A program made the translations under genes and the position numbers. Positions 1-64,000 of a stretch of 64,000 nucleotides of DNA are shown here, one piece after another. How positions within the stretch are numbered: the stretch's first letter is position 1; every line of letters begins with the position of its first letter. This stretch comes from Gonapodya sp. JEL0774. Taxonomy: Eukaryota. The notes under the pieces were generated by a model. The model was not told the origin of the DNA, ran no database searches, and saw nothing but the letters and a program-made list of their open reading frames with translations. The stretch covers positions 1 to 64,000 of the forward strand of contig JADIIX010000003.1 of assembly GCA_027604505.1 (NCBI GenBank). The letters run 5' to 3'.

Positions 1-389
1 GTGAGGAGGGGGTTGGGGGGGGGGGGGGGGAGGGGGGGTAGGGGACAGGCGCACAGCCCAAGTGGAGGAAGAAAATATCTACTCCTTGTAGTTGAGCTAC
101 TGTTTATCCGTGTAGTTGTCGGGTATAACGCGTGTCCAGATATAGCGGGGCCGCCAACCCAAGTATATAGTCTCGGTTGGTGAAAGGGAATATGGGAATT
201 GTAGAGAAATAAAGACTCGGTCAGTAGATGTTGAAACCGTGCAAGGAGGTTGCGCAGTGGTGGTTTATTGCCACCTTCCACAGATGTCACGAGAAGCAAT
301 TAATTTCTTGGAAAAGAAGATTCAAATGAAATTTGATCAGTGAAGATGTGTTAGTTTACCACTAATGCATAGTGATCTACTGGAAATAG

Positions 390-3366
390 TGCTCAAGTGT
401 ACGACTCCGCGTGCTGCGCAATATATCTTCAAGATTGATCAGTCGGAGAGTCGGAGTTGAGTCTTGGTGGAAGGGTTTGGTGGGGGGGGCCTTGCATTTC
501 AGTCGTGGGTGGTGGACGTATTGATGCCTGCAGGACCAACCTGTGTGCAGTCCCTGCTTCGCTCCCAGGGTGGTGGTGCTCTGGGAGCGGAAGGATTGGT
601 GCTTACAAGACTTAAACTCGGAACTATCGCCCCGATCACGAAGTGCGACGACACGACGACATGGAGGCGGATGCACTACGAAGGCGGAAAAGGCCAAAAG
701 GTGTTCCCGCTTATCACAATGGCACGAGTCGCCCCCAGAGAACTTCTGTAGAATCCACCCAGTACTCCATTCTAGGAAGGGCAGAGAATGTTAGAAGAAC
801 TTTTCTATACAGTCACATGGTGATCTGGGGTGTCGGAATGTTCGCTTTGAGTGTGATTCAACTCCTGTGGAACGGCAGGAGGGAGGATTGGGTTCGCGGA
901 CTGAATGAAATGGCTGCATCTCGCGATTTTCAGCCAGCCAAGTGGAATCCACTGATTTGGGGTGGTGCCACCACAGAAGACGTTGTCGTCACTTCGCATT
1001 ACGGAGCAATGCTCATGTTCTTAGCCGGGTCCGTGTTCGCTCTCTTTTCGCTCGCGACGGCTGATGCAGTTAAAGCTAATCTATCTACGTGCCTGGCCGG
1101 GGTGAGCTCTCCCAACTTGTTATGATTTGGGTTCACTCTCACAAAATGTTCCATCAAAAACTTGTTGCACGCCACGATGCCCCTCCCGAATTCGTACTCT
1201 TCCCCCCCCCCCCCCTTCTTCACAGGTTGATATATGCTCATTCTTAACTTATGTGGTTATGATTCTCGGAATAAATCCAATAACACGAGGTGGGACATGC
1301 AATAGGATGGACGAAGACGACACATTCATCTAACTTTCCACCGTCCTCTTCGAAATCTCCAATCTCTTTTGTTGTTTGTGTTAGATTCTTTTGCATCCTA
1401 CACCTTTCACCCCATCCGCTATCTGAAACATGCGACTTGCACCCCATCGATAATATTAATGGCACATGATATTACCGGCGCCACTGCTGCACATCCTGGT
1501 ACGCGCCTTTCGCGACCGATCTTTTGGCCGCTGACTTGCAACTATGGTATCCACATATTTGGGTGAGTGCTGCAGCTGAGATGCACCGACACCTGTTTCT
1601 TACACCCTCAAAGATACCTGGTTGTGGCGCTCCCAAAACCGCTCGCCTATTTAGCTCTCTTCGGGTCTTTTCTTTGCTTTTCCGTCGTCATCAATGACTT
1701 TAATTTGTGTTTCGGTAACGCAATTACCTGGAGGGCTCGAAGGGAGCAAGAGTTGCGGTACGGAAGAAGCCAAAAGGGGAGCCCCGCCATCCCAGAGTTC
1801 GAAGCAGCCTCTATTGATGATGATGAGTTTGATGGTATTGTCGACTCATTGTCTCTGTGGCTCGCGTGGATATCATGTGTGGGTGCGTGGTGCTCGTTTC
1901 CCGTTCTCTTTGTCGGTGAGTTTTGTGGCGCGACATGATTGTCCCCTCTTAACGAGCGAACTTCTTCACAATTTTATGTTACCTACAGGGTTGATCACAG
2001 GGACAATCTCCTACGCGACATTCGAGGCTGGATTCTCCATTGCCGATGTGGGTAAAGTCATCAACCTGAAAACGATCTGTTCACCGCTCTTATCAAACAG
2101 GTGGTCGCCAAAGTTTTTCTTACCTTCATCCTTACTAATGCAAACTTCGAACTGACAATCTTAGATCGATACCGACGGGAAGCAGCTCTCTCTCGCCATT
2201 CTAAGCGTCTTGAAAAACTGGTGGAAATGTTGGGCAGGGAGGTCCACACAAAGCTTCCGCTCACATCAATAGGATAGTAAGTCTCAGTACGATTTGAATT
2301 ATGATCACGAACGTAATCTCACTCCCCGTTGTGCGCATTAGTGGCTTTGATAGGCCCATTACCGTTACATCACCTCGTTTCATTCCGTACGTCACTGCAG
2401 TGACAGCAGACATAGCACGGTTTGACGTGTGGGCAACAGATCAGGATGTGAGAATTTGGACACTGTGTACTGAAACTGTTACTCAAGATGTCTCGTCCTG
2501 TGTTTGAAGAGTGGTGCGGTGCTGCGATCAGCTCGACAACTTTGGCTAGAATGTGACGAGCTTTGCAAGAGGTTCCAAGTGACACGAACCGACATTCTGG
2601 GGTTTGTTCCTCGCTTGTGCGCCACGCTTTTATTTTGTGCGTTGATGGCGCTCCACAATACCTGTAGGGAATCCTATGTTGCAGTTTCTGGTTTCCCTGT
2701 CGAATCGTCGACAACACCGACGAACGACTGTCGCCGCGCAGTTGAATTCGCTATCGAGCTTTTGAGCTTAGCTCAACAATTGAGTCAAAGAACGGGTCGC
2801 CCTATCGACCTCCGGATCGGTATCCACCTGGGTAGTGCGGCGGTGGCATATCTAGAAGGTGGAGGAGAATCCACTCCAGGCTCAGAGTATTCGGATCTCA
2901 CGGCATCGCCGTTGGATATGGCCACGGTCACCTATTCTGAACAAGAGAGAGCAGGGGATAGGGCGTCGGTGTCAAAGTGGTTCCTGGGAGGTAATGCTGT
3001 GGAGTTTGCGACAGAGTTAAAGGTGACATCAAAGGTGAGTGTATTGCTCGCACCTTTTTGTGTTTCCTGTCAACATGATTCCTTGCGGGTCAGCCTGGAT
3101 GTATTCACATATCTGATGCAGTTTATCATTCTATTCTGGGAACAAGAGCGTTTGTCGTGGAAGGTCCCGAGTGCGTTTTTGGTAATTCTCTCTGTTGCTT
3201 GGAGTTGACCATCTGACAAGTACTTCGCAGACTCATCGATTTTGACCCTTTGCGCCACAAATATATTTCGGGAAATGTTGCAGCGACATACTGGGTCTTG
3301 GGCCACGCCAGCGATGAGATGCTGATGGAGGAGGAAGGGGATACCGTGCTAGCAGAGGAAGAATAG
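390..3366 (+). CDS. Microbial (type I) rhodopsin fused to a class III guanylyl-cyclase-like domain (RhoGC/CyclOp family), atypical; multi-exon, 5' end uncertain
   Basis: Manual splicing gives introns at 1102-1225, 1290-1384, 1563-1613, 1916-1988, 2048-2100, 2277-2341, 2448-2509, 2602-2667, 3035-3093 and 3171-3230, all GT..AG and frame-preserving. Rhodopsin segments: KANLSTCLAG|VDICSFLTYVVM, HPIRYLKHATCTPSIILM (helix C), LCFSVVINDFNLCFGNAI (helix E), AWCSFPVLFV (helix F) and FEAGFSIAD|VVAKVFLTFIL (helix G, DxxxK). Cyclase segments: VTAVTADIARF, QLWLECDELCKRFQVTRTDILG|ESYVAVSG, LRIGIHLG, KWFLGGNAVEFATEL, PGCIHISDAVY and TYWVLG. Stop TAG at 3364-3366. The part upstream of about 780 is tentative. 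Confidence 0.9.
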
Positions 3367-3649
3367 GTTTACAGTTCAGGGTGTCGCTTTACCCCACCGT
3401 TAATGCACTGTGCAGCAACTCTATTGCGTGATACTAAGAGAGATTTTTAAGATGTTCGTACCAATGCTGACAAAGGAGGTAACCTCCGCTAAGCCCCTCT
3501 TACAAAAAGGGTGACACGTTGGCTGTGGGAGAGCTGGTTCTAAAGTTAGCTTCCGAAATGCTCCTGAACCAGTTTTGGTTCCGCTCGGGGATACTGAAAG
3601 GCTTTTCCGAGTAACGTATTCCAAGCGATACATACTTGGACACCTACTG

Positions 3650-4763
3650 ATGGCAGCATTCCTTGCCCAAAATTTCAAAGCCGATGCCTGTGAATGCGTA
3701 TTCATCCCCTCTTGGCTGGCTGGCACCGCCAACTTACCTGTTTCATGCTAAGACTCTCTCTACAGGCCCACCTACAACTCCAATTTGTACAACCACATTT
3801 TCAATTTCCATCAGCAGAAGTTCCCTCGTGCGGCTATCCAAGCAAATGGCAGCGCGATCGACGGATGGGAGAATGTCGTGGATTTAGGGTGACGCTTCTG
3901 AATCGAACTTTGGGAGTGTGATGCCGGATGATAATCTTAATAATTTGCAGATGCGGAACCGGACAGGCAACCGTTCCCCTCTCTAGAGAATTTCGAAATG
4001 CATTAGGAGTGGATCCCTCCACCAAGATGCTCGAATCGGCAAAAATCGCACCGAATATAACCTACAAGTTGGGCAGTGAACATGACATTCCGGTGCCAGA
4101 GGGAAGCGTGGATTTGGTTGCAGCCGCACAGTGCGCTCACTGGTTTGACACTGAAGCGTTCATCTCTGAAGTTCGTCGTGTTCTGCGACCCCACGGCACG
4201 ATTGCACTTTGGGGATACTCGCTTGTCCACGTTCGGGACAAACCACTTCTCACTCAGCTTTTGCGAGAAACCGCTTATGGTACTGGTGAAGGTCAAGTTG
4301 GGCCGTAGTACGTGCACCCCGTGATTGAGCGTGCTGTGTTGAGTTGCCTCATCATTGACTCCCTTGTTTTTTGACATTACAGCTGGGAAGATGGGAGGAA
4401 GATTTTAGAGAACAAGTATGAGAGCATCAAGCTGCCGTTCAAGGAACAGAAAAGGTGATCCAATTCTTTGAGGTTGTCTTCATTATGCGTCTGTTTCCTA
4501 ACCTTTGTTCGGAAAGGATCTACTTTCCTTCACCCACAGAGGGTACAATGATTGATCTAGATATGCCGCTCCCGGCATTCAGGCACTATGTCGGTACATG
4601 GTCTTCTTATAAACACTGGAAGGAGGACCCCAAGAACAATGGAAAGAGTGATCCTTTGGACGCCATGGTTGCAAAGATTGCCGAGGAACTGGGTGGTTCG
4701 GGAGATGAAACGGTGGTACAGTTAGAATGGCAAGGGGTTCTCATATTGGCGACAGTTGATTAA
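3650..4763 (+). CDS. SAM-dependent methyltransferase (Methyltransf_11, Crg1/Tmt1-like), multi-exon
   Basis: Spliced MAAFLAQNFKADAYSLYRPTY...VVDLG|CGTGQAT (SAM motif I), GVDPSTKML, VDLVAAAQCAHWFD, VRRVLRPHGTIALWGY and TWSSYKHW. Confidence 0.9.
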
Positions 4764-4831
4764 AGCAGATCGGCTCAGAATGTATATTGATTTGGCGCTC
4801 AAAATGTCGGACTGTTTCAGAACGTTATCAT

Positions 4832-4968
4832 TGAATGCCCGCTCCTAACCTCTGTCCCGATCTCCACATCTGTCGTCCTCATTCCCTTTGTGCTCTCATC
4901 TGTCCCTCGCCATCGAATGCTGGCTCCTAATCTCTGTCCCGATCTCCACATCAGTTTTCCTCATTCTC
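4832..4968. repeat. Imperfect direct repeat of about 55 bp, 2 copies
   Basis: gaatgcccgctcctaacctctgtcccgatctccacatctgtcgtcctcattcc (about 4833-4886) versus gaatgctggctcctaatctctgtcccgatctccacatcagttttcctcattctcc (about 4915-4969). Confidence 0.8.
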
Positions 4969-6681
4969 CAATCTTTCAAGGTGCTCCCATCTCTGACTTG
5001 CCACAAGTACTGTGTCGATCACGTGCACTACCCCATTTGTCACTGGGACATCCGAGAAGATCACCCGCGCATCACGTGGGTGGTCTGGTGGAGGCTTGGG
5101 GTGAGGGTGATGCTTGTGGTGGTGGTCATGTTTGGGTTTACCGTGTTTGGGTTTGCCGTCTTTGTCATGCCCATCCTGTTTCCCACCATTATTGCCATGG
5201 TTGGTGCTTTCCACACCACCATCTCCTTTAGTGGATTCGTCGACCGAGAGAGTCACCTTCGAATGAAACGTGTTACTGCCACCAAACTTTCCTAATGAGC
5301 CACCACACCACCTCTACAAACGTTCTGACCACACTCACCTTCCCATTCATCAAGGTGGCTAAAAGTTCATCTTCACCAGCTGTCTTAAGTGTTTGGTTCG
5401 TCCATTCATCTCTCCAAAACTCCCTTTCGTACACAACTCGGGACTCATCAATCACATGAGAAAGCAGAATCTCGCGGAGTATCTCGTGTCCACGTCGGCG
5501 AAGGAGATGGTGGATTTGGCGGGGAGTGAACTATGGCACTTTTTGAGTTGTCGCTCTCTAAAGTAATGATCTTGCAATCACAATAATTCTCACTGTTGAA
5601 AGGAATGCCTTGTTATTGGGCGCCAGCAAAGTCGCACCATGTTTGTGATTCCATGTCCCAGAGAGCTCCGCCCGTTGAATAGCAAGCCTTAAAAACGCAA
5701 ACTCTTTGAACAGGTGATTGAACAAAGTGGTTGCGTGTACAGGTGGGAAAAGGATCCTGGTTATGTCGGTGTGTCAAAAGATCGCGTTAATTTTCTCCCC
5801 CGAGGACTATTACTTGGATCGGCGCCTGGACACTTACCGCGAAATCTCGTGTACGACACCGTTTTTCGCCTGAAGGTCAGCTCGACGCACAGCGGAGTAT
5901 CCGTTGAGAACGATGTTTTTATCTTTCACCTCCAGGACGTGCGCATCTGCTTTGAGGGCCTCCCAAAGCACATCAACCCCCTCCCAAAGCACATCGGCGC
6001 CCTGATCAGGACCATTTTCTTCGGACATTAAAACGTCGGCAAGAGCTTCCATCATTTTTTCTTGGAGATTCTCATACTTCCGTTCCAGTACTCTGATAAC
6101 TTGTTCTTGCCCGTCCATCTCGAACTCTTCTAACAAAGTGGGTAGAACATTATGGTGATGGTCGAGACGCGCTTTGATATGCGTTGAGTTAAACACGTGC
6201 GGAGAGATGTGGTATCTGATAATCTAAATCGAACAGTTTTAACTCTGCAGAGCGACATGAAAGGTTACGCAGATCCAGGGTTGCGGACCTTGTTCCAAGC
6301 GTTGTCACGTGTCGGATCCTGGTCGCCATGGTGGTGATACCACTTGAAAGCATCTACACCGGGAAATCTTGAAGCTTTTCTGCCATTCCATCACCTAGAA
6401 GTGCGGGCACTCTTACCGTCATTAGGTGCAAACACTGTAAGATTACACTTTTCCAGCATCTCCACGAGAGTTTCATTCTCGCAAATGAGACCTGCGAAGG
6501 TAGAGAACTGTGCATCCTGTTTCAACAGATCCCATACAGTTCTGTTGACGAAAGAGGTTGGGGGTTCTCGAAGATGAGAGACGAAGCTGATCTGCGCACG
6601 GGAAGGGGAACAAAAGATGCTCTCTGCAAGGATCCATATCACTACAAGGGAAGCCGACAGCCAAAGCGAAGACCCTGTCAT
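4951..6681 (-). CDS. Secreted fasciclin (FAS1) domain protein with two FAS1 domains and His/Pro-rich inserts
   Basis: Hydrophobic N-terminus MTGSSLWLSASLVVIWILA. FAS1 H1 motif LTVFAPND. H2 motifs DLQAKNGVVHEI and DVPVTNGVVHVIDTVL. The exact 3' end is uncertain. Confidence 0.85.
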
Positions 6682-6958
6682 GCTTGGATAGCATATGATT
6701 ACGTCATTGAAGTGAGTGCGATCACTTCGGCATATCTATCAAACAGTTAACGATACCAACCTCTGTTTAACTTCTCCGAGTCCTTAGTCAATTGAATGAT
6801 GGGCGGCTGAACAGAGCGCCGAGGAAGTGTGGATTTACTTCAAACACACTGAGAGTGGGATGTTGATTACTGCGGTCAAGTTGCAAATGTCAGCAGATGA
6901 ACATGCAAAGCTCAATCATTTACATTCATTGGAGCCCGTTCTGTCTGAGCTTTCAAGG

Positions 6959-8061
6959 ATGCCCGGGGTATTTTGTTGCTTTTCGGATCTTTCATACGGC
7001 GCAATTCATCTTACTCGTTGATGCGTCGGTTGTCAGGCAACTCTGTACCTGGCGAAGCTTTCGGGTATGAACTTCCGTTCTGTCTTCCGGTACTTCCTAC
7101 CATCAGCTTTTGTTTCTTCAAGATGCATCCCCACCGGACTCGCGCATCACATCGTTTCTTCGTGATCTTGTCGCTCATGGGGCCAGACTTGTTTGGGCTG
7201 CTCGGGTTCGGGAACCCGTCGTCCCCTGTTTCAAAATCGATGTCAAAGAAATTATGAAGACCACGTACGACGTAGCATTTATTCTACTTGGTGGGCCAGG
7301 GCTGCCTGATAACACTTTCCTGAGTCGCTCCGGCACTCAACTGTACGCGGTGTACATTGGTGTTCCTTCCCGGTGAGAGATGTCTACCTTTGAAACCTCA
7401 CAGATTGATGCCTCCGTACTTATTGCGTTTGTCGCGCTTCAGTGTTCTCAATGAATATCCATCTGTGAACAAGAGCATTCAGTCTGCCGCTCCGATGTAT
7501 CCACGGCCTCTGCCGTTCAATCCTTCGTCGTCGTCTACCCAGATACTTCCCAGTGACTCTCGTTACTTGGAAGTTTCATCTAGTTTGATTGACTACGCTC
7601 GTCGCCTCAGTGCATCTGGCTATGCAGGGCCGGTGTCACAAATCAATCTCCTCGCTTTCAAGGAGGGCGGTCATGCCAAGCAATCATACCATAAATATGG
7701 TCAAGGATTTGTAAAAGAAGGTGGCAAGCATGGCGGAAATGCAAAAATTGTGGGCAACGTTGTCGCTCCCGAACCTGGCAAGACAGATTCGAGAACACCT
7801 GGGTCGAAATGGTGGGACGAAATCGCAATCGCGCACTATCCAAGTATCTGGCATTTTGTGGATATGAGTGCGGATCCTGCTTACCAGCAGATCAACCAAG
7901 AGTTTCGTCTTCCTGTGAGATTCTGGTTTCGTGGTTAGAGTGGTCTCAATATGGATGAAATTTCTGTTGAAAAGGCACTGTACGACACCACCATCATTTC
8001 CACTACCGACATCGACATCGCAAGTCTTGGGCTGAATTCGGCGGCATCGAGTAAGATGTAG
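6959..8061 (+). CDS. Conserved fungal hypothetical protein with a DUF1330-like (dimeric alpha/beta barrel) C-terminal domain; C-terminal SKM is PTS1-like
   Basis: Spliced MPG|ATLYLAKLS|...GVPS|...QINLLAFKEGG...YHKYGQGF...GGNAKIVGNV...WDEIAIAHYPSIWHFVDM...YQQINQEFRLP|ALYDTTII...ASSKM*. Confidence 0.65.
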
Positions 8062-8308
8062 AACCACATGGTGTCTTGTTTGATGGAATGTTATAGGATG
8101 TCAACATGCAATAATAAATTGATTGAGATATTATGCCATTTGTGCTATAGGAGAGGTTTACATAACCACTTTTCAGTTTCTGGTGTGAACCTGAAAAAGA
8201 AAATGGGAGAAAATGATGAGGCAAACACCTGTACAGTCCTTTGTCAACACCAGTCAACTCACACATCAACTTTTCGGCACTACCACCACCAAGACCTCTT
8301 CCCTCTAT

Positions 8309-9344
8309 CATGTCCGTTGAAAAGAAAGCATTTGTAGTGTGTGGCGCTACCGGATCTCAGGTATGGGCCTTTCTCGGTACTGCATTTGTCCAATCATCAG
8401 AGCTCACATCTACTTACATCTCTCACATCTGTCTTTTAGGGTGGCTCTGTAGTCAAGGCTCTCCTTTCTGCCCCAGCGTATCACATTCGTGCTCTCACTC
8501 GTGACCGTCCAAGCCAAAATCTCTCCGTCTTGCCGATTGCGGCGTCAAGGTTGTGAAGACCAACTTACACGACAGATCAGATGTGGAGAAAGCATTCGAG
8601 GGAGCTTGGGGTGTGTTTGCAGTAACTAGCTTCTACTCTGTTTTTGGGCAAGATCTCTCCATGGTGCGGTCGATGGTGTCACATTGACACCGACTCTTTG
8701 GATGAAACCGACACCAGGGATCCAGAAGTATTAGGGGATCTCACTTTCGAAGAAAGAACGGGTAAAACGCTCGCGGACGTTGCAAAGGAAAAGGGTGTGA
8801 AGCGCTACGTTTGGAGGTCAGTGAACTTGCATCAGCTGTTACTGGCTCAATTTAGTGCCTTCTTGTGTCCCAGTATCTCATGAACTTGTTATCAACTACT
8901 TGAAACAACAGCTCCCTGGATGATGCCAATGGCATTTCCCATGGGAAATACGAGGTGAAACATTTCACCGGCAAACATAAAGTGGAGGAGTGTATTAGGA
9001 GCATCGGGCTTCCGGCAACATTTGTATATTTGGGCTTCTACGTGTGTTGATTGACTTATAAAATGCATACTTCAAGTCAATGTCAAAGTTTGGTTTCAGT
9101 TGAGCAACTTCGTGAACTTTTGCCCACCAGTTCTCTCCCAAGACAAAAAGTCCCTGGAATTTCGATACCCCTGCTCTGCCACGACTCAGATACCCCTAGT
9201 TGATACCGAGCGTGACACTGGTCCAGTTCTGAAGGTGATACTTGAGGACAAGAACGAGCGTCAGTTTAGGTAGGTCGGAAGCGTCGTCACAATCGCCCAG
9301 AAGTACTACAGTATGGAGGAGATAGTTGACATATTCCAAAAAGG
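8309..9344 (+). pseudogene. NmrA-like (atypical SDR) gene with a frameshift and an in-frame stop
   Basis: VVCGATGSQ|GGSVVKALL...IRALTRD is followed by a one-base deletion at about 8505; homology continues in another frame as PSKPKSLRLADCGVKVV...AWGVFAVT. Later exons read KRYVWSSL and HFTGKHKVEE. There is an in-frame TAG at 9271-9273. Confidence 0.75.
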
Positions 9345-9595
9345 TTGATTGTCTTTGAGGGGTTAGACTTGGTTTTTGATCTGATGATCGAATCAACGCC
9401 TTCCCTCAGGATACGGAGGAGTAGAGGTTGCACCATCGGCTTGAGAGTTAAAAGTAGTGGACAAGGGTTATCACGGAGTGGTGTTTCCGAGTTGAACAGC
9501 GATCAATCACTGATGATGAACTATATTTTAGTGAACGCTTTGGATAATAAATCTGACATTGCTTGGAATCATGCAAGGTCCAATAATTTCGCAGG

Positions 9596-12500
9596 CTACT
9601 CCTCATCTTCCAAAGGGATTCGACTTGACTCGCTGACCAGGACAACTTCCACATTATCGAGCAACGATGTTGCTTGTTCACCCATCGCCTCAGCAATGAT
9701 TCCATGATCCCCGCCTCTAGTAGCCTCCGAGGTGCTTGCTACACTCGCGAGGCTACTTGTCGCGCCAGCGAACGCATTGGGTGGCCCACGTGACGAAGTC
9801 TTCGATGCTTTCTTCGTAGTAAGAGCACGGAAGGACTCAATGTGTTGGAAGACCTTTTCAAAGGATGGAAATCAGATTGCTTCAATTCCGGATTTGTCGC
9901 AAACTCTCACCTTCAACATGTTTGCACCTTCATACAGATCATTCGGCTCAAACTTTGCATACTTGTTACCCATGACGGAAGTAGCCTCAACATAGTTCCT
10001 GATATTTTCCTTTACCACAAGGTTATTAATCAAGATAAATCGCTCACCCCAATCGAAGGACTTACCATGTGAACCATCCTAAACTTGCCAGATCTCATTG
10101 ATGCTTTACCGCCAACACCATTCACGAGTTTGCACAGAACGGTACCATCTTTCAGCCACTCTTGGGTCGTCCGCTCGCCTTTCTGCTCTCCAACCACGGA
10201 TTCAATCCATTCCACAACCTGAGTCTCCAAATCCTGACCGATGACCTTTGTCGGAAGGTGGAAATTCGGATTGTAGGTCGAAGTGTCAATCTCGTGCTCT
10301 ACCAGTTCCTCAGACGGCGTTCGTTTCACTGGCTTCGGAGGCACCACTGGTTTGGAAGAGGGTACCGGTGGCCGAGTCTTGAACGACGGGGCGGGCTTCT
10401 CGCCCACAGTTTCAACCGGATCCTTGAGCTCCACATGCTCTGTCACATCTGGGACAGACCTGGGCTTTGGTTTAAGTCTTTCGATCTGGACCCCACCCAT
10501 GCCTCCGAAGACATTTCGCCCTCCCAATCGCGCCAGCTTCGCTGCTCTCTCTGCAGCCCTCTTGGCTTCTTGATCCTCCGGCGTTTCTTCAATCACGGTC
10601 CCATCCAACTGATCGTCAGTTAAAGAAGCAGTAAGAATATCCGCACTCTCCCGAACAGTCTCCTCACTCAACACATCAGGATTGGTGGGCAATGACACGC
10701 CCCCTAACATGCTCACTCCACCGATTCGACGTAGGAGGGACTCTTTATCCACAGGGGTCTGTTTCTCGATTTCGGAGACAGCTTCCGAATCATTTTCTGC
10801 CTCGACTGTTTGTAGAGATTCAGGTACCTCCTCCGGTTCACTTGCCGGAGAGCTGACAGCAGGCGCCACAGAAGAATGTTTACGGGCTTTCAACGCAATC
10901 CGTGATTTTGCTGCCTATATTGTAGGTGCCATTGGCCACATGGGTTTGACAACAACACCGACAAGGCAGAACTCACCGTGGAGGCCTTGACTTCTGCGAC
11001 CGCCACTATCCCTGCAAAAACGTCTTTCTTGGTTTCTTCTTTTGCCACATCGTCGCTCAGTGCCTTGACACTGGGTTCTCGAGGAACTCCGACCACGCTA
11101 GGTTCAACTTCCGGAGTGGACGCTTGTGGATTGAAAGCTCCAGGCGATTCCAAACTATGAGTTTTAACTGCAGGTTCAATGTTCTCGTCCTCCATTTCTG
11201 TTGCTAGCTCCACAGTGACAGGAGTCAATCGTTCGCTCACATCATTACGCGCCACAGAGACGGTCACGGCCAAGGGTTGCTTGTCAACAGGGCCCGCAGC
11301 CGGCGACACCGAGTTACGGCTGAACGAAGTTTGTTGGTCAAGAGTCACAGCTGTCGGGGGTGGTGCGGAAGTCTCCTTCTCATGCTCCACGCCATGAGAG
11401 GCTGAACGCTGTTTGTGGTGCTCGACGCTGCCGGTTCGCGACAGTCCATTGTCTCCGATAACCTTGATCTTCCCCATTCGTGCCAGCCGTGCAATTCTTT
11501 CCTCCCTAGCTCGCTTCGCCTCCGCAAATTCCTGAGGGTCATAAGCCTCGTCATGGTGTTTCTGTGATAAGTCTTCCTCCTCCACCCGTTCAGGTGCTGC
11601 CTCCTCTTTCATCGCTTCGGGTTCTTTTCCCTGGTCGATGCTCGTCGTCCTCCCGTGAGCACCTTCTGGTCTAACCTTTATCTTTCCCATCCTTGCCAAC
11701 CGCGCCATTCGGTCCTCCCGAGCACGTTTAGCTTCTTCAACTGGGTCCGACGGGTCGTAAACCTCGAGAGTCTCCGTTAGCGCCTCCGGCACAAAGTTCG
11801 AGGCAGGGGCAGGAGAGGCGTCTCCCGCCAATTGAGGACTATTTGCAATATCAGAGGCAGCTACATCCTGTTCAGTTTTGTTCCTCGAAACCGGAAGCAT
11901 CCCCCCCATCACACCAACGCCACCCATCCTTGCGATTCGCGACGCCCTTTCACGTCGCTCGTTCTCTACTTTCAAAGCGACTTCCTCAGCGTTCAATTCC
12001 CCGGGAGGAGTCACAGTCGAAGCGTCTGTTGGGTCAACAATCCCAGCAGTCGAAGGCTCTAGTGGGGGAACACCGGAAGAAGAACCAACTTGCAGCTCTA
12101 ATGAGCCTGTCCTTCGTGCAACTACCGGGGGCGGGGACTCATGACCTTGCTTCGCCTGCGCAGCGCTGGAATCAGATCCAGAGTTCGAAGAATCGGCTGA
12201 CTTGACGGCACCAAGGCCAAGCTCTACTGATGCTCCACCAGAGCCAAACCGTCTTAAAGCAGGAAGGGGACCCCCTCCAAACACACTAACACCTCCCATC
12301 TTGGACAGTCTCTCCTTTCTTTCCCTGGCTTTAATCTCTTCGTCGTCCTCAATAGTCAGCTCGATTTCTCTAGCTCCCATGGCCACGGGCACGTTTCCCA
12401 CAGAAGGTGTCGACGAAGCAGGAGAAGATATTACCTGGCGTGAATCATCCACCACTGAGTCCGAAGAGCGGGTCGGTCGAGCAGGCACAGGTGGGGTTTC

Positions 12501-14347
12501 GTCTGGCGACTGCTTTTTGTTAGTTGCTGAACCCAAATTATCGTCCGAGCCAGGGAAATAACCAAGATCCGAAAAGTTCGATCCCAGATCAATTTTAAGA
12601 GACTCGAGTTGGATGTTCGGAACTGCTCTCCTTGCATTTGTGACTGCCTCTCGACCCAATGACTCCGACCGATCCTCTATCTCATCACTAGCATCGCGGA
12701 AGTGGATCTCTTCCTCCTCCTCCACGCTGGCCAGAGACGCACTTGCTGATCCTGACGGTGGAGCAACACGAGCTGGACTCGCAGGGGCCGAGCTCGCAGC
12801 CGATCCCGGTAGGCTCGAGGGAGGAGTGCCTCCAAGTCCCCAGGCAGAAGAAGGGAGCACAACCGGGCTCGGCGGTACTGAACCAGGGCGGAATGAGGTG
12901 GGAGTTGGAGGTGGAGCCGGCGGGAGGAATGGAGTGAGCGGGGAAGGAGGCACAGACGGGAAAGCCGCAAAGTTTGGGCTCGGTGGCTGGTTGATGTTGA
13001 GCAACGGCGGCAACGGCGGTGTAAGATGCGCTGGCGAAGAGGAATCGGGCGAGGGGTGTGCACGCTGGGCAGCAAGTGCAGCGAGTGGAGGGCCGAGCTG
13101 TCGGAGGTTCGGCGGGCGTCTTGGCGGGGGAATGGGACCTCCGACGAATTCCTCGGCAGAAGACGATACACCGGGTGGACGAGGCACAGGAAGATGAGAG
13201 TTAGGCTGCTGTATCTGCTGGGACGAAATCCCACGAGGTGGATGACCTGGGTACGGTTGTGCGAGGCTGCCAGAACTGTATTCGGAGTAGGCCGTCTGAG
13301 GGTACCCGGATGGGACAGCAGATGAAGCGATGACCCTTGGAGGAAGCATCGAGGAGGAAGGAGAATTCGCGAACGGTGGTGGAGATGGATTCACTGAAGG
13401 GATTTTATGAACACAAGTAAGTGTGCAATCCGCCGGCAACGCAAGCTTCGAGACAAAGTAACCAGGAAAGTGGATGCCGCTTGAGATCTTCAAAACGACA
13501 TCTTCCACATTCCGTTGTCTTTCATGTCTGTTCCAAAAGACGTGAAGTTCTCCCCTCTACCCCCCTACCCTTCCCCCCCCCCAAACCGTGTCTCGAGAAG
13601 CAGAGTGCCCACGAACCCTCAATTATTTTATTATTCACCTTTGCTCGGGGTTTGTGGTCCGGGGCCTGTTTTCGTGCGATAGGGGGACATGGCGAGTAGG
13701 TAAGGAGGATGAAAGACTCTCTGAGCACTTGCAAAAAGGGTTCATGGCGTATTATCTAAGAACAATACTACATACCATGTTCATGGGCGTCGGCGCTGTT
13801 GCGGATCACAGTCCGGGATTGATTGTGTGGCGTTGTTCATGTAAGATGGTGGATCAATCTGATGTTCGCTCTACCAAACCAACCTAACATACTCCTCGTA
13901 TCCTCCATAAGCTTGCTGCTGATTTCTATTTTTCTTGGCCATGGCGGGCATCCGGAAACCCCCCGTGCTCGCCGATGTCAACTGCACTGGGGCATACTCT
14001 TGGTTTTGCGAATCGGTCCATCCTCCGCCGTGCTGTCGAGGCGGCGACTGTTGATAGGTATACTCCTGACTGTACTGCTGCTGTTGGGATGATGCCTCAG
14101 GCGGGTGCTGAGGTTGACCGTGATACGTTGCTTGACCTAGTTGCGGATTCGCAGGTGGCGATGAACTGTCGTCTTTTCCCTGTTTCTTGCCAAACATGCC
14201 GGCAAAGAGACCCTTCTTTTTCTTGCCATCAGCGTCGTCACGATCCTTGTCTCTGCCGCTGAGCATTGGGGAGTTCTTCAGTGTATTATGTTTCGGGTGG
14301 AGATCGGATGACCTTTGTGCAACCTGCTCTGCGGTCCCTTGCTTCAT
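9596..14347 (-). CDS. Large proline-rich actin-cytoskeleton protein with a C-terminal calponin-homology (CH) domain and six repeated R-x-x-R/K-M/L-G motifs; multi-exon
   Basis: CH domain: QVVEWIESVVG...WLKDGTVLCKLVN...HM|ENIRNYVEA...FEPNDLYEGANMLK|VFQHIESF. Long in-frame exons at 10030-10893 and 10890-13400. The 5' exons (MKQGTAEQ..., 14347) are joined tentatively. Stop at 9596-9598. Confidence 0.7.
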
Positions 14348-14493
14348 TTTCAATGGCTTTTCAATGGGGATCTGAAAATAAAGCCACTCACTAAGATTAC
14401 AAAAGGATGAGACCACAAAGAATAACCGTGCTGAAAAATGCTTAAAAGTGCTTCTGCGCTGTGCCGGACTAGAATTATCCCGAACCCTTTCTC

Positions 14494-15372
14494 TCAAGTA
14501 TGTTTCACTTTCAAGTCGTCCTGTGATTTATGTTTCTGGTTCTCCGCAGTAGTCGCTTCAGCCTCCTCCTTTGGTACTCCACCCTGCACCTCTCGTTCAC
14601 GCTCATTCTCGGCTCCCGCATCCACACCGTCACGGTCAACAACATCATCCCCATCCAAGTCAGAACCACCCAAACCCCCGGGATTAATGAGAGCGCCAGC
14701 AGCGGCCGCAGCTTGCATCGCTGCCGCAGCGGCGGCTGCAGCGGATGCCGCGTCGTGGTCTCCAACATCACCAGATCCATTGTGTGTCCCGTGAAGTTGT
14801 TGGAAGACAACGAATGAGTGCGCGGCGGGATGCTCAGAGGGATCCATGACGATAGATTGTTGGTAGAGTGGTTGAGCAGTTGCTGCCATGCCGAGCAGTG
14901 CGACACCACCATGGTGGTGGAGACCACCTGACGCTGCAAGGCGCACAGAAGTGTCTCCATGGCGTTTGAGAATGTTTGAAACGGTTTGTTGGGTGATTGT
15001 GACGCCATGGCGCTCCTGAACCATTCGGACAGCGTCAATTTGGCGACGAGACGGCTCTTCCACCAGCCACTGAAAAATCTCGTCCTCAAGCTCAAGAGAG
15101 CACTTTGGCGGCTTCCCTGCCTTCCGAAGAATGGGTGCGCTGTTGTCAGGTGGGTCGGGCATGGCCAACCATCGATACATTGTCCTTAGGGAAACCTGGT
15201 ACGCCTTAGCAATATCTTTTGCGGAGAGTGTAGTGTTCTCTTTTAAGTATTTGCAGACCTGGATGAGCTGGCGACGATCCAGCTCAGGCAAACCGGACGA
15301 GGGGGGAGCATGGACAGTGACCGTATGTGGGTTTGGCGCGATATTGAGTTGATGCTCGTTCTCAGCGTCCAT
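14494..15372 (-). CDS. Helix-turn-helix DNA-binding protein derived from the Tc1/IS630 transposase N-terminus, with no DDE domain
   Basis: LSAKDIAKAYQVSLRTMYRWL (HTH1), the GKPPK AT-hook-like linker, and EEPSRRQIDAVRMVQERHGVTITQQTVSNILKRHG (HTH2), followed by His, poly-Ala and acidic low-complexity sequence. Confidence 0.75.
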   Translation of the reverse strand: MDAENEHQLNIAPNPHTVTVHAPPSSGLPELDRRQLIQVCKYLKENTTLSAKDIAKAYQVSLRTMYRWLAMPDPPDNSAPILRKAGKPPKCSLELEDEIFQWLVEEPSRRQIDAVRMVQERHGVTITQQTVSNILKRHGDTSVRLAASGGLHHHGGVALLGMAATAQPLYQQSIVMDPSEHPAAHSFVVFQQLHGTHNGSGDVGDHDAASAAAAAAAAMQAAAAAGALINPGGLGGSDLDGDDVVDRDGVDAGAENEREREVQGGVPKEEAEATTAENQKHKSQDDLKVKHT

Positions 15373-15724
15373 CACGTTGAGATGATTGGAACAGTGGACG
15401 GAGCCTTGAAGAAGTGCCGAGGGGCTTAACGCGCTGATTTGGGAGTGAGTGCGGTTTCCGTGAGGTTTGGCGCTTTTTCTACTCCACAGCTGCTGCGCAA
15501 AGAGTTCCGCTGTCGGACTTGGTGATCGGTACAATCGTCTGCAATAAGAAAGTCAAGAGTGAAGTCGCGCAGATGAGAAGACAAGGCCCGGGTGCTCACA
15601 ATTAGCGATGGCAATCGTTTTGTCACGAGGTTTTGTGTGGCAGCAACAGCATAGAGGTTCGGCTAAACACTAATAAGCATTCAAACTTTTTCAATTTCAT
15701 CAACCGCCAACTAAGAGGTCACAC

Positions 15725-16732
15725 ATGGTTCGCAACAAATCTCAAATTCCTGTCAAGAACGCGGTGCCGGCAGCGGTTACTGAGCTGGAAAGGGAGGAGC
15801 AGAGTGAAAAGGACCTCGAAGACGAAGTACAAATACCAACATCGTCGAAACCGAAGAAACGAAAGGCTGACGACCTGCACGAGCATGTTGAACAGACAAA
15901 GGGCGATACTACCGAGAATGATACTGGGGAAGGTGAACACCACACTGTTGGTGAGAAACGTGTGACAAGCCGCGCAAAGCGAAGAATGGACAGCCACGAG
16001 CTAGAACACGGAAATGTGCAGCAGACCTCGGCGCTCACTGCATCTACAGAGCTCCCTCTTGCACGACAAGACGACTCACGTGAGCACTTTGAGGAAACTT
16101 CCCCCATAATCGGTACAGCTCCTGCAAAGAAGACATCTTCTTCAGCTGCGACAAAGAAGAAAAATTCTTCGTCATCATCTGAACCAAAGTTTGGTGACTC
16201 GCGAATACCCGAAATTCGCTCCGTTGAAGAGCTTCGAAGGGCTGTTGAGAGTCCCGACACAATCAACTCCAAGACTCTTGTGATAGTGGAGTTTGGCGTC
16301 AAGCGAGGAAAACCATGCCAAGGCGAGTACAAGACTTGATGTCCCTTCAAGACACTTGGCTGGACAGCAAAGCCGCTTTGTATTTTGTGGATAACTCGAG
16401 CTCGGAGAGATAGTGCTGTAACTCTACTATCTGCAACCCACCAGCTACACTCCCTTTTGCATTCCGATAATTTTGCTTGTGATCACCACAGAAGTCCTCA
16501 CCGTGGTGCCTTTCAACCTGCAGTCATCCACTCCTATCTCTCCTCTCTCTCGCTCCATAACATTTCGGTCCTCAAGGTGGACCACGACCGCAGCTCCGCA
16601 GTCTCCCACAAGTGCAACGTATCATACTTCCCCACTGTCAAATTCTGGCGTGATGGAGTACCACTCGCAGCTGAACACCGTGGAGCAGATACTGTAGAAC
16701 TTGAGAAAGTGTTGAAGCTGCTTCTAAAATAG
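15725..16732 (+). CDS. Thioredoxin-fold protein with a long disordered N-terminus and a degenerate active site
   Basis: KTLVIVEFGVKRGKPCQ replaces VVVDFxAxWCGPC. The second exon reads SVLKVDHD...CNVSYFPTVKFWRDG...HRGAD (cis-Pro loop). Probable GC donor at about 16323. Confidence 0.75.
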
Positions 16733-16971
16733 CTAAAATAGGGTCAAGTTCGATGGAACTGGACTTTCATAGACATTCATTAACACTGACATACTTCTGG
16801 CAATGCAGAACATGTTTGAAACTTTATCAAATTGTCCCAATCGTTCACTAATCTAGCGTGGCATGCAAAATTATCGAGAAGTGTGCCCTATCTATGAACT
16901 TTCTATGTGGGCTCCTGTGTGAGTATTGTTCGATTTGCAACCGTCCCCCAACCCTTACAAACATTCGCATC

Positions 16972-19618
16972 TCACAATTTGGGCTTCAAACCTTCACTCT
17001 CCTCGGCCAGCTTTTCCAATTCCCTCATGTCCTGCACTGTCACTCTCTTGTTGGGCAAAAGAGAGCTTCCTTTGCCCCTTCTCGGAACACGCTCCGAAGG
17101 CACACCGAGTTCCCGGGCAACAACGGAGGCTACGCGGGGTTCGCAGAACGTGCCTTGACACCGACCCATTCCGGCGCTTTCGATGGAGAGGAAATCGAGT
17201 TCAGTAACCGCAGATTCCAAGTGGTGAATGGCAAGCCCGTACTACACAAAGTGAAGCTGCAACGTGATTTGCACTCACCGAGTTCTTCGCTTCACGGCAT
17301 CCGTCGAGAAACACGGCAATGGGCGGTGAATACTGCACGCAATCGCATATGGTCAAATCTCAAACTCTTCGCGGAAATAAACCACCCAGCAACTCACGCG
17401 TCCACAATTTCAGATTCGCTCACCCTCTCACACCTGCAAATAATGTTCCACTGCGGTCCCCTCTTGTCGTCCACCTTCCCGTCCCAATCATCTGACTTCT
17501 TGTTAATAATTGCCCGTCTTTCGCGATCCCACTTGTCCTTACGCTTCCATGATTCCACACCTAGAACGTCCCCACAGTTGGTGCGGAGGACTTCTTCTAC
17601 TAGGAGGGCAATGGCTGGACTCGCAGTGAGGCCAGGAGAGTCAATGCCCGCTACGTTAACAAAGTTGGCGCAATTCGGATGCGGGGCGACGATGAAGTCT
17701 TTGGTAGAGGACTTAGCACGAAGGCCTGTGTAAGAGGTAATAGCTTCAGAGGGGTCGAAGTGAGATCTGAGATTGGCCAGGCATGTCTATGAGGGATAAA
17801 TGCAATCATCGCCAATTCACGACGGTTGCTCACGTTGTTCTCCGAGCATTCCTCAATATCATTTTTAACACCTCCTTGTTCGATAGCTGTTCTGACATCT
17901 CGCGACTTGTTGGCCCCAGGAGGAGGTTCCCGTGGTAGGTCTGTGAAACGAGAATACCCTTGCCCAAACGCTTGTCGGGCAACGGGAACAAAACGCAGTT
18001 CGCGGCTTCCGCCTGGCTCCGATCGAGAAGGATATACTCCCCTGATAATTGAGGTACCGGGAGAGGCAGGGGGGTTGAAGATCACACATGCGCCATGTAC
18101 AAAATCCAAGACCGCCGCGGCTTCACCTTTCCTAGGTTCGATCCTGAATCCAGGCTCTCCAACCATTCTCGCGATGTCACCACTGGCTAATCCCGCGCAA
18201 TTGATAACGACTTTGCACCGAAAACCATATTCGGCACCTTCGTCCCGATTCGTGTGAACAACAAAGCCTTCATGATCCGCATTTTGTGAGAAGATAGACC
18301 CAGGAAGAATTGAGTCGCCATCCTGATGTGCAGCTGACTGGCTCTGTGAAATAGTTTCCTCGATCACTTCACGACGCTTCGGATTAAATGGAATGTTGAG
18401 CTCTCGCATCGCTTGAGCAAGATCTTGGGAAAAGGTGGGCTTCAAGGGAGAGCGAAGTTCCGGCTCCACGTAGCTTCGTTGTATGTCTGTGACCTCATGT
18501 TCCAAGAGAAGAGTGACGCCGTTGTGAACGGCATTCTCGAAAAGGGCGATACAGAACTGGAGGGACAGGGGAAAGCCATCAAAAAGGCATTCATAGGGGA
18601 GAATCAGTCTATAAGTGGGTCAATAGACGAAACGTAAACCGATTACTGACCTCATATGGGCTGGTGATGCCGACCGTTGGGCAGTAGAGCGCAGATAATA
18701 CATCTGGATTGATATGTGGCTCCAGTTCCAGCACCCGCTCTTTTCCAATGATTTCGAGTTTTTCCACCCCGTTCTTCTTCCCATTTGCATATAGCCGCTT
18801 CAACTCCTGCAAGCTGGCCTCGTTTGCGGCCTGCGCCTCGGCAGGGTTTGAGGCAGTGTTCTTGAAAGCAATTACAAGTGCCCCGACTTCCCGGAATCCA
18901 AAATGAAGTTCAGAATCCAAGTTCTTGAACATCCGGTTGCCCTTGTAGCAGACCTTGCTCTTCAGAGTTCCGTGTTCCTCGTCAAAGCCTCCATGAACAA
19001 TCCCAGAGTTTGCCTTTGAAGCACCTTGGGCGACGTCCGCAGATTTTTCCAACGCAAGAATGCTGAGAGAGTACCGAGAGAGTTGACGGGCAATCGCACC
19101 CCCGACAACGCCTGCTCCAATCTGTGATCCGATTTATGGGTTTGCATGAACGTGGTGAAATGTGTAGAGCGAGCAGGAGACGTTGCATCATCAATGGTGG
19201 CACCAAAAGCCACAGTGATGAGTGTTCCAAAGAGAGAATAAGCTGGTGTGCTCAATTTGCAACTCACGATGATTACATCCCAAACCCGATCCCGCAAATC
19301 TTCATCAAAATCGACGTCCGGATCAAGAAGCATGTTCTTCGATATTTCTACCGCATCGTCCGTGTTTCCGGGCCAGTGGAGATGTTTTCTTTGGCCGGCC
19401 GTGGTGCCAGAGGTGCTGTTCATCGAGACAAGCTCGCTGAGCCGGTTCGACGATGACCTTGAGCTCTCTCGACTCTCGGCACTGCAGAATGGCTCTCCAT
19501 TCGAAGAGCATTCTGCAGACGATGGTAGGCGGTATTGCCGACGACGAGATTTCGTGTGGTCACCATCATCCTGGGTTTGAGCCAGTCGATTCGCTACGAG
19601 GTCCTCGATATCACGCAT
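16972..19618 (-). CDS. FAD-dependent oxidoreductase (GlpA/LhgO-like, DAO fold) with a C-terminal BFD-like [2Fe-2S] domain; multi-exon
   Basis: DVII|IGAGVVG (FAD binding), GASKANSGIVHGGFD, VINCAGL, RK|GEYILLD, GKGILVSQTYHGNLLLGPT, GIDSPGLTASPAIA, IICRCERVSESEIVDA and AGMGRCQGTFC. The start codon is uncertain. Confidence 0.85.
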
Positions 19619-20980
19619 TTCGGGAACTGATGAAATACGAATATGAGCGATTGGACTGGAGCTTGGCGGTGAATTCTTCAGCAAGCGTTTGACGCCTGAT
19701 TGTAGTTTCGACTGATGCAGATCTGTGATATGTGGTATGCCATAAAACGCCGAACGACTGGCAGGACCCAAATAAAACACCCGCCGAAAACACATACACA
19801 CAGTACCGAGACACAACAGTTTCACTACTATTTCAGTAATTTTTCGATAATGTATCTAAATACTTGACTGAAAATGATCTGTACAGGTTGTCCCCTCCGG
19901 ATCGCTCGGGCAAAAGTCTATTACGATCCAGCCAGTGTAACGCTTGCCAATTCATACGCCGGATTCAAAGTCGAAGACTCTATCTTTCTTTGGTATCGAG
20001 ATCACGAAAGCGCTTCCATCTATACATACTTTTTCACTAATGGGGGTTGTAAAGAAATATAACTATCATTTTGACCAACAACCATCACTGAAACTGCTGA
20101 AGGTGCACGAAACTCAATTCGGCAAGTGAGGGTAACAGGTAGTTGATTGGTTTTACAATCGATGCAAGGGCGGTCCAAGTGATCGTCCGCTTCACTAACC
20201 GGGACGATATGCCAAAAGAAGTTATTGGCCTGAGATGCCGAGACGGAGGAAGAACTTGAACATAAGATGGAGCAATCGCGTATCATAAGTAAGCCCATTA
20301 TAAATGGGTCAGCATTAGCATGAGCTTTTGGGCCATCGAGCCCATGATTCATGTGATTTATTTACCCCAAAAATCAACCGGGGTTCGGAACCCTTCCGTG
20401 CATTCCTTCCGTCCCCAAAAACGAGTGGGGCCAGGGGGCAAACCTTGATTTGATTTTCTCATATTTGAACCTACAGTCACCCATCGAAACTCTGAAAGTC
20501 TTTGAATCGTGCATCGCTACCCAACTCATCAGCTTTCCCCCCCTTCGCTGGTGAGGACTTGCTGTTGCGTTCGCTGCGGGAGAACCAGTGACAAGTTCTT
20601 CCCCCAATAACTCGTTCTGGAATTGCATCATCACGATCTCTGGCTGCCACTCCGTTTCAAATCGACACACATCCCCTCCTTGTTTATCTGCACTGTTCTT
20701 TTGCGTGCTCTCCTTGGCTGCGTCCAGTTTCACATCCGAGTCCCCCTTTGAAAATAGTCAAGCAGCACAACCCGTTCCTGGTGACTGTACTGCCGGTTAG
20801 ACAAACAACCGGTGAGTTAAATAGCACTGTCTTTATCAAATTCACGATCTTGTGCATTGTGTGGGTCGTTGATGCCGTGGGAGACTTGGATCTTGTCACC
20901 TTTGGTGACGGTGTGTATTCTTGAGAATCTCGATCTCATCAACCTTTTCCTCGATCTAGTCGCATTTCTCGGTTCCTACT

Positions 20981-22764
20981 ATGTCAAGTGACATGACTGC
21001 AACTGAAACCCCGCGGCGCCAGTCCGTGGCTTCCCCCCGCCCTCCCACCCCACCCGGAACCCCGCCTCTTGAGCGACAGGAAATAAAAAAGCGGACTTAC
21101 CAGGAAAAGCTCAACAGTATACAGTCAGGCTCTGATGTGCAGCACACATATGCGCAACCTGAGCTCGCGCAGATCCAGAAGCCCGAGTATGAGTTCTCCA
21201 ACATCAACTGGCTCCACGCAGTCCTCTTGACAACGACGCCAGCCATGGCCGCCTACGGAATGTACACCACGCCGCTGAACTGGAAGACTGGGATTTGGTC
21301 GATGTTTTGGTATACGTGCACAGGCTTGGGAATTACAGCAGGTTTGTTGTCACGAGGAACGGATGTCCGCGGTGTTCAAGGGAACTCAGATCGAACCATC
21401 CCCACTGTCAAGGTTACCACCGTCTTTGGTCCCACAAGTCGTATAGCGCAACAAAATTCTACCAATACCTTTTCTCCTTTTTCGGTGCCGGCGCTTTTCA
21501 AGGTTCGATTCGGTGGTGGTCACGAGGGCATCGGCAACACCACCGGTACACGGACACGCAAAAGGACCCGTACAGCGCACGGAAGGGGGCATTCTGGAGT
21601 CACATGGGCTGGATGCTGATGAATGAAAAGCCTAAGAACAGGGGTTACGTGGACATCACTGACTTGGACAGGTGAGTGATTTCTTGTGGACCTTCGATGC
21701 ATTTCCCCGGATCGACCTGATTTTTAAAACCACCACTCCAGAGATCCTACCGTGCGTTTCCAACACAAATTGTACCTTCCCATCGCTATATTCGCGGCAT
21801 TCGTGTTCCCCACTCTTGTTGCTGGCTACGGTTGGGGTGACTGGCGAGTGAGTGTTAACGAATGCTTTGCAATGTTCATAATATGTTCTAATAGGCTTGG
21901 TGTACATTCTAGGGGGGTTTCGTTTACGCTGGGATCGTCCGACAAGTCTTGATCCACCACGCTACTTTCTGCGTGAACTCCCTCGCTCACCTTATCGGCG
22001 AACAGCCCTTCGACGATCGTCTCACACCCCGAAACCACTTCATCACCGCTCTTGTCACTCTTGGCGAGGGAAACCACAACTTCCACCATGAGTATCCCAC
22101 CGACTACCGGAACGCAATCAAGTGGTACGAGTATGACCCTACCAAATGGGTGATCTGGTTATTCTCGCTTGTTGGCCTTACCTACAACCTGAACGAGTTT
22201 CCAAAGAACGAGATCAGGAAAGGGGAGATCAAAATGATCGAAAAGAGATTGCTAGATGAGAAGTCTCACTTGGACTACGGCGTGCCAATCGAGGAGTTAC
22301 CCGCTTGGACGTTCTCTGAGTGTGAGTTCTCCTACTTTGTGGACCTGCATCTGCATATTCTTTTGTTCCTAACTCTTTTTACTCGTCTCTCATCTATATA
22401 GTCAAGTCGAAAGCCGCGGAAGAGAAACTACTGGTCATCGACAACGTGGTTTACACCGTGAAGAACTTCATGGATGAACACCCGGGCGGAGCGAATTTGC
22501 TCAAATTCTCAATTGGCCACGATGTCACGTACCAATTCAATGGAGGTGTTTACTTCCACAACAATGCAGCAAGGTGAGCAAGGGCGATTCTGAATGGCAT
22601 AATATTCAGCGTGGTTTACGAATCTTGGCTGTGCTAGGAATTGGCTACAACGTCTTCGCGTCGCGCGCATCGTTGGTGACCCACCATCTCTCGAGAGCGA
22701 CTTGATTGTGGATGACGATGACAAATGGATCGGCCTCGCGAGTGGGAAAATTAAGGCAGTATAA
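20981..22764 (+). CDS. OLE1: Delta-9 acyl-CoA desaturase with fused C-terminal cytochrome b5
   Basis: His boxes [18 protein letters not shown] and [19 protein letters not shown]. b5 heme motif EHPGG. Stop TAA at 22762-22764. Confidence 0.95.
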
Positions 22765-23205
22765 GGGAGAGGTGAAGGCCTGGAGGTTAGTGACTGCCTC
22801 CCGACGGAGAGATTTCGGTGATTGCCGGTATCAGAGAATTTTCATTGCAGCAGTGTTTCCGCTGTGCCTCAGCATTTCTGTAAAGATTTTGAGTTTTAGA
22901 TTGGTAACTCCTTGTAGTAATCGACATTAGACAAAAACATGAATCCACTGATCGGGGTGCTCGTGAAGCGAACCCCAGTTCCAGCGGTATGCTGGAAGTT
23001 GTTGTGTGTGTTGGTGGTGTTGATGAAACACGTATTCATGATGCGGCGAACGACTCTGCCCGTCTTCATGAATCCTATGAAAGCGAAGAAATGGCGGGCG
23101 CCCGGCGAGTGGCCGGAGGCACGGACGGGCAGCGATCTGCACAATTTATGATGCTCAGCGGGAAACCCGAATATCATTGCGATGCCCTTGGCAACGTTTG
23201 AATGC

Positions 23206-24014
23206 ATGATCGCCGTCTCAGATTCTGTTTGTCTGACAAATTTCGTGGATCAGGACAGGGAACGCCTTGTGGAAATTCTACAAGATCCCATTGTGCATAG
23301 GAATACGTTGCAGCTACCGAAACCGTACACACTTGAAAGTGCAGATTGGTGGTGAGTGACCAATCTGCTGTGAGAGATGGTTGTTTTCGTCCGAATCTCA
23401 GAGCCCGCCGCCGCGGTGTTTCAGGATCACCGAAACGCGCAATCGAGCTCTTCGAGAGCGCAGAACGTTAAACTTCGCCATTCGGGAGCTTCCGTCCCAA
23501 CTCCTAGTCGGATCTGCTGGATTCCACGATTTGAAACTTGTCAAGGAAATTGACGGGGAGCTGAGGGAGCTGGAGGGCGGGGATCGTGAATGGAAAACGT
23601 GAGCTCGCATCCATCCTTGCTGAAATCAAGTCATGCAGTTTTGATAAGATGAACTAATGGGATGTGGCATCACACTCGTCATTCAAGTGAAATTGGATAC
23701 TATCTCGACGCGAACTACCGAGGGAAGGGCATTATGCCCATGGTAGTCACAAAATTGTGTGAGGTGAGCCCCGGTGTTGGATCAAGGCATCTTATCTTCG
23801 TAAGTGAACATTCCCATTCTCACCCTTTCCCACTAAGCTTGGTTTTGGCGAACTCGGCCTTGAAAGAATAAGTGCAAACATCTTCGCTTACAATCATGCA
23901 TCAGCGCGTGTCGTTGAGAAGTGCGGATTTGTCCTGGAAGGTCGTTTGCGGAAATATTATCGCAAAGACGGCGCCTTGATTGACGGGCAGTTGTGGGCAC
24001 GCGTAAAAGAATAG
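23206..24014 (+). CDS. RimJ/RimL-type GNAT N-acetyltransferase; multi-exon
   Basis: LPKPYTLESADWW, LNFAIRE...LVGSAG, EIGYYLDANYRGKGIM and LGLERISANIFAYNHASARVVEKCGFVLEGRLRKYYRKDG. Confidence 0.9.
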
Positions 24015-24090
24015 CCTCGCTAGCACCACACCTTAGAGATAGCCCATTTGCTAGGGCAACGTTATTGCTATGTATTTGCTTCATTTTGCA

Positions 24091-26017
24091 TTACTCCCTA
24101 TCTATCACCAGCTCCCAATCCCGCCATACGAGCGGAATGGAGCTCCACTCGATTCCATGAATGATCCTCCCCAACTCCTTGTACAACTCACGCTCTGGAT
24201 CATCCCTCCGGAAGCCGTGTAAGCTACCTACTGCCCGAAGTGTCCGACGTACACGGTGGAAAAAATCGAAAAGGGCGAGGTCCGACACGAACTTGAAATT
24301 GAGGCTCAACGAAACCAAGGGGGTAGGGTATGACGGACAAGTTGAGGAAATGTAACCGGAGGATTGGGAAGGCGACGTCCTGGTTGTAGAGTGGGCTGCG
24401 TGGCCGTCGGCAATTGAGGCGGGATGGATCCGGGATTCCAGTCCCACATCCTGATTACCGCTGTTCCTGCCCACTATGGACCCTACAGAACCCACGAACG
24501 ATCTCCGCCTCCCATTATTATTGGACGGTTCCGCTCCCGCCCCTCCCGCCCATCTCCACAAATGTCTGGATTGCACTCCCTCCGAATCAAAGTTGAGCAT
24601 CTTCAAATACCTCAGTCCAGAGCCACCATCAGACCCAACAATGGCGTCTAGAGACTTAACAGTGAGTAGGCGACATCCTGCCACTCCAAGAGCATTGAGT
24701 TGGGGGAGGACAGCAACCAAGGCACGCACATCGGAGTCAGTGATGGCAGTTTGGAAGTCAAGGATCAAGTGAGAGAGGTGAGGGAAGGCAAACACACTCA
24801 GAGGAGGAGAAGCTACGTGTGGTTGTATAGGTTCAGTGGTTGTTGGGCAAGTATTCTGCTCCGCCACGAATGCCCAAGACACCAGCGGCTTAATGCGAAC
24901 TGACGCAAAGCTTTCAGTTCCAAACCGCTCACCCATGCTCCTGTTTGCGCTGAGATCCAGCCTCTCAAGCTGCCTGCAATGATGTTTCATAGCTTCAAGG
25001 GCCTTGGGCCTCCAGAACCCAGGTACGTCCTGTACCTGCAGGTGTATCAAGTTCGGCCCTTTCGAGGAAAGAAAATGACAGACAGCATCCGGAGTGAAAC
25101 CTCGTGTGTATGTGATGCCGAGGGAGCGGAGTCTTGGGAGATTATCTGAGGTAGCTAGCAGAAAGGGATCATCAAGTGCGTTTGTGGAGAAGATGTATAG
25201 GGATTCTAGATTCGAGAGGCGCTCAAAAACTTGTTGGAAGAATGTTGGCGGCACATCCGAGACAAAGAATGAAGATGGGAAGAGGGAACAGTGGAGATTG
25301 CAGAGGTTCAGCGACATAAGAGGATGCAGGGAGAGACGCCGCAGAAAGGCCGGTTTGGTGAAGTGCGTGCCCCGACCCAAATCGATGGAAGTGAGGTAGC
25401 GGTCATTGGGAACTGGCATTTCCACTGCAACGTTACCACCGTCTCCACAATTTGATGCCCCTCTCGCACTCTCTACGAGATTGAAAGCCCTTTCACGACC
25501 CAGCGATGCATCCGCAAAATCAATGATATAGCCAGGATCAAACATGCTTCCTCCAACCCCACGCCCGAGCTTCAAACCCCACAGGGTCGGTCTTACAAGT
25601 TTCAAAATGTCGCCTAACATATCGGCGGTCATCTCCGTTTCGGTAGAAGCACGCGCTAAGTCCAAGTAGCGAACTGGAAGTTTCAGACGGCGCACGTCTG
25701 GGGAGAAGGATTCGTAGATGGCGAGGAAGTGGTTGAGTGTGCGCGATGTTCGCAGGGTTGGCTTCTGCGAGCACAGTTCAAATCATAAAAGCTGTGCCGA
25801 TCCGATCCTGATGCGTTTCACTCACCTCGTAAAGCATTCTTAGCGCCAGCGCGGTCATTCCCCTGTTTCCTGCCATGGCACATGCCCGTAGGTCCGGTGC
25901 CTTGGCAACCCACCCGACCACCAGAAGCAGGACATCATCTGAGAGTTTTTGCGTTTGAAATCGTCGGGATATATCAGACAAATCCGCTGAGTCCGAATGG
26001 GTCATCGTTTCATTCAT
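24091..26017 (-). CDS. F-box-like / RNI-type leucine-rich repeat protein
   Basis: N-terminal KLSDDVLLLVVGWV...LRACAM...ALRMLYE (F-box-like). LRRs LSNLESLYI, LPRLRSLGI, CRQLERLDLS, ITDSDVRALVAVLPQLNALGVAGCRLLT. One exon of 534 codons. Confidence 0.75.
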
Positions 26018-26378
26018 ATTCAGAAGCTGCTCACAACACGGCGCTCCAAGCACGAGTGCAGAGGGATACGGAAACAGAATTATGAAAATATTCTCGGTTG
26101 CCATGAAATCAAAATTTGCAATAGAAATACATCATGCACACAAAATTGCAGTGCTCATCTCTGCATCTCAAGCAGACTTGACGTGTCGGCCCCCCTCGCC
26201 AATTCTCTCGCCTCCACGACACTGCGACATCGCCCGGTTCAGCAACCGAGCACTAGCTGTAAATCCAGGTGGTCCCCGCTCTATGCGGTAGAAATGCATG
26301 TCCAGCTTCCACGGTCTCTCAATCACTCAACCATTGTTATCACTCCCGCACTGGATTCTAGCAGGAGCTCGAGACATC

Positions 26379-27207
26379 TCACTCGTCCATTATGAGCTCA
26401 TCAAGCGCTCCTATAGCTATGGACGTAGGGACAGGGTTGTCAACTTGCGCACTACCAACTGACGTGCCGTGAGATACGGATATTGTGGATCCCATTGATG
26501 TACGCTGACGCTGCCGTGGCGGAGAGCTAGTAGATGCTCCAAGTATGCCAGCGCCAGTATTAAATGCAGAGGTCAGAGAGGAGGAATGTCGTGTTGTAGG
26601 TGGAAGAGAGTCCCCATCTGGAGGGAGGTTCCCTGGAAATGAAGCACGGTCATGTCGGCGTCGAATAGAATCTTGGTCTCTTCCCGTTCCTGGAGCAGAT
26701 GATGATTTGGCCGAGGTGGAAGGAAAGGCTGGGTGTGTAGTGGTGGTGATTGCAGGTAGGTCTTCCGGTTGAGGAATATTGGAAAGATAACGCATCATTC
26801 GCAGGCGGGTTCGAAAGGGGGACTTCCAATGCATGTAAAGTAAATTTGGATTCAAGAACACGGAGCGATTGTGGGTTCAAACCTCTGGAATTGTGGTGAA
26901 GGAACGAATCAATACATACTTCGCCTCTCCCAACAGCATGCAGATATAGCACATTGAGTTTTTGAATCGCATCGGCAGCACTTTGCTTGAGCTCCTTCCC
27001 TTCAAAATTATCCGCGGAGTCGGATGGACCTGGTTTCAGACGTGGAGGAGACGGGGGTTGATCCAGATTCATCAAGTTAGCGGAACGGGTGCCCCTCGGA
27101 GAGCGGGGTGTATCGGGAAAGTGGGTGAAGGGCGATGTGGTAGACCTTGGAGAAGTACGACGGACCTCCTGGGGTTCCTGAGGGAGGTCCATCCTGAGTG
27201 GTGACAT
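26379..27207 (-). CDS. Hypothetical Ser/Pro-rich protein (orphan), 2 or more exons
   Basis: Overlapping long ORFs 26650-27348 and 26379-26861 with a plausible intron near 26870-26925. No recognisable domain. Confidence 0.4.
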
Positions 27208-27303
27208 TGTTGGAACCGGGGTGGCTGACGTGTGCGCTGACCCCCCGCACGCTACACAACTACAGTATCTCGAACTTTTATACCTCAACCTCCTCTTACA
27301 CTC

Positions 27304-28314
27304 ATGAACATTCCTCCTGTACAGCAAGTCCCTCAAGTGCCGCCACAAGGAGGTGATCCAACTGCTGCTGCCATGCTCTCAGCAATCAGCCAGGTCATCT
27401 CAAATGCAGTCTCCCCTTTACTTCAACTCGTTCCGGTGATCAAAAACGAGCGAGCGATGCGTATGAATGCTCTTCTTGCTCCAGAAGAGCCTCTTAACGT
27501 CATCTAGTGAGTTTGGATCGTTAACGGCTTGATCGTCAACGGCTGGTTCGTCAACGGCTGGATCATGTCATTGTCAAACACTGTTCCACCAATAGCAAGG
27601 AGAATCTCGGGGTTCCTCAAGTGCCCGTTCTTTCTCCTCCCGGTTGGGCCCCTCCAGACTGGGGAGGTAGTTTTCCCGATTTAAACACGTCAGTGGATAC
27701 CCATCACCACCGTCAGAACTCTCTCAAATCAAAAATCTCTACTTCATCCCAGTACTCCCGCATCTTTTGGTATAGCCTTCCCTCATTCAGCTTCTGCTAT
27801 TCAACAGCTCTCAATATCCGACTTGGCGTCGCTATCGTACTTTTTCAACCATAACTTGGGTCTACCGGCGCCAAGTGGCAGTGGCAGCGACGAGAGTACT
27901 CTAGAGAACGCAAGAAGAGGATTCTCCAGGCTGTGTGGTGTGAACTGGGACAAAGTGAATGGGCCTGGAACAGTTAGCAAAACTCGCGACGTGATGAGGG
28001 TTGATCAACCAGAACGAGGAATGAGTGATCAGAGAGAAAGCACCGGCCCCCCGAAACCAACTCGAGAAGTTCAAGTGCAGGACACTGAAGTTCCCAGTTC
28101 CAAACGTTCCGGGGATCGTCCCCCTCCTGGTGATGACGCCCACGTTGAGAAGCGTGCCAAAGTGGACAGTGGGACAGAACGACAAGCCAAGGCCACCGCT
28201 GTAGCAACCATAGAACAGCCGACTGAGAGGAGCGAGAAGCAGAGGGGGAGCGTCGAAACAAAGCGTGAGGGCAACACACAGCAGGCGGAGGAAGGGTCTG
28301 GAAAAGCTGCCTGA
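27304..28314 (+). CDS. Hypothetical protein, possibly with a Mug135/DUF1773-like C-terminal module; 3 exons
   Basis: Spliced ERAMRMNALLAPEEPLNVI|...|FPHSASAIQQLSISDLASLSYFFNHNL...ARRGFSRLCGV, then a charged tail. Canonical splice sites near 27507, 27596, 27689 and 27775. Confidence 0.5.
27514..27564. repeat. Intronic 15-bp tandem repeat, about 3.4 copies
   Basis: tggatcgttaacggc / ttgatcgtcaacggc / tggttcgtcaacggc / tggatc. Confidence 0.85.
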
Positions 28315-29862
28315 TCTGTTTAGAGTGCAATATAATCTAGAGGGAATTCTTTGCGGTCTGCTCAATTGTTAGTCTTTGATCATTCCATGACAACTGTATC
28401 AAAAACTCGGCGTGCACATACTGTACACACCAATACTGTAGTACACACCAAAACCAAAAACACCTTCTGATAGACATCCGAGGCCGAAAACGTCCTCTGG
28501 TCGTTCCCCAAGCACGTCAAACAGACATCTGGATCGTTTGTGCCTCAAAAATACGTTCAACGGACATCCCAGGTTACACTCCTCTTCAACCTACCGTCCG
28601 ATGCAGTTGTTTTTTGCCGGATGCTCTTGCGATCTCGGCTGCTTATCACCGTGCCACAAAGTTTTTCTGTCACGGGATGTATGCCGACATCGTTCTTTGA
28701 AATCTCAAGTTCTCGAATGCCGAGGTCACAATCATCGACATGTTTCCGCAAACGTGCCAGATCAGGCATCCATGGTACACGAGAAGTAAACGCGGGATGC
28801 GGATGTCGAACATGTGAGTTGTCGGTCATTTTCCTCCGTCATGTGACCATCCGGTTCTTCATTTGTGTTCACTTGTCAGACAGTCTTGTCTGCAAGATTA
28901 CAACTCAAGCGAACGCAATGGCAAACAAAGGAGAGTGCTAATGCTGGCATCAATCGTACTTACAATCGTTGTTGTTCCATCAGGTTCGGAACCGTCCGCG
29001 GCCGAAACGGAACAGGAACCCCCATTGAGACAACCAAGTCGTTCCAAGTGTTTTGCCTTGTGGATTGAAGATATCCGGTATGAACACAATTGTGTCAACC
29101 TGTTTGCTTATTGATGGACTAATCGCGCCTCTGTCTTGTTCCTTCCCCCATCTCGCTCGGCGCTCCGAAGTTCCGACCCAACTGGGACCTGCCTATTCCA
29201 AGAACAGCGGAGCATGACTTGAATCACATCGATCTTCGCGTTACTATCCTTAATATGTGAGTTGGAGTTGTTCTTCGCTAAGTAAAGCCTCTTCTGGTTT
29301 GTTTTTCCGACTCTCACTCCCAGCAGACGTCCTTTCGGGCACTTGGCACGGCCTTTATCCTTTCTCTATGCTATGAGTGAATTTGGTGAGTTCAGCACCG
29401 ATGCAAGTAGAGTCGCTGTCGCTATTTCGGGCGACCTGGACTGAAGTTGCAAGGTACTTATAGTCGTGGTAGATAGCATGAAGTTATGTACATGGTAGTG
29501 AATATAATTGAATCCCGTCATATCACACGATTTCAATGCTACAAGCAGCACTAAATGCGCCGGGGTAGGAGGGAAAGCTCACGGTAATCGGGAAGTGGTT
29601 TGGACGTCAAACAAACGTCCAGTGAAAAGTCTAAATTTAGTCCCTGTACATTGACATCCGTTTGACGTTCAGAGGGGTGCAACCTCAAATCGGTGCATAC
29701 TTCAATAGGAACCACCACCGATTCCTCGATCCATCAGCGGAATCCACGAGATCCGCGCTTTTGCCACCTCTCATAATTCTTGTCTGGCGATATTTTTTCT
29801 GCCTCCTTGCCCTGACTCGCTTTCCGCTGGTACATATCTTCAGCGAGAACTGGTCAGTTAAT

Positions 29863-32800
29863 ATGGCACCCCTCTCGGATCGGATCCTTCCTGGAGTCAC
29901 CTCGTGGACGGAGGACATCTTGAAGCCTGTGAGAGTGCCAACTGTATTGTGATTCAACAGAGGTTTGGACTTACGTAACCCTCTTCGATCGGATCATCGC
30001 AACCGAATCCGTTGAACTGCCTCAGGACTTGGACGACCGCCAATATAGAATCATCACGTTGCCAAATAAGCTACAGGCCCTTCTTGTACACGATGCTCAG
30101 ACTGACAAAGCCGCAGCTGCGATGGGTGTGTATTCTTTGCAGACTTGGATGTGGCAGGTGTACCAATGGTTGACCCATACAGTTCCGCCATAGATGTTCA
30201 TGTTGGCCATCTGTGCGACGACGAAGATGTTCCTGGCCTCGCACATTTTCTGGAGCACCTTCTGTTTGTGAGGCCAGCGTTGCTGTTGGCCACCACAGAA
30301 CTAGAGTCTAAATTCACATTGTTCCCAGATGGGTACCGAGAAATACCCGGAGGAAAATTCGTACTCAGCCTTTCTTAACTCTCACGGCGGACACTCAAAC
30401 GCGTTCACCTCGGTCGATTCGACAAACTACTTCTTCGATGTCCTTGCAGACAACCTCGCGGAAGCCCTGGACCGCTTCTCTCAATTTTTCAAAGCTCCTC
30501 TCTTCGACGAATCTTGCACCGAGCGGGAGATGAGTGAGCAGGAAGCTGTGCCACGCTCACTCGATATTCGCGACTCACCGCGCCGTTTTGATGAACAGAG
30601 GCAGTTGATTCGGAGCACAAAAAGAATCTTCAACTGGACGCGTGGAGGCTGTATCAATTGGACAAAACCCTCAGTAGCCCACACCACCCATACCATAAGT
30701 TTGGAACCGGTAGTCTTGAAACCCTGTTGACAGTACCACAATCGAAGGGAGTCGATGTCCGACAGCGTCTCTTCTCATTCCACCGCAAATACTACTCTGC
30801 AAATATAATGAAGCTTGTAGTTGTCGGGAAAGAGTCTCTCGACGAATTGACGGCGATGGTTGTTGAGCAGTTCGCTGCTGTAAAGGTGAGACTGCTGAAT
30901 ATGTTCCAAAGAGATTTCGTTTACCAATCATTTGTGTAGAATATGGACATTTCCGTCCCTGCGTTTGAGGGCGGACCTCTCACTGAAGAGTTCCTATTGG
31001 TGCGTCTGCACCTCCTCGTCCTGCGTCTCAGTGTGATTTAATAGCTCACCAATGCTGACTCGCTGAAAAGAAACGAATTCTTGTCAAGCCCGTCAAGGAT
31101 TTCCGGCAGTTAGAGATAACTTTCCCGTTTCCGGATGAGCTTAAATGGTTTCGCAGTCGACCCGGCAGGTGAGGGTTGTAGGAACAAATTTAAAAGGGCA
31201 AGTGTGATGACCTGGCCGCATTACTCATCGGAGTCAGCTACATCTCCCATCTCTTGGGTCACGAATCCGAAGGCTCAATTCTCTCGCTCCTTAAGTCCCT
31301 GGGTTGGGCCAATGCGCTCTCAGCTGGTTCTTCTCATGGTTCAATCGGATGGTCGTTCTTCAAACTGAATATTGACCTCACAGAAGAGGGCCTGCAAAAT
31401 GTTGACGATATAGTGGAGATTGTCTTCGGGTACATCAAAGTTATACGTGACGCAGATGTGCAGGAGTGGGTTTTCAGAGAAGAGGAGCTTGTCATGCGCT
31501 GCGCTTTCAAGTTCAAGGAGAAGTCGTCAGAGCCTTCAAGTTTTGCCAGTCGAGCGGGTGCTTGGATGCAACAGTATCCACCGAAAGAGGTAAAACACGA
31601 TCTCACAGTTGCATCGAGCGATCGCGGTTTTATCCTGCTACGCGTAGATTTTATCAGGTCCTTACTTGATGGAAGAATACAACCCGGACGCGATTCGCGA
31701 ATGCCTGGGTTGGCTTCGGGATGATAATTTCCGGTGAGTACATGTTGTCGAATAGAGTTATGTCCCAGCAATAGTGAAATCGAGGTGGCTTTGTCAAGAA
31801 TTACTGTTACCTCCAAAGAATCTCCCGCATCCACCACACAAGCCTCGTGGTCGAATGAATATTATTATGGTACAGAGTACAAGGTGGAAGCTTTGTCCAA
31901 AAGCTTCCTGGAGCGTTGCAAACATCCAAAGCTATGGAAGGAGCTTCGGCTCCCAGACAGAAACATTTTCATTCCCGAAGATCTGAGCGTGAAGGCAGGG
32001 GAGGATCGGGTCACACGCACGAATAGCAATTCTGAACCACTCAGGGATTCAACTGTTGAGTTCATCAGCTCGGAAGCGACGAAGAAACCGGCCCTTGTGG
32101 ATACGGAACAGAGAGTGCGAAAGCGTCCTCGGCTGGTCAGAAACGATGATTTGGCGCGAGTTTGGCATAAGAAAGATCAAGTATTCCTTGTTCCGAAAGT
32201 CAATGTGTACTTTGCGGTGCGAACGTAAGAAGAAGACTCTCGCTCGCCCGCTTGTTTTTTCATTTCGGCTCTCACTTTCGGTTTTCTCCTCAGCCCATTG
32301 GCTTATTCTGACCCGCGGAACGCAGTTTTGACAAAGCTGTTCACCGAGCTTGTTAAAGATAGTTTGAATGAGTACTCGTATTTTGCCGATGTCGCTGGGC
32401 TATCGTATTATCTGGAAGCCCAAGTTGAAGGATGCTTGGTTTGTTTCTGAATTATTATTTTCGACTTTCCTTCAAGTTATGTTTTATCACTTTTTGGTTG
32501 CGTAGCTTGGATTCGGAGGCTACAACGACAAGATGGCTGTTCTCGTCGAGAAGGTCGCCGAACGAATGCGAACACTGAAGGTCGATCCTGTCAGGTTTGA
32601 GTTGATTTCTGAGCAGGTGAGTCTCCACTTGACTATTTGTCAGCTCTCCCTGCACATTTCCATTCCTAACACGATTCTTGCTCTTCCAACTGCAAGCTCT
32701 CTCGATCTTACCGAAACTTCGAGCAAGAGAGTCCAGCATCACACGCGGCGTATTACACTTCTTGTTTGATCCAGTCGAAATTGCATACGAACGACATCAA

Positions 32801-34098
32801 GCTGGAAGCGTTGAAGAGTATCACTGCCCAGGACGTTCAAGAGTTCTATCCGCGATTGCTGTCTCGAGTGTGAGTCGTTTCTTTTTTGCCAATTTGGCTC
32901 GCAACTCACTGCAACGATGATTCGGTGGTCTGTTAGTTTTGTAGAAGGACTTGTGCACGGAAACATGTACGCCTATGAGAGCAAGGCTCTTGCCGAAGTA
33001 TTCGTTCGCACTCTCGGTTCATCGCCGGTGTCTGCGGAGGAGCGAGATTCCTCCAGCCTATCGACTATTCTTCCCACTCCTTCTCGCTTGTTGCATCAAA
33101 GGGTTGTGCCGAATCCCGACAACTTGAACTCCGCGATCGAGTACTACATTCAGGTGAGGACCACGGCTGTTCCTATTTTTTGACGATTCTCACAGCTTCC
33201 CCCTTTCCTCGGTTAGTGCGGAGACCCTGCAGACGAGTATTGTCGGATTCGACTCATGCTCGTCAATCAAATGATTACAGAACCAGCGTGAGTTGTGGCA
33301 TAGTCACAGATTTTGGCTGATCGCAATTGAATCAGACGATTTTGTCAAGGTTCGATCAACTTCGGACCAAGGAACAACTCGGCTACATGGTCAGCGCGTC
33401 GATCCGCACGGTGAGTAATGGTGTTGTGGGTAGAGATCACCTCTGCGGCCTAGGGATCGATGAGCATAAACGCTAAAAGCCCTTCCCATCACTTTCTTTT
33501 CTCCGAACCAAAACCAAAAATACAAAACAAAAGGGAACTGGTGTTATGGGTCTGAGAATTCTTATTCAGAGCGAGAGGGATCCAGTATTTTTGGAATCGA
33601 GGATAGAGGAGTTCCTGCAACAGTTCCGCGGCAAGCTTGAGGCAACTGATTCTGATACCTACGAAAAGGAACAGAAATCCATTATTGCAAAGCTCACCGA
33701 AACAGATAAAAATCTCGCTCGGGAGTCAACACGACATTGGGGCCACATTACATCCCGATACCTGGACTTCGATGTTGGTGAGTATTTTCTAGCGTGAGAA
33801 TGGGAGGGTCGGTCAATGTATCGTTACAATTCTATTTTCAGATTACCGCGACGCCGCTGCGATTCGCACAGTAACTCTGTCGGACTTGGTTGAGTGGTAC
33901 AAAAGGACAATATTGCCAGGTTCGCCAACTGCACGCAAATTGTCTGTCCACATGAGGTCCCAGAAGGCCGAAGGGACCGGGTCTCTACCTCAGGAAACAG
34001 TTATTTCTGACATAGATGCTTGGAAGTCTACCGCTCAGCTGAGCGCACCTGTCCGACCTGTACGGCCTTTAACATCATATGAGGAAGAAGAAGTGTAA
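29863..34098 (+). CDS. STE23: Insulysin / a-factor-processing M16A zinc metalloendopeptidase; many exons
   Basis: DDRQYRIITLPNKL, PGLAHFLEHLLF|MGTEKYPEEN (inverted HxxEH), AVDSEHKKN, YHKFGTG, LGHESEGSILS, FDQLRTKEQLGY and LRILIQSE. Confidence 0.95.
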
Positions 34099-34395
34099 AT
34101 AGAAAGTCCAAGAGTTCTGAAAACATTTAATTAGAACGATCGTGCTCGCATGAGTGAACATAAACTTTTCATCTGTATAAAATCGCGATCTAAATAATCT
34201 TGAGGGTGGGGGCTGGGTCCCAAAGAGAGAGGTCGCACCAAACCCAAGGCCAGGCGGCGGGTCCCGCTCAGCTTGTGGCAGAATTTCACATCCCCAACTG
34301 CCCGTTGTACTCCAACTGCGACAAAACCGCCGTCATCCCTTTTGTGCATGGACAGCCAAGCACAGAAACCTACAGAAACCGTCCTGGACTTTCAG

Positions 34396-36783
34396 ATGGT
34401 CAACACTCCCAAACCCTCCTTCGCAAGTGCGAAAGCACTCACTCTCGCTGCTCTCATCCTCTTCCCCGCTCTATCTATTGTCTTCCGTCAGTCTCCTGAT
34501 GTAGATACACTCACCGTTTCTTCTCGGAGGGAGCTCGTCAAACGAGATGCATGCACAATTGTCCGATTCGATACCGTGTATCCTGATCCAGGGAGCCCAG
34601 ACCCACCCCAAACAGTACCAGTGTGTGCGGAGGACTTGACCCCGACTCCCTCTCATTCCAGGGTTCGGAGGCTGTTTGACATTGTAGAGACGGACGAGGA
34701 CGCAAAACCTACAGTCTTGCACGCTATACAGCATTTGCACGCCAGGGATGGAACGAATTCCACAGGAGAAACAACAAAGTCTTGTACGGTCGTTCGCTAT
34801 GATGGTTACTTCCCGTATCCGGGTTCACCAATGGAGTATCAGCCTGTATGTGCGGAGGATCAACCGCCAACGACAAGAAAGTTGAAGCGGTTCGAGATGC
34901 GTCCGATTGAGAATCCATCGGATCAATATTGGACACCTCCTGCCCACCGCCTTAAATCTCGGAGCATTGCTGAGCCGTTTGCAATCAACTTGACGTGCAA
35001 CCCCAACGGAACGCTCACAAAGGCCATTTGTGCGAAAGCCCTTGCTGGATTTAAAAATGCCGGGAACCGAATTGCCCAGGCACTACAAATCACGACGCAG
35101 ATCAAGGTTCAGGCGGAGTTTGTTTCGTTTTGCAATGACGGCTCAGCTTCAACTACCTGTGGGACGGTTGACGGTGTCACTACTTTGGGACAAGCTGGCC
35201 CTGCGGCCAACATCCCTGTCGCCATTGGAGACACGCAACTTAATGTGCCCCAGGTTTGTTTCCTTCTCATTTGAAGGAATCCGATGCAAGATGTGCGCCT
35301 GTTGACTGCACAGCCTCACGTTTCCACAGGCATTGTTCAAGAACGCTAACCTCCAGGAATCGATGGGGACCACCGTCTCACTGAATGCGTACGACATCAT
35401 TGCGCAATTCAATGCCGACTACAACTTCTACTTCAATGACAACACCACAGCTATTCAGGCTACTCAAGTGGATTTCGAGTTCATTGTGATGCATGAGTTC
35501 ATTCACGGATGCGGATTCGCAAGCGGCTGGAGTACATGGTTCACTAGTGAGTTAAATTGTTACGACAAATCCCGGATGAACTTGCTGTCGACTTGTTCTC
35601 ATTATTCCGCAATCCTCCAGGTATCGTGGGCGTGCAGGGTTTTCTCACACCCAACTACTATACTTACAGAACAAGCACTTCAACCACCTGGGGAGGCTGG
35701 AACCCGGCGAACGTGTTTGACAAGTACATAGTAGAAAACGCGACGCAGCGCTACCTTATGGCAGGGTACAATTCGATCACCAATTTTACCGGGTCACGGT
35801 CACAGACGGTTTCCCAATTTGTTTCATCCTTCCAGAGTAGCGGAGCACCATTCCAGGAAGCGATAAGAATTTTCAGCGTGATCACCAGTGGACAGTTTGC
35901 CCTCTACTTCCAAGCGAATCCGGCGGTTTCGAACGATTCGGTTTGGCTGCAGACCTATTCTGGTTCGTTCGAGCAAGGATCGTCCATTGGTCATACAAAT
36001 GACATCTATTCCAAGACTTCCGACTTTCTCATGGGAGCCGCCATCACTGGGGGTAACCTCTACGGGCAGACCCTCGACCAAATCATCGCCAATCAGGGCG
36101 GATATCAATATGGTGCGATGGGACCGCGTCTCATTTCCATCATGGCGAGCATTGGGTGGCCGGTAGTCTCTGGTGCGCTCCCAAACTCTTCAGTCAGTGG
36201 TACCACTCTCAACACTGGCACAACAAGTTCGAACAATGCCAGCACAAACGCAGCCGGATCATCAAATAATCTGTTTCTGGGCCCATTCACCCTAACACAG
36301 TTCATTGGAGTGGTAGCCGCGGCTTTCATTGTTTCGTTAATGGGTCTCGGCTTATATGGGTATCTTAGGAAGAAGTGGAAGAGATCTCGTCGAACTCCGG
36401 CGTCGACTGGCCCTGCGATGGTTCAAACGCGCAGTAGCAACCACCGATCCGGCATCCCTCCATCGCCAAACCGCCGAGGCGTCCCTCCTCCCCCATACCC
36501 CGCCCACCCTCCCACCGCAATCACTGGTCAAAGGACACCGGCGCCCAGAAGTGCGGCTGCGCAGGATGCTCCAATTACACGCCTTACCCGACCGTCGTTC
36601 GGATCGACAGGACCCGTCCCTCATGCCATGCCTTCACATCATGGAATCTTGGCTCCTTTAAGTCCGCAAGAGGAGGAAGAGCAGCTGCAGGTTCGTCGAT
36701 GTTTACAGAGTTTCTTGACCTTGTATTGACGCATTTGGATGTCTTAGGTGGCACTGGCACTTTCTGTGTCCAATGACCGCTAG
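34396..36783 (+). CDS. Type I membrane / secreted zinc metalloprotease-like protein (HExxH) with repeated propeptide units and a cytoplasmic PPxY plus UIM tail
   Basis: Signal-like ALTLAALILFPALSIVF, LGQAGPA, YDIIAQFNA and DFEFIVMHEFIHGCGF, then FEQGSSIGH...DFLM. TM helix FIGVVAAAFIVSLMGLGLYGYL followed by RKK. Tail PPPPY and EEEEQLQ|VALALSVS (last intron 36691-36747). Confidence 0.8.
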
Positions 36784-36840
36784 GCGGAATAACACATTCC
36801 CTATTGTTGTAATGTACACATACATTTGAATAGTCGTTTA

Positions 36841-38519
36841 TCATTGGATTTTGATTGCTTCGGCCCTTGCGATAATTTTCTAGATTCGGTATCCCGGGGC
36901 TTTGTGTAAATATCAAATCGCAATGGTGTACCCTCTGAGGTCTCACCTCCGCTGCCTTTCGCACTGGCTCGTCTATCATTTTTCCATCCAAAGCGAACGC
37001 GCCCTGAAAAAGACAGACGTCTGCCACATAAATGATATCCATAAATATTTATTCCAACCTACCAGGCCCTTCTTTTGAAACTCTTTATAACCTTGCTCCA
37101 AAACATTAAATGATAGTGCCACTGGATTGTGCAATAGCGCCTTACCTTCGACAATTCTGAGTGCTTGCTCCACGTCTTTTGCACTGGGTGCAAATGCTTT
37201 GTTGATAATATCAACTTGGCGGGGATGGATTGCCGCCTTGCCAGTGTATCCCCAGTGGCGTCCCTCAAGTGCTTCAGCTTCAAGGTAAGCATCATTTTTG
37301 ACATCCACACAGACCTTTGCGCGATAGAATTTGGGGTTTGGGCTGAAAATCAGCAGTGCCCGAAGATCTCCTACCATGTCAATAGCTTGTAAGCGGTACG
37401 CAGACGCATGCATGACCATCCACTGCCTGGGTACTAAAAATTCTCTTCGATCTGGCTGATTGATCAAATTCGCATCAGCTGTATAGTCAACCGAGGCAAC
37501 TGGCAGAAGTTCAGTCCGTTTTATGAGTGGACTCGCTGATTTTCAGTTTGTCGAGAGACTTGTGCAAGAATACCGACATGCGAGCCCATCCACACGTCCA
37601 CTGCTTTCACAAATCTCGGTTAGCTTCAACATCGCCATGGCACTCTCGATGAGGCAGATTATTCTGAGATCCCTGCCTTCAGACTCCCGCTGTTTCTGCT
37701 CCGCAGATCCCACATAGAGATCGATGAGATGGTCAATGGTTTGAACGTCTCGTGCAGTGGTTGTTTTGGGGAGGTGGATAGTTGTGACATTGGGGGATTG
37801 CAGCTAAAACTTCGAGATTCGTTATTGTGATCACGTTTCTCCTGGCAGGTCACTCACAATCACTTTCAAATCGTCGGCCTCCCAGCCAGATCCAACGGAG
37901 TTAATTCGAACAGTTTTTTCAATGGAGCCCAGATCTATATTCTGGAAAATAAATCATGCGGAAGCAAGTCGTTCTCAGGTTAAACCTGTTGGCAATAGTT
38001 GGAAGACAAGACTTCTGGTCGACCTACGTTTAGTGCATCCAACACCAATTTCCTGGCCGACTGTTTCTTTTCAGGAGGAACAGAGTCCTCGAGATCGAAT
38101 ACGATTGCATCCGGTTTCACGGAAAGCTTGGAGAGGGCAGCGAGGCGGCTGTTTCAATTTTAGAATACGAGCGGTTTTGCGGAGCTAACGAGCTGATGAA
38201 ATAAATAGAGGACATTACCGCTCTTCTCCGGGAACTGAAAGCAGCAAATCATCAGCAAATTTATCATGGAAGATGTGAAGAACTCTTCAAACACACCATA
38301 CAATAACGATCGCCTCAATCTTTCACTTCTTTCAATCCTATTAGCACCAGTAGATAGGAATCGCGTAACGGGGAGCCTCATCTCAGGCGACAAGAACTGT
38401 CCGAAACGATTCCCGGTTGCTGTCGTATACCACGATAGTGACCTCCTGCTCGAAGTCGGGAAATCGAGTGTAATGGAGCGAGCTCGCGCATAAACTCGTG
38501 TTCTTAGAGCGATCGACAT
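36841..38519 (-). CDS. Citrate lyase beta-subunit-like protein (CLYBL / HpcH-HpaI family), probably mitochondrial
   Basis: Arg/Ser-rich presequence, RRSLLY|VPG, VRINSVGSG, CLIESAMA, AYRLQAIDM, GYTGKAAIHPRQV and GAFALDGKMIDEPV. Confidence 0.9.
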
Positions 38520-38670
38520 AGAGTTTCCAGAATCAAGGAAGTTGTGGCAATAGCATTGATTGGTGGGCAGGAATCGCCAATCCCACACCTTTCGGTCGAG
38601 TAATGTATAGTTTGTACTTGGACGAGTCACAACAATACGATAGGTATGTAAGCAAATAGTCACCCGCCAC

Positions 38671-40054
38671 TCAGTCGTCCTCCATTTCGTCTCGAACGTC
38701 TCCCTCTACGTTTCCCTCGCGCACCGCCTTTACTATCATCACCAAGATCTGAGCAACATGAGAGTTTAGGTTGAGTGGCAGTGAAAGAGGGAAATTCTCC
38801 GAGTTCACCCACCAGCCACGCCCAAAATATGTGCAGCGCCAAAAGTGCCAGCAAGGCAGCACACACGATGTAGAACAACCATTCCGCTGGGCTGCCATCA
38901 GGGAATGTTCGCGGCCCATAGAGCCAAACGGTGGTAAGTACGTATCGCGGATAGAGCCATACACGAGTGTAGATGAACGTGACAGCAAAGTTCAGAAACA
39001 AACCGTCTGCGACCTTAGCGATCATGACCACCTCAGTGAAACGCGCTGTTAAACAAACTCAAACTCAACTCACAGTTTGATAGCCATTATAGAGCGCAAT
39101 CTTTGCTACTTCCATTGCGGGGTCTGAGACATCGTGAATGAACATGATGACCGCTCCGACTCGGTGGAAACCAAAATAAAACGAGAAAGTGCAGAGAAAG
39201 AACGTAGTGCTGTGGTGGACCATCATTTGGGCAAAGTCTTTCTGCCTGGCGGTCTTGGAAAAGATGATGTCTGGTAGTTCCGGGGTTCAAGAATGCTGTT
39301 GGCGAACAGTCGCTCGGTTCCACGAAGCCTTTCGCAGTTTACCTAGCCACGAATAGATAGTATAAGCTGTGTACATCTGGTACATCAGCTTCATCATGTA
39401 ATCACACTCCATGTTGGGCCACTCAGTAAACCAACGGGGTGTGTCAAAAACCCAGGATTGGTCCCGCATCGCCAAAAGAGTTACCGACCTGAAATTCCAT
39501 CCAGCCAGACTGTTGATACGCGCGTTCATCGATTTAAAAGAACAAGCACTACGCACGTCAACCAGGTGTGACACAAGCAGTTCCAAATTGACTGCACAAG
39601 CTTTCCCTCCTCGTACTGTCGCACTTTAACAGGGTCGATGCCGGACTTGCCCGCCGCAGCCTTCTCGCCATTTGCTATGTGTGCCTTCCCATTCTCTTCT
39701 TTGCCAATTGCCTTTCCGTCCGGAACTTTCCGATGAACTAAACCATTCCGATCTTTCACGCTCTCGCTTGAGGCATCTTTTTTGGCAGAAGATGATGACA
39801 AGAGATCTTGTTTCTTTTGTTTGCGAATATCCCTCCAATCAAGTAAAGTCTTTGCAATAGGCTGCGATCGTTTCCAAAACCAGTTCCAAGTCGCGGTGAG
39901 CGATTGCCATCCAGGCTTGAACAGAACTCAACTTGCACACCTGAAGAAGAAGTTTTCCTAAGCCCCAATGTGTTACTCCGAAAAGGACGGCGTAGAGAGC
40001 GGCTGGATAACAATCATCAGGAACAACCAACGACGGAGAGTATGGACTCTTCAT
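38671..40054 (-). CDS. LAG1: Ceramide synthase (Lag1/Lac1, TLC domain); multi-exon, 5' end uncertain
   Basis: Lag1 motif RQKDFAQMMVHHSTT...RVGAVIMFIHDVSDPAMEVAK. Also FIYTRVWLYP, LLALHIFW and C-terminal GDVRDEMEDD. Confidence 0.9.
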
Positions 40055-40307
40055 GTAAGATGATTGTCAAAAAGTAGTAAACCGAGGCAGAAGAAGAAAG
40101 CTGCGAGAATTGGAAGCAGTTTTCCGTGAATTATCGTTCGGTAGAATCCTACCTGCAAACCTGTCAGCACAGTCTGAAAATGAACGAGATATGAAAATTG
40201 AACTACAGCTGTCTTTATACAAACATAACTTCGTTGGCACAATGAAAAGTGCAGTATGGCTACATAAGTTATTTGGAGGTTCCTTGAGGATTACCACCAT
40301 TTCTAGT

Positions 40308-42072
40308 TCAGGGGGTACTTGGTTTGGGATCGACAAACCCCAGTCGTCGGAAAGTGTCCAGACGTTTACTTGCCCATCTATCAGCAGGTTGCTGACCGAC
40401 AAGAACATTAGGAATGTGCAGAGGGTTCCCTGGTGTTGAGCAAGTCGCAACAAGTTCTTTAGCGTAATCTTCCACAGCCCTGTCCGCCTCCTCGTATTCT
40501 TTCTGTATTCGGCTTTCCAGTTCTTCTTCAGCTCGTTTGACTTGCGCAGCTATTGTCCTTTGTTCGAACTACATGGGGATAATGCAGGTAGAGTTTGGAG
40601 TTCAGCTCGCCGGCACCAAGGACTCTCAACGTCTTGAGAGGGAACTCTTACAATTTGATTTTCTCTGATCGCACCAACAGCTCGTGCCTTTCTTCCTGCA
40701 CTTGCTTTCTTCCTTCTTTCTCCTTCCATGAATGTTGTCGCTCTGAGCTCAAGCATACGTCGTTCTGCCCTGCTCTCAGCTGCCTTGACTTCTTTAGCAG
40801 TGCATAAAGATTTTGTGCGCTGAGCCTGATAGGCACTAATTTCCGCGAGCGAGGCATCATTTCGTTCATGGATTTGCTTCGCACGGACCACTTGATCTAA
40901 AGCTCCAGACGGACTGGAGGATTCGTATGTTTCCAGCTTTTGCAGAAAGTGATCACGAATTTGCTTTTGGGCGAGACTTAGTTCTTGCTGCTTAGCTGCA
41001 GTTGCATCGATGGTGGCCTGTCGACGGCTGTTGAAATTAAAATTTCTTAGAGTCCCAGATAGAACAGTACTAGCGAAACGGCACTCACCGATCAGCCGAC
41101 GCTTTCACGTGGCTTCTCAAATTATTGATGCGCTCTTGTTGTTTACGAACCTCAAGGTTCTTGGCAGAACGTTGCCGAGAGAAGGCAGCTTCTGCAGAAA
41201 CAAGCTCTCTCTTCTGTCGCATGCACTCAAGTAGAGCGGTTCGGTACTCTTCAATCTGATGAGCTTTGGCTGATGCGAGCTTGCGTTTCTGTGCCACAAT
41301 CCCTTCCTCGATTCGTTTGAGTTGCTCACGATAATTCTTAGAACTCGCAGCACGTTTTTTGGCTTCGGATTCGCGACTGGCAGCAGCAAGTTCACGCTGG
41401 TACAAAGCGTCCTGCATTTGATGAGTTCTCTCTGATTCTAATCTCTTTGCATTTCGTTCATCCTCTTTGAAAAGCCTGTGAGCTTCCAGAGCATCGTGAG
41501 CCGCTTGGGCCTCTCTGTCCCGCTTCTGCACTTCATCTTTGTGCTGTAGCTGCAGCTTACGCTCTTCTAGCACCGTAGAAACGAAGGCGAGCGAGTCCAG
41601 TTTTCGATGACGTGCCGACCCGCGTTCAATCTGACGACGAGCCCTCGCGACGGTCTCACTGCGTTCCTCCTCCTTCATCGCCTTCCACTCCATCGAGAGC
41701 TTCTCTCGTTCAATCTGATATCATACCAATTCTGTTTGCTAACTTTCAGTCAAAAAGTTTGGCAGGAACCAACGTACCTCTATTGCTAGTTTCCGATCCT
41801 CTTGAGCCTGGAGACGCCTCGCCCTCGCCTGGGATAGATTATCGCCCCACTTCTCGACCATCGCAAGTGACTTAGAGTGCTTTTCTTTACGCTGTCGATG
41901 GTTGTCCATGTCATGATCGTCAACCATGGCACCTTCAACGAAGCTCTACATTTGTACATACCTCCCTGGTCAGCGCTTGGGTTGGATTCTCACTCCGACC
42001 CGAAGATTCATGTCTGATACGCTCGAAATCTGCCCCATCAAGTGGCTTTGGTGGACGTCCATTGGAAATCAT
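40308..42072 (-). CDS. CFAP210: Cilia/flagella-associated coiled-coil protein of TPH type, CFAP210/CCDC173-like
   Basis: KSLAMVEKWGDNLSQARARRL, RSETVARARRQI...HRKLDSLAFVSTVLEERKLQ, a long E/R/K/Q coiled coil and C-terminal TFRRLGF. Confidence 0.65.
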
Positions 42073-42175
42073 TGTATTGTGGGACACGGCAGAGGTCCTG
42101 CCAACTATAGTTTCAGGCACTCAACTTCGCATTCTGATATTGCCGTGAAACCTGAACATGCATTTACCCTTTCAA

Positions 42176-45100
42176 TCAATTACTCATGCCTGTGGTTACG
42201 CATCCTACTGCGAGAAGCCCGTTGTCGGCCCTATAAAGTACTCTCCACCCGCTTCCAACCCACTCCGGTTTCACGAGAAACCTAAATCTCACAAAACCAC
42301 GATCCCCGATTTCCGAAAGACGCTCCAAAGCTCCAGTGTTATCAACCTTGAGAACGGTTGGAGCTGGGTCCCCATCTGAGAGTTGCAAAATAGCATCGTC
42401 TACAGGAGGCGGGAGTGGCTGCAGATCCGCATCGCACTGCAGAAGTGGAGATGGACTTCTAGACCTGTCATCCAATCCTACAGGAGGAAACTCCATATCT
42501 CCAATGTCTACGCCAACGCCAGGCGTCGTGGGCTCCAGCACATTGATTCGTACCACAGAACTTTTGATTACATCTTTGACGTCCGAAATCTCCACCGTCT
42601 GGCGAATGCTACCAATGTGCAGGATTCCTTTTCGAGCGATGCGTTGAGATTCGTCACTCTTTCGGATGCTATCCTGTGCTGGTCGAAGAACCTCAACCTG
42701 TGTTTCCACTTCCCACGCCCCGGCCGGAGTAGGAACGGTTGCAGCACTCTCCCCAATTCGTATTTGAATCCGAGATCGAACATTTGTTGAAACAATGGCA
42801 TGACCCCGTCGTAACCTGATTGTCCGTACCTTCCTTTCTGGTACAAAGGGGGAGGTCTCAAAATCGCCGCTATCCTCGAATCCCACGTCTTCACTGTCTT
42901 CAGCATCACTCTCGGATAAACCAAAAAGTCCTGCGACGCTGATATCTATTTTATCTCTTTGTCGCCCTGCGGATGGTGATATTCTTCCGCGATGCGGCGT
43001 TCCAGGTGAGCCCGACGAACCGAGGTTTCGGTACATTCCAGAAGATGGAGACCTCGTCCCTTTAGGACTCTTTGACAAAAATGAAGGGGATTTAAAGGAT
43101 GTCGGAGTTGAGTTGGGGGAGCGAGAATTTTTAGGCACCCGCGTCGTTTCTGCACCATCAAAATTATCCTTTTGACTCCCTTTCCGGCTGTTTGAAGCAT
43201 AGAAAACCACGTTATCCTCTAAACATTCAATGGCCAGACTGCATGCGTCACCCGCTCTGGCAACTTGGACAGGAACGCGCTGGCGGTGCATCGACTTCAC
43301 ACGACAAGGCAGGAAGTCTCCTGCACGATTAATTGGACCGAGGAAGAGAGTTCGGGTTTCTGTGATTGGTGCAAGAGTTCCCGACAGCAGTATACCAGCA
43401 ACAACCGGTCCAACATCTGGGAATACGATGCAGTTCATGTATGCGGGCTGGAGTCATTGGATATGGACTTACCTGGTACCGTGAAGACTTCCTCAATCTG
43501 GAATTCCACATTACTGTCCACTTTCTCTTGCCACCGAAATCTATTGACTTTGGGGAGAACTCGCAGGAACTCTACAAGCTCGTCGAGGCCGTCCTCCGTC
43601 ACAGAGCTCACCAAAAAGACTGGCACAACATTGCGAGCAACAAATCCCGCTACCAAAGAATCCATCTGACGTGGACTAAGCGAGGAAGGCGACTTAAGCA
43701 ACGCCAATTTGATGCGTTCTGGTGTGGTGTGAAGGGGCTCATCGACATCACTTGCACGGTGCCTTTTCTGAGCCTTCAAATCATCGAATTGCGGGAGGTC
43801 CGCCTCCCAATCGAAAATGCCACCAACCATCTCAGCAATATCTTCAAGAGTCTTCCTTACATTGATCCCCGAAGCCAAATCCACCTTGCTTACCACAATC
43901 GCGGCACGAACGCCAAGTCCATTGCACATGGTCCAGGTTTCTTTTGCAACGTCGCCCACATAACCTTTATCGCTTGGTACAACCAGGAGTGCAGCATCCG
44001 GACCATAGCTCATCAGACCCGTAACTGATGTCCTTCGATACTTTGGATGTCCGGCGGTGTCTACGAAATGAACAATTCGAGAAGAATTTCCTACAATTTC
44101 TTCCCAAGTACCGTGGGTGCGGTAATTCAGAATAGAATGAGACGGTGAAATTGCGTCACCCGGAATCATTGAACTTGTCGTGACATGAGAGAAAAATGAG
44201 AGCTCGTCGTCATCATTGGCCGGGTTCATCTTGCGACGACCGTCGAGAGATCCAGGTGTGCCCGGTCGATCTGTGCCAGGGGAATATGCGACTGGGAACC
44301 CGATGAGCTGGTGAGCAAGATGAGATGTGCGCCCCGTCAAGACTTCGTGCTTGTGGCGGAGGAGATTCAGACGCGCTCGGCCTTTAGAGTTGTCAGGCAC
44401 ACCATGCGTGAGTACTCCAAGAAGTGTTGACTTTCCGGCATGCTCAGGACCCAAGACGATGACTCGCACTTCGACGAAACTTTCCACGGCAGCTGGCCGA
44501 ATGCCACCAGAACTAGAGTCTGCAGGCTTCGTGGTCTCCATTGGTGCATCATGCTTCCTTTCTAGCCCTCCAAATAGATCAATTCCGAGGTTCTGCACCT
44601 TTCGAACGACTACCTCTGCCACCACTCTGCGATCTTCTGAGGTTGCCCCGAACTCTTTTGAGTTCTTTTTATAACTGGAAGGTTGCACAGAGTCCACATC
44701 AGGCCCAAACATGGAAGCAAGTTCCATATCTGCAGAGGCGATGTCCGTGATATGTGGCGAACTCTTTGTCGAGCCTCTTGTAGTACTTCCCGGAGAGTCA
44801 GTTCGAGCGGCTGTTTCCTCAACGGCAGCACCAAGAATCACGAAAGCGTTACGTGCGCGAGTGGATTTGATCGAAGTTTTGAGCGATGGTGAGTTACGCT
44901 CTGGGTACGAAAATTGAATCGAATGCACTACATTGGGAACCAAAGTAGTATTTCCTGGAGAAGCGTTCGGTGCGGGGTTTTTCTCGTCCTCCAGTTGGGA
45001 CGATTTGGAACCACCAACGTGACCCTCCATTGCCTCGAGGTCAAACATGGCGCTCACGAATCCGTCCTCCCTCTCACGAAGCCTGGTTTCCCGTGCGTCC

Positions 45101-45763
45101 ATATCCTGTTCGAAGTTCTCGCGCTTCTTCTTCTTCTTCTCGCTCCGAGTCAAACCGTCCTCAGTCGTTCGGCTGAGGCCATAATCCCCACCAGGCCGGG
45201 GTAAGACTGTGGAGCGGTGCTGCGAAAGCTTACTTAGATCCGCGTCCTTGACGTAGCGCTTTGTGACCTGGACAACTTCAGCACCAGACTTGGCACAGAT
45301 CTGCCTTAATGTGTCAAGGGTGGCTTGTAGGTCCGCCGGCGCGAGCCCCGCCGGTGTGCCATCGTCGGAAACACCCAGTTCATAAATGGCTACGCCGCGT
45401 CCCTCGTGAATTCTGGAAATAGTTGTGATTGAGTCATAATCGGGTGATCGGAAGGCACGGTTGGCGTGGATGAAACGGTTTCTGGGATGCAGCAGTCAAA
45501 ATTTAGAGTGAAATTACCTCCATTTCATCTGAGTTGTGAGATGCTCCAGTCTCTCCGCGTTCACATCCGTTAATCGCAGCTTTTGGTTTGGGTTCAATGT
45601 TTGCATTGCAACCCACAAGTGTCAGTCGCGGCCGCCTACACAGAGAAGGAACAGAAGAATCAAAACTTGCCTTGTACTCAACGTTTCCTTCCTCCACCTC
45701 GGGAGGTAGCTTCGACAAGGCCGCCAGGGACGACACTAGCAACGAGTCATTGAATTCCCCCAT
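42176..45763 (-). CDS. GTPBP1/GTPBP2-like translational GTPase with long low-complexity inserts
   Basis: LPPEVEEGNVEYK, GVAIYELGVSDDG, GPEHAGKSTLLGVL (P-loop), LLRHKHEVLTGRTS, FVDTAGHPKY, SKVD, VSSVT and the domain II/III beta-barrel motifs. Confidence 0.9.
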
Positions 45764-45994
45764 TTGTGGTGATTCGGGACAGAATTAGTGGATTTGTTGG
45801 GGTTGATTACTCTAATCGGAAATCGGTGACCATTTGGGGGGGTTGTTGTCGCCGAGCAACGATATGGTTGTGGTGGAGTGTTGAGCGGTGTGTGGTCTTT
45901 CTTATTCGTAATACTCGCCACACTTGTGTACTCGCCGAACAAGGGCGGAGTTCACGAAAGGGAAGGAGATCATAGATGTATAAAATACACCGAA

Positions 45995-47592
45995 CTAAAT
46001 TCTCTCGGCCCAACGTCCCGCCACAACCCACTCCACCGCATCCACCACACTCCCAAAACACCTGACACAATCCACCTTCACCCCTTCTTCTTTCACATTC
46101 TCGTCCCCGGCCCGGTACTTCCCCGTTCGCACCAACAAACCAGTGATACCCAACTTGCCGGCGCCTAGGATGTCATCGCGGACATCATCGCCGATCATGA
46201 TAGCGGGAATTCGCGGAGCGAGGTCGGGAGGATTTTGTGGAGATAACAACGGTGATGATGGTGTGGATGTGAATGGGGTTAGTTCGGCCACGGGGGCTGG
46301 TGTGGGTGGTATGGCAACCCCACATGACGCGAGGGCCATTTCGAAAAACGACCGACTCGGTTTTCCCACAGTGACTGCTTGACGACCTGTGGCAGATTCA
46401 AGGAGGGTTACAAAGGGGCCTGGACCGAGGTGGAGGCCACCAGGGCGCGCAAAGTACTGTTGTGGAATGGTGGTGGCGAAACAGACTCAGAAGGATAGGT
46501 GGGTGACATGAAATCGTACATCCCTCAATTCACACGACATAAGAAGTACGATTGTAGTCGTATCAGATCTCCGCGCTCAATTCTGCCATGAAACTCACTC
46601 TGCCCCGATGTATGGCAACAAACGCCCCTCCTTCCAGAAGCACATTCATCGCCGTGGTGAGGTGTGCATAGTCGAACATGGATGGAGCGAGGCCAACGAC
46701 CACAGCGGTGTATGGCAGGCTGGCGGTGGAAGAGATCAGGGCTGGCGCCACGCTTGATGTGGACTCGCTAATGGAGAGAGAGGCCGGTACAGTCCCGTCA
46801 TTCCGAGCGGCGTTGCCTTTCCCGCCCCCACACTCATCGCCCCCTTGTACACCCCTTTCTCCGCAATCTTCAAGCTCGAACTCCTCTCTCGCTTCCTGCT
46901 CCAAGAAAATCAGAGGCCTACCCCCACCCTTCTTTCTCACTACCTCTTTCGCTGCCACGAGAGACGTGAACACCTCGTGGCGATATATGGTGAAACCGAG
47001 ATCGGTCAGCAGGCGAATGAGGTAGGACGTGGAGTGTTTGGTGGTATTGGAGACGAAGCGGATCTGGGGAGTGTGGTAAAGAGTCGGACGAAAGGGGTGT
47101 GTGGAGAAGGAAGAAAATCCGGTCAGTGATTGAATAATGTAATGATGCATTGTGAGTTGGTAGAACCAATGTTTTGCAACACCTTTGCCGTCCGTGCACT
47201 GTGACAGCATGCGAAACGTACCTGATACCCGTTATCCCTCAGCTTTTGTACAGCTTCGATTGCACCTGGGAGGGCGGAGTCGTCAATGTGGAGCGTGCTT
47301 GCGATGTGGTTAGATTTGTGTGTGTGTGTCCCAATTAAGTTGTAATTTGATTCAAGATTGGAGCAGTGGCAGAAACAGTTCTGTTGAGTTGCGACAGAAC
47401 AGTAATGACAACGCAACATGGAGAGGTTGAAACGTACCCTGACAAGTCCAGGAGCACCACAGGTTTTTTGCTGGCGTTTGGAGGAGTGGTATGGTGGGGC
47501 TGGTCAAAGGGAGTACTTTTCGACGATTTCGATGTGGAGTGGTCTTCAATAATGTCAACATGGACATTGGGAGGTGAGTTGGTGTGGTCCAT
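45995..47592 (-). CDS. HAD subfamily IIA hydrolase (HDHD2/LHPP-like)
   Basis: VLLDLSG|TLHIDD, FVSNTTKHS, VVVGLAP, LGPGPFV, VGKPSRSFF and MIGDDVRDDILGA...LVRTGKYR. The start is uncertain. Confidence 0.9.
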
Positions 47593-47959
47593 ATGCAAGT
47601 TGACGTGGATAACGGTAGATGGGCTCGAGCTGCTGCCCGTGATGATATTCGGCACGCGGTAAAGGGGAGGGATGTTTCACTGGTCAGCGGGAATGGACTG
47701 CTGAGATGCATCATGACCAATTACTGTAAAAACTAGAGTAATGGGACGTATTCTTCCGGTTGCTCTGCATATACAGCGGCGCAAAAACTCACTTTCTACT
47801 TGAAATGATTGAAAATTGAACATATCCTGGTCATGCCACGGCAAATCCCTGAATGACCGCCCGCACTGTGGAATGGAGTGATCGTTCTTGAAATTGAGAG
47901 GACGCCCCGACGACATCCAGGGCAGATAGAACACCGGATCAGGGTCGAGATCGTTTGCC

Positions 47960-50900
47960 TTGATGCGGCATCTTGTAGCTGGAGCGGGACATTGGCTTTT
48001 CTGTGAAGGGGGGGGGGGCATTTGTGCTAGAGGCAGAGCATTGTCGGGGTTCGTCGGAGCAATGGAACCGCCAATCAGACATGAAAACGGAAGTGGAAAT
48101 GGAAGAAGAAACATTTCTGGCGTTGCCGGGAGCGTTGAGGGGACGGTTGCCAAAGGTGAAGACATTCCCCTGACAGCATACAAGACGCATCACGGTCACA
48201 AGACGCAACACCGCAATGAAGAAGCACACAATACAGATAGCTGTCATCGAAATCGTGTGCTCTCAGACTCGTTCTTCGCTGCTCTGATCGCGTCGCTCGC
48301 CCCAACACCAAATTTGTACGGCATCTTCGACTCCCCGCTCTCCGCCGACTCTCTCCTCTCCGCGATTGCCAACCACGTGCCTTCCCTCTCAACCCCAATC
48401 TCTCCTATTGCTTCTCCCCTCTCGCTCTACGTCGACTCTCCTCCTCCACCCCTTGTACACCCGTGGACCGTCTACCTCCGCATATCCGCTGCCCACCCGC
48501 CAGGACCCACAAACATTCTTTCTCGCGTCCATTATCACACCCTCCTTGACCTACTCGTCTCTCCCGCAGTCGTGGTAGTCGACGGTAAACAAGCTTGTCT
48601 CGATAGGGTGAGGAGGGTCCTCAGAGATATGGCGGCAACTCCCCTTCACATTCTTCAGGACCACATTGTTGATGTTGCAAGGAATGGTGCTGAGAGGAAC
48701 CGCAGTGTGGAGAGTGGTGTGAGAAATGCGGTTGGTGAACCTGTCAAAGTACGTTCTGCCCCTGCGGTGCTTCAAGTTTGTGGTCTTGGCAACTTCGCTC
48801 AGGCTGGTGGAGAGTGAGGGAGATTATTTGAAGGGGTCTGTCAATGGAGTATCGGAGTGTGTTTGAGTGTGTGAAGATCCTCAACTTATTGGTGCAGTGG
48901 GATTGCAGATGTTGGCCTAGGCTGGTTGCCGAGCACGAGTGCCGGTGAGGTTTGTGGGCACGTAGAACGATTGGAGTTATGGATGTCGTGGTGCCGGTGG
49001 AGTTGGGGGTGTTGTGGAGTTTGTTATTTTGCGGACGACTTCCGGACGACTTCCAGAGGCTATGAGGCGCATGCAATTTTCTCTAGTTGGTGGAATGGTT
49101 GAACTTAGTGGATGTGGTGGAGGTCCGTAATGTTGGTGCAGTTTGGGTAGTCAAGGAACAGCTTGCGCCTGCAACTGGTGACAGCGGGAGCTCATGGCAG
49201 GCGTGGAGTTTGCGAACCACATCCACACGCCATACACTGTGTGAAGTTTATTAGCAAATGCCAGTTGTCCGGCAAGCTACATGCTTGGAGTCACTGTTGC
49301 CCAAAACTGACATTGCTTCTCAGCTCCCCACTGCCCTCCCCCTCGACCTATCAGAATGGAACTACCTCCTCACCGCGTACTCTCGTGCAAATTCTCTCAT
49401 CTACTCTACTGCCTACCTCCGAGACATTGAGGTTCTCCTCCGATCTTCCCTAGGAGCCGACTTTGGGAACCGCGTTTTTACAAAAGGAGAACGAACGAAG
49501 TCGCCGTGGGCGCCGCAGCAGCGGCGAGAAGCTGACGAGGGGAATGATGAGGAGCTAGCGGATGAGCATGTTCATGTGCATAGAGATGGGCAGGCACAGG
49601 AAGAGCATGAGCCACATGTCGCTCAAGATCGTAGTGCCCTTCTGCTCCCTTTCCGCTACCCATCCCCACTGCCCGCGTTCATCCTCCTCCCCTACCGCCT
49701 CTACCTCACACACCTCCTCTGCCTCCCTCACCCATCCGCGTTACTCTATCCGATGACCACCCTGCTCTCCTACGCAGCAACCCGACCCGTGCTGTGGATG
49801 ATGTGGTGTAGGGATACTCACGTCGCAGGACTGGTTGCCGCGGTGTTTGCGAGGACAGCGTCGTGGGACTACGAGAAGGCCGTGTGGTGGGCGCGAAGGA
49901 TGGTAAGGGGTTTAGAGAGAGACGGGGAGCAGAGAGAGAGCAGAGAGGGTGGACAAGGGGAGCCATACGAGGACGACGTGCGTATTGGGGAGGGAAGGGA
50001 AAACCAGGTCCATTCCGCGTCAAAGGGTTCATCGGTGAACCTGACGAATGCGGCGGCATCGCGTTCCTCGGTGCCCGGACAGACCTCAACAGCCACTCCC
50101 CTCCGCTTGCCCGCATCCCTCGCTGCCACACTCCTCCTCTACCATGCGAAAACTCACCGAGCCTATTACGCCCCTTCGGCGTCGACCTGGGCGGGGTCGG
50201 TCTGGCCGAATTCTGCAAAGGCGAATTTGGGGCCCTTAAGATGGAATACAGAATCGGTCTCTACGGTTCCCTCGCCTCCCTCTTCGTCCTCCCCGGAGTT
50301 TATGATCTCCATGCTCATGTCACATCCGGCAATGGCATTAGCAGGGAATGGGAGTGGCGCAGGGGCAGCAACTGTGCAAACACAGGGAGATCTGAGTCAC
50401 CAGACGACTGTTCCCACCCTGTTGAAGGCACCGTCGCGGTCCGTACAACCAGCACACCCACCTACGCGCACACCCACACCCAACCAGAACGCTCTTTTTC
50501 TGGTTCTCCACCTTAACACACTTCTCTCCCGCCACGTCTCCCTCGAACGCCACCTCCGCCCGTTCCGCTTTCACCACCCTGCCCAATCGCGCACCAACGC
50601 GCCGCCCCCTTTACCACCCGCACTGTGCACGTCTCTTGCCCTCTTCTACTCTCAATTCAACTCTCGCTCCGCGGACAAATGGGCCGCCCGGGTTGTGGAA
50701 GAGTATCCCGGTACCGAGTGGTCCGATGCGGCAGGAGAATCAGGGGCGCGGGCGTGGGGGAGGAGCGGGTGGCCAAGGAGAGCCGAGTCATGGGTCGATG
50801 GGAGGAGGAGGACGGTGCCAGGTGGTACGGTGACGGCAGTTGCCGAGGTGGTAGAGGGGTGGGTTTCCGCGGTGGAGAGAAGTCTGGCGGGGAGGAAGGT

Positions 50901-51465
50901 CGTTCTGTGGTTGGCCGAACCAGATGAGAGAGAAATGCGCTTTGCGGATGAAAAGAGGATGAGTAATAGGGACATGATGGAGAGAGCCGAGTGGTGGTTG
51001 AAGAGGATGGACAACGGAACAGCATCTGGTGGGGGATTGGCGGGTATGCTCGCCCGCGTCGCGAATGTGCATCGTGCAAGTCTCGCGGGCGCTAGTCAGG
51101 CACGTCAGGGTGGAGATGCGGGGAGGGGCTACGTGGACATGCTGGCTGTGCGGAGGGTGGCCGAGGGTTGGATGTTGCTTGGGGATGAACGGAGGGCACG
51201 GGAGATTGTGATGTGGGGGGAGGCACGGGGGGGTAAAGGGGTGCTTGGAGCGTACGGGAAGGCGGGGTTGTGTGGAAGGTGGAGGGTGGGCGGGGACCTG
51301 GAGGCTGTGCGGTGTTGCCGTGGAGAGGAGGTAAGGTGGTGGGAAGGTGTTAATGGCTTTGTGTTTGGGTGGGGCGAGCAGGCAGGCACAGGTCGACAGA
51401 GGAGGTCAGTTAGCCATGAAGGAGATCATGCTGACTGGGAGAACGATGTCCCTGCACTGTACTAA
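47960..51465 (+). CDS. Hypothetical large helical protein, possibly a degenerate PPR-like mitochondrial protein
   Basis: Open frames of 285 and 735 codons with helical segments such as EWNYLLTAYSRAN. No firm domain, and the exon structure is unresolved. Confidence 0.45.
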
Positions 51466-52414
51466 TTTATGTGCTGTTCGATTGTATTCACTCAACTGCT
51501 CCAACACATATTCTCCAATTACCCGACCTTGGTGTGTACCTAATAATATTGCACTGTCCCCCAAATGTCATCCCAAGGTCAAAAAAAAACGCAACTTTGT
51601 TGGGGGCAGCAAAATAAAAGTGAAATGAGGCAAATGGAATTTACATAAATTATGTATTAGCAGACAGCACTGGTTCCGGAAGCTCCCAGGTGGTGGTAGC
51701 GCATCCAGTCCCGCTGCCGACCCCTCCAGTATTGCACAAGTTCTGATTCCGATGGGCGGGTGATTGAATCTGAGTGGCGCTGCCGATTGACCACCCCTAT
51801 ATCTCCAGACGATGCTCCCGACGGACGGCAAACAAGGCGACACGATTGCGGGCTCGATTGTGAGCATGCAGACGGACTATGCTTGTGAGTTTCTTATATA
51901 TCGTGGCCTTGATGTTATATATTTACACCGAACATCTTGTCCAGACGACGTGGACAGCGACCCAAGCGACCTCGAAAATGACAGTGGATGATTTGTTTTT
52001 TGTGCCTCAAATCTTTGTTCTGATGAATAAATGTTTGTTCTATCTAACTCAAAATCCGCATGGGTGTTGAGGTCCACTTTCATGCATACAACAACAAAGA
52101 AGTGGTTCTTCAGTGGCAATGTCAAAATGAATATGGTTGAGCAGGGGACGTCATGTGGAACCCTACTAGCCAGGAACATTTCCCCTTCATTGCCCACATG
52201 GTCAATTCTTTAGCCAAGACGTCCTCGGTGACTCCATCAATGACTGGTAAGGAACTGTTTCGTTCATGTTCATACCTATGAAGTGAAGTAATGTATTGAC
52301 GTTTTTCTGCGTGTCGATGACAAAAGAGTCAGGTATCTTCTCTGACGATTGGTGTGTGTCAAAAGCTGTCCTGTGCCTGACCCCCATAGGAGAAACCCTG
52401 ATGACCCGCCTGAG

Positions 52415-52510
52415 TGGGAACTCATTCATCTATACTGTATGCCCACAAATGTTGGAAAAACTGAAGGAAATATGAAAGGTGGGCATACAGTATAGATATA
52501 TGAGTTCCCA
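52415..52510. repeat. 32-bp inverted repeat (30/32 match) with a 32-nt spacer; hairpin or MITE-like
   Basis: tgggaactcattcatctatactgtatgcccac (52415-52446) versus gtgggcatacagtatagatatatgagttccca (52479-52510). Confidence 0.9.
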
Positions 52511-52647
52511 ATGTTGAAATTTTCCACCCTCCCTCTAGGGTCTCACACATTTTGTCCACCCCCTCGGAAAAAATTACCATCCCCGGGAGGGGGGGAGGGG
52601 GGGTGGGGGCGTCGGGGGGGGGGGCCCAACAACGGGGTGGAAACTAA

Positions 52648-52657
52648 NNNNNNNNNN
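52648..52657. other. Assembly gap (10 N) flanked by low-quality G/C homopolymer runs
   Basis: Literal Ns, with poly-G at about 52585-52625 and poly-C at about 52658-52690. Confidence 0.98.
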
Positions 52658-53089
52658 CCCCCCCCGCCCCCCCCCCCCCGCCCGCCCGCCGTGGGTCCGA
52701 CAATGGGGTGGGAAAATACTTTGTGACAGCCCAGCCTTCCCACATCGTCAGGACTTTGAATGTGCCTGCCCAGCGGGCACGTAACTACATTAGTGTAACA
52801 AGATACGGTGGCGTAACAAAATTATACTTCGCACGGGCATCAAGTGGCTGGTGGGGGGCCGACTGTGGGAATGCAAATGAATGCATTCAGAAGGACCATC
52901 GGATATGAATACATTCAGATGCAAAAAGCAAACCCGAACAGCATGGCGAATTCTATAGCATTCACAGATAAGAAATGTGGCCATGCAAACGCTGTGCTGC
53001 CCCCCTTGCGGCCTCAGACGTAGAATGAGGAACCAATTCCGTTTTTGATATCATCAGACTCTGAAACAAAACTTTGCAAGCACTCGCAA

Positions 53090-54524
53090 ATGGCAGAAAT
53101 CGAATTTCCCTTTGCAGAATCAAACCAAGTCTCAGCCGATATTCCCGATTCCAACAACGAGTTCGCGGGCGTGAAAGGTACCGTGTGCGATCCTCACCAC
53201 CCGCTGCCGCCGCTGTCTCATCGTCCTTCTTCCACCACGTTATCATCGCCCATCTCGCTCGAATATCTGTCTGCCTTATGACTTTGTATTCACTGGTCCA
53301 GTCAATCTCTCCCCCCTGGACGGCACGCTTTTCGTCGCCCCCTTCGTTCCCGCGAACCCCGAGGTGGTGGAGGCGGCGATGGACGTGGCGGGCGTCAGGG
53401 GAAACGACGTGGTGGTGGATCTGGGATGTGGGGATGGAAGAGGTGGGTTGAGTTATGTGGGAGATGTGGGAGATGAGTTTTGCGGCCAAGGGACTGGACG
53501 AGGGGGAGGGGTTTTGGGGTTAGTGGGTCGGGCGATTGCATGACGAGAGAGGAGGGCATTGCAAAACAGTGGATCCGTAACGGCAATCAGGAGAGTGCGC
53601 GTCTGCAGGGGGCTTGTTGATCATGTTCCTAGAGAAGCCTGTTTGTGCGGTCAGGGTTGCACTCGCCGAAGTCATTTCAAAGAGTCTTTCCAGCATTTCC
53701 GACGCGTAACCCATGCACTGATAACCTGATCATCTCGCACACTCTCACTTGCTTCATACAGTCCTCATCGCCGCACTCAGGCGGTCGGTCAGGCGCGTCT
53801 TGGGGGTGGAACTGGACCCGCAGTTGGTCGCCATTGCAAGGTCAAAGATTGTACAGGCGGGGTTTGGGCCAGGGAAAGGTCAAGGAATCGGAAAAGCGGA
53901 GATTGTGGAGGGGGATATGTTTGCATTCGGTGAGTGGGAGGGGTTGTCAGGGAACGGCAGTGGATTCTGCCAGGAACGTTGGAGTCCCTGCTCACATGGG
54001 CTGTGGGACGCAACCAATTGCTCAAACTGCGTGGGAAATGTACGTTACTGCACGGTGACCCCTCTCACATGGCCCCTGTTCGTGGGTCTTGCGGTACCGT
54101 CCGTCCCACAGACATACCCCCTAGCGCCACTCTCGTTGTTCTGTACCTTCTTCCGGCCGGCCTGGAAAAGCTCGCATCCATGCTTGGCCGATGGCTCACC
54201 GCTGACAGAACACCCCAACCTCTCGTGGCCAAAAACCAGAAGGTTGCAGAGCAAGAATTCGAGGCGTCGGACAGGACGTTGGCAGAGGACGATGGAGAAG
54301 CGGGTGTGGAAATGGTCGGAGTGGGCGCTGGGAAGAGGTGTGTCTGTGCAAGAGTTTCTTCCTGTTGGGCTAAGCAAGGTGAACTCATTCTGATTCAATC
54401 AAGGATTGTCACCATTGGCTACTCCATTCCAGGGTGGACGGCAACCAAGGGTGTGCAACACCGCCTCAAGTCACGTGTGGACACGTGGCTCTTCACTTAC
54501 ACCCCAGACAGTGTTCCGGCTTAG
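53090..54524 (+). CDS. SAM-dependent methyltransferase, ATPSCKMT/ANTKMT (FAM173)-like; multi-exon
   Basis: VAPFVPANPEVVEAAM, VVVDLGCGDG|RVLIAA, GVELDPQLV, EGDMF, VVLYLLP and RIVTIGYSIPGW. Confidence 0.85.
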
Positions 54525-55012
54525 CTTGGAGCTCACACCGTCGGTGTGGAGATAATTGTACACCCCAGAGCTGGACTTTTGGGGACCCAGAATCCGGGAT
54601 GGGATGATGCCATGTACTCTCGGAAAAACGGCAACATCTGTTGGATTGTTTCATTGGCGTGAATCGCATACATGTGCTCGGTGAACTTGCTCTGCGCTTA
54701 CTTAGTTTTCTTTCTGCCTCAAACTTCCACTTAACGTAACTGTGAAAAATGTAGTCTCTGATACGCACTTCTGTCAATAATGTGAAAAAATAAAGGAATC
54801 GACTGAACGCTGTCATCATGAACTGGGAGTGCATGGCGTCTGATTAGTGGGGACAAAACAATGCGATACCCTACCGCAAATCTGTGATGTTATTCTGATT
54901 GGTTGCCGATTCCGGTCCGAACACGTGTTTGGCTCTTGGAGTTTTTCTGCCTGCACTTGCCACACACTCAGAGGGGTCCATTTCCTTGAGAGGTTTTTGC
55001 CACCCGATCGAA

Positions 55013-57169
55013 ATGGTGAGCCAAAACTACATTTTATGGCTTGATTCGCTTCAGTTCTTCATTGAAGTTCTATTTTCGCCTTCCGCCTGCTCTCCCGCGT
55101 GCCCGATGGCCTTTCTTTGCACTCTCTTTTGGCTTGTTATCACCACTTTCTAGTCCTCATCAATACCACAAAGCTCACGGTGCTCGCTACCCATCAGGCC
55201 ATCTTTGTCCTCTTTTTCCGCTCTGCTGCTCCTCTTGATTCTATCTCCACCGTCCCTCGCGGCTCCGACCCTCGAAACGTGTTCAACAACTCCAGCATCC
55301 ACAGACTGCTCCTCGTATACCTACCCGAATGCGAGCTCTGTAACTGCAATCACTCAAGTCTGCAATGCACGGGTGGGTGTCGTGGATTTTCGATGGGAGG
55401 GTTCATGGTTGTCCCTGACATTTCTGGGTTGTGTCGTGAACTTTTTCGAGCAGCCGTACCTATCGGCATGCACCACATACAAGGTTTGCCAGCTCCAAGC
55501 ATCCAGTCTTGGCCCGTGGTGCGTATCATTTCTTTTTCCATCTCCAACTCATACTGACCAACATCCAACCGCCTACATTCCCCTCCTTGTGTCATGCTTT
55601 CTTCAAGGTGTCACCCCTTCACCCTCCTCGGCTCTGCATGCGCTGATGTCACTCAAATGACTGGCAGCGCACCCGCAGCTTGTACGGACTACAACAAACT
55701 CTGTGCCGCCGGGTCGGTCGTGCCTGGGTGTTCGGGCTACCCGACGATGAGGTCCCAGGGGTTTTTGAACACGACTTACGTGAGCATCGGTGGAGCATTA
55801 TCGGTTCCAACTTGTGCCTGCATCCTTCATTTTTCTTGAAATGTGGAATTCTTGGGTTTAAACATTTCTGGTTTCCTCTGGAATATTTTGCTTGGGTCTG
55901 CCCTCTTCCTCCACCCAGACTCAATTCCTCATCAACGACATGTGCGAAATCATGGATATGGATGGATGCACCAACTGCACCACTAGAGACAATTCGGTCA
56001 ACCCATCTTGCGAAACACTGGTAAATTTTTTCATATTCTGGATTCCTGATCGCAAAAAAGATCACATTCCGCCTTCCTGCTTCCTTCCCCAAGACCGCCT
56101 TCACGCAAATGTGCAAAGGAATGTCCAGCATGGCTCAATGCACCACCTGGACGGTAAGTTCGCTCCATGTTGTAGAATGTGTCAACCCTCCTCAACCCCC
56201 ACTCCCAACCGGTCCTCGTCCTCATCACCCTCTACAATCCCCACCTCTTTTTAGACTATGTGCAAATCCGCCTCCACTTCGTGCTTTTGTACCGCCCGAG
56301 GGTCCTGCACCGCGCTCATTGGTGTCAACCAGCTTCTTGCGGGCAGCAACTCGACCAGCGGTTCCGCAGCCACAAACAGTTCCAGCTCGCCGTCGTCCTC
56401 GTCTACATCAAGTCCCACCGCAACAGGATCCACCCCAGACTACAGTACCGCCGACTCAGACTGGTCAACCGTCCCCTCGATGCTCATGTTCTTCCAGTGA
56501 GTTTTGGTCTTTGCTCCGTCATCGCATGAAATTACTATATTATTGTTCGCTTCTGACATTGTCTCTCCTCTGTGCTATCCACTCCTTCCCAGCACCGGTT
56601 TCGTGGACTACTTCCTCTTCAAAACCTGGGTGCCCCGGAACCGCTGGCAATACGCAGGGTCCCTTGTCGCCGTCCTCCTGTTGGCTTTCTTCTTCGAAGG
56701 TATCATTGTCGCAAGGTAAGATCGGTACATCTTCTCCTCTCCATGTTTCCTTTCTTTGACTAATTCATCGCCTCTCGCTATTACCCTCGTCGTAATATCC
56801 AACAGGGAGATCCTTGAGCACAAATGGTCCACCGGCGAAGATAAACGCCGGGCTTTGGGCGTTAAGTACTTGCCCGAAGGTCTTATTGTGGACGTCCAGC
56901 GATTCTTTATCACCGTGCTCTCAGTGACGATGGTCAGTCAAATACTCTTGTCCATCTTGTAATATGATTTGCTTGACCCATTTAATCCTTTATCCCTTTG
57001 TGCTTTCGGCTTTCAGGGTTACGTCGTGATGCTTCTCGTCATGACCTTCAATGTCGGAGTGTTCTTTATGTGTGTCATTGGTATCGGTGTTGGGTCAGTG
57101 GTGTTCAGAAAGTTCAAGAACCCAAACATTCCGTTTGAGACCTTGCAAGGCTCCAAAGAATGTTGCTAA
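55013..57169 (+). CDS. Ctr-family copper transporter with a signal peptide and a large Cys/Met-rich extracellular domain
   Basis: ATG micro-exon at 55013 with acceptor at 55153. Motifs CEIMDMDGC and CKGMSSMAQC, MLMFFH|TGFVDYFLFKTW, TM2 GYVVMLLVMTFN (MxxxM), TM3 GIGVG (GxxxG) and C-terminal CC. Confidence 0.9.
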
Positions 57170-57306
57170 AGCTGTAAACTTTGTGTATATACATCGTGGA
57201 AAAGTGTGTTGTTCCTGTATCATAACATCTGTCAACTTGTTGACTATCGTGCGTCTATGTACATTGATGATTGAACTTGATGTCCCCAGAGGCAACATTG
57301 AATTGA

Positions 57307-59324
57307 CTACGACTGCTGCGATTGGGATTCTCCCAATGAGGCCTGAGAATCAAAGACTTGGTGGTCCGACATGCCCCCCTGAGACTGCGACAATGCTTCC
57401 TTCCTCCTTCTTTTCCGCTCTCGATTAACCTCCTTTTCCTCTTCTCGCTTTTTCAAAGCCACCAGACTAGACGGATCCATCGCCGGGTTCATGCATGCCT
57501 GTCGCTTCACGCGGAGTCTCTTATCTTCTTCACTTGATTTCTTGTCCACGGATTTGCGGTCGACAGGGGGAGGTAGGTGTTTTAAAATGGTGGATATGGT
57601 GGTGAGTAACTCGTCCGAGGTTTCCCGAGGGACTGCTGGGTTGGAACGTATTCTCGAATCCAAGAAACTGGAATTGCGGACATCACACAGACGTCTCTCA
57701 GAAAGGGCTAACTACATGAAAGCGACGCATTGCTCATTGAACTTATTCTCACCTTGCAAATTCGGCCTCCATTCGGCTCTCCTTTGTCGCTTCTTGCCAG
57801 CATGCCATGGCGATTTGGCTGGGCCAATAGACCAAAGGCATGTCCGTGAGCATAAATCGCTCAACAAGCGCTTGCGCACGTGTGTAGCTAGCCTTTAGAC
57901 GGTCCAGAGGAGCAGCCTGAGAGTGCTGCGGATCTCGCGACGAATTAGAATAGGTTAGAATGGCAGAAGGTGCAGCGGGTGGAGAGTTTGACGGAAAGGA
58001 TTGCGAAACGGCGGGTGTTTTGCCGTTGGCCACCGAAGTTTGGGGATGCTGGGGTTGGTCGAGACTTTCGATGCGCAGCTCCGATACACCAATACTTTCT
58101 TGCGACAAGCTCGTGTTGAGTCGATCTGTGGGTGCGTTGTCCTCTCCATTTCCACTAACAGACGCGGGAGTGGTTGGCATGGGTGATTCACCTGCAGCAG
58201 CAGTGGATTCATCGTTCCGGGTGGAGGGAGACAAAAAGTCCTACAGGAATTGTGTGAGTCGTTATTGTATCACTTGTGAACAAAAGGAGGCCCAGCACTA
58301 GCATAATTCGTACTGTTTGGTACCATCCCACTGCGCACCTGCATTTCCAAGAATATTCCGTGACACGCGCCAAAAGGATGTCGCACTTTGAGATCGTACT
58401 TCAACTCCCTCACCACAACAAACTCCAGCTCGCTAATAGTGCTCTTCTCGGGAGGGTCCTTAAACTTGCTGAGGATATCTTCGATTGGCATGAAGTGGAA
58501 TTCCGCTTTGCACGCAAGAAATATGCATGTAAAACTTCGAGGTCGCCGCATGCAAGTGAAAAGCCCGGCAGCAAAAAAAACATTGCATAAACCTACAGGA
58601 TGGGTTTGGGATCGTAGTCCATGATACTATTGGTGAGATAATAACGTTTCACAAACATTACAGCAGTTGCCTGGGGGAGGATTGGTGCAGAAAGTTTCAA
58701 AACCAATTCTATCGAATTCTCAAGCGATTACAAAGTATTTCGCGGAGGATTGTAATAACGATAATGATTCTTCCGGTTGATTGCTCGCCACGATTGTCTC
58801 AGACTCAAGCTCCTGGCATTCCGTATTAAGTCATCTCCGCACTTCCAACAATCATTCCACATCAAATCTATTTCCTCTCAAGTTGGTGTTTCTCCCGTCT
58901 TGTTTCTGATTCCATTCATCATCTTTCCGGACAACGTTTTACTCACTCGAATATTTGCGGGGAGCTTAAGTTTCTTGCAACTGTCAACAACTAGCTGCTC
59001 CGTACCAGATATTATTTTCCTCTCTTCTTGGGTGGTTAGAAGGTCTGGAACGGGTTCGGGAGGATTTCTTGAGCGCTGGGACTCGAGTTCCTGTTGAAAC
59101 GCGGGTTTTCATTATCCACGCGAGAAGAACGGCCGAGTACCAGTCAGAATCTGGCCAATCCACGCTTTGTCGAGACCCAGTCTGTTCACCCTTTGTTTCT
59201 CCCATGCAGTCTTGCACGCCGCGTGCTTCTCCGCAAGAGATCGTTCACGACAATGGGCCACTTCCGCAAGTGACGCGAAGCGCCAGCGCTGGAGCTGGGA
59301 GCTTTGCTCGATTAGCGATTTCAT
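57307..59324 (-). CDS. CCL1: Cyclin H (TFIIH/CAK subunit, Ccl1/Mcs2)
   Basis: QSSQLQRWRF, ATAVMFVKRYYLTNSIMDYDPK, TCIFLACKAE, ELEFVVVRELKYDLKVRHP and LTDMPLVYWPSQIAMA. Confidence 0.9.
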
Positions 59325-59461
59325 CGTCGAATCGCACAATCCCGGAGTGCCCCTGAAGTTATATTTTCATAGACTACAGAAGAGGCCAAGGCTCTATAAG
59401 AATCTTCACCAATTTTGGTATGTACCCGTAAATAAGGTATGACTAACATTCACCAACATCT

Positions 59462-63128
<3,667 letters not shown>

Positions 63129-63164
63129 TGCTGCGATGGGCACAAGTAAGTTAGTTGAAGGGCT

Positions 63165-64000
63165 TCACCTGCCATCCCTGAAGGCGACCAAAGGATGGAC
63201 AGGAAACCACAACATCTTTATTACATCATTTTCCTTCCGTGAGAATATATTCACTAGTATTTGCCCGCTCCTTGCCTCCACGTTTCTCGCATTTTCGCCA
63301 GGAAACTTAATCCTAGGTGTCTCGTGGTTGGTGAACTTGCACTTCCGATCTTGGGAGAAGAGCCTGACAGACCTGTTGTTCATCATAGCATTCTCGGACC
63401 GTACAGTTCGATTGCCTTGATGTTCTCTTCATTACGCACCTTCGTGACTTCGGTCCTCTGAAAATCCCATGTTTCCAGAACTCGATGTGCTCGTCGGCCA
63501 ATCCGCAGAAGAGCTGGTTACGCTGGTGGAGGGCGCGAAGCGGCGAGTGTCCGTACTCTCTGATCCTGAATCAATAGACGGTGTCCACCTCCACCAGGGC
63601 CTTCTGTACGGATTTGCATCGTTGGATCCTCTGCTGTCGGTCACCACATCACCGAGATCAGATCTGAGAGCTCCTTCAGTTTCATCCTTGACGGCTGCTG
63701 AGAAAGTTTCCTCCGCATCTACGAAATCATATGCCGTTGATCTCCATTCAAGATTCACCTCTGCCGTCCCTGGACTCGTCCTGGATTTGTGCTCGAAAGA
63801 TGCCAAGATCTGCTGGTTTTCATCTTCCTCGTGAGCGCTGTCAGTCGTACGGTAAGAACTGGCATTCTTCAAGATCTTTCTTTCAGAGCTAGATCCATCA
63901 TCTACCCATTGTGGACGTAGTTGAGCCACTTCTACGGTTGGCGGACGCCTTGGAGGGCCTGACACGGGACTTGGGCCAGATACACTGTGCAGTTCTTCCG
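63165..64000 (-). CDS. 3' part of a hypothetical gene running off the window end
   Basis: Open minus-strand frame from the window end to 63432 (177 codons or more), possibly spliced to a small downstream exon. No domain recognised. Confidence 0.4.

What the first reader, a model, noticed from the sequence alone, without database searches (positions are those of the whole stretch)
780..3366. Intron-fragmented rhodopsin-cyclase fusion (RhoGC-type photoreceptor) of an unusual kind
Seen: ten canonical introns join into one frame with a multi-TM N-terminus, a microbial-rhodopsin helix G (EAGFSIADVVAKVFLTFIL, Schiff-base Lys at 2110-2112), a helical linker and a class III cyclase fold ending in TYWVLG. 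Established: this architecture and these motifs match the rhodopsin-guanylyl cyclases of zoosporic fungi (Blastocladiella BeGC1/CyclOp, Catenaria RhGC, Rhizoclosmatium RGC/NeoR), which are linked to zoospore phototaxis and used in optogenetics. Inference: both the chromophore pocket and the enzyme depart from the canonical forms (next two findings) while the frame stays intact over about 2.6 kb. It may therefore be a distinct sensor or regulatory subunit of a light-signalling system rather than an ordinary RhoGC.
Basis: partly seen in the sequence, partly recalled or inferred. Interest (0 to 1): 0.95.

Follow-up and report, generated by a model that had tools for sequence, protein, structure and literature searches.

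The report
Divergent rhodopsin-cyclase photoreceptor gene in Gonapodya
This chytrid-like fungus carries an intact, intron-rich gene for a light-sensor (rhodopsin) fused to a cGMP-making enzyme domain that lacks key catalytic residues. It likely works only as a regulatory partner of the fungus's ordinary rhodopsin-cyclases, and the public annotation has it truncated and wrongly joined to the next gene.

Summary
Window 661-3366 (+) joins through ten GT-AG introns into one 665-residue frame: eight hydrophobic helices, a helical linker and a class III cyclase domain ending in TYWVLG.

The organism is Gonapodya sp. JEL0774 (Monoblepharidomycetes). Its GenBank model HDU93_005133 starts inside exon 3 and is mis-joined to the neighbouring methyltransferase gene.

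A profile of 14 other rhodopsin-guanylyl cyclase (RGC) rhodopsin domains scores the spliced N-terminus at 115.7 bits (best of 200 shuffles: 4.6). The nearest solved cyclases are the Catenaria and Blastocladiella RhGC cores.

The protein is an outlier within the family:
- The helix-C counterion Glu is Lys, and the neighbouring Trp is His.
- In the cyclase, the second metal Asp is Glu, the base-binding Glu/Cys are Asp/Phe, and NxxxR is ExxxE.
- About 40 residues are inserted in a beta-hairpin.

A G. prolifera fragment (KXS18228.1, 59% identical) shares these cyclase changes, so the lineage is retained rather than decaying. Neither protein appears in two published RGC surveys.

Best reading, untested: it is inactive alone and acts as a NeoR-like, metal-donating regulatory partner of the canonical Gonapodya RGCs. 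This is a new variant of a known kind.

The parts
661..1101 (+). Exon 1. Holds the start ATG (661-663), about 50 cytoplasmic residues, the extra N-terminal TM helix 0 (residues 48-66), a 27-residue insertion and helix A (116-134).
   Evidence: The frame is open from 616, with an in-frame TAA at 613-615. It aligns to RGC helix 0 and helix A. Exons 1-2 alone score 17.7 bits against the RGC rhodopsin profile, against a best shuffle of 4.6.
1226..1289 (+). Exon 2: helix B (VDICSFLTYVVMILGINPITR).
1385..1562 (+). Exon 3: helix C (HPIRYLKHATCTPSIILMAHDITG) and the start of helix D. The codon for K183 is at 1426-1428 (the counterion Glu in other RGCs) and the codon for H184 is at 1429-1431 (Trp in other RGCs).
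   Evidence: Alignment and residue table: Glu in 11 of 14 other RGC rows and Lys only here; Trp in 13 of 14 and His only here. Exons 1-3 score 46.3 bits against the RGC rhodopsin profile.
1614..1915 (+). Exon 4: helices D (end), E and F, with a roughly 30-residue insertion in the E-F loop. W320, F323 and P324 correspond to the WxxYP motif.
   Evidence: The AlphaFold model gives pLDDT 84-92 for these helices.
1989..2047 (+). Exon 5: the F-G loop and the start of helix G. D348 (second counterion) is at 2045-2047.
2101..2276 (+). Exon 6: the rest of helix G, with the Schiff-base K352 at 2110-2112, running straight on into the helical linker.
   Evidence: Sequence. Lys is present in 15 of 15 other rows. 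Pfam Bac_rhodopsin matches helices F-G of P0001 at 18.3 bits, below the 24.6 cut-off. The model shows one continuous helix over P0001 residues 144-206.
2342..2447 (+). Exon 7: the end of the linker and the first cyclase strand, with the first metal-binding Asp D430 at 2409-2411 (TADI).
   Evidence: PDB alignment to 6sir; residue table.
2510..2601 (+). Exon 8: cyclase helix and strand. D470 at 2591-2593 stands in place of the guanine-binding Glu.
   Evidence: The G. prolifera orthologue has the same Asp.
2668..3034 (+). Exon 9, the cyclase core:
- E474 (2669-2671) replaces the second metal Asp.
- R522 (2813-2815) is kept.
- An insertion of about 40 residues lies at 2852-2971.
- F578 (2981-2983) replaces the base-binding Cys.
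- E585 (3002-3004) and E589 (3014-3016) replace the Asn and Arg of NxxxR.
   Evidence: Pfam Guanylate_cyc scores 27 bits on this exon alone and 55.5 bits on P0001. Both NxxxR positions are acidic in only 2 of 258 cyclase-domain rows, this protein and its orthologue. The insertion has pLDDT 33-38 and lies between two strands.
3094..3170 (+). Exon 10: PGCIHISDAVYHSILGTRAFVVEGPE.
3231..3366 (+). Exon 11: the last cyclase strands with TYWVLG (3286-3303), an acidic tail, and the TAG stop at 3364-3366. The GenBank model lacks this exon.
   Evidence: Gap-free alignment to G. prolifera KXS18228.1 across the junction.

Best explanation
Window 661-3366 (+) holds an intact 11-exon gene of Gonapodya sp. 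JEL0774 for a 665-residue protein of the fungal rhodopsin-guanylyl cyclase (RGC) family; because its cyclase half keeps the metal-binding side but lacks the base-binding and NxxxR residues, it is predicted to be inactive on its own and likely serves as the metal-donating, regulatory partner in a heterodimer with one of the canonical RGCs of the same fungus.

Shown directly:
- the gene structure;
- family membership;
- the substitutions listed below;
- that the cyclase substitutions are shared by a G. prolifera orthologue fragment.

Inferred, cyclase side. Class III cyclases build each active site across the dimer. One subunit gives two metal-binding carboxylates and a phosphate-binding Arg. 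The other gives the base-recognising pair and Asn/Arg. This protein offers D430, E474 and R522 on the first side. On the second side it offers D470, F578, E585 and E589, so a homodimer has no complete site. Paired with a canonical RGC it would form one possibly active site (its metals, the partner's Glu/Cys/NxxxR). The second site would carry two acidic residues and a Phe and would probably not bind GTP. This is the asymmetry shown experimentally for NeoR/RGC1 of Rhizoclosmatium, taken further.

Inferred, rhodopsin side. K352 and D348 are kept, so retinal binding is plausible. Lys at the primary counterion position and His in place of the pocket Trp would lower the Schiff-base pKa or call for a bound anion. 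The pigment is therefore predicted to be UV/violet-absorbing or anion-dependent rather than green.
For: Gene and family:
- Ten GT-AG introns join into one frame.
- GenBank's model shares exons 3-10.
- The RGC rhodopsin profile scores 115.7 bits, E 1.3e-37, against a best of 4.6 bits in 200 shuffles.
- The relatives used for that profile score 43.6-91.7 bits on Pfam Bac_rhodopsin.
- The best PDB sequence hits are 6sir at 1.5e-16 and 6ao9 at 5.8e-16; the next cyclase scores 1e-9.
- The AlphaFold model built with a 21-row alignment has pLDDT 73.7. Its cyclase domain matches 5oyh, 6sir, 6aob and 6ao9 at target TM-score 0.76-0.80.
- The protein lies in the RGC clade, 100/100.

Degenerate half-site:
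- Residue table and PDB alignment.
- ExxxE or DxxxE occurs in only 2 of 258 cyclase-domain rows, this protein and its orthologue.
- Glu at the second metal position occurs in 10 of 258 rows. Two of them (P0132, P0063) keep the phosphate-binding Arg, Asn and Arg, and P0132 also keeps the first metal Asp.

Retention:
- The orthologue KXS18228.1 is identical at 105 of 178 aligned residues.
- It shares 11 derived states at family-conserved columns, and it shares the insertion.
- The stem branch is 2.06 substitutions per site, against tips of 0.42 and 0.40.
- The frame stays open over 665 codons despite about 70% divergence from other RGCs.

Partners exist. Broser 2023 lists two other JEL0774 RGC entries, KAJ3338019.1 and KAJ3338020.1 (PMC10622942, supplement 2).

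Precedent. In NeoR/RGC1 only one site is active, NeoR gives the metal Asps, NeoR lacks NxxxR and NeoR-cat is inactive alone (PMC12264004, passages).
Against: - No transcript, partner contact or activity was shown.
- The Schiff-base Lys to first metal Asp spacing is 78 residues. It is 73 in 10 of 14 other RGC rows, including the NeoR type. The PPxV part of the transducer element is changed, which could hinder a matched coiled coil with a canonical RGC.
- E474 may not bind metal, and then no site would be active.
- NeoR keeps the Glu/Cys pair and both Asps; this protein does not.
- No second RGC lies in the 64-kb window, unlike the clustered NeoR/RGC(a) genes. Only 660 nt upstream of the gene are visible, however.
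- The orthologue fragment does not cover the rhodopsin, so conservation of K183 and H184 is unknown. A single GAA-to-AAA base difference or an assembly error would account for K183.
- I saw only the first 400 residues of the canonical Gonapodya RGCs in the supplement, so I did not check their catalytic residues myself.
- G. prolifera has a further degenerate relative (KXS20541.1), so the partner could be something else.
Confidence: 0.45

Rival explanations
1. It is a pure pseudo-cyclase. The protein would make no cGMP in any pairing, because E474 fails to bind metal. It would then act as a dominant-negative brake on the canonical RGCs, or as a light sensor that signals through conformation or protein contacts alone.
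For: Five of seven catalytic positions are changed. Both NxxxR positions are acidic, seen in only 2 of 258 domain rows. The fold and interface-forming core are kept, with 25 of 47 conserved cyclase columns retained. The changes are conserved in two species. Published work shows that restoring NxxxR in NeoR-cat does not restore activity (PMC12264004).
Against: D430 and R522 are kept and the second metal ligand is still a carboxylate. That selective retention would be unnecessary in a fully dead domain. Glu at that position occurs in domains that otherwise keep the phosphate-binding Arg, Asn and Arg.
Confidence: 0.25
2. It is a relic. This would be a duplicated RGC under relaxed selection and on its way to loss, with no present function.
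For: The stem branch is very long at 2.06 substitutions per site. Only 39 of 67 family-conserved columns are kept. No RNA holder was listed. Both Gonapodya annotations model the gene only in part. Galindo 2022 reports that G. prolifera lacks the BeCNG1 channel (PMC9616733, passage).
Against: The frame is open over 665 codons and all ten splice sites are intact, despite a divergence at which neutral drift would be expected to have introduced many stops (my estimate). The orthologue is 59% identical and shares derived residues and the shared insertion. The tips are five times shorter than the stem. Lys352, Asp348, Arg180, Trp320, D430 and R522 are all kept.
Confidence: 0.12
3. It is an active homodimeric light-regulated cyclase that uses an unconventional catalytic set, possibly with another substrate.
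For: The domain fold is intact. Asp/Phe in place of Glu/Cys could change base preference.
Against: No class III cyclase among the 258 domain rows, other than this pair, has acidic residues at both the Asn and the Arg position. The Arg stabilises the transition state (established knowledge; cited in PMC12264004). The Lys of the KGKG strand is also missing.
Confidence: 0.06
4. The GenBank model is right. On this reading the gene makes a protein without helices 0-C, with the cyclase fused to a methyltransferase.
For: It is the deposited annotation. The donor at 3182 is a GT.
Against: - The model drops the last cyclase strands, which lie in frame after a 60-nt intron and align without a gap to the orthologue.
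- It drops SAM-binding motif I of the methyltransferase, which has its own upstream exon (...VVDLG|CGTGQAT, intron 3889-3950). Pfam covers profile positions 5-94 on the window ORF but only 19-94 on P0001.
- Exons 1-3 score 46.3 bits against the RGC rhodopsin profile.
Confidence: 0.03

Closest known systems
Homodimeric fungal rhodopsin-guanylyl cyclases: RGC(b), BeGC1/CyclOp, CaRhGC, and Gonapodya GopRGC1/2 with KAJ3338019.1
   Same: - Eight-helix type I rhodopsin, helical linker and class III cyclase in one chain.
- Helix G signature ADVVAKVFLTxxLxN.
- Helix C frame HPxRYLxxxxCxP.
- The cyclase domain is closest to the CaRhGC and BeGC1 cores by sequence and by fold.
   Different: - The counterion Glu is Lys and the pocket Trp is His.
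- The cyclase lacks Glu/Cys and NxxxR, and has Glu for the second metal Asp.
- About 40 residues are inserted in a beta-hairpin.
- The Lys-to-Asp spacing is 78, not 73.
- No Cys-rich N-terminal motif was found in the 660 nt upstream.
- It is about 27% identical to these cyclase cores (Foldseek), whereas Broser 2023 reports about 50% between distant RGC cyclases (PMC10622942, passage).
Neorhodopsin (NeoR/RGC3) of Chytridiales, the obligate heterodimer partner of RGC(a)
   Same: - The cyclase has lost NxxxR while keeping a carboxylate pair and the phosphate Arg. Published work shows that such a subunit donates the metal side of the single active site and is inactive alone (PMC12264004).
- The rhodopsin has an unusual counterion set.
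- An AU test does not reject grouping with the NeoR clade (p 0.29).
   Different: - NeoR has the Glu/Asp/Glu triad; this protein has Lys/Cys/Asp at those positions.
- NeoR keeps Glu/Cys and both Asps, has TxxxK rather than ExxxE, and keeps the 73-residue spacing.
- The best tree places the Gonapodya pair elsewhere.
- Published NeoR occurrences are limited to Chytridiales and Cladochytrium (PMC10622942).
C1-type halves of heterodimeric class III cyclases (tmAC C1, sGC alpha)
   Same: One half keeps the metal ligands and has lost the Asn/Arg and base-recognition residues, which gives one catalytic and one degenerate site (established knowledge, as summarised in PMC8815786).
   Different: Those are not rhodopsin-linked. 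Their degenerate site binds regulators such as forskolin, and no ligand is suggested here.
G. prolifera KXS18228.1 and KXS20541.1 (uncharacterised database entries)
   Same: KXS18228.1 is the orthologue (59% identical, same substitutions and insertion). KXS20541.1 groups with the pair at 98/94 and shares the acidic GxASDE tail.
   Different: Both are partial models of 202 and 364 residues. KXS20541.1 has a different set of losses: the first metal Asp is Cys, the second Asp is kept, and NxxxR is DxxxV. The join carries a long-branch warning.

Membership tests
Fungal rhodopsin-guanylyl cyclase (RGC/RhGC/CyclOp) | N-terminal type I rhodopsin domain homologous to RGC rhodopsins (helix 0 plus seven helices) | tested here: met
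   A profile of 14 other RGC rhodopsin domains scores model residues 1-365 at 115.7 bits (E 1.3e-37). The best of 200 shuffles scores 4.6 bits. Eight hydrophobic segments are present and the alignment runs over all helices.
Fungal rhodopsin-guanylyl cyclase (RGC/RhGC/CyclOp) | Schiff-base Lys in helix G, with a carboxylate four residues before it | tested here: met
   K352 (2110-2112) and D348 (2045-2047). Lys is present in 15 of 15 other rows.
Fungal rhodopsin-guanylyl cyclase (RGC/RhGC/CyclOp) | Carboxylate counterion in helix C (RYLEW) and the adjacent pocket Trp | tested here: not met
   K183 and H184. Glu occurs in 11 of 14 other rows, with Asp, Gln and Cys once each. Trp occurs in 13 of 14.
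Fungal rhodopsin-guanylyl cyclase (RGC/RhGC/CyclOp) | Helical linker of fixed length between rhodopsin and cyclase | tested here: not met
   The helix is continuous from helix G. The Lys to first metal Asp spacing is 78, against 73 in 10 of 14 other rows (range 61-74).
Fungal rhodopsin-guanylyl cyclase (RGC/RhGC/CyclOp) | C-terminal class III cyclase domain nearest to RGC cyclases | tested here: met
   Pfam PF00211 at 55.5 bits against a cut-off of 21.9. 6sir, 5oyh and 6ao9 are the best cyclase hits by sequence and among the best by fold. The RGC clade has 100/100 support.
Fungal rhodopsin-guanylyl cyclase (RGC/RhGC/CyclOp) | Complete catalytic set (two metal Asp, Glu/Cys for guanine, NxxxR) | tested here: not met
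   The residues are D430, E474, D470, F578, E585 and E589.
Fungal rhodopsin-guanylyl cyclase (RGC/RhGC/CyclOp) | Cys-rich cytoplasmic N-terminus (MKDxDxxLRGAC..C.C), seen in several RGCs | tested here: inconclusive
   It is absent from all three frames of window 1-720. The window ends 660 nt upstream, and several RGC database entries also lack the motif.
Fungal rhodopsin-guanylyl cyclase (RGC/RhGC/CyclOp) | Retinal binding and light-activated cGMP synthesis | not testable with these tools
   This needs expression with retinal and an enzyme or reporter assay.
Neorhodopsin (NeoR) subfamily | Glu/Asp/Glu counterion triad | tested here: not met
   Lys, Cys and Asp stand at these columns. The NeoR-type row P0071 has Glu, Asp and Glu.
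Neorhodopsin (NeoR) subfamily | Cyclase without NxxxR but with metal ligands | tested here: met
   ExxxE here, with D430 and E474 (the second ligand is Glu, not Asp). NeoR is described as TxxxK with D339 and D383 in PMC12264004.
Neorhodopsin (NeoR) subfamily | Placement in the NeoR clade | tested here: inconclusive
   The best tree places it elsewhere. Holding it with the NeoR rows costs 7.6 log-likelihood units, p-AU 0.29, so the grouping is not rejected.
Neorhodopsin (NeoR) subfamily | Head-to-head gene cluster with its RGC(a) partner | tested here: inconclusive
   No other cyclase or rhodopsin lies in the 64-kb window. The side on which a divergent partner would lie is cut off 660 nt upstream.
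Pfam Bac_rhodopsin (PF01036) | Score at or above the gathering cut-off of 24.6 bits | tested here: inconclusive
   P0001, which lacks helices 0-C, scores 18.3 bits over helices F-G. Single exons give nothing. The spliced full protein could not be handed to the Pfam tool. Eight full RGC relatives score 43.6-91.7 bits.

The most novel reading that the evidence does not exclude
Gonapodya has invented, independently of the NeoR/RGC(a) pair of Chytridiales, a second kind of asymmetric rhodopsin-cyclase. Its dedicated subunit supplies only the metal side of a single active site, and its retinal Schiff base faces a lysine instead of a carboxylate. That would give a UV/violet or anion-gated pigment that tunes the canonical green RGCs. 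It would be a new chromophore environment for microbial rhodopsins and a naturally 'cleaned' non-catalytic site.
Probability: 0.25. Interest if true: 0.75.

Novelty: new variant of a known kind. Interest (0 to 1): 0.55.

Why it matters
- RGCs are the photoreceptors of fungal zoospore phototaxis and are working optogenetic tools. Their known diversity is homodimeric RGC(b) plus the NeoR/RGC(a) heterodimers.
- This gene and its G. prolifera orthologue form an unsurveyed lineage. I did not find them in the supplementary sequence lists of Broser 2023 or Galindo 2022, and no paper in the library holds their accessions.
- The lineage carries the cyclase asymmetry further than NeoR does, and it places a Lys at the primary counterion site. 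If the protein is functional, it offers a natural test of how much of one half-site a class III cyclase dimer can lose. It would also be a candidate pigment with unusual spectral or anion dependence.
- The result corrects a chimeric GenBank model.
- It suggests that 'partial' or 'truncated' rhodopsin-cyclase calls in Gonapodya can be annotation artefacts rather than gene decay.

Tried and rejected
- **Word-index protein searches.** Three searches (exon 9 against longer proteins; P0001 residues 1-470; P0001 residues 108-300 at E up to 10) found only P0001 itself.
- **Exon-wise Pfam.** It gave nothing for the rhodopsin exons. A PDB search with exon 3 alone gave no rhodopsin.
- **Whole genome.** None is held for this window, so I could not search for paralogues, CNG channels or retinal-synthesis genes beyond the 64 kb.
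- **RNA evidence.** No RNA holder was listed.
- **Collection scans.** Viral contigs and metagenome contigs, using an alignment of exon 9 and P0002, matched patterns but returned no relative.
- **ESM Atlas.** The nearest clusters were giant-virus guanylate-cyclase proteins (0.92-0.94). HMMER instead ranks fungal RGCs first, so I treat this as likeness of architecture and not as kinship.
- **AlphaFold.** The single-sequence model had pLDDT 44.5 and was not used.
- **Foldseek.** With the alignment-based model, the 40 listed rows (ranks 1-50; further chains of listed entries are left out) were all cyclases. No rhodopsin chain appeared among them. The model holds only helices D-G, so this says little.
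- **Earlier scan notes.** There were none for this genome or sequence.
- **Complex prediction.** I did not run it. The canonical Gonapodya RGCs were not available as stored sequences, P0001 lacks the last cyclase strands, and any two class III domains would be expected to pass by likeness to solved dimers.
- **Base-Glu column.** It was set one residue off, so I did not use it.
- **Alternative last intron 3182-3220.** Rejected.
- **Literature searches** for D85K, and for a lysine at the counterion site, found nothing relevant.
Full report
**What is there**

The region lies in a eukaryotic window of about 50% GC. From the first ATG of an open frame (661; in-frame TAA at 613-615), eleven exons join through ten GT-AG introns of 51-124 nt. 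They form one frame of 665 codons ending at the TAG at 3364-3366.

The helix-G peptide spans exons 5 and 6, the Lys codon is at 2110-2112, and TYWVLG is at 3286-3303. Two details change: the likely start is 661 rather than 780, and the last intron is 3171-3230.

**Whose gene it is**

Exon 9 retrieved one database protein at 100% identity: P0001, HDU93_005133 of Gonapodya sp. JEL0774 (Monoblepharidomycetes), 637 residues. That model uses my exons 3-10, but it starts at a Met inside exon 3 and then jumps from 3181 to about 4007 into the next gene. It is a chimera, for three reasons:
- It lacks the last cyclase strands, which follow in frame after a 60-nt intron.
- It lacks SAM-binding motif I of the methyltransferase, which has its own upstream exon (...VVDLG|CGTGQAT, intron 3889-3950). 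Pfam covers profile positions 5-94 on the window ORF but only 19-94 on P0001.
- Exons 1-3 encode recognisable rhodopsin helices (see below).

**Family**

On P0001, Pfam gives Guanylate_cyc at 55.5 bits and Bac_rhodopsin at 18.3 bits, below the 24.6 cut-off, over helices F-G. In the PDB the best cyclase hits are the rhodopsin-cyclase cores 6sir (1.5e-16), 5oyh and 6ao9 (5.8e-16). The next cyclase scores 1e-9.

Three word-index searches found only P0001. The exhaustive HMMER search found 906 proteins at E up to 1e-3, 54 at up to 1e-10 and 2 at up to 1e-30. After P0001 itself come P0002, P0003 and a series of rhodopsin-cyclases of zoosporic fungi: Allomyces, Gorgonomyces, Obelidium, Siphonaria, Chytridium and Podochytrium, with names.

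The spliced protein aligns with these over helix 0, helices A-G, the linker and the cyclase. A profile built from 14 of their rhodopsin domains, leaving out all Gonapodya divergent sequences, gives these scores:

| Part of the model | Score (bits) |
|---|---|
| Residues 1-365 | 115.7 |
| Exons 1-3 alone | 46.3 |
| Exons 1-2 alone | 17.7 |
| Best of 200 shuffles | 4.6 |

Eight full relatives score 43.6-91.7 bits on Pfam Bac_rhodopsin.

An AlphaFold model of P0001 residues 1-431 with a 21-row alignment has mean pLDDT 73.7. It shows helix G running on as one helix to residue 206, a confident cyclase domain and a disordered insert. Foldseek matches the cyclase part to 5oyh, 6sir, 6aob and 6ao9 at target TM-score 0.76-0.80. 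No rhodopsin chain is among the listed rows, but the model holds only helices D-G.

**How it departs from the family**

Rhodopsin:

| Position | Other RGC rows | This protein |
|---|---|---|
| Helix-C counterion | Glu in 11 of 14 (Asp, Gln, Cys once each) | Lys183 |
| Neighbouring pocket residue | Trp in 13 of 14 | His184 |

Arg180, Trp320, Pro324, Asp348 and Lys352 are kept. The correspondence of these positions to bacteriorhodopsin Asp85, Trp86 and so on is from my own knowledge, not from a call.

Cyclase:

| Role | Canonical residue | This protein |
|---|---|---|
| First metal ligand | Asp | D430 (kept) |
| Second metal ligand | Asp | E474 |
| Guanine binding | Glu | D470 |
| Guanine binding | Cys | F578 |
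| NxxxR | Asn ... Arg | E585 ... E589 |
| Phosphate binding | Arg | R522 (kept) |
| KGKG strand | Lys | lost |

Among 258 cyclase-domain rows from all hits, only this protein and its orthologue have acidic residues at both NxxxR positions. Glu at the second metal site occurs in 10 rows; two of these keep the phosphate-binding Arg, Asn and Arg, and one of the two also keeps the first metal Asp.

About 40 residues are inserted at the tip of a beta-hairpin (P0001 345-381, pLDDT 33-38). The spacing from the Schiff-base Lys to the first metal Asp is 78 residues, against 73 in 10 of 14 other rows.

Of 67 columns conserved in at least 85% of the other RGC rows, the protein keeps 39: 12 of 16 in the rhodopsin, 2 of 4 in the linker and 25 of 47 in the cyclase. 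No Cys-rich N-terminal motif lies in the 660 nt upstream.

**Is it alive?**

P0002 is KXS18228.1 of G. prolifera JEL478, a 202-residue partial model. It is identical at 105 of 178 aligned residues. It carries the same Asp, Glu and Phe, and DxxxE in place of NxxxR. It has an insert of similar length with shared motifs, and it shares 11 derived states at family-conserved columns.

In a 26-row, 401-column tree the two are sisters (100/100) on a stem of 2.06 substitutions per site, with tips of 0.42 and 0.40. They sit inside the RGC clade, which has 100/100 support against eight other cyclases. So a burst of change was followed by slower evolution in both species. Together with the open frame and intact splice sites, this argues against a decaying pseudogene. 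The orthologue fragment does not reach the rhodopsin, so conservation of Lys183 and His184 is unknown.

A second G. prolifera entry, KXS20541.1 (P0003, 364 residues), joins the pair at 98/94 under a long-branch warning. It has a different set of losses. An AU test does not reject grouping all three with the NeoR-type rows (p 0.29), so the exact position within the family is open.

**What is already known**

- Galindo 2022 (PMC9616733, passages) reports for G. prolifera a 'partial CyclOp' with an N-truncated rhodopsin (KXS22530.1) and no BeCNG1 channel.
- Broser 2023 (PMC10622942, section 5 and supplement 2) places homodimeric RGC(b) sequences in Monoblepharidomycota. It lists GopRGC1, GopRGC2 and, for JEL0774, KAJ3338019.1 and KAJ3338020.1. 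The supplement cells were shown to me cut at 400 characters.
- The terms 005133, KXS18228 and KXS20541, and two motifs of this lineage, do not occur in those supplements. KXS18228 and KXS20541 are also absent from Galindo's supplements.
- No paper in the library holds these accessions.
- Broser 2022 (PMC8815786, passages) states that RGC1 and RGC2 keep all catalytic residues.
- The 2025 EMBO J paper (PMC12264004, passages) shows that NeoR/RGC1 has one active site, with base-binding residues from RGC1 and metal aspartates from NeoR. It also shows that NeoR lacks NxxxR and that NeoR-cat is inactive alone. Removing nucleotide binding at the non-catalytic site raised activity ninefold.

**Mechanism proposed**

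The pattern kept here is a carboxylate pair plus the phosphate Arg. The pattern lost is the base-binding pair, Asn, Arg and the strand Lys. That is the pattern of a subunit able to give only the metal side of an inter-subunit active site.

I therefore predict three things:
- The protein has no activity as a homodimer.
- A heterodimer with a canonical Gonapodya RGC has one possibly active site.
- The heterodimer's second site is unable to bind GTP.

The rhodopsin keeps what is needed to bind retinal. With Lys at the counterion position it would have a destabilised protonated Schiff base, so a UV/violet or anion-dependent pigment is the likely outcome. All of this is inference.

The points against are the longer linker, the untested Glu at the metal site, the absence of any partner gene in the window (the upstream side is cut at 660 nt), and the lack of expression data.

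**Context**

The rest of the window holds ordinary genes and no second cyclase, rhodopsin or cyclic-nucleotide-gated channel, judging from Pfam on 109 ORFs of at least 125 residues and tblastn of the model against the window.

**Verdict**

This is a real, intact and mis-annotated member of the rhodopsin-guanylyl cyclase family. It belongs to an uncharacterised, Gonapodya-specific lineage. It is a new variant of a known kind, with a plausible but untested NeoR-like regulatory role.

Noticed in passing
window 3182-4006 and 3760-4763: GenBank protein HDU93_005133 is a chimera of the rhodopsin-cyclase gene and the downstream Tmt1-like methyltransferase (PDB 3g5t, 4.3e-22). The methyltransferase has its own upstream coding exon ending ...VVDLG at 3888, joined to CGTGQAT at 3951.
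   Followed up: yes
P0003 (KXS20541.1, G. prolifera JEL478): This is a second degenerate rhodopsin-cyclase relative, annotated as 'adenylyl cyclase' (364 residues, helices F-G plus cyclase). The first metal Asp is Cys, the base-binding Glu/Cys are Gly/Val, and NxxxR is DxxxV. Bac_rhodopsin scores 25.6 bits. I could not check whether JEL0774 has a counterpart.
   Followed up: partly
P0010 (eukprot Clim_evm8s57): This is a full rhodopsin-cyclase fusion (Bac_rhodopsin 75 bits, Guanylate_cyc 171 bits) with TxxxK in place of NxxxR. Its source name points to Corallochytrium, a non-fungal opisthokont.
   Followed up: no
alignment: The distance from the Schiff-base Lys to the first metal Asp is exactly 73 residues in 10 of 14 RGC representatives, including the NeoR type. 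This suggests a strict register requirement for the linker.
   Followed up: partly
window 14497-15552 (-): A 352-residue ORF gives weak HTH_32, HTH_33 and HTH_23 matches, as seen in transposases of the Tc1/IS630 kind.
   Followed up: no
window 10893-13556 (-), 24094-25782 (-), 49255-51462 (+): Three long ORFs (888, 563 and 736 residues) have no Pfam family at E up to 1e-3. The last lies in the most GC-rich part of the window (0.55-0.57).
   Followed up: no
window 1-40 and 1202-1215: There is a G-rich run at the very start of the window and a run of 14 C inside intron 1.
   Followed up: no
(ESM Atlas): By language-model features, the nearest clusters to P0001 residues 1-425 are giant-virus guanylate-cyclase proteins of 435-538 residues (0.92-0.94). 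Earlier scan notes describe this viral family as divergent rhodopsin-cyclase fusions. HMMER does not rank them above fungal RGCs.
   Followed up: partly

What the first reader, a model, noticed from the sequence alone, without database searches (positions are those of the whole stretch)
1417..1461. Lysine-histidine in place of the rhodopsin counterion Asp/Glu-Trp (RYLKHATCTP)
Seen: helix C reads R-Y-L-K-H-A-T-C-T-P-S-I-I-L-M. Established: the family pattern is R/Q-Y-x-D/E-W-x-x-T-x-P (bacteriorhodopsin R82, D85, W86, T89, P91). Here the D85 position is Lys (AAA, 1426-1428), W86 is His, T89 is Cys and D96 is Met, while the helix-G Asp and retinal Lys are kept. This is the opposite of NeoR, which has extra carboxylates. 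Inference: a positive charge beside the Schiff base should favour an unprotonated UV-absorbing chromophore, an anion-dependent pigment, an alternative attachment site or a retinal-free sensor. I know of no characterised rhodopsin with this combination, but I cannot verify that without a search.
Basis: partly seen in the sequence, partly recalled or inferred. Interest (0 to 1): 0.9.

Follow-up and report, generated by a model that had tools for sequence, protein, structure and literature searches.

The report
Fungal rhodopsin-cyclase with lysine counterion site
An intact but mis-annotated gene of the zoospore-forming fungus Gonapodya encodes a light-sensor-plus-enzyme protein whose sensor has a positive lysine where relatives carry their key negative charge and whose enzyme half lacks its catalytic residues, so it likely acts as a non-catalytic, UV-absorbing or retinal-free partner of the fungus's normal light-activated cyclase.

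Summary
Codons 1417-1461 read R-Y-L-K-H-A-T-C-T-P-S-I-I-L-M, with AAA = Lys at 1426-1428 and CAT = His at 1429-1431.

- **Gene:** the motif lies in exon 3 of an intact 11-exon gene (661-3366, +; 665 aa) of Gonapodya sp. JEL0774. It belongs to the fungal rhodopsin-guanylyl-cyclase (RGC) family. The NCBI model (HDU93_005133) starts after helix C and is wrongly fused to the next gene.
- **Uniqueness:** in a profile alignment of 100 other family sequences, 94 have Glu and none Lys at the counterion position. 96 have Trp and none His at the next position. Cys at T89 and Met at D96 are family-typical.
- **Retained residues:** the helix-G Asp (D348) and the retinal Lys (K352).
- **Cyclase domain:** it is degenerate (E497→D, D501→E, C566→F, N573→E, R577→E, plus a ~35-aa insert). 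Most of this is shared with the only orthologue fragment found (G. prolifera, 54% identity).
- **Canonical copy:** the same genome also encodes a canonical RGC.

I read it as a fast-evolving but selected pseudo-enzyme subunit. I predict it cannot hold a protonated Schiff base.

Not obtainable here: helix C of an orthologue, sequencing reads, expression data, or a 3D model.

Verdict: new variant of a known kind; moderate interest.

The parts
661..3366 (+). Whole gene, 11 exons, 665 codons plus stop. Exons: 661-1101, 1226-1289, 1385-1562, 1614-1915, 1989-2047, 2101-2276, 2342-2447, 2510-2601, 2668-3034, 3094-3170, 3231-3366.
   Evidence: All 10 introns are GT-AG and 51-124 nt long. Exons 4-10 agree with NCBI protein P0001. 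The last intron (3171-3230) and the C-terminus were chosen to match G. prolifera P0002.
661..1101 (+). Exon 1: short N-terminus, extra helix TM0 (aa 47-72), helix A and the start of helix B. Not in the NCBI model.
   Evidence: Hydrophobic segments. The profile match starts at aa 114.
1385..1562 (+). Exon 3: helix C and the C-D loop. The NCBI model starts inside it at M194.
1417..1461 (+). Helix C motif R180-Y-L-K183-H184-A-T-C187-T-P189-S-I-I-L-M194 (the finding).
1426..1431 (+). K183 (AAA) at the primary counterion position and H184 (CAT) at the retinal-flanking Trp position.
   Evidence: Lys and His were each seen only in this gene among 101 aligned sequences.
2045..2112 (+). Helix G D348 (GAT 2045-2047, last codon of exon 5) and retinal Lys K352 (AAA 2110-2112, exon 6), giving D-V-V-A-K across intron 2048-2100.
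   Evidence: The same splice is used in P0001.
2137..2411 (+). Linker from N361 to the metal Asp D430 (69 residues), with P401 aligned to the transducer-element Pro.
   Evidence: The stretch N393 to P430 (BeRGC numbering) is 41 residues here, 38 in most RGCs and 45 in the canonical Gonapodya RGCs.
2342..3366 (+). Class III cyclase homology domain (exons 7-11). Residues: D430 kept, D470 (for E497), E474 (for D501), R522 kept, F578 (for C566), E585 (for N573), E589 (for R577).
   Evidence: Pfam PF00211 E = 4e-6 on exon 9. PDB 6sir E = 1.5e-16. Residue table.
2852..2977 (+). Insert of about 35 aa between the R-I-G-I-H strand and K-W-F-L-G-G (57 residues where relatives have 22).
   Evidence: A similar insert (53 residues) is present in G. 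prolifera P0002.

Best explanation
Window 661-3366 (+) is an intact 11-exon gene of Gonapodya sp. JEL0774 for a rhodopsin-guanylyl-cyclase-family protein whose helix C has Lys-His where relatives have Glu-Trp and whose cyclase domain lacks the base-binding and transition-state residues; it is predicted to be a non-catalytic subunit whose pocket likely cannot hold a protonated Schiff base and which would act by pairing with a catalytically complete RGC of the same genome.

Shown directly:
- The gene structure and the homology to RGC rhodopsins.
- The unique K183/H184.
- Retained R180, D348 and K352.
- The cyclase substitutions, and their conservation in the G. prolifera orthologue fragment.
- A canonical RGC elsewhere in the genome.

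Inferred:
1. R180, K183 and perhaps H184 stand against a single carboxylate (D348). The Schiff-base proton would therefore be disfavoured. Retinal, if bound, would absorb in the UV-violet; otherwise no pigment forms.
2. A homodimer would have two all-acidic, Asn/Arg-less sites and make no cGMP.
3. D430 and E474 could supply the metal-binding half of one composite site. The other half would come from the Glu, Cys, Asn and Arg of the canonical RGC, as NeoR does with RGC(a). This protein would then tune cGMP output rather than drive it.
For: Gene and family:
- The profile match is E = 3.5e-37 for the rhodopsin part and 1.2e-13 for the unannotated first 193 aa.
- PDB cyclase hits 6sir, 5oyh and 6ao9 score about 1e-16.

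Pocket:
- Lys and His are each seen only in this gene among 101 aligned sequences.
- 25 of 40 family-conserved rhodopsin columns are kept. This is within the range of NeoRs and other divergent members (17-31 of 37-40). The kept columns include R180, P189, W320, E341, D348, K352 and N361.

Cyclase:
- D457 is kept. E497→D, D501→E, C566→F, N573→E and R577→E.
- G. prolifera P0002 has D, E, F, D, E at the last five positions and the same insert.
- NeoRs keep both Asp residues but have N→T and R→K.

Selection:
- The ORF is intact over 11 exons.
- With the observed 46% amino-acid divergence, about 12 stop-creating hits would be expected in 665 unconstrained codons (P of none about 5e-6).
- In 21 of 60 family-conserved columns, both orthologues share the same derived residue.

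Canonical partner candidate: P0238 of the same species has E-W and all catalytic residues.

Published precedents (Broser 2023, section 6 read):
- CcNeoR3 (Gln at ci1) absorbs at ~410 nm and still forms functional heterodimers.
- CcNeoR4 (Ala at ci1) shows no retinal absorption and has a degenerate cyclase.
Against: - No helix C from any orthologue could be obtained. Conservation of K-H is therefore unknown, and it could be specific to JEL0774.
- No reads, RNA or 3D model were available.
- The linker differs in length from the canonical Gonapodya RGCs (41 versus 45 residues, N393 to P430 equivalents). The NeoRs and RGC(a)-type chytrid sequences all measure 38.
- No second RGC gene lies in the 64 kb window, unlike the head-to-head NeoR/RGC(a) clusters. 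Only 660 bp upstream is visible.
- Glu in place of D501 may not bind metal.
- Orthologue identity is not significantly higher in family-conserved columns (42/60) than in variable ones (38/68; Fisher p = 0.14).
- The gene evolves about three times faster than the canonical RGC (54% versus 85% identity).
- With 15 of 40 conserved columns changed, losing both E and W has a chance of about 0.13. The pair need not be specially selected.
- CcNeoR4, the nearest precedent, was non-functional in all tested combinations.
- A buried neutral Lys with D348 as counterion could still give a visible pigment.
Confidence: 0.5

Rival explanations
1. A relic paralogue with no selected light or signalling role. 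It would be a duplicate RGC that lost counterion, Trp and catalytic residues under relaxed constraint, and is transcribed little or not at all.
For: - The stem branch is very long (2.76 changes per column).
- Identity between species is 54%, against 85% for the canonical RGC.
- The conservation test is not significant (p = 0.14).
- Both annotation pipelines missed the rhodopsin part.
- CcNeoR4 is a published non-functional analogue.
- Galindo 2022 (passage read) suggests the Gonapodya pathway may be reduced, since it lacks BeCNG1.
Against: - The 665-codon ORF is intact across 10 canonical introns. The probability of no stop under neutrality is about 5e-6.
- The orthologue is retained in a second species, with shared derived residues at five catalytic positions and a shared insert.
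- The retinal Lys, D348, R180 and the helix F Trp are kept.
Confidence: 0.22
2. A working photoreceptor with a new kind of pigment. Retinal would bind K352, and the chromophore would be stabilised by a bound anion, as in halorhodopsin, or by D348 with a neutral K183. The signal might be sent through a cyclase-fold domain that no longer cyclises nucleotides.
For: - K352, D348, R180, W320, F323 and P324 are kept, and 25 of 40 conserved columns are kept.
- The basic trio R180/K183/H184 lies on one helix face (sequence).
- The derived acidic residues in the cyclase pocket are conserved in two species.
Against: - There is no experimental or structural support.
- Trp at the W86 position is 96 of 100 in relatives, and by established BR structure it packs against the polyene. 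His there may impair binding.
- Ala at ci1 already abolishes the pigment in CcNeoR4.
Confidence: 0.15
3. K183 is a sequencing or assembly error, or a strain polymorphism of GAA (Glu).
For: GAA to AAA is a single transition. No reads could be inspected.
Against: - The adjacent His needs three changes from TGG.
- The whole domain is diverged (15 of 40 conserved columns changed).
- No homopolymer context forces an error at 1426.
Confidence: 0.03
4. K183 serves as an alternative retinal attachment site.
For: A Lys side chain at the counterion position would reach the Schiff-base region (inference from BR geometry, recalled).
Against: The canonical K352 is retained, so there is no need for a second site. 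No precedent was found in the searches.
Confidence: 0.03

Closest known systems
Homodimeric fungal rhodopsin-guanylyl cyclases (BeRGC/BeGC1/CyclOp, CaRGC; the RGC(b) branch of Broser 2023)
   Same: - Same architecture: TM0 plus 7TM rhodopsin, coiled-coil linker, class III cyclase.
- Best PDB matches are their cyclase domains (6sir, 5oyh, 6ao9).
- R251, P260, W352, E373, D380, K384 and N393 equivalents are kept.
   Different: - E254→K and W255→H.
- No Cys-rich N-terminus.
- About 30-aa E-F loop insert and about 35-aa cyclase insert.
- E497, D501, C566, N573 and R577 are all changed.
- Very long branch in the tree.
Neorhodopsin (NeoR), the modulatory subunit of heterodimeric chytrid RGCs
   Same: - The cyclase lacks the Asn/Arg pair while keeping the first metal Asp.
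- A divergent rhodopsin that need not drive activation (Broser 2023 discussion).
- A canonical RGC is present in the same genome.
   Different: - NeoR has three carboxylates (E, D, E), whereas this protein has K, C, D.
- NeoR keeps D501, E497 and C566.
- NeoR genes sit head-to-head with their partner and share its linker length.
- This gene does not group with NeoRs in the tree.
CcNeoR3 and CcNeoR4 of Chytriomyces confervae (Broser 2023, section 6 read)
   Same: - They are natural RGC-family paralogues without a carboxylate at ci1.
- CcNeoR3 (Gln) absorbs at ~410 nm with a deprotonated Schiff base.
- CcNeoR4 (Ala) shows no retinal absorption and has lost metal- and guanine-binding residues and the transducer element.
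   Different: - Those carry neutral residues, whereas this one carries a cationic Lys and has also lost the Trp.
- Different phylum (Monoblepharidomycota).
- This gene has an orthologue in a second species.
UV/violet microbial rhodopsins with a low Schiff-base pKa (TAT rhodopsin; apusomonad ApuRs)
   Same: The predicted outcome is the same: an unprotonated Schiff base in the dark state.
   Different: TAT has Thr at the D85 position (abstract seen). SfApuR2 keeps both Asp residues (passages read). Neither uses a basic residue, and they are not enzyme rhodopsins.
Halorhodopsin-type chloride-binding pockets (T at D85; recalled)
   Same: No carboxylate at the D85 position, with the Arg and the helix-G Asp kept. 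An anion could serve as counterion.
   Different: Halorhodopsin has a small polar residue that makes room for chloride. A Lys side chain would fill that space. There is no close sequence relationship.

Membership tests
Fungal rhodopsin-guanylyl cyclase (RGC/CyclOp) family | Type-I rhodopsin domain homologous to RGC rhodopsins | tested here: met
   hmmsearch with a profile of 15 RGC rhodopsin domains gave E = 3.5e-37 for aa 1-372 and 1.2e-13 for aa 1-193. Pfam PF01036 did not hit any single exon at E <= 1.
Fungal rhodopsin-guanylyl cyclase (RGC/CyclOp) family | Retinal-binding Lys and preceding Asp in helix G (D-x-x-x-K) | tested here: met
   D348 and K352 align to BeRGC D380 and K384.
Fungal rhodopsin-guanylyl cyclase (RGC/CyclOp) family | Glu counterion and Trp in helix C (R-Y/F-x-E-W) | tested here: not met
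   K183 and H184. Among the 100 other sequences, 94 have E and 96 have W.
Fungal rhodopsin-guanylyl cyclase (RGC/CyclOp) family | Coiled-coil linker with cyclase transducer element | tested here: inconclusive
   A helical-looking linker is present and P401 aligns to P430. The length is 41 versus 38 or 45, and the motif reads L-V-E-M-L-G rather than L-x-K-M-M-P.
Fungal rhodopsin-guanylyl cyclase (RGC/CyclOp) family | Class III cyclase fold | tested here: met
   PF00211 E = 4e-6. 6sir E = 1.5e-16 in two stretches.
Fungal rhodopsin-guanylyl cyclase (RGC/CyclOp) family | Complete catalytic set (two metal Asp, Glu/Cys for guanine, Asn/Arg for the transition state) | tested here: not met
   D430 is kept. 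The others read D470, E474, F578, E585 and E589.
Fungal rhodopsin-guanylyl cyclase (RGC/CyclOp) family | Light-activated cGMP synthesis | not testable with these tools
   Needs expression and an assay.
Neorhodopsin (NeoR) | Carboxylate triad ci1/ci2/ci3 (E136, D140, E262) | tested here: not met
   This gene has K183, C187 and D348 at these positions.
Neorhodopsin (NeoR) | Cyclase with Asn/Arg lost but both metal Asp kept | tested here: inconclusive
   Asn and Arg are lost and the first Asp is kept, but the second is Glu and the guanine-binding residues are also lost.
Neorhodopsin (NeoR) | Head-to-head gene cluster with, and obligate pairing to, an RGC(a) partner | tested here: inconclusive
   tblastn found no second RGC-like gene in the window (best other hit E = 0.57). 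Only 660 bp upstream is visible. Pairing was not tested.
Neorhodopsin (NeoR) | Phylogenetic position in the NeoR clade | tested here: not met
   In the quick IQ-TREE of 37 rows, the gene pairs with G. prolifera P0002 (support 100) on a long stem, outside the NeoR clade. The long-branch caveat applies.

The most novel reading that the evidence does not exclude
A natural microbial rhodopsin with a lysine at the primary counterion position still binds retinal through K352. It forms a UV-absorbing (unprotonated) or anion-dependent pigment. It serves as a modulatory subunit of a fungal cGMP photoreceptor. This would be a second, independent origin of NeoR-like heterodimeric signalling, in Monoblepharidomycota, a phylum so far filed as having only homodimeric RGCs.
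Probability: 0.15. Interest if true: 0.75.

Novelty: new variant of a known kind. Interest (0 to 1): 0.45.

Why it matters
- **For rhodopsin biophysics:** if the protein binds retinal, it would be the first natural type-I rhodopsin found with a cationic residue at the counterion position. It would be a ready-made test of how far the Schiff-base pKa and colour can be pushed, and a possible UV-sensing or light-insensitive scaffold for optogenetics.
- **For cyclase biology:** if it does not bind retinal, it is still a second-species-conserved pseudo-rhodopsin on a pseudo-cyclase. It would extend the CcNeoR4 type of dead RGC paralogue to another fungal phylum. That would suggest catalytically asymmetric RGC complexes are older or more recurrent than the Chytridiales-restricted NeoR/RGC(a) system.
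- **For annotation:** both public gene models of this lineage are wrong, and the published RGC census (Broser 2023, supplement searched) does not contain this gene.

Tried and rejected
- **Whole genome:** none is held for this window.
- **Sequencing runs:** none was listed, and no RNA holder was listed. The read check at 1426 and a splicing check could not be made.
- **Orthologue helix C:**
  - Word search with exon 3 (longer proteins): 1 of 3 candidates passed, the window's own P0001.
  - Word search with P0001 residues 1-470: only P0001 itself among 8000 scored.
  - Exhaustive HMMER search of P0001 residues 1-431: only 2 proteins at E <= 1e-30, itself and the 202-aa G. prolifera fragment P0002, which lacks the rhodopsin part.
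  - Two metagenome scans gave none. The profile of exon 9 plus P0002 matched 201 pattern stretches, and exon 3 matched 598; none was confirmed by tblastn.
- **Exon 3 against PDB:** only 2 unrelated hits at E >= 0.75. P0001 against PDB gave 33 hits, none a rhodopsin.
- **Pfam on nine exon pieces:** only PF00211 on exon 9.
- **Literature for Lys at the counterion position**: nothing relevant. The mutation-name search returned only unrelated proteins. 'Lys instead of' and 'replaced by lysine' refer to the D96 donor position.
- **Accession search:** 0 papers.
- **Earlier notes of this scan:** none on this genome.
- **3D model of the rhodopsin domain:** not made. The only protein id available (P0001) lacks helices A-C, and the spliced protein is a joined sequence that I did not hand in.
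- **Complex prediction:** not run. Any two class III cyclase domains would be expected to pass by likeness to solved dimers, so it would not separate hetero- from homodimer.
- **First version of the last intron (3182-3220, 39 nt):** rejected in favour of 3171-3230 after comparison with P0002.
Full report
**1. Observation.** The window sequence and a spliced gene model confirm the reading. The codons are R180 (1417-1419), Y181, L182, K183 (AAA, 1426-1428), H184 (CAT, 1429-1431), A, T, C187, T, P189, S, I, I, L and M194 (1459-1461).

**2. The gene.** The motif lies in exon 3 of an 11-exon gene on the + strand (661-3366; 665 codons). All 10 introns are GT-AG and 51-124 nt long.
- A word search with exon 3 found one database protein, P0001. 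This is 'hypothetical protein HDU93_005133 [Gonapodya sp. JEL0774]', and it names the organism.
- That NCBI model begins at M194, just after the motif, so it lacks helices 0, A, B and C.
- It agrees with my exons 4-10. It then jumps from ...EGPECVF into the downstream methyltransferase gene (PF08241/PF13649).
- The G. prolifera fragment P0002 reads ...VVEGPEYIDFDPHR... This made me move the last intron to 3171-3230, and it gives the protein its own C-terminus ...TYWVLGHASDE....

**3. Is it a rhodopsin?** Pfam did not recognise any single rhodopsin exon. P0001 hit no rhodopsin chain in the PDB, and exon 3 alone hit nothing meaningful.
- A profile built from the rhodopsin domains of RGC relatives matches the spliced aa 1-372 at E = 3.5e-37 and the unannotated aa 1-193 at E = 1.2e-13 (Z = 1).
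- That alignment runs through both exon junctions without gaps.
- The family profile itself matches solved rhodopsin-phosphodiesterase (7d7q, E = 6e-52) and bacteriorhodopsin (1m0k, E = 7.5e-21).
- hmmalign maps K183 to BeRGC E254, H184 to W255, C187 to T258, P189 to P260, W320 to W352, D348 to D380 and K352 to K384.
- The link to BR D85, W86, T89, P91, W182, D212 and K216 rests on the recalled helix C and helix G motifs.

**4. How unusual is it?** In an hmmalign census of all proteins fetched, 101 (including this gene) have helix C and G columns filled.
- Counterion column: E 94, Q 2, D 1, C 1, L 1, G 1, K 1.
- Next column: W 96, R 2, Y 2, H 1.
- Lys and His occur only here.
- The set contains at least one non-RGC (P0077) and some near-duplicates.
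- Cys at the T89 position (14 of 101) and Met at the D96 position (12 of 101; no carboxylate in any) are family-typical.
- Of 40 rhodopsin columns that are at least 75% conserved in 94 members, this protein keeps 25. The canonical JEL0774 RGC keeps 31 of 40, two NeoRs keep 28 and 31 of 39, and other divergent members keep 17-25 of 37-40.
- With 15 of 40 lost, losing both E and W by chance has a probability of about 0.13. The pair is not statistically singled out.

**5. The cyclase half.** Its best PDB relatives are the cyclase domains of CaRGC and BeRGC (6sir 1.5e-16; 5oyh and 6ao9 about 6e-16).
- The residue table shows D457 kept (D430), E497→D470, D501→E474, C566→F578, N573→E585 and R577→E589. 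The K-G-K loop is lost.
- There are 57 residues where relatives have 22 between R545 and C566.
- Class III cyclases build each site from the two Asp residues of one chain and the base-binding and Asn/Arg residues of the other. This is established knowledge, and the review PMC8815786 says so in the passages read.
- A homodimer of this protein would therefore have no complete site.
- The NeoRs in my set keep D, E, D and C but have N→T and R→K. Loss of Asn/Arg with retention of the first Asp is the NeoR-like part of the pattern.

**6. Relatives and rate.** The exhaustive HMMER search with P0001 residues 1-431 found 906 proteins at E <= 1e-3. Only two reached E <= 1e-30: P0001 itself and P0002.
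- P0002 is KXS18228.1 of G. prolifera JEL478. It is a 202-aa model that starts inside the cyclase domain.
- It is 54% identical (104 of 194). It shares D, E, F and E at four catalytic positions, an acidic residue at the fifth, and the insert.
- The canonical RGC pair of the same two species (P0238 and P0255) is 85% identical over 322 aa.
- In a quick IQ-TREE of 37 rows, this gene and P0002 pair with support 100 on a stem of 2.76 changes per column.
- They join another divergent G. prolifera paralogue (P0003, KXS20541.1) with support 94. The tool warns of long-branch attraction for that join.
- P0003 shares the odd linker ending L-x-K/R-x-V-x-E-L-G.
- A profile search found a canonical RGC in JEL0774. 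This is P0238 (718 aa), with R-F-L-E-W and all catalytic residues.
- On what is probably the same contig (same 80.8 kb length), it also found P0260 (HDU93_010088), with C566→T and N573→T.

**7. Is the gene under selection?**
- *For:* the ORF is intact. With the observed amino-acid distance split between the two lineages, about 12 stop-creating substitutions would be expected in 665 unconstrained codons (P of none about 5e-6). This assumes the C-terminal divergence is representative.
- *For:* in 60 family-conserved cyclase columns, both orthologues keep the consensus in 21, share the same derived residue in 21 and differ in 18.
- *Against:* identity is not significantly higher in conserved columns (42/60) than in variable ones (38/68; p = 0.14).
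- dN/dS could not be computed because no G. prolifera DNA is reachable.

**8. What is known.**
- Broser et al. 2023 (PMC10622942; sections 5, 6 and 10 read; supplement searched). The paper files Monoblepharidomycota under homodimeric RGC(b).
- Its sequence table lists two G. prolifera and two JEL0774 entries, not this gene.
- It reports CcNeoR3 (Gln at ci1, ~410 nm, probably deprotonated, still a functional heterodimer partner). It also reports CcNeoR4 (Ala at ci1, no retinylidene absorption, no canonical transducer element, metal and guanine residues lost, non-functional in all combinations).
- Galindo et al. 2022 (PMC9616733, passage read) noted only a truncated CyclOp and no BeCNG1 channel in G. 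prolifera.
- Five of the six literature searches turned up no natural rhodopsin with Lys at the counterion position. The sixth found no paper naming these accessions.
- The library holds only open-access papers and preprints, so this is not proof of absence.

**9. Mechanism (inferred).** R180, K183 and possibly H184 lie on one face of helix C, and only D348 is a nearby carboxylate. A protonated Schiff base at K352 should therefore be disfavoured.
- By analogy with CcNeoR3 and CcNeoR4, the protein should either carry an unprotonated, UV-violet chromophore or bind no retinal. Loss of the Trp makes the second outcome more likely than for a Gln variant.
- The cyclase half cannot catalyse alone. 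It could contribute D430 and E474 to one composite site with the canonical RGC, in the NeoR manner.
- The unequal linker lengths, the lack of a clustered partner in the window and the Asp-to-Glu change all weaken that step.
- My estimates: about 0.5 for a selected, non-catalytic modulatory subunit; about 0.2 for a relic; about 0.15 for a genuinely new working pigment or sensor.

**10. Verdict.** The gene is intact, mis-annotated and absent from the published census. The context tempers the interest: a degenerate cyclase, fast evolution, published degenerate NeoR paralogues, no orthologue helix C, and no reads, RNA or model. I class it as a new variant of a known kind, with interest 0.45.

Noticed in passing
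window 1459-4763 (P0001): The NCBI model HDU93_005133 is a chimera. It starts at M194 inside exon 3, dropping four helices. It is then spliced from 3181 into the neighbouring methyltransferase gene (PF08241/PF13649), whose own 5' exons appear to lie around 3500-3990.
   Followed up: partly
proteins P0238 and P0260 (Gonapodya sp. JEL0774, 80.8 kb contig, outside the window): Beside a fully canonical RGC, the genome has HDU93_010088, with C566→T and N573→T but Arg kept. This is a half-degenerate cyclase like a NeoR-type subunit, in a phylum published as having only homodimeric RGCs. Its annotated model starts in helix F, so its counterion is unknown.
   Followed up: partly
protein P0003 (G. prolifera KXS20541.1): This is a third, very divergent RGC paralogue. 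The first metal Asp is not conserved. E497→G, C566→V, N573→D and R577→V. It shares the unusual linker ending with this gene, and it is annotated only from helix F onward.
   Followed up: partly
window 1-40 and 1202-1216: There is a G-rich tract at the window start and a run of about 15 C in intron 1. These low-complexity tracts could disturb assembly or gene prediction.
   Followed up: no
window 14494-15552 (-): An ORF of 352 aa has a weak homeodomain-like HTH_32 match (E = 5e-6, below Pfam's cut-off). It may be a transposase remnant.
   Followed up: no
window 43435-45495 (-) and 61907-63040 (-): Ordinary housekeeping genes: an EF-Tu-type GTP-binding domain (E = 8e-16) and a PI4K PIK accessory domain (E = 7e-10).
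   Followed up: no
proteins P0010, P0011, P0013 (Corallochytrium and unnamed ENA contigs): Several non-chytrid or environmental RGC-like proteins also have N573/R577 replaced (T/K, K/K, K/Q). One (P0013) reads Q-Y-L-D-R in helix C. Asn/Arg-less rhodopsin-cyclases seem widespread outside Chytridiales.
   Followed up: no

What the first reader, a model, noticed from the sequence alone, without database searches (positions are those of the whole stretch)
2342..3310. Cyclase domain keeps only one half of the catalytic set, suggesting an obligate heterodimer or pseudo-cyclase
Seen: the first metal Asp is retained (TADIARF), the second is Glu (RTDILGE for KVETIGD) and the Arg of LRIGIH is retained. 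However, WCLVGDTVNTASRME has become WFLGGNAVEFATELK (base-specifying Cys to Phe, transition-state Asn and Arg both to Glu), and the KGKG motif before TYW is gone. Established: class III active sites form between two subunits. In mammalian AC C1/C2 and sGC alpha/beta, one subunit supplies the metal acids and the other supplies the base-recognition residues and Asn/Arg. Chytrid RGC1/2 work only as heterodimers with NeoR. Inference: a homodimer would be inactive, so the protein either completes a single site with a partner RhoGC or modulates it. This could be an independently evolved two-colour heterodimer.
Basis: partly seen in the sequence, partly recalled or inferred. Interest (0 to 1): 0.85.

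Follow-up and report, generated by a model that had tools for sequence, protein, structure and literature searches.

The report
Conserved dead rhodopsin-cyclase paralog in Gonapodya
An intact fungal gene, whose enzyme part is conserved in a second species, encodes a rhodopsin-cyclase protein that has lost most residues needed to make cGMP and two key retinal-pocket residues, so it is predicted to be inactive alone and likely dampens the fungus's working light receptors.

Summary
The motifs lie in an intact 11-exon, 665-aa rhodopsin-guanylyl cyclase (RGC) gene, 661-3366. A database record of part of it is named Gonapodya sp. JEL0774. A G. prolifera ortholog (57% identical in the cyclase) carries the same odd residues, so this is a pseudo-enzyme under selection, not decay. 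An active homodimer is very unlikely.

Three corrections. (1) The half-site mechanism is already published: NeoR gives the metal aspartates, lacks NxxxR, and forms one active site (PMC12264004). (2) The retained half is itself damaged: the second Asp is Glu and the P-loop Thr is Asp. That Thr is kept in 101 of 106 metal-donor-type domains; an acid stands there in 75 of 91 domains lacking the Asp pair. (3) Two-colour sensing is unsupported: the counterion Glu is Lys and the pocket Trp is His.

Best reading (0.45): a non-catalytic subunit that dampens canonical RGCs. A convergent NeoR-like metal donor gets 0.2. G. prolifera has a second degenerate paralog. I found neither in print. Independent origin from NeoR is favoured but not statistically shown. 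Partner residues, expression and dimer models could not be checked.

The parts
661..3366 (+). Whole gene model: degenerate rhodopsin-guanylyl cyclase, 665 aa, 11 exons (661-1101, 1226-1289, 1385-1562, 1614-1915, 1989-2047, 2101-2276, 2342-2447, 2510-2601, 2668-3034, 3094-3170, 3231-3366). The start codon at 661 is unverified.
   Evidence: open frame, all introns GT-AG, 51-124 nt. NCBI model P0001 agrees across introns 3-9. Last exon supported by ortholog P0002. No reads available.
799..2139 (+). Rhodopsin domain with an extra N-terminal helix (8 predicted membrane helices), model residues about 47-361
   Evidence: Alignment to RGCs; hydropathy; PF01036 E=0.0017, below Pfam's cut-off, on the last helices; 31 of 65 canonical-conserved columns kept
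1417..1446 (+). Counterion helix RYLKHATCTP: Lys183 (1426-1428, AAA) at the counterion Glu/D85 position, His184 (1429-1431, CAT) at the W86 position
   Evidence: Glu to Lys could be one base; Trp to His needs three. Not covered by the ortholog fragment.
2042..2112 (+). Last rhodopsin helix motif ADVVAK across intron 2048-2100: Asp348 (D212 position) and the retinal-binding Lys352 are kept
2140..2259 (+). Coiled-coil linker with a non-canonical cyclase transducer element (register ambiguous)
   Evidence: 3 of 17 canonical-conserved linker columns kept; linker listing; helix predicted, then pLDDT below 50
2385..3303 (+). Class III cyclase-fold domain, predicted catalytically dead
2409..2426 (+). 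First metal Asp430 kept; P-loop reads DIARFD, with Arg433 and Asp435 for canonical Asn and Thr
2585..2671 (+). RTDILGE hairpin (for KVETIGD): base-binding Glu to Asp470, second metal Asp to Glu474; split by intron 2602-2667; 7 of 7 residues identical in the ortholog
2813..2815 (+). Arg522 (R545 position, gamma-phosphate) kept
2855..2974 (+). Stretch holding an in-frame acidic, Ser/Thr-rich insertion of about 33-38 aa in the beta4-beta5 dimerisation arm; also present in the ortholog
   Evidence: pLDDT below 50
2978..3022 (+). WFLGGNAVEFATELK: Phe578 for the base-specifying Cys, Glu585 and Glu589 for Asn and Arg, Lys591 for Glu; the ortholog has Phe, Asp, Glu, Lys
3244..3303 (+). beta7-beta8 loop with 7 extra residues and no KGKG lysine, then TYWVLG

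Best explanation
This is an intact rhodopsin-guanylyl cyclase paralog, conserved in its cyclase part in a second Gonapodya species, that lacks the NxxxR, base-binding and KGKG residues; it is predicted to be catalytically dead and likely works as a non-catalytic subunit that pairs with the fungus's canonical RGCs and dampens their cGMP output. Shown by sequence: the open frame, the residue losses, the class III fold and the ortholog. From established class III chemistry: each site forms between two subunits, so a homodimer has no NxxxR at either site. Inferred: in a dimer with a canonical RGC, the site using this protein's base side is blocked (Phe578, Glu585, Glu589, no Lys). The site using its metal side is likely crippled (Glu474, Asp435). 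Each such dimer would take an active subunit out of play, acting as a gain or dark-noise control. Inferred: with Lys at the counterion position it likely binds no retinal, or binds it deprotonated (UV), so it is not a second visible colour channel.
For: Intact frame. Ortholog 98 of 172 identical in the cyclase, with RTDILGE, Phe, Glu589, Lys591 and the insertion shared. Fold kept. Among 243 fetched class III domains with the three columns filled, the P-loop position is acidic in 2 of 152 domains with both metal Asp and in 75 of 91 without; it is Thr in 101 of 106 metal-donor-type domains. Glu at the second metal site occurs in 9 of 256 domains, this protein included; 5 of the other 8 have lost the first Asp. 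44 of 119 conserved cyclase columns kept versus 79-103 in three NeoR-type proteins. T462, F461 and N460 bind the beta-gamma phosphates, and D501 binds metal and ribose (PMC5967339). CcNeoR4, with lost metal and guanine residues and no canonical transducer element, was inactive in every pairing tested and bound no retinal (PMC10622942). Two canonical RGCs per Gonapodya species are listed.
Against: There is no direct evidence of binding to any partner. No second cyclase gene lies in the window, whereas NeoR/RGC(a) genes cluster head to head (PMC10622942); only 660 bases upstream are visible. The linker and dimerisation arm are so changed (3 of 17 columns kept; insertion) that pairing with a canonical RGC is not assured. 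Asp430, an acid at 474 and Arg522 are kept, and Glu474 and Arg522 are shared with the ortholog, which fits a working or nucleotide-binding metal side. The P-loop counts come from related, query-selected sequences and are not independent events. The ortholog fragment does not cover Asp430, Asp435 or the rhodopsin.
Confidence: 0.45

Rival explanations
1. It works without a canonical RGC: a homodimer, or a dimer with the second degenerate Gonapodya paralog, serving as a scaffold, nucleotide or metal binder, or non-light sensor that makes no cyclic nucleotide.
For: Its linker departs from the fixed Lys-to-Pro spacing of the canonical RGCs and NeoRs listed, as does that of P0003. The two group together (92/95, long-branch warning) and share 10 otherwise unique columns against at most 6 for any other row, 4 of the 10 in a tail that others mostly lack. 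No BeCNG1 channel was found in G. prolifera (PMC9616733). P0003 keeps the KG lysine that this protein lacks.
Against: No ligand or partner is known. P0003 was seen only in G. prolifera; a JEL0774 copy did not appear among the best 150 representatives but could sit in its cluster.
Confidence: 0.25
2. It is a convergent NeoR-like subunit: it gives Asp430, Glu474 and Arg522 to one active site completed by a canonical RGC, while its own base pocket is shut.
For: The losses fall most heavily on the base side, while Asp430, an acid at 474 and Arg522 remain. NeoR shows this division of labour, and spoiling the non-catalytic site raised activity about twofold (NeoR base residues) to ninefold (partner's Asp) (PMC12264004). 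One fetched domain has Asp/Glu with intact NxxxR (P0131). Glu serves at the like position in GGEEF diguanylate cyclases (recalled; one search was a search listing only).
Against: Asp at the P-loop Thr: acidic in 1 of 106 metal-donor-type domains. Far greater divergence than NeoR. Non-canonical transducer element. Gonapodya's canonical RGCs are classed as homodimeric RGC(b) by phylogeny, so would need no donor (PMC10622942).
Confidence: 0.2
3. It is a decaying or unexpressed duplicate with no function.
For: NCBI's model lacks the first 194 residues and the last exon, and the ortholog model is only 202 aa.
Against: No stop or frameshift over 11 exons. The same non-canonical residues stand in a second species at 57% identity.
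Confidence: 0.05
4. It is an active homodimeric cyclase using an unusual residue set.
For: The fold and two acids are kept. Some mycobacterial class III enzymes work without canonical Asn (recalled).
Against: Both transition-state positions are Glu, the base pocket holds Phe and the phosphate Lys is gone. The NeoR cyclase domain, with milder changes, is inactive alone (PMC12264004).
Confidence: 0.03

Closest known systems
Neorhodopsin (NeoR) subunit of chytrid heterodimeric RGCs (PMC7655827, PMC12264004)
   Same: Rhodopsin-linker-class III cyclase architecture; lacks NxxxR; inactive alone (predicted here, shown for NeoR); keeps metal-side acids and the gamma-phosphate Arg.
   Different: NeoR keeps both Asp, the P-loop Thr in two of three rows, the base-binding Glu/Cys, a canonical linker and a carboxylate-rich retinal pocket. 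This protein has Glu474, Asp435, Asp470/Phe578, an arm insertion and Lys/His in the pocket. It matches canonical RGCs at 6 and NeoR at 0 of 17 diagnostic columns and lies outside Chytridiales.
CcNeoR4 of Chytriomyces confervae (PMC10622942)
   Same: A degenerate RGC with altered counterion, no canonical transducer element and lost cyclase residues; function unresolved.
   Different: CcNeoR4 belongs to the NeoR clade and has Ala at the counterion. This one has Lys, keeps Asp430, and is conserved across two Gonapodya species.
Homodimeric RGC(b): BeRGC/CyclOp, CaRGC, Gonapodya RGC1/2
   Same: Best structural and PDB cyclase matches; AKVFLT last helix with Asp and Lys; likely ancestral family.
   Different: Loss of E497, C566, N573, R577, K612, D501 and T462 equivalents, and of the counterion Glu and pocket Trp.
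Metal-donor halves of heterodimeric class III cyclases (tmAC C1, sGC alpha)
   Same: One subunit lacks NxxxR and cannot work alone (PMC12264004).
   Different: Metal-donor-type domains fetched here keep Asp/Asp and nearly always the P-loop Thr (101 of 106); this protein does not.

Membership tests
Fungal rhodopsin-guanylyl cyclase family (by descent) | Microbial rhodopsin with extra N-terminal helix, linker and class III cyclase in one chain | tested here: met
Fungal rhodopsin-guanylyl cyclase family (by descent) | Closest rhodopsin-plus-cyclase relatives are RGCs | tested here: met
   Representative search, names, PDB
Homodimeric RGC(b), active enzyme | Full catalytic set D457, D501, E497, C566, N573, R577, R545, K612 | tested here: not met
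   2 of 8 kept exactly (D457, R545); D501 and E497 are changed to the other acid
Homodimeric RGC(b), active enzyme | Retinal Lys with counterion Glu and Asp | tested here: not met
   Lys352 and Asp348 kept; the counterion is Lys183 and the pocket Trp is His184
Homodimeric RGC(b), active enzyme | Light-driven cGMP as a homodimer | not testable with these tools
   Needs expression and assay
NeoR | Carboxylate counterions at the E136 and E262 positions (usually also D140) | tested here: not met
   Lys, Asp and Cys at these positions
NeoR | Both metal Asp kept, NxxxR absent | tested here: not met
   NxxxR is absent, but the second Asp is Glu and the P-loop Thr is Asp
NeoR | Member of the NeoR clade | tested here: inconclusive
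   Outside NeoR (100/99) in the free tree; AU p=0.36 and 0.16 do not reject grouping; 0 of 17 diagnostic columns match NeoR
NeoR | Gene clustered head to head with an RGC(a) | tested here: inconclusive
   No other cyclase in the window, but only 660 bases upstream are held. The listed canonical JEL0774 RGCs have distant accession numbers (KAJ3338019/20 versus KAJ3343850).
NeoR | Obligate, active heterodimer with another RGC | not testable with these tools
   No assay possible; the complex predictor was not available

The most novel reading that the evidence does not exclude
Gonapodya evolved a single-site RGC heterodimer independently of the Chytridiales NeoR system. A blind or UV-sensing subunit donates an Asp/Glu metal pair and has sealed its own base pocket (Phe, two Glu). 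It would be a natural form of the de-repressed, higher-gain heterodimer made by mutation in R. globosum, and with a second degenerate paralog it would give combinatorial control of the zoospore light receptor.
Probability: 0.15. Interest if true: 0.72.

Novelty: new variant of a known kind. Interest (0 to 1): 0.42.

Why it matters
Published surveys give Monoblepharidomycota only homodimeric RGCs and trace heterodimers to one duplication in Chytridiales (PMC10622942). A conserved pseudo-RGC lineage in Gonapodya, with at least two paralogs, suggests that non-catalytic RGC subunits arose more than once. It offers a simple test of what such subunits do, which is open for CcNeoR4. A natural inhibitor or gain-setting subunit, or a rhodopsin with Lys at the counterion, would interest optogenetics and rhodopsin biophysics. 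The half-site principle itself is not new. The gene is also mis-annotated as a cyclase-methyltransferase fusion, which probably hid it.

Tried and rejected
No whole genome was held, so partner genes could not be read directly. No RNA holder was listed; this is no evidence on expression. Word-index protein searches found only the window's own NCBI model. The third search, aimed at Gonapodya's canonical RGCs, fell on the wrong length range (1058-3020 aa) and gave one unrelated cyclase. In the Broser supplement the Gonapodya RGC cells are cut at 400 letters, before the cyclase, and Galindo's alignment is a picture, so the partner's catalytic residues stay unchecked. A metagenome scan found no relative: 201 pattern matches, none confirmed. 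The complex predictor was not available, so there is no dimer model. ESM Atlas returned generic guanylate-cyclase clusters, mostly viral, not informative. AU tests did not reject a NeoR grouping. Rejected: the NCBI cyclase-methyltransferase fusion, because the ortholog ends with my last exon and the methyltransferase has its own upstream exons. Rejected: my first last-intron choice (donor 3182), which broke the frame; donor 3171 restores it. Rejected: the arm insertion as an unspliced intron, because it is in frame, in NCBI's model and in the ortholog. Literature searches for D85K, pseudo-cyclase terms and the five accessions found nothing relevant. Earlier-findings look-ups by sequence and by genome were empty.

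Full report
Gene and organism. The finding covers the cyclase exons of a longer gene. Joining 11 GT-AG exons from 661 to 3366 gives one open frame of 665 aa; an earlier donor choice for the last intron broke the frame. A search with the largest cyclase exon returned one protein, 100% identical and named Gonapodya sp. JEL0774 HDU93_005133, KAJ3343850.1. That model matches mine across introns 3-9, lacks the first 194 residues and runs on into a methyltransferase. The fusion is an annotation error. The G. prolifera ortholog P0002 (KXS18228.1) ends with my last exon, and the methyltransferase has its own start and SAM-motif exons at 3650-3889. The start codon at 661 is unverified. No genome and no reads were available.

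Observation. The domain scores as PF00211, its best PDB cyclase matches are fungal RGC domains, and a model of P0001 keeps the fold with TM-scores of 0.75-0.82 to those domains. I used CaRGC residue roles from PMC7384201 (part 2 of 5 read), PMC5967339 and PMC8575461 (passages). On the base side, E497 is Asp, C566 Phe, N573 Glu, R577 Glu, and K612 is absent. On the metal side, D457 and R545 are kept, D501 is Glu, T462 Asp and N460 Arg. A homodimer therefore has no transition-state pair at either site.

Selection. A search of 1.84 billion representatives found the ortholog at E=1e-42. It is identical at 98 of 172 cyclase positions, reads RTDILGE at 7 of 7, and shares Phe578, an acid at 585, Glu589, Lys591, the arm insertion and the missing lysine. 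This argues for a maintained pseudo-enzyme. The ortholog record is a 202-aa fragment and does not cover Asp430, Asp435, the linker or the rhodopsin.

Is the retained half usable? The P-loop Thr position is Thr/Ser in 139 and acidic in 2 of the 152 domains with both metal Asp. It is acidic in 75 of the 91 without them. Among 106 metal-donor-type domains (both Asp, no NxxxR) it is Thr in 101 and acidic in 1. Glu at the second metal site occurs in 9 of 256; of the 8 besides this protein, 5 have lost the first Asp, 1 has a gap and 2 keep it. These sequences are related and were picked by likeness to the query, so the counts show a pattern, not a probability. The pattern places this protein with domains whose phosphate site is dead. 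It keeps 44 of 119 columns conserved in canonical RGC cyclases, versus 96 of 118, 103 of 119 and 79 of 109 in three NeoR-type rows, and 3 of 17 linker columns. Against this, Asp430, an acid at 474 and Arg522 remain, the last two shared with the ortholog, so metal donation is not excluded.

Rhodopsin. The retinal Lys and the Asp before it are kept, but the counterion Glu is Lys and the pocket Trp is His. I use bacteriorhodopsin numbers D85, W86 and D212 as in PMC7655827 and PMC10622942; K216 is recalled. In PMC10622942 (parts 1-4 of 6 read), Gln at this counterion gave about 410 nm absorption and Ala went with no retinal binding. Loss of the Trp did not stop retinal binding in GpNeoRh. A blind or UV state is thus inferred, and 'two-colour' is unsupported. 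The Lys codon is one base from Glu and could not be checked against reads.

Partners and origin. The Broser dataset lists two RGCs for each Gonapodya species and not this gene (term searches and parts 1 and 8 of 10 of the spreadsheet). Cells are cut at 400 letters, so their catalytic residues were not seen. Galindo et al. (PMC9616733; passages, supplement parts 1 and 3 of 7) report a complete cyclase domain in KXS22530.1 and no BeCNG1 channel, and do not name KXS18228 or KXS20541. Avelar et al. (PMC4046227, one passage) mention only an unfused Gonapodya cyclase. No second cyclase lies in the window. G. prolifera has another degenerate paralog, P0003 (KXS20541.1). It lacks the first Asp, the base residues and NxxxR, so it does not complement this protein. 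In a 21-row tree the gene joins its ortholog (100/100) and then P0003 (92/95, with a long-branch warning), outside NeoR (100/99). AU tests did not reject grouping with NeoR: p=0.36 for the whole protein and p=0.16 for the rhodopsin alone, with 8 of 21 rows left out (P0002, P0003, P0008, P0011, P0017, P0025, P0053, P0111). At 17 diagnostic columns it matches canonical RGCs 6 times and NeoR never. Independent origin is favoured, not proven. Gonapodya's own canonical RGCs were not in the tree.

What is known. PMC12264004 (passages and sections 13-14) shows that NeoR/RGC1 has one active site, with NeoR giving the metal Asp and lacking NxxxR. Spoiling the other site raised activity up to ninefold. 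The earlier review (PMC8815786, section 10 and passages) notes that RGC1/2 keep all catalytic residues. CcNeoR4 is a described dead RGC. So both the half-site and the pseudo-RGC kinds are in print. I found no mention of these Gonapodya paralogs in searches by accession, by Gonapodya + rhodopsin + cyclase (5 papers listed), or by RGC terms. The library lacks most subscription papers. A bioRxiv survey of fungal modular rhodopsins has no Gonapodya in its main text (passages); its supplements are closed and could bear on this.

Verdict. A real, conserved pseudo-RGC and a new variant of a known kind. An inactive homodimer is very likely (about 0.95). Its role is inferred: a damping subunit of canonical RGCs (0.45), a role without them (0.25), or a convergent NeoR-like metal donor (0.2). 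No dimer model could be obtained. Interest 0.42.

Noticed in passing
window 3650-4763 (+): SAM-dependent methyltransferase gene, like trans-aconitate 3-methyltransferase (PDB 3G5T, E=4e-22), with its own start and SAM-motif exons at 3650-3889. NCBI's model fuses its 3' part to the cyclase.
   Followed up: partly
P0003 (KXS20541.1, G. prolifera): Second degenerate RGC paralog: lost the first metal Asp, base Glu/Cys and NxxxR; kept the second Asp, Arg545 and the KG lysine; retinal Lys and Asp kept; record is N-terminally partial.
   Followed up: partly
P0008 (KAI8916299.1, Gorgonomyces haynaldii; GhRGC1 in PMC10622942): Classed there as homodimeric RGC(b), yet it reads Glu and Asn at the metal sites and Thr/Lys for NxxxR: a probable pseudo-cyclase in the three-gene cluster.
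   Followed up: no
P0011, P0014, P0017, P0025: Further RGC-like proteins with degenerate cyclase or retinal-pocket residues (one Siphonaria sp., three unnamed), suggesting pseudo-RGCs recur.
   Followed up: partly
P0009 (label Clim_evm8s57): Full rhodopsin-cyclase with both metal Asp and Thr/Lys for NxxxR, the NeoR-type half-site, but a conventional retinal pocket. The label suggests Corallochytrium, a non-fungal holozoan (recalled, not checked).
   Followed up: no
P0072 (unnamed): NeoR-clade protein that keeps NxxxR and KGKG but has Asp at the P-loop Thr: the reverse asymmetry to typical NeoR.
   Followed up: no
P0053, P0156 (Boothiomyces): The RGC-carnitine acetyltransferase fusion reported as a modular rhodopsin (bioRxiv 2025.06.26.661701) might be a gene-model fusion like the one here; a guess only.
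   Followed up: no
window 10033-63040: Of 29 long ORFs scanned, 8 had Pfam hits: CH domain, helix-turn-helix (14497-15552), FAD oxidoreductase, M16 peptidase, EF-Tu-type GTPase, HAD hydrolase, PI4-kinase (two ORFs). None is tied to light signalling.
   Followed up: partly
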